64,000 nucleotides of DNA from Macrostomum lignano (taxonomy: Eukaryota), in assembly GCA_002269645.1 (NCBI GenBank), contig NIVC01002340.1, positions 62,001 to 126,000 on the forward strand. Direction: 5' to 3'. Under the pieces are notes generated by a model. That model searched no databases. It was not told the DNA's origin and saw only the letters and a program-made list of their open reading frames with translations. Position numbers and translations under genes: made by a program. The number at the start of each line of letters is the position of its first letter. The first letter of the stretch is position 1. Positions 1 to 64,000 of this stretch are shown one piece after another.

Positions 1-1562
1 TGTAATATGAGATATACAAGTATGTCCCATATACTAAATATACTATACTTTAAAGATTTGTAAAATTATGTCAGTAAAATTGTTTACTATCTAGAACTAT
101 AGAGGGTAATATTTAATTCATATAAATTCTAAAAAGCTTGTTTCAATTGATTCAAAATTCTAGGCCCCTAGCTAGCTAGCTCTTTATACTATATAGCAAA
201 GTTGGCAAAGAAAAACAAATTTATGATTTCATTTAGCAATAATAGAATTATTTGTCATTACAACTTAAAATAATTTATTACGATGCTATTCGAACCCATA
301 TTTTAATTAAAAATTCTGATGAAAACAGTAACTGAGCCAAAAAATAGCATTTAACCTAAAATAAATACTCTTAAGACCTTATAAATTGTATAACTGCATC
401 GCCACAAAACCATGTTGGTATAATTCCTTCTACTTTTTATATGCCCTATCAATCTAATATAAATATTAAATTAGAGATCTGGGTGCTAAGTGAAGAAAAA
501 CTAGCTCAGAACTTGTATTTAGTTAAACTTTATCTTCAAGTTACTAAATTGAAATGAATTGAAACAAGAGGTAAAACAATCAATCAAACAATCAAAACAA
601 TCAATTATGAAATCAAAAGGTTGATAACAATAGAAGCTTATTCTATGGTTCTGTTGTGATAGTGTAGTGTGTGTCATACTTTATTCGAAACAACTTTAGT
701 AGCTGAACGAACGAATTCTGGAGCTCCTGCTTCAGTGTTCGTTTCTAATAAAACAAATATTTAAAATATTTTCTTTTTTAATTGCGAAGCCTCGTTATTT
801 ACCGTTATAACATTGTAATCCTTCAAAAAAGATGAAAATTGCATTCTTCTCGTTCATCGTAATTTATCCTACAATTTTAGTATTTTATAAAAGTTGTAGC
901 CTTTATTTAATAATTATTTGATTAGTAATATTATGTTGGGTGCTCCTACATACTTTATACGTACACTATCTAGATAATATTTATATTAACTCACGGAAAA
1001 CCAGCAGTTAGAAAATATTCTGCCGCATAATTAAACGATTACCGAAGTGGTGCAGCTAACAGGAGGTCCTTTTAATTGAGGGATTATCCCATAGAGCTGC
1101 CGCGTGAAGTCCCAAAAATATGATCGCATGATTTGGGTTCAAGCAAACATTTCTTTCTAGGACGACAGACTATTGGGGAGGGCGCCCTTTCTTATTGATA
1201 TTTGCGCATGCCAGCCAAAATCACTGCAACTCTTTATGCCCTATGAGAATCTTGGACCGGAGTAAAGAATTGCAGGCTACACGTAACATACTGCTGTAAG
1301 TGTTTTCAGGCGACGGATGACGTTGTTATTCGTCGATGGAATATAAAAGTACATCATACAAAAGTACGTTGTCCGAAGTCGGATTGCCTGTACGCATTTG
1401 TGCTTAAACCTACTCATGCTTTTATATGTACATATATGTGCCATCATAGAAATACTCGTCAAAGCTGAAGCACCTGTAATGTAATTTGAGTAAAATGCAT
1501 GTAACATTTCTATAGCAGCCAGCTAGGATGGACCTGGAGTTTAAAGGTTAGAGAATACATAT

Positions 1563-2762
1563 GTATGTATCACAACCGACAATCGGAGCAGCCTCCAGCT
1601 TATCAACAGTAAGAAAGCTAATAATTACCCATTGGCGAACGAAATACGATCGTACACAGGACAATACAAACCATCATTGAGATGGGTTAAGTACGAGCGC
1701 GTAGTGACCATTTGCTGGGTCCTGCAGCACACTGCGGCCTCAGTGGTAATGAAGAAGTGGACGTGGCTGCGAAGGCGGAAGCTCGCCGGTTTTTTACTGT
1801 TGTATATGTAATGCCTGGTCCGGCTCCAGACCGCTCAGTGGACTACAGCGGATGACCTATAGATGATGAAGTCCTGTCAATCTGCAACCTGAGTGACCTC
1901 TAAGGTCGTTTCCAAGCAGCTCTCGACAAGGTTAATGAATGGGCAGCTCCCACCTGCTCATCGACATCAATCCGTCCAAAACAGAATGCTGTCTTCTAGT
2001 CTCCAGTGCATGGTTTTTGGGCTGACGGCTCGGTGCCCGGAGAATGGTACGGCTCGGCCTGGATCCACACTGACCGTTCCGGCTGCTCCATCATCCTGGG
2101 GGGCACGCCGCGGCTGGCCGCTGTTGCAGTTACTTTAAATCGAAGCTCATCACCATCTGGCTCATGGCTCTTCAGTATCTCATTACCACCGCGCCCAGCA
2201 ACGCCACCATCCTTTACCGACAGCCATTCCCTCCGACCACCCGACGACTAACCACCTTCTTGGAGGAAGTCAAGCTGCTCCTGATTCAAGCTTTGCGTTC
2301 AACTAAGATGACCTTGCATTAGGTTCCTGCATGGACACTCTGGGTGCTCAGAAGTTGATCGACACCGAAGCTAAGCACTCTGCCAGTCTCCCCCAAGACT
2401 AGGTTTCCATCACTCTCGCAGCTGCCAAGGAGAGAATCCGCGGCACTATCACAAGTTTCAACCTACTTTCTAGAGCTAGGGCCACCTCCTGGACGTCTTT
2501 GGCGCTCCAGTGACACACCACAATGGTCCTGTCAAACAGCAAAGCCTGGTCTCGCAGACCAGGGCAGGCCACTGCCCGGAGTCTACCGACCTACTATCGG
2601 AACCACACTGGCACCGCCATCGGCGACGTCTGTTGACTCTGTGGCGAGCTTCCGGGACAATTTCAGTGGGACCAACGGAGTTGAGCGCCTGTCTGATTTC
2701 TTCTCGCTCGGCGACATGGTGTTGCTGCTTTTGATGCAAACTGATTGGTGCCAACAACAACA
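1563..2762 (+). mobile_element. Decayed 3' part of an RNase H-containing non-LTR retrotransposon (two RNase H-like fragments, C-terminal Cys region, (AAC)n tail)
   Basis: 1563-1790 reads VCITTDNRSSLQ...TICWV then, after a frameshift, AHCGLSGNEEVDVAAKAEA (RNase H C-terminal motif). 2006-2390 has FWADGSV...FTDSHS...H*VPA. 2545-2580 has LVSQTRAGHCP, followed by C*LCGE. The segment ends in gccaacaacaac. Many stops and frameshifts. Confidence 0.7.
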
Positions 2763-3648
2763 AAAAGAACAGAATAAAGAACAATAACTACAACAAAAAC
2801 CACAAAAACAATACGCTGACAAAAATGTACTTTTTATATAATTAAAAATCCTTTTTACTGTTACTGAATAAGTTTGCGTGCATGGACTACTAAAACATGG
2901 AACTGGAAACCATATAAACATATTTTAGCATTGTGAATTAAGTATTTTCCATTTCATTTAAGATTGAAGCAAAGATTGGATAAAAATATTTTAGTGAAAT
3001 CAATTTATATGAGTATACTCAACGCAAGACACAACACCCGATCCTCCTCCTAGTAAGGGGTATAAAATTTGATGTCTGTTCGTAGAGTAACATATTCTTC
3101 CAAGTACTTAAAAAACTGGAATTTACAAACAGATTTGATTTGCGAGCAGGTTTTTTCTAAATCAAAATTTCAAAGGTTTCAAAAAATGTTTCCAAAACCT
3201 TGTTTGCTAGAATAAAAGATAGAAGAAAGTATATAAAAGTTTAACAAGAAGTGCGAGTGCATCAATCAAACAAAATTATTTACGCGGCATCCGGTTCTCT
3301 CTAACGCTAGAATTGAATAATTATAATGGAAAATCGCGACATCTAGTTTGCATACGCTAGGACTTTAGTTTCTAACTTTGGAGTGGTTTAGAACCGAACC
3401 ATGCAAAAATGAAACCAAAACCAAAACTCCGCTTTTTCAGAGACTCCCGTGCAAGCAAACACTACCTAAGCTACTAAATAAAGTAAAGTAATAACCGGCA
3501 ACCGATTTGTTTCGTTAATAAAGCCATCAACTTAGGATAAGGGATATTTTATGGTTCTACGAAAATTGCTACTGCTATTATTAGTGGTGTCTAAATCAAT
3601 CTGCAATACAAAAAACAGGAAATCGCTCAAAAGCCATTCATAAACGGT

Positions 3649-5470
3649 TTACATGTTCATAAACACCCTTCGCAGTCCCATCTTCTTGCACAAGTCGTTG
3701 CACTCGTGCTTCTGAAGGTATCTCCGGATGCCGGATTTGCCTAAGTTCCAAGGCAAAAAGCGAGTGACGTCTGAGCAGTGAATCTTCGCGCTTTTTATCA
3801 GGGCCTCGCTTGCTTCGTCCGACAACGTCTTGGAGCAGCGCGTGAATATCTACAAAAGTCAGGTGTTTTTCAGGCTATGCTTCGGAATATAAAGTAAAAG
3901 TACGCTTGTAGCTCGTACATATGCTATTGAATCTTAAAAATTGACGCGTGTTTGCGTGTTAACAGACCTCAAGACCTTCCACTAGCAAATAGCCGCCAGT
4001 GATAGCATGTGTCCAGTGCGCAAAACAGTCAAGAACGGGCAAGTTTGGATCTACTAGCTTGAATCGTTGAGAAGCGGAGAAACAGTGCTTTTCAGGGTTG
4101 CCTGAGGACGCTTGCTTAGAGGACGAGTTTCCAGTACCAGCGGCACCTCTGCAATCAGATTCAACTGGGTTAGCTGACGTCACTTCACCTGGATTCCAGT
4201 CGTCGTCAATTATTTCAAATTGATTGGCTCCCGCGAGCTTCTTCTCAAATCGAAATGGGCATAGCAGTGCTGGATCGAGTCCTGCACGTCGCGTCCTTGG
4301 AATGATGACGGCAGTCGTGAAGGGCTTGACGACTCGTACGATTTTATTCAACCTGTTGAACTCCTGAAATAAAAACGTCGCTACCTGAAGAATCTCGCAA
4401 GTATTGAGAAGAACGAAAGGCTGCTTGAACGTATTTTTTAAGTCGGATACAAGGAACTCTCGCACAGTTGCTTTGTGCCATGCCGCTTCTCCCTCTTTGA
4501 GTAGCGCAAAGTACTCCGCAACCAGTCCTTGTAGCGCGAAGGGACGGGCAGATTTCTTCACTTGCACGCTGAAGACGGTTCGGCTGAGTTCGGAACCGTC
4601 AACGATGCTCTGTATTGAAGCCGGCACGCCAATAGCATGGTACTGAAAGTCTTCTGCAGCCGCATCCTTCCAATCCGGAGCGCCCAAATCGGGGGTCGCA
4701 GTCGCTACGGTGAAATTTGGAATACCGCAGATTTCAACTTGGGCATTGCGGAACCGCCTGTACGCATCTTGAAGAATTTTTTCTACTAGGGCGTCACTGC
4801 TCCTCAATTCAATGGCTTCCATGCCGACGAAGTGTTTCTTGAGTACAGTTAAAACTTTTTCATCCCTACTGATAGGGACCCAGTAGTAACTCAGATTCTT
4901 CTGACGGAAGCTGTCACCAACTATTGACGCACTGTCCTCAATTGCTTTTGATGCTGGATTGAAATTCTGTGACTTGTCCGTGAAGTGAACGACAGCTTTC
5001 AAGCTAGAAATCGCTTCGTGCATCTCTTGACAAACCCATTCGGAAAAGTTCATCCCCTCGAACTCGTCCACTAAAGAAACCGATGAACATCCACGCATAA
5101 GAGTACTTCTTGGACTGTCTACTAGGTCCAGAATGTCTTGAATGTCAGATGTACAGGTGATCACTTGATAGCCCTGTTTCCTATAAAATACAGCCGCCAC
5201 TAACACGGCAGTAGAAATTTTTTGCTCAGAGTGTTTGGTTTTCCGCGACAATGCAAGGATAGCTTTTCGAATTGAGTTGCGATGCCTGAAATCAGTCAGA
5301 ACTTTCGCCTTTCGCTCTTCTTCTTTTAAAAGCTGCTGAACTTTCTGATTTCGCAGTTGAATTGCAATTTGGAAGCGGCGGACGAGCTACTCCTCATTCT
5401 CGGTGGGCCTTCCGTATCCCAGCTCGCTCTGCTCGAAGATCCACCGAATTCGTTCATTAATGGACAACAT
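3649..5470 (-). CDS. Alpha-kinase-family pseudokinase with degenerate vWA-like region; 2 exons (5470-3968, 3849-3649); in-frame TAG at codon 28
   Basis: FAHWTHAITGGYLLVEGLE matches the alpha-kinase FSHWT...VDLQG motif. A phase-0 GT-AG intron (3967-3850) joins it to IFTRC...IHCSDVTRFLPWNLGKSGIRRYLQKHECNDLC (HxCNxxC Zn finger). The frame is open from 5386; ATG at 5470 lies upstream of TAG 5389-5387. Catalytic K, D and D are replaced. Confidence 0.85.
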
Positions 5471-5729
5471 AGCATACGATGAAGTCTGCAATGAGGATGA
5501 ATGCTGAAGTAATGAGTTGATATTACGAGCATAATTGCTTGGTTATCAGCAAAGAGGAGGCTATTTTTAATGTACTATATAAACCATGAGTAAAGTGGAG
5601 TCAATGAAATTGAGGGAAATTATTTTTAAAATCTATACTCAAAAGGTTTCAGTTAAAAAATCCAGTTCCTTCCCTCACCCAAGACCCTTACCCATTTAGC
5701 TATGCGTGTCTCTTTGATTTATGTCTTAC

Positions 5730-5990
5730 GAGCTAAAGCACATCTTCTGCCTCCCAGGTGCTGGGATGAAGTCAAAGTAACTTCAACTGTGAATGCCCTG
5801 CCTTTATTCAGGACAGGCTCACCTACCTCGGCCCCAACCCGGACGTTTCCAACAACGTTTTCAGGCTTGATAATTTCTACCTAAGGGCTAACGGGCGAGC
5901 GTGGAGGTGGACCGCACTGCGGACGCCGGCACCCACCGGATCTCCTTGTACGACGCTGCGGCCAGGGGTCGCGAGTGGTTAGCAGAATGT
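5730..5990 (+). mobile_element. Probable LINE 3'-end remnant between the kinase genes
   Basis: Frame from 5788 reads CECPAFIQDRLTYLG, resembling the H...ECP...R..YLG tail of RNase H-type LINE ORF2. Short and frameshifted. Confidence 0.4.
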
Positions 5991-7499
5991 TCGTCAACGC
6001 CTCCCCGCTGTACCCTGAGCCCCTTGCAGCTAAGTCAAAGTATAGTACATCTTGTTATGCTGGACATGGCCACCGTGTCTTTATGCATTGGTGTTAATCA
6101 AAACTAAAAGAGAAAGTTAGCAGGGACGCATCCATAGAGACCTGGGAATGAATGTCCGACCGGAAATGCTATATTTATTAGGCCTATAGACTTCTCTGTC
6201 CGAAGCATGCATGCAATTATCAATATAGTGCGTGTGGTTTAGGAAATTTTGTCTATGGTCGAACTTTATCAAGGTACTAGCAATCTGCGTCGCCCGTTTG
6301 AGAAGAAACAAAAATTAAATAAGCTACATGTAGCTCGTAGGATATGACCTTGTACAATCACTATTGTTAGTTTCTTAAGAAAAATGATCTTTAAACCAAA
6401 AAAGCATCAGCCCTGAAAGTGAAAGCCAGCTATCTAGCCTAAGATATCAGCATCCCCTATGAGCTTTGGCTCAAAGCATCTGACGCAACTCATGAGCCAC
6501 AGCATTTCAGCAATAGCCTCCATGAGCCTTGACATCTCAGCAACTTCCCATCAGCTTGTCCCGATTCCAGTATTTAGTTGGCCCCTAACTGGATCCCGAT
6601 CCAGAATCGTCTGAATGCGCCCATGAAACTTATAGCTATACAGCATGCAGCTACATATGCACTTTTATATGATTTATAGCTGTACAGTTTATGAATTGAA
6701 CTCGTCAATATTACAGTCACATACTGACATACCTGGTTTTATCCCGAGTCTTGATGGTCCCAAACAAATAAATTTATGTAGCCCAAACACCGTCAATAAC
6801 AGTTTTGGAAAACTAGTCGCGAAAGTACTCGATTAGTACTGGTTCGTCTTTCCTGGAAAACGTCTTGAATCTTTTGGCGTAGTTAAAATTTGGTTTCGTG
6901 TGCAATGCTGTGCAATTCAAAGATACTGGACTTTCCAGTTCGCTTCTCCCGCATTTTATAAAAATTATTTGCCTTCTATGTGCGATTGGTCATTTCCTAT
7001 GAATGGACGAAACGCACACAAGTCCCACAATGGCGTACAACAGCTCGTACAGCAGCTTTTTCCAAGAAAGTCTAGCAATTGATTCATCTATTTCCAAGAA
7101 ATTCTAGCAATTGACTCATCTATTTCCTAGAAATTCTTTGCAAAGTTCTGCGTTGCTAAATTCCTGTCTCTGTATCCTAATGGACGGCTTCAGAGTCTCA
7201 TTACCTTGATTGTACAATTGCTAAGGGGACGAAAGTGCGGTCCCTCTCTTTCGCTCTTCATCTCATAAAGTCAAATCCTACTCTTCCTAGAACAAAACGT
7301 ACAGTCAGAAAGTACAGTTAAAGCAAAAAGTCAAAGCGTACAGTCAAATAATTTTAATCCAAATCTTAGCATGGCCTGTCCGTTATTACGAGCGTATATC
7401 CTTTAAATTTCATATCGCATTAGTTTTAACTCACAAAGCAGACAAAGGACACGACTTTTTGCCCCAAGCTTTTGGAAACTAATTCCAAAAAGTAAAAAT

Positions 7500-9247
7500 A
7501 TGGACCTAAGTCGGCTAAACAAGAGACTGCGCAACATTTGCGAGAACGGAGGGGTGGAGTTTGGTCTTGACCCCACAGATGAAGAAGAGCAAGTCAGACG
7601 CTTCAAGCTGGCGCTGGCCATCACGCAGGACAATATTAAAAAGACCATGAGCCAAATAAAGCAATCGAGGAGTGTCGACATGTGCTTTCTACTCGACGCC
7701 ACTGGCAGTATGGCTGGGCACATTGCTGGAACAAAGGACAGCATAAAGAAGATAGTGAACACTCTAGTTCGCAGCCAGCAAAATCAGGCGACTGTTGAGA
7801 AGATCCGGTTTGCCGTTGTAGCCTACCGAGACTTGACCGATTCTGTTCCGCTTGAAGTATTCGACTTCAGCGAAAACAGCCAACAGTGCGTCAGCTTTCT
7901 GGAAAAAATTGCTGCTACAGGCGGAGGTGACGCACCGGAAGACGTGTTCGGGGGGTTGGAGGCCACCACGAAACTCAACTGGTCAGAAACCGCAGGCACG
8001 CGGATCATTTTTCACATCTGCGACGCTCCGTGCCACGGAAATGAATATCATACAAGCGAGCTCGGTGACAGCCACCCGAACGGGGACCCAAAGGGTCGCA
8101 CGGAGCATTATCTGTTCGATAAAATAAAAAAACTGAAAATCGACTATTACTTTGGAGAGATCAACAAGTCAACAGCGCAAATGCTGATCAAGTTTGCCAT
8201 CGCCTACGGTAGAACAATTGAGCACTTTGAAGTGGCAGGAATTGAGCAGATAGCTGGATCGGTTATTCAATCGATCGCCACTTCAGTCGAACGAAACGTA
8301 GAAAATTCCAAGTTGGTCGCTTGCCCCAAAAATCTGCCTGAAGTTGCGTTGAAACCGGAGATTCCAGACTGGTCAAAAAGGCCTGTGAATGTAGGCCACT
8401 TTTTGGAGTTTGTTGTTCCATCTTCAATTGCTTGTATCATTGACGACAAAGCTATTAAACAGGAGCACGGCAGCTCCGTAAAAGTCAGGATATCCGAAAG
8501 TCCTTTTGCCCAGGGTGCAGAAAGGCTTGCGTTTTATGCACTGTTGGCAGATTTAGAGGAGCACACTTCTGGCGATAGTCCATCTTCCGACCAGCTAATG
8601 GTACTAAAAGAGCCAAAAAGTATGAATAAGCACGATAAAATCCTGGACAGATGCAATTCGTCATGCGAGGTGCAAACAATCGCAGCCTTTCTTGCAACCG
8701 AGTTCAGTAAGTCAACGCCCAGCGGTATCGAGATCAAGTTCATTACAACAAAGACGCTTGTTCTCAGCCAACCATCCAGCAGAACAATGACGTGCGAAGA
8801 GTTCATGGGGAAGGACGCTCTGTTTGTGAAGTTTACAAACAACCTCAACTACACTGTGGAGAGGCGCGCTGACGAGATGAAAAAGTATGGAATTGAGCCC
8901 GAGGCATTGGATTACATCACGGCATTCTCGCACTGGACTTGGAACGCAACTAAAGGCTTTCTGATCGTTGTGGACCTTCAGGTTGTTCTCTTTTTATACC
9001 ATGCACTGATCTGTTCATAACACTTTTCAGCATTTTCTATATAGCAAAACCATCACATATCCTACTTCAGGGCTGCATCCGAAAGTCGTCCGGAAACTCG
9101 AAGCCGCAGATCTGGATGACTGACCCGGCAATCCACTGCAAGGACGTCACACGGTACCATCCAACGAACCTTGGTGCGGACGGCATCAAAGAGTTCTTTG
9201 GCACGCACCAGTGCAACCGTTTTTGCAAGGATCTGAACAAGCCATAA
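7500..9247 (+). CDS. vWA-domain alpha-kinase (VwkA-like architecture), 2 exons (7500-8981, 9071-9247), 552 aa
   Basis: vWA MIDAS-like DMCFLLDATGSM and GGGDAPEDV. Kinase motifs PFAQGAERLAF, VLK, CEVQ, KFTNN, AFSHWT, VVDLQ|G, TDPAIH, NLG, HQCNRFC. Intron GT 8982 to ttcag 9070, phase 0; stop TAA 9245-9247. Confidence 0.93.
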
Positions 9248-10679
9248 CTGATTGTGATCACTTTATGAATATACTTTTGCGAATTGGGATTAATAGTACA
9301 TAGCACCGAAAAACCTAATGCCTAAGTTTGTGACAGCAATAATTAGACCATAGTTAGTGTTCTCTATACGCTCGTGCTATTTACAATTAACTTGTACTGA
9401 GTTTGAAATTCTCTCCTTGGACACCACATTTCTAAGTTTTGCCCTACTAAATTTACTGGAATAGACCTCAATCGCTAGACTTTCTGCCTTATGAAAGCAT
9501 TGTGCTAATTAATTACATCCAATATTGATTTGGCCAATGAGCCGACCCAAAATGCTATATTCTTCTAACTCGTATCCATGGCATCAATCGGATCCTAATG
9601 TCTTACCTAGCTTACTCTCAAATCCCTTTGAAATTATGAAAAGTTTTTTTCCAGTTTTTGATGGCTTGCGCTTTTAATAAGTCTGGAAGTTTCTTTATTT
9701 GTTCAAAAGCCAAAGCGAAACGTACTTCCTCGAGCATCACTACTGCAAGTAGTTAATGTTATCAAAAAGTTTTTTCTATTCTTATTCAACTCTTACGGAT
9801 GGGTCGTTTTTTGTTTTAAGCCGACATGATTTGATTGATGTTCCCCCAAATTCGGCGTATTTATCCAGGAGAATTCTTGCTAGCTGTTGACAACTTGCTA
9901 CATAGCGGTTAAGAAATATATGAAACAACACAAAATTTTTGACACTCTGATTTTTTTGGACGCCCGGAACCGAACGCGATATATTGGATGGATAGAAAAA
10001 ATGAATAGAAGCATTTTTTATCTATGAAAATTAATAGTAGACACAATTTGAGCTAGATCCACGACCTATGCTAAATATTTATTCGAAATTAATAGATCCG
10101 AAGCTCTATTACGAGTATTTTTCATGCGAGACAGCTGCTAAGAGTACATTTACATACATGTGATGTAAATTACATTAAATTACATTAAATTAAAGTAAAT
10201 TACATTTACATTACATACATAATTTGCAAGGCGTTTTCACCAATTTGCCAGCCTGGAGTGTGACTGGTATTTGACTGCAACAGTATTCGATTTAATAAAC
10301 ATTAAATTTTGTCAATTACATTCCTGTGCTGATAATTTTATGATTAGCTAATAGCTTTAGATAGATGTACATGAAATTTACATGCTTTCAAAAGCATTAA
10401 AAAAATAATTTCTTTAGTTTGAATACAGCTTGTAATGGTAAGAGCAGATTTATCAACTATTAGACTCCAATCAATCTATCTAACAAACCGTAAAAATAGC
10501 ACGAAATAAATTCAACCTTACTTGCTTCAAAATTACCGTTTGATGGTGGAACAATAACTTTTACAGAAACCTATAAGCCAGCTTTGAAGTGATTCTTTAG
10601 TACTCGTAAATACCATGAGTCGGCAAAGTCCGTCCCACGGGCCACAGGCGGCCCGCGAAGCCTCTCTATCCTCGGGTCG

Positions 10680-11025
10680 TTGAGACACTTCTCTACTCTT
10701 TTCTCTTTGATTTCTTCTCTCTCACCTAGTCTCTAATCTCCTCCTTCCTCTTCTCTCTCCTCTCCTCTCCTCTCTCCTCTCTCCTCTCTCTCTCTTCTCC
10801 TCTCTCCTCTCTCTCTTCTCTTCTTTCTCATTTCATCTCACGTCTCCTCTTTCCTCTTCTCTCTCCTCTTCTCTCTCCTCTCCCCTCTCCTCTCCCCTCT
10901 TCTCTCCTCTCTTCTCTCCTCTCTCCTCTCTCTCCTTTTCCCTGTCCTCTCTCATCTCCTGTCCTCTCTCTTCTTCTCTCTTCTCTCCCTTCTCCTCTCT
11001 CCTCTTCCCTCTCCTCTCCTCTCTC
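10680..11025. repeat. CT-rich low-complexity tract
   Basis: Continuous (CTCTC/CTTCT)n; source of the spurious E/R-rich ORFs. Confidence 0.95.
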
Positions 11026-11027
11026 GA

Positions 11028-11107
11028 GGAGCAAGACACTTAAATCTGCATTGCTTCAGTTCACACAGCTGTAAAATGGGTATCAGCATTAGCTGGAGTA
11101 ATTGAGG
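11028..11107 (+). mobile_element. SINE family A core fragment
   Basis: gagcaagacact...ctgcattgcttcagttcacacagctgtaaaatgggtatcagcattagctgg matches the central part of the copies at 55565 and 57275. Confidence 0.8.
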
Positions 11108-12829
11108 ACGTATGTACGTTTGATGTAAAAGTTGTGTGATCACGCAAAATTTTGTCTTACTTGAAGGCGGTGTGAACGAGCCTTTAACAAAGAAAATTGT
11201 GACAATGATTCCAGTTCGCCTGACATCCGGATCAAACTTCGCTTGACTGAATTAATGACCAAATAAATTTCTTTTCGGAGGTACGGATTAAAAAAAACTG
11301 TACTGGGAAGCAAAAATTATTTCAGCCCTGTTAAAAATGTCTGATTTTATGGCGATCACTCCGGAGGTTGCGACTGCCGTGATATCGATACGGACCCCCG
11401 CTGCTCACAGAATCCCAACCAGCTACTGCATCATGATAACGCGCGGTAGTTAAGAACAATGAATAGTGCATTCGGGAAGCCTTGGTAACTGGAAAAATGC
11501 ATTGGGCATCGGTCATCCGACCGAGCCCGCAGAGCAACATGCGGCCCAGACCCATGGGCGCATGCGGCGGCCACTTAAACTCTAACCTGCATGCAGGTTG
11601 ACCACTAAAGCTATTCTAACCGCGGCTACGATTGAAATCACGGGAACGGATGGAACTGCATGCTCCCCGCTGCAGCCGCCGGGCCAGACCACTTGCATAG
11701 AAATTCCCGACTTTGACTCCGCGGGGGGCGCGGCGGCGGGAGTTTCCGGAAGCTGACGCGGCGAAGCTCCCTGTCTGTCTCAAGGCAAGTTCCACCGTCC
11801 GTTCCCCCCACTGTCTCCTTCAGCAGGCCTTGACAACGCAGCTCAGTAGGGGGGAGGGGGGATGGCGAAAAGAGTCTGGGAAGAAGTTTTGGGAAATTTT
11901 CGTACCCGTGGGAGATTAGGAATGGTCACTCCTATGCCAATCCCTATCTAGTCGCTAGGGGTGCCTTGCTGACGTTGTCGCGGGAGGGGGTGCCATAGTG
12001 GGATCTGGAGGACGGCGCCGGAGTATTAGAACAGATTTAGGTGTTGGCAAAGCGGTGGGAACCTGCGCGTGTATAGGGGGACAGTTTTTTCTTCTCCTGT
12101 TTCTGGCCAGGACCCCGCCGAGTGATTGACAAAAACACAAGCCCCCCGGACTTAATTCCCATACGCAACTAGCAGCCATGAGGAAATCCGCCCCGCCGTT
12201 TGAAAAAACAAAGACCTGTGGGAATTAAAAGTAGGGGGGCAAAGCAAAAAGTGGGACAAAACACATGCTGGGGGTCCAGAGGCGTTGTAAAAACGGATTT
12301 GGGTTGCCTCCACTTGGTTCGCCTCCTGCAGTGTCCCATGCGTGGGCTTTCGTGACCAGATGTCTATGGCTGGAATTCCTCCGGCTCCTGCCATCAAACT
12401 TCTACCAGAAGCAGATTTTTCTCTGTCAGGTCGGCTAGATGAAGCAAAAAAGCAACATACCTGTCCCATATGAGCGATGGACGGACTGTTTAAACGCAAT
12501 GGATTGCAGTATGACACTGCAGAATATTGAAATTTTCGGTGATTTGTCAACCGAGGTATACAATGCCAAGTTCATGAATTTCAGCATTTCGTCATGTGAG
12601 CGCTTCGAATTCATCTTTAGTGTTGCTTTTTTCAAAACGCGGAATGCGTCGGTTTATTTAGTTAGTTATTTATTCATTTCAGTTGTGCAGATTTTTTGCC
12701 AATTTAGTGGCAAGAATCTACAAACTCGGTATGTGCATAACTGCATAAATTCATTTCGCAGGCGGCCTATAAACTTATAATAAAATTCTAGCTGAAAAAC
12801 TTCAACCCAGTAATCACCCAGCCCATAAA

Positions 12830-13035
12830 ATTACAACCCAATACACACACTCCAAATAAACTTCCAAACCAATAAGCACCCAGCCCATAAACTTCCAAGC
12901 CAATACACACACCAAATAAACTTCCAACCCAATACACACACACCAAATAAACTTCCAAACCAATAAACACCCAGACCCTAAACTTCCAAACCCAATAAAC
13001 ACCCAATAAAACTCCTGTCCATACACACCCATTAA
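12830..13035. repeat. Degenerate A/C-rich tandem repeat
   Basis: Repeated caaataaacttccaaaccaatacacacac-type units. Confidence 0.8.
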
Positions 13036-13554
13036 CTTCTCTGCCAAAATACAAAATAACACAGTTAACGGAATTAAAACAAACCATGCCACTAGGTTAA
13101 CATACGAGTACTTCCATCTGTGGTTCTCCCCGCGGCGGGAGAATGTGACAGGGAAGGTCAATTGTGTAAAGAAACTCCCACGAACAGCATTTTTTCAATC
13201 ACTTGGCAACTCTTAAGTGCCGGCTATGCAGCTTTTTCAAAAGCATTCACGACGCAGCGACACAAAGTGCCATGCAGTTGCCAAGTTTGCCGGCAAAGAA
13301 CAGGCGAATCCCATTGACTCCCCTTCCCTGGTGATGCAGGAGAGCAGCTGGGATGCTAAAAGCCGCTAACTTGAGGGGGGGAGGAGGTCGCGGGGGTCTG
13401 CAGTGGTCAAGTCGAAGGAGACCCACCTTCGAGCCCACCATTTTCAGACAACTGTAGTAGGACTGGCTGCAGTTTTCCAGTTCCATCGGATTCATTTTTC
13501 CATTTTTTTGCTATTTGCTATATGACATTTGCTATAAAATGCTGTAACTCTTGG

Positions 13555-13915
13555 GGGGATTGCTGAGATGTCAAGTCTTACGGGGGAATTGCTGCGATGC
13601 TAAGGCTTATGGGGGAATTGCTGAGATGCTAAGGCTTATGGGGGAATTGCTGAGATGCTAAGGATTACGGAGGAATTGCTGCGATGCTAAGGATTACGGA
13701 GGAATTGCTGCGATGCTAAGGCTTACGGGGGAATTGCTGAGATGCTAAGGATTACGGAGGAATTGCTAGATGCTAAGGCTTACGGGGGAATTGCTGCGAT
13801 GCTAAGGATTACGGGGCAATTGCTGAGATGCTAAGGCTTACGGGGGAATTGCTGCGATGCTAAGGATTATGGGGGAATTGCTAGATGCTAAGGCTTACGG
13901 AGGAATTGCTGAAAT
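13555..13915. repeat. ~29-bp minisatellite (gatgctaaggcttacgggggaattgctga)
   Basis: About 12 visible tandem units; related to the 33960 array. Confidence 0.92.
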
Positions 13916-15099
13916 TCTGTGGCTCATGGGTGGGGCGGGGTAGCTGAGATGCCAAAGGTCAATTGGAAGTTATTGGTAAGTCAAAACCAAAGGTACTCGT
14001 AAATCAATTGGAGAGTAGGGATTAAGCCATGGCTTAAATTTAAAGTAAGGTTTTGATGCCGAAGCTCACAGGGAATGCTGGATAAATGTTTTTTTTGCTT
14101 TTTTAACATTATTTCCTTGAGATATTAACAACATCGACTGTACAAGGTCAAAACCTACATGTAGTTTATTCAAACAATGTCTCCCTTTCTTTGTTGTCTT
14201 TGTTGTTCTCCCCCTCCTCCCAGATTGCTATAGTCCTACACGTAAAATACTAAAAATGGTTTGTATCTTACATGTTAAGTAGGTAGGCATGTGATTGATT
14301 TCATTTTGTCTGAAAATGCGGGGTTCGGCAAAGAGTTGCTACCTTCAGTTCTGCTTCTAGGCCTCCAATGAATGGGTCAAGCTTAAGGCTTAATTAAAGT
14401 TTCTGCTAAGCCATGTGAATCGACCATTTTTACGCCAAAAAACTAAAAAGCAGATTTGAAAAGTGTTCCAACTTTTGCTTGTCTTCTTTTAGCTTCTATA
14501 TAGTCGGCCTCTCCAGCTAGTCGGGCATGTTTTACGCTAAGTATTCATCCGTGGCCCTCTCGCCCCCGCGAGTATATGTAGCTCCTTAACAACAACTGTC
14601 CGTCTGGTTCTATGCGATACCCCCGTGTCTATACCTGCGTATCCCGGCTGCGATGGGAACCCGACGAGGCAGGAAAGGAAGCATCATATGTTCCACGACG
14701 GCTTGCATCATAGGGGGGGGGGGCATGTCAAAAAATTAAAACCGACATTTTGCGTTCCATTTTAAATTCATCCGCAACCGACTCCAACGGCGAACTGTGG
14801 TGCACAAGAAGGTATGCGAATTCTTTGAAAGTCTCCGTTTCTGACAGTAATATAGCAATCAATTTTTGCCATGCACATATTTTCCCATCCGATTGTTAAT
14901 TTTGAAAAAAAAACACTTTTAATCCCATTTAATCCCGTTCTTTAAATGTCTAACTAACAGAAACTGAGGACTGGAAAAGGATCTATACATTTTAATAGAT
15001 CCAATCCCTTAAGTTTCAGTACAAATCCCATTTTCATGATCCTAATATCGAGCCAATCCCCCTGGTTTAAATCTTATCCAGATCCCTTTCTATCCTTGA

Positions 15100-15385
15100 C
15101 CAGATCCCTTTTTAATTGCAGCACTGATCCCATCTCTCTGATCCTATGTTATAGTTCCCATCTGATCATAAGCACAGATTCCATCTGATCATAAGTTCAG
15201 ATTCCATCTGATCATAAACAGATCCCATCTCTCCGATCATAAGTTCAGATCCCAGTTGATCATATAAGCTCAGATCCCATCTCTCCGATCATAAGTACAG
15301 ATTCCATCTGGTCATAAATATGTACAGATTCCATCTGATCATAAGTTCAGATCCCATCTCTCCGATCATAAGTACATGTACAAAT
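15100..15385. repeat. Degenerate agatcccatctgatcataagttc tandem repeat
   Basis: Several imperfect tandem copies. Confidence 0.75.
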
Positions 15386-16629
15386 CTCATCAATGCCACG
15401 AGACACGAAACCGGATGCTATCAATGCTTATTCGAACTCAGTTAAGATAACCTTTGTGGCAGTCAGGTTTCGACTTCGTGTCATTTATAATTTGAGACTT
15501 CTCATTTAGTCATTGAAATTTAATTGCTTATGAAGACAAGTAATCATATAAAAATGCAGCATACGAGCGTAGCAACGATTAGAAAAAAATAAAAAAATCG
15601 AATATGCAAATTATGAGGTAACGGCATAAAAATTAAGTTTATTGCTGTCGATTTCTTTCAACGCAAACCGGAAAACGGTGTTTGTGGTCGTTTTTGTTGT
15701 TGTTAAGGCATTCGTTTTCATTTTCCCATCCCATGGTCCAAATGGGGTTGATGAAAATTGAGTTGGAGTTCGAACTTGATTCAGATGGTGGAGGCTTTTT
15801 TGATTTTTTACAATGGGATATTTGATCATTTCCAGATATTTAAGTTTTGCATCTCATTTTGAACTTGTTTCGTAAGTTATCTAAATTTAGCAAGCAATAA
15901 TCAATGCACCAGCTACGTACTAATATTAATTGATTGCTCGACAAAGTCACAAATGTAAAGTAATTGAGGCTGAAGGAATTGGGAAACGTAGCTTAATTAG
16001 GGAATTAAACAATCTTTCTGACGTCAATAGTAAAAACAAACTATGAATAGAGTTGATAACAGACTGAGACAGTGGAATGAGCGAAATAAAAAAGAACAGT
16101 CAGATTGGGAAGTCCGAATCTTTCTCACGGTTTGTGAGCAATGTACATCCCCCAGTCCCCTGTACAGATAATTTTAACTGCCTTAGATAGCAAGCCGAAG
16201 GGAGTTTGGGTTCAGTTCAGATGATAAAACGTTGCAAACTACAACCGAACCGACCCCCGTTCTCCCCCTTACCCTCTGCCAGCCAGCCAACCAGAACGCG
16301 CCGTCGGGGCCACCCCCAACCCCCGGCCCCTCTTCTAATTTTACAGCAGGGACCCCGCCGCTGCAGGCGAAAAAAGGACCCGACCGAAAGCTTGCCCCCC
16401 AAAATAGAGACAGAGAAAAATAAAAAAGCTTTGAACAAACCGGCCGCATAAAAAGTTCCCAGCGCGCCCGCTCTGTGAATTAAAAACACGGTCTCTCTCT
16501 CAATCTCAGCTCAGCCTACTTACAGATAGGAGAATGGACTCCTAAAAATCAAGACTTATATCGTGCTTATAAGAAGTAACCATTGACCAAGACCTTCTTC
16601 TAAAACTCACTACCGAAAAGTGAAAAAAG

Positions 16630-49241
<32,612 letters not shown>

Positions 49242-50267
49242 CAGGTTTCAACGTGGATTAACGTGCAGCGCTACCTGTGTAACTATAATTCGTTCCAATT
49301 GCTACTTTCTGCGCGTGCCTTGATAGCTTTGCTAAATTTTCACCCCAGCGTTTGGTCTTCCTAGTCCCTGATTAGCTAAACTGTATCGAATCTCGTCTCC
49401 CGCCCTCCGCCCCGTCGTGTCTGATTGGTTGGTCATTCTATTTTTAGAACATGAGTCATAGGGCGTCTGCGTTTAACCTTCTGCCCCTTTCTCGCGTCTG
49501 ATTGGCTGGCCGAATGCCGGGGTGTCAATGGCGGCCTGAGTTTTGTAATCTTCCTACTGAAATTTCCTTGAAATTGTATTGTTTTTCTCTACGAACTCCG
49601 CCTGTGCAATACAACTGACCCAACTGATCTGATGTAAATTATTTGATTGAAACTATATTGCACTGTTGAAACAATTCAAATATGAACTGCGCCGCAAATC
49701 TCCTTGCTTAACACTGCCCAGTTATGAGTTAAGCCTGTACAGAACTGCAATAACCGGCTTTACTTTCGCACGCAATCTTTTTAACCCCGTCTAACACTAT
49801 TATCTTTAACACTAACTTTACAATTTATATGCTTACGATAATTTTATCCAGTACACCTGCTTGATATATTTTGCAATTTTTTTTAATTTTCCTTCTAGTT
49901 TGTAGTTTTGCACACGTTGATTTTTTTAGTTTTTTTACGGCCGATTTCTCGTTATTGAATATTAACTTATGCGTGAGTGTTGAGTCCTGCTGGTGTGCGA
50001 GCGGCTTCAACACTCTAAAGGCTTTTTCAGACGCTCGTATTTTCTTGAGTCGACGATGCAAAGACACCGTTTTTAAAATCAGAACTGCTGCAGTGTAACA
50101 GCTTAGTTACCCTTAGCCTAATTTATCGTTTAGTGCAACATGCTTCTGTTTTTATATAAATTTGCTACTGCCAGTTTTTGAAATATACTAATTTGATATC
50201 ATCGCATTTTGGTACAATGATAATCTCTGCTATCAAACCGTCTTATTAACCTGCAAACATATTATAC

Positions 50268-50289
50268 TGTAGTAGTAGTAGTAGTAGTG

Positions 50290-50385
<96 letters not shown>

Positions 50386-50407
50386 TAGTAGTAGAGGTAG
50401 TGTTAGC

Positions 50408-50448
<41 letters not shown>

Positions 50449-50460
50449 TAGAGGTAGTGT

Positions 50461-50508
<48 letters not shown>

Positions 50509-50539
50509 TAGTAGTAGTGGTAGTAGAGGTAGTGTTAGC

Positions 50540-50580
<41 letters not shown>

Positions 50581-50592
50581 TAGAGGTAGTGT

Positions 50593-50643
<51 letters not shown>

Positions 50644-50655
50644 TAGAGGTAGTGT

Positions 50656-50706
<51 letters not shown>

Positions 50707-51180
50707 TAGTAGTAGTGGTAGTAGAGGTAGTGTTAGTAGTAGTAGTAGTAGTAGTAGTGGTAGTAGTAGTAGTGGTAGTAGAGGTAGTGTTAGTAGTAGT
50801 AGTAGTAGTAGTAGTGGTAGTAGTAGTAGTGGTAGTAGAGGTAGTGTTAGTAGTAGTAGTAGTAGTAGTGGTAGTAGAGGTAGTGTTAGTAGTAGTAGTA
50901 GTAGTAGTGGTAGTAGAGGTAGTGTTAGTAGTAGTAGTAGTGGTAGTAGTAGTAGTGGTAGTAGAGGTAGTGTTAGTAGTAGTAGTGGTAGTAGAGGTAG
51001 TGTTAGTAGTAGTAGTAGTAGTAGTGGTAGTAGAGGTAGTGTTAGTAGTAGTAGTAGTGGTAGTAGTAGTAGTGGTAGTAGAGGTAGTGTTAGTAGTAGT
51101 AGTGGTAGTAGAGGTAGTGTTAGTAGTAGTAGTAGTAGTAGTAGCAGCAGCAGTAATATTAGTAGTAGTAGTACGAGTAG
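50268..51180. repeat. (GTA)n microsatellite with recurrent gtggtagtagaggtagtgtta interruptions
   Basis: Directly visible; source of the poly-Val ORF. Confidence 0.98.
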
Positions 51181-52386
51181 CTGACAGCTGACCTGCGTGA
51201 GTGCACGCAGTTCATCTCGTCGGAGTTCTCCCGAACTGAGCAGAGTTTCTAATCAGAATTCTTGTAGCCAGCCGGTGCGCGGCGGTGCTCAGGATAATGT
51301 CCAGAAAAATGCGTTGCTTTTTCGCACAGTTAATCTCATTATAAATGACACAAGAAGATAAGTTTAAGGCAGGTTTTATTAGCAGGAAAATACTACAAAT
51401 AGCAGGTAGCAGCTACTCAGAAGCAATGACAGGCCACGATGGAGCAGTGTATTTCTTCACAAAATTTGATTCGCACTGTTGCAACAAAATAGTAGTTATG
51501 CGCGTGAAAATTCAAGACAGACTTAAGTGGAAAGACGGGAAAAAAAAGTGGAAAGACGGGAAAAAACTTTTCTATTTAAGATACTAGAAATTTAGAAACT
51601 AACAACTAGACTCTTTCGTGCATAGGCAAGTCAGCCTTCAATTCCAAGAAGCGAATATTCCCGTCCTTGCCGCAGTTGAACTTGAATCGTCCTTGGTGCA
51701 AAACGTGGTCCAATGAGATAGAACTGATTATTGCCACAAACAGTGCCGAGTCAAACTATTCAATCAGAATTACATTTAAGTTAGTGGAAAGCTCAGGATT
51801 TAGTAAAGCAACAAAAATGCATTAATTAAGTATGAGTAAGCCAATTATAGTACTTGCCTACCTGCCTTTTCTCTATTCGGTTTTAGGTTAGTGATGAAAG
51901 TAGGCAATAATAATTAGAAAGAATAGAATATATCTGAATAATAAAATTACAAAGTGTACAATTTAAGTGTTTATAAATTGGTGAATGAACAATAGATGGC
52001 AAAAATTAATAGACCAATCATGATACTAATGAGGTTGTTTGTACAAGTACACAGTAATGCATCGGGAAACTGAAGAAAGTTCGCTACATAGAACTCAGCG
52101 CATTTGCTTATAAACTACTTTCAGTTCAGTAGGTAAGTTGAAAAAAAAGTGTTTTAATGTATTTAACGACAAGACACATCATTGAGCAGTCTTAACCCTT
52201 CGACTACGCATTTTCTTTGGCCAATTCTTAATGCCCCTTCCTCGGCGTCATAAATCACATTGAAAAACTGACTTAATTTTTATAAAATAGCTTACACATT
52301 CTTCCATACTACTGAACTGAAAGTAGGGAAACTGAATATGCCAAATAAATGAATGCAAATTTTTATTATTAAATCAAGCCTGGAAG

Positions 52387-53505
52387 TCAAGTCCGCTCGC
52401 GAACTTTGGCTCTGATGTTAGTGAAGTACTTTAAACGATAGGTGAGCTCCTTAGCCAGCGAGAGATCGTTAGCGTCATCAAATGCCTTGGCCAGTTCCTC
52501 AGTAAGAGACGCCGTGTCAGCTTCCACTCGATCAGCGATGCTGCCAATGGAGCTGTGGTCGGCCTCCATCAGAGCCTCGTTGAGTTCCAGCATTTCGGAC
52601 AGGAACTCCTGCGGCAGGGACAGGTCGCCGCCGTCTGCCGACCGGCCACTGCCAGTCTCCTCCGTTGGCATGGCAACGCCGCGAAGGCTGAGCAGGTAGA
52701 CGGCGCGGAGCACGGGATCGGCTAGGCAGCGGTAGGCTGAGTTCACCCGGGCGGATTGTTGCTGGGCGAGACTGCGCTCCTGGGGGGGGCATTTGAAGGT
52801 GAGAGGACCTGATTCTCATAGACTACTAGACTGATTGCCATAGAGACAACTGGTCATCAGGTTGGTAGTATGAAATGATTAGCCATACTAAACACAGGTT
52901 ATGCGGTTATCACTATGTGAAAACCCTGATTAGATAATGGTTGCCATGGTAACCCTGATTAGATACTGGTTGCCATGGTAACCCCGATTAGATACTGGTT
53001 GCCATGGTAGCCCTACTTAGATACTGGGTGCCATGACAACAGTTGCTGCAGAACTGACCTCATCACTAGCGCTGGCAAATTTATCGGGATGCAGCTGCCA
53101 CTGCAGCTGACGCATCGCGGTAGCCAATTTGGTCAAATCCACGCGATACTTCGGCTCCGCCTGCGGGCCAAACAGCAGCCGATAGTGATCGCAACTGGAG
53201 GCCTCGTCAGGCGCTTGAATCGCGCCGCAGGCGGCACAGAACAGACCGCCCGCATCGCCGCCAGCCGGTTGAGAGCATTTCCAACACTTGCCGCCGCCGG
53301 CAGTACAGAAGCTTCGCCGAATTGACGACGCGCCAATCGTTATCGGCGGCAACATCAAAGGCGGCGGCCGGGTATTTGATAACACAGATACAGCGCTAGC
53401 CGCCGACGGCAGGATAAAAGCGGCGGACAGTTTAATTGGAGACGGATTTTTAGCCGCCGAGGCCAACCGACCCAGCGCAGCCGAAGCGGCCCGCCCGGGC
53501 GTCAT
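52387..53505 (-). CDS. HSCB: Mitochondrial Fe-S cluster co-chaperone HscB/HSC20; exons 53505-53059 and 52779-52387; ~279 aa
   Basis: CWKC...FCAAC Zn motif, J-domain LHPDKF, SARVNSAYRCL, FLSEMLELNE, C-terminal LKYFTNI. Phase-0 GT-AG intron. Confidence 0.93.
52915..53040. promoter_or_regulatory. 29-bp tandem repeat carrying RFX X-box motifs in the HSCB intron
   Basis: GTTGCCATGGTAAC at 52940-52953 and 52969-52982; variants at 52998-53011 and 53027-53040. Confidence 0.5.
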
Positions 53506-54319
53506 GCTGAGATCAATTAAAATGCGGCTATTATCGATACTAATCAATTATTGCTAATTGCTGAGTCATATAGTTGGCGCAATTAAGGCTCATTAAAGAT
53601 AAGAAAGGTGTTTTCAGTTACAGTAATTATAATATGATAATTGCAGGACTGCGAGCTCCTAGCGTTGAGGCAAATCTGCAGAGCCATTCCGCTAACGCAG
53701 ACAGGCTCTCATTCACAAGGTGCCTAGGATTATTGTATTAAAATGTTGCAAATTGAAGACAAAATAAGAGTTAGTTCTCAGCAAAATGTTTGTCCGCCTT
53801 AAGACGAGACAAAATTAAAGCAGTGCATTTTATTGATTAATAATTTTTTAGAATTTCTAAAGATTGCAGTATAAATAATTTGTCCTAACATTAGCACTAA
53901 TAACAGACACGCAGGCACAATTATGAATTTAGCTAACAAATCGTATTTTTCCTCAAACATAAATTGCAACACAAGCAAGCATGCGACAGCCACAAAATGC
54001 CGAGCCTAATGCGCTGAATCTACAAATAAAAATCATCTACAGACAGCTAGAATAAACAATTTCGAGTAGCTTAAAATGCTATACCTTTTTTCTAACGTCC
54101 TTAGCGAAACGATTTAGCTAGTCTGTTACTTTAAGCAAGGGCTTTTGACCTCTTCGGTTTGGATTGGAAGACACGAGAAACATGAGCAAATTGCACCTTT
54201 ATTTTGTACAAAAAGACTCGATTCTCGATCGCTAACCTTTATTTATTTGTTGCATTTTAATTAAAGGACGTATTAAACATCATAGCATTCTAGGCTACTG
54301 AAACGCAGTTGCTTAAGCA

Positions 54320-57044
54320 TCAGGAAGCGGACGGGGAACCGGAAGCGGAACCGGAAGCAGCATTTCCGGTCCGTTGGCGAGCCTCCTGAATTGAATAGCC
54401 GTACCGAGCGCCGTCAATGATAAAGCGATCGCAATCGGAGCGGAAAGATTTTAAAGAGGCCGGAATCCGACCGAACGGCTCCAGATCAGCGTAGCAACGA
54501 TCGAACACGCGCTCGATTGCCGCCTCGCCTTCCGGCCGGCTGATCTGACGGGCCGCCAGTACCGACATGAGCGCCTTGGATTTTACGCAGTGCTGATGCT
54601 GACCAGCGTAGTTGAACATGCCCGTGTAGCCTTCCATTTTGGCGGCGCCTAGCATGCAGTGGTTCAAGCTGGCGGCGCGGATCTGAGAGGGGGAGGAGGC
54701 GGCGGCTGGTTGCGAGGAGCATTTTGGAGAGTAGGTTTGTCGGGGGAAGACACTCCCGCATTGTCTATGGGACTAGGGTCTATAGCGGGAAGACACCCCG
54801 CATTGTCTATGGGACTAGGGTCTCTAGCGGGAAGACACCCCGCATTGTCTATGGGACTAGGGTTTCTAGCGGGAAGACACCCCGCATTGTCTATGGGACT
54901 AGGGTCTCTAGCGGGAAGACACCCCGCATTGTCTATGGGACTAGGGTCTATAGCGGGAAGACACCCCGCATTGTCTATGGGACTAGGGTCTCTAGCGGGA
55001 AGACACCCCGCATTGTCTATGGGACTAGGGTCTCTAGCGGGAAGACACCCCGCATTGTCTATGGGACTAGGGTCTCTAGCGGGAAGACACCCCGCATTGT
55101 CTATGGGACTAGGGTCTGTTGCAAAAAGACACGCACTTTAGACTTGCGCCGTAACTGCACTTGCCACTTGCCAGAATCAAAGGCAGCAAAACCCACCTCA
55201 GTACAGGCCAGCCTATCAAGCGACTCATTTGGCTCCTTAGCTTCCTCGTCGGCACCTTTGAACATGACAGCTCGACAGTCGTCGAAAGCGTGAATTAACT
55301 CGTGTCGAAGCACGCTGCAAATGCCCGGCTTAGCCCAGAATTCGTTCTCGCAGACGGCCACCTGGAAATGAAGGTTTTTATAAAAATGTTAAAGCCCGGC
55401 TATAATTAGCTTGAATACAAGGTACACTTTAGGTTCTTTGTCAGAACCCTGGTGCCATTCGGCCATCCTAGTCCTAAAGCCTCGACGCTAAATAAAAGTC
55501 TAGGTGACAATTGACAGTTGGCATCACGAAAATTTGTGCGAGACTTTTAGGGGGTTGTACCCGAGGGGGTTGTAGCCTAGGAGGTTAGAGCGTCGGACTC
55601 CAGACTGAAAGGTCGAGGGTTCGATTCCCGACCCACTCGGAACAATTTGTCCTTGAACAAGGCACTTAACTCTACATTGGTTCAGTTCACTCAGCTGTAA
55701 AATGGGTGCCAGAATTAGCACTGAACAGCCGTACGCATGGCAGCCTTCAGATGCGCCGCGCAATGGCTGCGGCTGAGCTGTCGGTTGCGCATCTGGCCCA
55801 ATTGAGGCAGGTGTAATCAATTATTATTGTTACATGTATTGAGACTTTAGCGCCAATTTAGCGCCACAGGTCAGACTTAAGCGCCTCAGGTAAGACTTAA
55901 GCGCCACAGGTGAGACTTCAGCGCCAATTTAGCGCCACAGGTGAGACTCTAGCGCCAATTTAGCGCCTCAGGTGAGACTTCAGCGCCAATTTAGCGCCAC
56001 AGGTGAGACTCTAGCGCCAATTTAGCGCCACAGGTGAGACTCTAGCGCCAATTTAGCGCCACAGGTGAGACTCTAGCGCCAATTTAGCGCCACAGGTGAG
56101 ACTCTAGCGCCAATTTAGCGCCACAGGTGAGACTCTAGCGCCAATTTAGCGCCACAGGTGAGACTCTAGCGCCAATTTAGCGCCACAGGTGAGACTTCAG
56201 CGCCAATTTAGCGCCTCAGGTCAGACTTTAGCGCCAATTTAGCGCCACAGGTCAGACTTTAGCGCCAATTTAGCGCCACAGGTCAGACTTAAGCGCCTCA
56301 GGTAAGACTTAAGCGCCACAGGTGAGACTTCAGCGGCTCAGCGCCAATTTAGCGCCACAGGTGAGACTTCAGCACAAATTTAGCGCCACAGGTGAGACTT
56401 TAGCGCCACAGGTGAGACTTTAGCGCCACAGGTGAGACTTTAGCGCCAATTTAGCGCCAGAGGTGAGACTTTAGCGCCAATTTAGCGCCACAGGTCAGAC
56501 TCTAGCGCCAATTTAGCGCCACAGGTCAGACTTAAGCGCAAATTTAGCGCCACAGGTGAGACTTTAGCGCCAATTTAGCGCTACAGGTGAGACTTTAGCG
56601 CCACAGGTGACTTAAGCGCCGATTTAATGCCGCAGGTGTGATTTTTTCCGGTCAGGGAACATTCAGGGAAGTAATTCAGACAAGTAAACACACAAACTAC
56701 TCAACCTGTTTCCTCATAGGATCGTAGCCGCCGCTAAAGCTGAACCGGCACCGTTCGCAGGAGACATTTCTCGACAGTGTAAAACTGCAGCCGCGACTTC
56801 GAATAGCCACAATTAAGTAGCGAATAAACGGATCCGTCATCGAGCAGTCCAGCACGTTTTTTAAGCATCGATTGTGGCGCCAGGCGCGAAAGCCGATAAA
56901 CCTGGCCGGCGCTTTGTAATCGGCGCCAGGGTCGCGTTTGGGGAACACGGAGTAGCCGTAATCTTCAGACGATGGGGCCGACTTGGACGCTGATGATTCA
57001 TCCGCTGCTGTTGACGCCGAAGACGGCTGACGCTCTGAAGGCAT
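54320..57044 (-). CDS. ATP23: Mitochondrial inner-membrane peptidase ATP23; exons 57044-56706, 55361-55197, 54682-54320; ~288 aa
   Basis: VSCERC...SGGYDP, LRHELIHAFD (HEXXH), LACTE|IRAA, HQHCVKSKA, VFDRCYADLEPF. Both introns are phase 0, GT-AG. Confidence 0.93.
54745..55115. repeat. 42-bp minisatellite in ATP23 intron 2
   Basis: gcgggaagacaccccgcattgtctatgggactagggtctcta, about 9 copies. Confidence 0.96.
55565..55832 (+). mobile_element. tRNA-derived SINE family A (CORE-like), near full length
   Basis: Box A tagcctaggagg, box B ggttcgattccc, CORE-like gtccttgaacaaggcacttaac...cagctgtaaaatggg, (TTA)-type tail. Confidence 0.85.
55845..56630. repeat. ~31-bp minisatellite in ATP23 intron 1 (tttagcgccaatttagcgccacaggtgagac)
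   Basis: About 25 copies. Confidence 0.96.
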
Positions 57045-57274
57045 CGCTGGAAATTTTGATTTTCATCAGGTGAAAGGCCGACAAAGAGTTCACTTTATAG
57101 TCAATGCAAAGCCTTTTAAACACGCACAAAATACACACTACATGTAATTGCTATCTTAAGCTTAATCCAGTATTCAGTACGCACGAAGGAATATGTTGAT
57201 AGGCTGTAGGGGATCTAAATCTCTTAAGCTCTATATAGTGACTTTATACTGTCCATTAGGCTCTATATTAAATA

Positions 57275-57567
57275 ATAATAATAACTGATTACACCTGCCT
57301 CAATTGGGCTAGGTGTGCCACCGACAGCTCAGCCGCAGCTATTGCATCTGAAGGCTGCGTACGGCTGTTCAGTCCAAGGACTGGGGGGTCGCCACACACA
57401 GCCTCAATTACCCCAGCTAATGCTGGCACCCATTTTACAGCTGGGTGAACTGAAGCAATGCAGAGTTGCTTTGCTGAAGGACACAGATTGTTCCAATGGG
57501 ATCGGGAATCGAACCCTCGACCTTCCAGTCGTGAGTCCGACGCTCTGACCACTAGACTACAACCACT
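57275..57567 (-). mobile_element. tRNA-derived SINE family A, full-length copy
   Basis: Reverse complement: gtggttgtagtctagtgg (box A)...gggttcgattccc (box B)...cagctgtaaaatgggtgcc...tcagttattattatt tail. Confidence 0.88.
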
Positions 57568-58324
57568 AGGCTCTATATATAGTGAGCTAAATCACCCAGA
57601 CTCTCTATAGCGACCTAAATACCCGAGGTTCCATATATAGTAACCTAAATCGATCAAGACTCTAATGGCCTAATACAATTATCTATTAAGCTTTGGCGAC
57701 CTAAAAATTTCCTAATTAAGCAAACCATAATGATACAAAAAGTTAAAAGAATTTATAGAAGAAGCGCCACACACTTTTACCAACACATTGAGCATACAAT
57801 ACTTTGTTTTAATGCAATTTGAGCAACAACACATTAATTACTCAAAATTAGGAAATCAGTCTGTTACAACAAAAAACAATTAAGCCGGATAATAGAAATT
57901 ACGCGTAGGCTTGAAAAAACTCAATAAAAAACAAAATAATAATAATGAGCTATATTCATATTCTAGCAACATTGTTTTTATTCTGCAAAGATGTTATTAA
58001 AGTAGAAACCTGAATACCTGCATAGATAGATGGTACGTCCCGACAGTAAAATACAAATGCAGATTCTCAATTATATTTGTCAATTTATTAATAACTAATT
58101 ATAGAATTCATAATAAGCTAAACACGCTACTGACAAGTAGCCAACCAAAGCATTTTTCTGAATACAAAACAAGAGAGAAATAACGATCGAGCATTGATTA
58201 GAGGTAGGAAAATACCAATTGGTTATGAACAAGAGTAAAAGACACTTAAATGATATGTTCAAAAAAGGTCATGGACATTCTAGGGGCTTTTAGGGGTACA
58301 TCTGAGCACGGTTTTTTAAGATTA

Positions 58325-59335
58325 TTCTCAAGGTGAGTTAGAGACTGTTCTCATGGTGAGTTAGAGAGACTGTTCTCATGGTGAGTTAGAGAGACTGTTC
58401 TCATGGTGAGTTAGAGAGACTGTTCTCAAGGTGAGTTAGAGACTGTTCTCATGGTGAGTTAGAGAGACTGTTCTCATGGTGAGTTAGAGAGACTGTTCTC
58501 ATGGTGAGTTAGAGAGACTGTTCTCATGGTGAGTTAGAGACTGTTCTCATGGTGAGTTAGAGAGACTGTTCTCATGGTGAGTTAGAGAGACTGTTCTCAT
58601 GGTGAGTCAGAGAGACTGTTCTCATGGTGAGTTAGAGACTGTTCTCATGGTGAGTTAGAGACTGTTCTCATGGTGAGTCAGAGAGACTGTTCTCATGGTG
58701 AGTTAGAGACTGTTCTCATGGTGAGTCAGAGAGACTGTTCTCATGGTGAGTTACAGACTGTTCTCATGGTGAGTTAGAGACTGTTCTCATGGTGAGTTAG
58801 AGACTGTTCTCATGGTGAGTTAGAGACTGTTCTCATGGTGAGTTAGAGACTGTTCTCATGGTGAGTTAGAGAGACTGTTCTCATGGTGAGTTAGAGACTG
58901 TTCTCATGGTGAGTTAGAGACTGTTCTCATGGTGAGTTAGAGACTGTTCTCATGGTGAGTCAGAGACTGTTCTCATGGTGAGTCAGAGAGACTGTTCTCA
59001 TGGTGAGTTAGAGACTGTTCTCATGGTGAGTTAGAGAGACTGTTCTCATGGTGAGTTAGAGACTGTTCTCATGGTGAGTTAGAGACTGTTCTCATGGTGA
59101 GTTAGAGACTGTTCTCATGGTGAGTTAGAGAGACTGTTCTCATGGTGAGTCAGAGAGACTGTTCTCATGGTGAGTCAGAGAGACTGTTCTCATGGTGAGT
59201 TAGAGACTGTTCTCATGGTGAGTCAGAGAGACTGTTCTCATGGTGAGTTAGAGAGACTGTTCTCATGGTGAGTTAGAGACTGTTCTCATGGTGAGTTAGA
59301 GACTGTTCTCATGGTGAGTAAATGAGTTAGAGACG
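58325..59335. repeat. 23/25-bp minisatellite (ggtgagttagagagactgttctcat) between SEPSECS and ATP23
   Basis: About 42 copies. Confidence 0.97.
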
Positions 59336-59422
59336 GTACTCAGGATGGTTTGGATAAAAGTCTACTAAGTTTAGAGAATATATTTGTTCCGGTTTTTGAA
59401 GGCTATGAATAAAGACAGGTGG

Positions 59423-62311
59423 TCATCCTAAATCCTCAGTCAGTTGGTCTTTACTGTAATCATTATCACCCTGCTCATCAGCATCGGCGACATGACTGTC
59501 AATCTCGCGCTGGCGAAACTCCTTAGTCAGCAGGCTGTCCAACACGACTAGAAATGAGTCGACTTCCGTTTCCGACATGCCCAGGCCTGCGGCAGCGTTC
59601 AGATAGGGCGCGAACGGATATGCGGTCTGATGAGCGCCGTAGCCCTGGCAGATTGAAGAAACAAATATTTATTCAAAATTTTTTAACAGTCAATCACCTG
59701 TTTGAGAGCATTTACTCGAAAAAAATTAACAGTAAAAGTTATGCACACATGAAACACAATAAATCTATGCTTTTTTGAGTCAGTAAGGCCGTGTGTGCAC
59801 CCTGGCGCACTTTAAGCGACATTGTCACACAACCGTCGAGAGGCATCACTGCCCATTCCGCCAACTCCCCTGAGCAGGCACACACTCACACGGGAGTGTA
59901 CAGCGGCCCTAACTTTATTTATGGTTAGGCATGTACACTTCACTGTGCCTTAAGCAGAGCAGAACCAAGCCGAGATTCCAATTGTGACTGCACTTGGAAT
60001 CGAGCCTGGCCCGCTGGCACATCAGAGCGCCGCGCCAGACCGCTGGGCTACGGCAGAGTTACGAGCTAAACAGATATCAGAGGATTTGAGTTACAAACTC
60101 ACAAGCCATTGGTGATTCTGGGGATTTCAGTTCGATGGGATTTCAGTTCTTTGGGTCCTACACTGAAGGATACGAAAAGTTCTATGGGATTTTATTTCAT
60201 GTGTCATTACGGCCCCCATTTGTACTAGTTAATATTTGTTTCTGTTTGTTTAAATAATGCAGGTAGGCGATGGCAGGGTGTCGAGTAGCCGAACTCACAG
60301 CTTAGCGATGTGAAGGACTGAAAGTAGTCGACCCACACAAGTTAGACGGTTTGTTTGAAATCTCGTAGAAGTGTTTAGGGACGGTAGTTAGGGTCACTTC
60401 TCGCTGCATGGCATACAGTAGCCTAAGCGTTGCCTTCGACCTTCGCCGCCTACAGCTTGACTAAGAGGCACTCACGACGCCTTGCAAATTGAAAAAAAAC
60501 AGCAATGCAGGTGTATGGAAAGTCTCAACCAGTTATTGAATTCCTCTGGCTGAAACCTGGGGGGGGGGGGGGGGCAGAGCCGTTCAACGGAAAACGCATT
60601 TGACTTTCGCGCCACGGTTCGATGTTCTCATGCCAGACGATTAGAAAGTCAGGACCGCGCTGTACACCCAGTGTGAGCGTGTGTATGAGTGCGCGCCTGC
60701 CGGCCTACGAATATCTACGTATTGGCTGACACCTGAGCAGAAGTATGGCTTGCTTCTGCTTCCCATTAAACAGGTATTTCAACACATCCGTTCGAAACCC
60801 GGACTGGCACACTCTACCTACCTGAAACTCGTATCCTTCAATGCTGACTCGCTTGTCGTCTCCAGCAACCACTCTTGCGCCGGAGCAGCCGCGCCGGAAC
60901 AGAGCGGCGCCGAGGCGCCCCGGGTCACTGCCGCCACTGCTACTGCCGCTGCCACGGAGACACAGAGCCAACGAAATCGGATTCTTTCCCGTGTCGAGCA
61001 GGCGCACGCAATCGCTATGTCTGCCGGCTAAGCTGGCCAGGCCGTCGCGCAGTCGGGTGTAGGCAGCCGCTCTCTGATCCAACAGCCTGGCGAAGCCAGA
61101 TCGGCCCAGGTGCAGCAGGGTCAGCAGGGCGTCAGTGGATGGCGAGGCTGATGCTCGGCCCGGATAGGTGGCGGCTACCCGACTGACGACGGCCGCGTCC
61201 GGCCCGGCAATGACGGCGCCGCCAACCGGCACCAGGAGATTCTTGTCGCAGGACTGGACAAATAGATCCAGCCGGCCTTTGGTGCTGGCGTCGTTTATCA
61301 AGTTCATGCAGCGGGAGGCCTGCGGAGCGGCGCCATTGTTTACTTTCTATACATATCGGTAGGCCGGGGTCGGATACATTGCATTGATTTGTTGGCAAGA
61401 GGAGGCAACTGATATTAAAGGGACAAAGCGGCAACCAGCTAAGATCAAAGGGGCAAAGCGGCAACCAGCTGAAGATCAAAGGGGGGAAGCGACAACCAGC
61501 TGAAGATCAAAGGGGGGAAGCGGCAACCAGCTGAAGATCAAAGGGGGGAAGCGACAACCAGCTGAAGATCAAAGGGGGGAAGCGACAACCAGCTGAAGAT
61601 CAAAGGGGGGAAGCGACAACCAGCTGAAGATCAAAGGGGGGAAGCGGCAACCAGCTGAAGATCAAAGGGGCAAAGCGGCAACCAGCTGAAGATCAAAGGG
61701 GGGAAGCGACAACAAGCTGAAGATCAAAGGGGGGAAGCGGCAACCAGCTGAAGATCAAAGGGGCTAAGCGACAACCAGCTGAAGATCAAAGGGGCTAAGC
61801 GACAACCAGCTGAAGATCAAAGGGGGGAAGCGGCAACCAGCTGAAGATCAAAGGGGGGAAGCGACAACAAGCTGAAGATCTAAATACATGTACGAAATTT
61901 CCCACAGAAACCTGCCTCGTAGTAGAATTAAGAATTCATGGTACTACATAAATATCGCTAACGCTACCTGAACTCCGTAAGCATTATTGACAATATGCGG
62001 CAAGCCGAACTCGGCGCACAATTTGGCCACATCAGCCAGACGATCCGGCACTCTGGGCGCAAAACAGCTAGTAGTGGTCATCACGGCTACAATACTGTCT
62101 GGCCCATGCTGCTCTATTAAAGATCGCACAGCGGTCACATCTGTGACTAGCTGATCGCCGTCTAGCAGGGGCTCAATCGGTACAGGTGTAAATCCTGCAG
62201 TGATGATGGCTTTGAAACAGGATTTCTGGTCAATCCGAGGCCACAGTACCAGTTTTGCGTTGGATGGTCGAGACGATCTCAGCGACAGAAGGCAGAGGCA
62301 GAGCGCCATGC
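59423..62311 (-). CDS. SEPSECS: O-phosphoseryl-tRNA(Sec) selenium transferase, last three exons (62311-61968, 61319-60822, 59644-59423); 5' exons lie beyond the window
   Basis: [40 protein letters not shown] (PLP lysine), [24 protein letters not shown]. Splice phases are consistent. Confidence 0.95.
59790..60056 (-). mobile_element. tRNA-derived SINE family B copy in the last SEPSECS intron
   Basis: Reverse complement: gccgtagcccagcggt (box A)...ggctcgattcc (box B). The body is shared with 21595-21775 and 62355-62445. Confidence 0.65.
61425..61880. repeat. ~31-bp minisatellite in a SEPSECS intron (caaccagctgaagatcaaaggggggaagcga)
   Basis: About 15 copies. Confidence 0.96.
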
Positions 62312-62354
62312 CTATTGATGAGGAAAGAATTTTTACTAGAGTCAGGGAGGCTGT

Positions 62355-62445
62355 CAGCTAGCACCCTAACGCACTCTAAGCGACACCCAATCCCAATCTG
62401 CAGACTCCCCTGAGCAGGCGCACAAGCGCACGGGTAAGTACGCAG
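62355..62445 (-). mobile_element. SINE family B 3' fragment
   Basis: accctaacgcactctaagcgaca and actcccctgagcaggcgcaca match 59800-59890. Confidence 0.55.
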
Positions 62446-62891
62446 TCATACGCACAGGAACAGACTCAAACCTATGAACAATGAATATGAACAATCTATG
62501 GCAACTATTGTAGAAATATTATACGAATCATTTGGCTTATTGATTTATTAAGTGTAGGCACTACATTTTAGCATATAATTAGGGTTTGGCAAGTGGTTAT
62601 TAGAAAAAAGGAACATATTTAATCAGGATAAGTAAATGAGTAAATGTTATATACAAATAATCTGTGGTAGCTTCTTAGTCTCTGTAAGAGCCTCATTCCT
62701 CTACTTGAAGTGAGGCACCTACAGTAGGCTCTGTAGTGTGTAGCTAACATTCTATTATTGAATGAATACTATCATAGTATTTATATTTCCATGCAATATG
62801 GAAATTGCATGCTAGCTGTATGCCACTTTCTTAATAATCCATTTCAGCACATTTGGAACCCTGGCTGGCCTACATGCTGGATTGATCTATA

Positions 62892-64000
62892 ATGGCAATG
62901 GCCTTCCAATATGTTGAAGGTCGCAGATGATCTAGGTTACTTTTCCATGACAGGAACTTGTTCAAGTGTAATCGCAAGATTAATAACAAGGAGTATTACA
63001 CATGTCGCAACAACTGTGCTGATAAGGTCACCCTTGAAGGCGACATCTTGACAGCTAATGGACAGCATTCCCATGCTCCAGTGCTAGATGAAGAAGTCCA
63101 GAAAATGACCCTGAAGCAGAAAATGAACGATGCAGCTACACATCAGCCATCAAAACGCCTACGGACATTGTTTGATGAGGTGTCCAGTGCAGATGAAGCA
63201 GGCAATGCTGTTGGATTCCCACAGGTAGAGCTTAGAATGTGGCGCGCTAGGCGCTCAGTGCAACCTCGCATCCCCAATTCCATTAAGGAGGCCATCCAGC
63301 TGATCGAGTCTGAAGATCTTGGCCTTCAACACTGTGGCGTTGACAGCATGCGCATCTACCAGGGCAGCATAAGAAGCAATGAGCATGCTGGACTGTTCTT
63401 TGCACACCCTGACTTGCTGGAGCAGCTACAAGATGCTGACCAAGTGTTCGTCGATGGGACATTTCAAGTTGTCCCACGCCTATTCTATTAATTGCTGACT
63501 GTCGGTGTGTCAAAGCAGGGATGCTTCCTGCCCTGTTTTGTTGCGCTTTTGACTGGAAAATCTAAGGCGGTCTACCACATGGTCTGGAGCAAGCTGCAAG
63601 TTGTGTCAAACATTTCAACCACAGACTGTTATGAGTGACTTCGAAATGGCCCTTCGTGACTCCTTTAGAGGCCTTTCCTGATGCCACGCCCCATGAGTTG
63701 TTTCTTTCATTTTGCCCAGGCAGTGTTGGCCAAGATGAAGAAAATTGGCCTGTGGCCCGACATCTGCCGCAACATGGACATCCGGCGTTATGCTCGGCTC
63801 CTCATGAGTCTTCCGCTGCTGCCAGCAGAACACATCGCTCCAGTGCATGCGCTTCTGCGGCCTGAAGCATTTGTCAATGGTGCTGCAGAGCCAAAGCTCC
63901 AGCTGCTCCGCACGGTGCACAGCTACATCCGGACCTTCTGGCTAGAAAAGGTTGGTGCACAGATCATTTCAGTCCACAATTGCAAGGAGCGCACCAACAA
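62892..64000 (+). pseudogene. Decayed Mutator-like (MULE) transposase with FLYWCH-like N-terminus, inside a SEPSECS intron; runs off the window
   Basis: YYTC...C...HSH; VFVDGTFQVVP; VMSDFEMAL; CFFHFAQAV; RTN at the window edge. Stops at ~62922 and 63489, plus frameshifts. Confidence 0.85.

Follow-up and report, generated by a model that had tools for sequence, protein, structure and literature searches.

To our knowledge, no function has been described in any animal for proteins of the vwkA type, in which an N-terminal vWA domain is followed by a C-terminal alpha-kinase domain. Such kinases (vWKa) are broadly present among invertebrates, and VwkA of Dictyostelium influences myosin II levels and localizes to the contractile vacuole (PMC2827801). 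Here we analyzed a stretch of 64,000 nucleotides of the Macrostomum lignano genome (contig NIVC01002340.1, positions 62,001 to 126,000), referred to below as the window, which contains one gene of this type (gene A) and, head-to-head with it, a paralog (gene B). Gene A shares its layout with Dictyostelium discoideum VwkA (vWFa-kinase) and with the invertebrate vwkA-like proteins; those of dictyostelids and octocorals align with >90% of its length at 30-33% identity. Its N-terminal helix is of a flatworm/nematode type, whereas dictyostelid VwkA proteins lack this helix, and the roles described in Dictyostelium need not transfer to gene A.

Structure of the two genes

Gene A (7500..9247, plus strand) is intact and contains a single phase-0 intron. 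Exon 1 (7500..8981, codons 1-494) is an open reading frame that encodes the N-terminal helix, the vWA domain and most of the alpha-kinase domain, ending in ...VVDLQ before a GT donor at 8982. The intron (8982..9070, 89 nt, GT..AG) is followed by exon 2 (9071..9247, codons 495-552 plus TAA), which carries the G of DLQG, the TDP aspartate D512, the Gly-rich loop NLGADG and the zinc ligands H540, C542 and C546. The vWA domain (7680..8039), with a MIDAS-like DATGS motif at D66-S70, matches Pfam VWA_4 over residues 61-180 (43.1 bits; cut-off, 27), and DxTGSM is kept across the family in the alignment covering this domain. The alpha-kinase domain (8508..9226, residues 337-546), which is split by the intron and includes K370, H478, D492, Q494, D512, H540, C542 and C546, matches Pfam Alpha_kinase with 138.8 bits (cut-off, 21.3). 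When aligned with the Entamoeba alpha-kinase 4KUJ and with TRPM7 (1IA9), gene A was found to have the K, D, Q and D residues and all zinc ligands. VwkA-like relatives numbered more than 280 and came from nematodes, rotifers, octocorals, mosses and Dictyostelium. Judged by its sequence, gene A carries every alpha-kinase hallmark and looks active.

Gene B (5470..3649, minus strand) is only ∼20% identical to gene A. By BLASTP, the two are nevertheless similar beyond chance: the C-terminal 89 aa are 34% identical (E = 4e-16) and the other 420 aa are ∼20% identical (E = 2e-11). All motif pairs quoted in the first-pass annotation as signs of homology line up in a 19-sequence alignment. Exon 1 (3968..5470, codons 1-501) encodes the N-terminal helix, a degenerate vWA-like region, a kinase-like N-lobe, a disordered insert and the start of the C-lobe, and ends in ...LLVEGLE. 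The intron (3850..3967, 118 nt, GT..AG) follows in phase 0 after VEGLE, at the position of the gene A intron after VDLQ, as had been proposed. In exon 2 (3649..3849, codons 502-567 plus TAA), KSAK replaces TDP and is followed by IHC, the Gly-rich loop NLGKSG and the zinc ligands H549, C551 and C555. According to the family alignment, the degenerate vWA-like region (4826..5299, approximately residues 58-215) lacks the MIDAS segment, which is deleted, and the FHIxDAPCHG block, and it has MRGCSSVSLVDEFEGM in place of GGGDxPEDVFGG. A Pfam search of gene B returned no VWA match and a partial Alpha_kinase match for residues 476-555 (profile positions 118-185, 40.2 bits).

Together with the vWA metal site, gene B has lost the ATP lysine (replaced by Arg), both catalytic aspartates (Ser in place of the TDP aspartate, a variable residue at the catalytic-loop position) and the glutamine (replaced by Glu), and it has retained the N-terminal helix, the zinc module and the Gly-rich loop. 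The earlier view that one paralog is catalytically complete and the other is not was thus borne out. Since the catalytic residues are missing, the product of gene B would not phosphorylate by the canonical mechanism. In AF2 models, which are biased towards the family fold because the underlying alignments are mostly of A-type sequences, the core of gene B reached a pLDDT of >90, and the best 43 matches of a Foldseek search against the PDB were all alpha-kinases; the vWA-like region was modeled at low to moderate confidence and matched vWA folds (integrin beta-I, ANTXR2, vWF A1 and NorD). We therefore regard gene B as a putatively dead kinase with a predicted alpha-kinase fold.

The start codons at 7500 (plus strand) and 5470 (minus strand) diverge, as first described, and the spacer between them (5471..7499) measures 2029 bp. 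It contains a 32-bp tandem repeat in 2.5-3 copies (7053..7148), and an RNA family search of the spacer gave no match. A shared upstream region of ∼2 kb had been proposed, and by position it exists; on sequence grounds, the sharing is positional only. No homology was detected between this spacer and the 1369-bp spacer of a second pair (see below), and similarity between the two paired loci extends only 6-30 nt upstream beyond the start codons and 2-3 nt past the stop codons.

A premature stop and splice variants of gene B

Contrary to the first description, the frame of the minus-strand gene is not open in the window. A premature TAG, unreported in the first-pass annotation, lies in frame at codon 28 (5389..5387, minus strand) within the conserved N-terminal helix. 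The codon aligns with Gln31 of gene A and is Glu in all other B-type sequences, being GAG at the paralogous locus L001 and likewise Glu in the public M. lignano model A0A1I8JD27 of UniRef (P0121), which is identical to gene B at the other 538 aligned residues. Within exon 1, codon 28 is the sole difference from this model over the 472 residues that precede its alternative splice junction. That junction, as deduced from the model, defines a longer intron (3850..4054, minus strand) with its donor at 4054 (QRFKL/GTAGAT), so that 29 extra codons are lost, among them those of the former catalytic loop and of the zinc ligand His485.

A cryptic in-frame intron of 522 nt (4869..5390, minus strand; GA/GTAGCT ... 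CCTATCAG/T, where slashes mark the junctions) removes codons 28-201 and with them the vWA remnant. When it is spliced out, gene B yields exactly the protein of a second UniRef entry, A0A1I8I2A9 (P0123). The GT donor of this intron and the codon-28 TAG share their T, and the P0123 junction needs this T because a G would make the donor GG. The T thus has the support of this assembly and of a single public gene model. M. lignano entries of UniRef match gene B at 100%, in keeping with the species of origin. Both public models could be predictions rather than transcripts.

Further loci, selection and distribution

A second locus of M. lignano, L001, has the same head-to-head pair (genes A' and B'), again with both introns. 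The homologous intron of A' (86 nt) can be aligned with that of gene A from end to end, with few mismatches and small gaps, and the counterpart of the gene B intron (93 nt) is poorly alignable. B' is intact and has eleven 29-aa repeat units in its disordered insert. At a third locus, L004, A is gone, and only a 5'-truncated, frameshifted B (B'') is left. The GenBank annotation that holds A', B' and the B'' fragment was made from RNA-seq transcript assemblies (PMC5730564). Gene B scored best against a nematode protein (P0001, 894 aa; 92.8 bits), then against A' (86.8 bits) and A (83.3 bits), with all others at ≤76 bits; the nematode protein aside, the scores against A' and A and the common intron position point to a local origin of gene B.

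Comparison of A with A' yielded a dN of 0.029 and a dS of 0.14-0.18 (omega, 0.17-0.23), and comparison of B with B' a dN of 0.11, a dS of 0.17-0.22 and an omega of 0.50-0.70 (bootstrap interval, 0.39-0.68), estimates which, like any dating, would be blurred by gene conversion between the loci. Such conversion is suggested because dS varies along B from 0.09 to 0.45 and because the A intron is conserved while its flanks are unalignable. An untranscribed minus-strand gene with a dN/dS near 1 had been named beforehand as a sign against the pair being a module; the bootstrap upper limit of omega for B and B' is below 1. Omega between B and B' peaked in the vWA remnant (0.86, B codons 62-124) and fell to 0.33 in the N-terminal helix, to 0.26 in the zinc module and to as little as 0.22 in parts of the kinase-like domain. 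Differences at the three codon positions numbered 73/51/82 for B and 21/13/59 for A. With 206 substitutions between B and B', 7.4 stops would be expected under neutrality and 1 was seen (P = 0.0045), and none of the seven indels shifts the frame. B, B' and B'' agree in the zinc ligands, the Gly-rich loop, PDW and further structural positions. The B-type reading frame has thus been kept better than neutral decay predicts; since omega lies clearly below 1, the indels keep the frame and the helix, the zinc module and parts of the kinase-like domain have a low omega, B-type genes are not simply junk.

A search of 1.84 billion representative proteins returned B-type proteins from M. lignano only. 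Neither the remoter A-type paralogs of M. lignano nor the relatives inspected in one nematode and one rotifer have a dead partner; all of these genes stand alone or in same-strand tandem. Adineta vaga has three vWA-alpha-kinase genes in a row, and the M. lignano paralog P0002 has a tandem partial copy downstream. The recurrence of head-to-head active/dead pairs that the first-pass annotation suggested looking for is therefore seen at the second M. lignano locus and not for the relatives inspected in the nematode and the rotifer.

Origin of the pair and comparison with known systems

On balance, we think it probable that the pair is a lineage-specific inverted duplicate of a VwkA-type gene, whose dead copy is weakly constrained and eroding in two of three loci. 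An inverted duplication in the M. lignano lineage of a gene with N-terminal vWA and C-terminal alpha-kinase domains would have left copy A under purifying selection as an ordinary enzyme gene. The other copy, B, would have diverged to ∼20% identity and lost its catalytic residues along with the vWA metal site, but not the N-terminal helix or the alpha-kinase fold with its zinc module and Gly-rich peptide-binding loop; if functional, B would be a non-catalytic binding protein, most plausibly acting via the helix and the kinase-like domain. Through most of their history, weak constraint may have kept B-type genes open, and they may now be eroding in a polyploid genome, leaving one intact copy with a large repeat expansion, one frameshifted remnant without A and, in the window, one copy with a stop. 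In this last copy, a G-to-T change would have turned Glu28 into a stop and, by the same T, made a GT donor, so that use of the 522-nt intron would give a product of 393 residues, made up of helix and pseudokinase without the vWA remnant. The head-to-head layout is best explained as a relic of the way in which the copies arose, passed on by the later duplication of the whole pair, and not as evidence of a shared promoter. This reading leaves room for a real regulatory role of B-type genes. The pair has survived at two loci, which counts against an eroding duplicate.

The first-pass annotation had instead proposed a maintained kinase-pseudokinase module. B would then tune or localize the activity of A by binding to it, for example via the N-terminal helix that both have or as a kinase-domain dimer, possibly in stress or defense, with both genes under a shared bidirectional promoter. 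The occurrence of the pair at two loci, the non-neutral retention of the B-type frame, the strongest constraint in the very regions that might bind a partner, the retained zinc ligands, Gly-rich loop and predicted fold of B, and the presence of A', B' and the B'' fragment in an RNA-seq-derived annotation are all consistent with this proposal. It is nevertheless unlikely in view of the overall B-type omega, the premature stop in the window, the loss of A and truncation of B at L004, the apparent confinement of B-type proteins to M. lignano, and the A-type paralogs and relatives in other phyla that lack a dead partner. Moreover, bidirectional promoters are usually limited to <1 kb, and the two spacers are non-homologous and longer (2.0 and 1.4 kb).

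We consider it very unlikely that B is an ordinary long-dead pseudogene whose open frame and public models are artefacts of annotation or chance. The loss of every catalytic and MIDAS residue, the nonsense codon in the window, the frameshift and truncation at L004, the high omega of the vWA remnant and the splice variants that delete structural elements would fit such a history, but a ∼20%-identical sequence could not have held a 1.7-kb frame by chance. The deficit of stops, the in-frame indels, an omega below 1 even at its upper bound, the invariant zinc ligands, Gly-rich loop and PDW, and the high confidence of the predicted fold core likewise argue against it. Least probable of all is that the TAG does not inactivate the gene, owing to assembly or consensus error, readthrough or recoding, and that the window encodes a normal full-length B. 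The P0121 model indicates that a full-length version exists in the species, and GAG and TAG differ by a single base; however, P0123 is a second public source for the T, long-read consensus errors are for the most part indels and not substitutions, and A, B, A' and B' all terminate in TAA, with no sign of codon reassignment.

Plant NLR sensor/executor pairs, to which the locus had been likened, are similar in being divergent paralogs of which one lacks the canonical activity, and in nothing more; the window pair has no domains in common with them and shows no sign of an integrated decoy, and its spacer is not conserved, so that the analogy would extend to gene orientation only. As in ALPK3-like impaired paralogs, gene B combines a predicted alpha-kinase fold and a retained zinc module with the lack of canonical catalytic residues. 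ALPK3 has been modeled as lacking catalytic activity (Agarwal et al. 2022, cited in PMC11358020), and its proposed pseudokinase status is contested because activity is reported in PMC11358020. It is an ancient, conserved gene with an essential role, whereas B-type genes are, as far as searched, restricted to M. lignano, have an omega of 0.5-0.7 and are defective at two of their three loci. Local vWA-alpha-kinase duplicates in Adineta vaga and at P0002 indicate that the family likewise expands elsewhere by local duplication; these arrays lie on one strand with no dead member seen, whereas the window pair is arranged head-to-head and has one apparently dead member.

An intact vWA-alpha-kinase gene and its diverged neighbor

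Gene A, the plus-strand vWA-alpha-kinase, runs from an ATG at 7500 to a TAA at 9245..9247 and encodes 552 aa, with one phase 0 GT..AG intron (8982..9070, 89 nt). Its product matched Pfam PF02816 (Alpha_kinase) with 138.8 bits over residues 337-546, covering profile positions 1-185 of 185, and VWA_4 with 43.1 bits at residues 61-180, upstream of the kinase domain (cut-offs of 21.3 and 27 bits, respectively). In the family alignment, its MIDAS-like DATGS occupies the DxTGSM column, and the catalytic set is complete and falls in conserved columns, comprising the ATP lysine K370, D492 and Q494 of DLQG, and D512 of TDP. The Gly-rich loop reads NLGADG, and the C-lobe zinc module (His ... His-x-Cys-x3-Cys) is present as H478, H540, C542, and C546; the role of this zinc finger in alpha-kinases has been described (PMC2827801). 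The protein could also be aligned to two alpha-kinases of solved structure, that of Entamoeba (4KUJ) and that of TRPM7 (1IA9). A homology search returned more than 280 relatives with the same architecture from octocorals (including proteins named 'alpha-protein kinase vwkA-like'), nematodes, rotifers, mosses, and dictyostelids, the top ones being 40-46% identical to A. Judged by its domains, its hallmark residues, and these relatives, gene A is a new member of the known VwkA-type alpha-kinase family, which has been reviewed (PMC2827801). The exact A protein of the window was not found in the protein collections searched. Its counterpart A' (PAA66754.1) at the paralogous locus L001 was likewise missing from the homology search output; the representative of its 90% cluster is a 35-aa metagenome fragment that looks unrelated, and the lack of a close match to A is thus a database artefact.

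Gene B lies head-to-head with A on the minus strand and extends over 567 codons from an ATG at 5470 to a TAA at 3651..3649, with a single phase 0 GT..AG intron (3967..3850, 118 nt) at a position homologous to that of the A intron. It is homologous to A over its whole length but strongly diverged, with 34% identity in the last 89 aa (E 4e-16) and ∼20% across the remainder (E 2e-11). The Pfam Alpha_kinase match is partial (40.2 bits against the cut-off of 21.3) and confined to the last third of the kinase domain; there was no VWA match in Pfam. In the family alignment, B lacks the MIDAS segment, which is replaced by N/H/L in B', the counterpart of B at L001; the GGGDxPEDVFGG block has shrunk to a recognisable remnant, and the FHIxDAPCHG block is lost. 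The ATP lysine has become Arg337 (VLKEY to TVREF), DLQG has become EGLE, with Gly499 and Glu501 in place of the catalytic Asp and the Gln, and the change of TDP to KSA places Ser521 in the column of MHCK-A D766. PDB entries for MHCK-A D756A and D766A carry the label inactive. Nevertheless, B has kept PDW, PF, FxHWT, IHC, a Gly-rich loop (NLGKSG), and the zinc ligands H485, H549, C551, and C555. The first-pass annotation had described one paralog as catalytically complete and the other as incomplete; these residues bear it out, and its coordinates, its intron phase, and all of its quoted motif pairs agree with sequence and alignment.

The position of the catalytic Asp varies among the B-types: it is occupied by Gly in B, by Asn in B', and by Asp in B'', a B-type fragment at locus L004. 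All three have Ser in place of the TDP aspartate. Activity was therefore lost before the B-types diverged from one another, and the catalytic-Asp site has drifted since. In AlphaFold2 models, the core of the kinase-like part of B reached a pLDDT above 90, and its 43 best PDB fold matches were all alpha-kinases (E 3e-10 to 5e-6); the vWA-like region of exon 1 reached only 45-80, and its matches to integrin beta-I, ANTXR2, vWF A1, and NorD suggest, from a low-confidence model, a vWA-like fold. The input alignments of both models consisted mostly of A-type sequences, so that both lean towards the family fold.

Paralogous loci, spacers, and constraint

M. lignano has undergone a recent whole-genome duplication and is a hidden polyploid (PMC10468722), and its assembly contains 180 Mb of duplicated non-repetitive blocks (PMC5730564), which accounts for the presence of several related loci. 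At L001, on Mlig_3_7 contig NIVC01001533.1, A' (556 aa) and B' (PAA66753.1) again lie head-to-head, 1369 bp apart. DNA identity is 94% between A and A' and 88% between B and B'. The disordered insert in the kinase-like domain of B' contains eleven tandem 87-nt (29-aa) units, SDRRGAAGFAHSAAGNPSYDRGSSDSYYE, at L001 11440..12270; one degenerate unit is present in B of the window, seven in PAA66753.1, and eleven in UniRef A0A1I8H2M5. At L004 (NIVC01000192.1), a homeolog of L001 with ∼97% identical flanks, A and the 5' half of B are missing, ∼6.3 kb having been replaced by ∼3.7 kb of unrelated sequence (L004 5752..10565). The remainder of B carries a frameshift near 9722; the annotation nonetheless lists it as a 233-aa gene (P0128). 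The GenBank annotation of Mlig_3_7 is based on transcript assemblies from RNA-seq (PMC5730564), which makes it likely that A', B', and also the fragment B'' are transcribed.

The first-pass annotation had proposed testing whether active/dead pairs recur head-to-head. They do so at L001 but not at L004 or at the loci of two more distant A-type paralogs, P0002 and P0003, which are 44-46% identical to A: no B partner was found beside P0002 by annotation or tblastn, and none is annotated beside P0003. Nor do they recur at the loci checked in a rotifer, Adineta vaga, where three family members stand in same-strand tandem, and in a nematode, Pristionchus entomophagus, where the family copy is solitary. 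All three matches in a word-indexed protein search with the B-type were from M. lignano, and full phmmer with B exon 1, run on 1.84 billion representatives, picked up B-types from this species only. No paper linking Macrostomum with vwkA or with this type of alpha-kinase was found in the literature. Within the 64-kb window, tblastn detected no further copies of A or B. At the locus of P0002 (L002), it detected a partial second vWA-alpha-kinase copy (12604..13876) that corresponds to A residues 210-550 at 38% identity; it follows P0002 closely on the same strand and is absent from the locus gene list.

The only positive support for the proposed co-regulated module is that the pair is seen again at L001. 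The start codons are separated by 2029 bp in the window and 1369 bp in L001, and the two spacers showed no homology above chance (word size 7 with relaxed scoring; matches of ≤55 nt). The pair thus does not have the short, conserved shared spacer that would be expected of a bidirectional promoter, and we rejected a conserved shared promoter. A hidden gene or RNA in the spacer was rejected as well, as there was no Rfam match in the whole window and the spacer held just a 32-bp mini-repeat and short chance repeats. The mini-repeat (7053..7148, 2.5-3 units) lies ∼350-450 bp upstream of the A start. A GC-rich patch at 5860..6030, amid AT-richer spacer, has no ORF, RNA-family match, or L001 counterpart. 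The spacer also weakly resembles a minisatellite located at 13.5-14.2 kb.

Elsewhere in the window, at 21746..40226, a Notch-like receptor gene is suggested by exon-sized plus-strand ORFs that encode EGF repeats (21746..22444 and 31724..32782) as well as three LNR/Notch domains (38838..40226, plus strand). Its introns are filled by long minisatellite arrays, e.g., at 22411..24632 (35-nt unit × 63), 32834..33889, and 33963..35922 (31-nt unit × 63).

When the window (3647..5500 and 7494..9250) was compared with L001, homology stopped 6 nt upstream of the A start, 30 nt upstream of the B start, and 2-3 nt past both stop codons. The 89-nt A intron has changed little, showing just a few mismatches and small gaps, and the B intron aligned poorly; dS along B ranged from 0.09 to 0.45. 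This pattern suggests an older duplication followed by gene conversion confined to coding sequence, which would make the dS and omega values approximate. With this proviso, and based on within-species paralogs only, A/A' yielded a dN of 0.029, a dS of 0.14-0.18, and an omega of 0.17-0.23, compared to a dN of 0.11, a dS of 0.17-0.22, and an omega of 0.50-0.70 for B/B', for which the NG86 bootstrap interval (0.39-0.68) lies below 1. Along B, the lowest omega values were those of the N-terminal helix (0.33), the zinc module (0.26), and parts of the kinase-like domain (down to 0.22), and omega peaked at 0.86 in the vWA remnant. When the 206 B/B' substitutions were simulated under neutrality, 7.4 in-frame stops were predicted where one was observed (P = 0.0045), and all seven B/B' indels are multiples of three. 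Any function of B would be non-catalytic and, judging from where constraint is strongest, is more likely to involve the helix and the kinase-like domain than the vWA remnant.

A nonsense change that also creates a splice donor

The reading frame of B is interrupted by an in-frame TAG at codon 28 (5389..5387), which the first-pass annotation had not reported. It falls within the conserved N-terminal helix, which reads PTENEE*LVRRFQIAI in B and PTDEEEQVRRFKLALAI in A, and differs by one G-to-T change from the GAG at the paralogous locus. TAG reassignment or readthrough was rejected, given that Glu is found in the paralog and in a near-identical model, that the single G-to-T change suffices, and that four of four genes end in TAA.

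The T of this TAG is at the same time the second base of a new GT (GA|GTAGCT, compared to the ancestral GA|GGAGCT). On the minus strand, it would open a cryptic intron of 522 nt that runs from 5390 to an AG at 4870..4869 and is in frame, and whose excision yields exactly the M. lignano model P0123 (A0A1I8I2A9), i.e., the 393 residues that follow its five 5'-extension residues. This isoform is without codons 28-201, which hold the vWA remnant, and retains the N-terminal helix and the pseudokinase domain. A second model, P0121 (A0A1I8JD27), carries Glu at codon 28 as its sole difference from B over the 472 residues before an alternative splice junction and is identical to B over the 67 residues past it; its donor at 4054 removes 29 codons, including the zinc ligand His485. 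Two M. lignano UniRef entries, which may be transcript-derived or gene predictions, thus match B at 100%, save for codon 28 in P0121 and the splicing. With a nonsense change that also makes a splice donor, a single base has two opposite effects on the protein.

Origin and possible role of the pair

The best-supported reading is that the pair arose when a VwkA-type gene underwent a lineage-specific inverted duplication. For most of the time since, the dead member would have been weakly constrained and would have kept an open reading frame. The B-types would now be eroding in a redundant genome, by a nonsense change in the window, by truncation at L004, and by repeat expansion at L001. The omega below 1, the deficit of in-frame stops, and the in-frame indels are consistent with past constraint on B, against which stand the nonsense codon in the window and the broken copy at L004. 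It is alternatively conceivable, if rather improbable, that the B-types are regulatory pseudokinases that pair with the adjoining active kinase via the N-terminal helix or a kinase-domain dimer, that the divergent unit is a Macrostomum-specific signalling module, and that the G-to-T change is a switch to the shorter isoform devoid of the vWA remnant rather than a null. The low omega of the helix and parts of the kinase-like domain, both retained in that isoform, would fit such a role; the unrelated spacers and the A-type genes standing without a B partner do not favor it. The first-pass annotation had further suggested a possible role in defence signalling, citing plant NLR pairs; we found nothing that ties the genes to defence or to an open question, and we know of no roles of vWA-alpha-kinases in animals.

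M. lignano is amenable to RNAi and transgenesis, so that an intact kinase beside a dead, still-folded paralog offers a small testable case of how pseudokinases originate or decay once a gene has been duplicated locally, here in a genome that became polyploid recently. The finding is otherwise an ordinary one: the proteins are already public as uncharacterised entries, and the family is lineage-restricted. Should the B-types instead prove to be regulatory pseudokinases, this would be the first alpha-kinase/pseudokinase gene pair described; among alpha-kinases, a pseudokinase has been proposed earlier for ALPK3, a case that is contested (PMC11358020).
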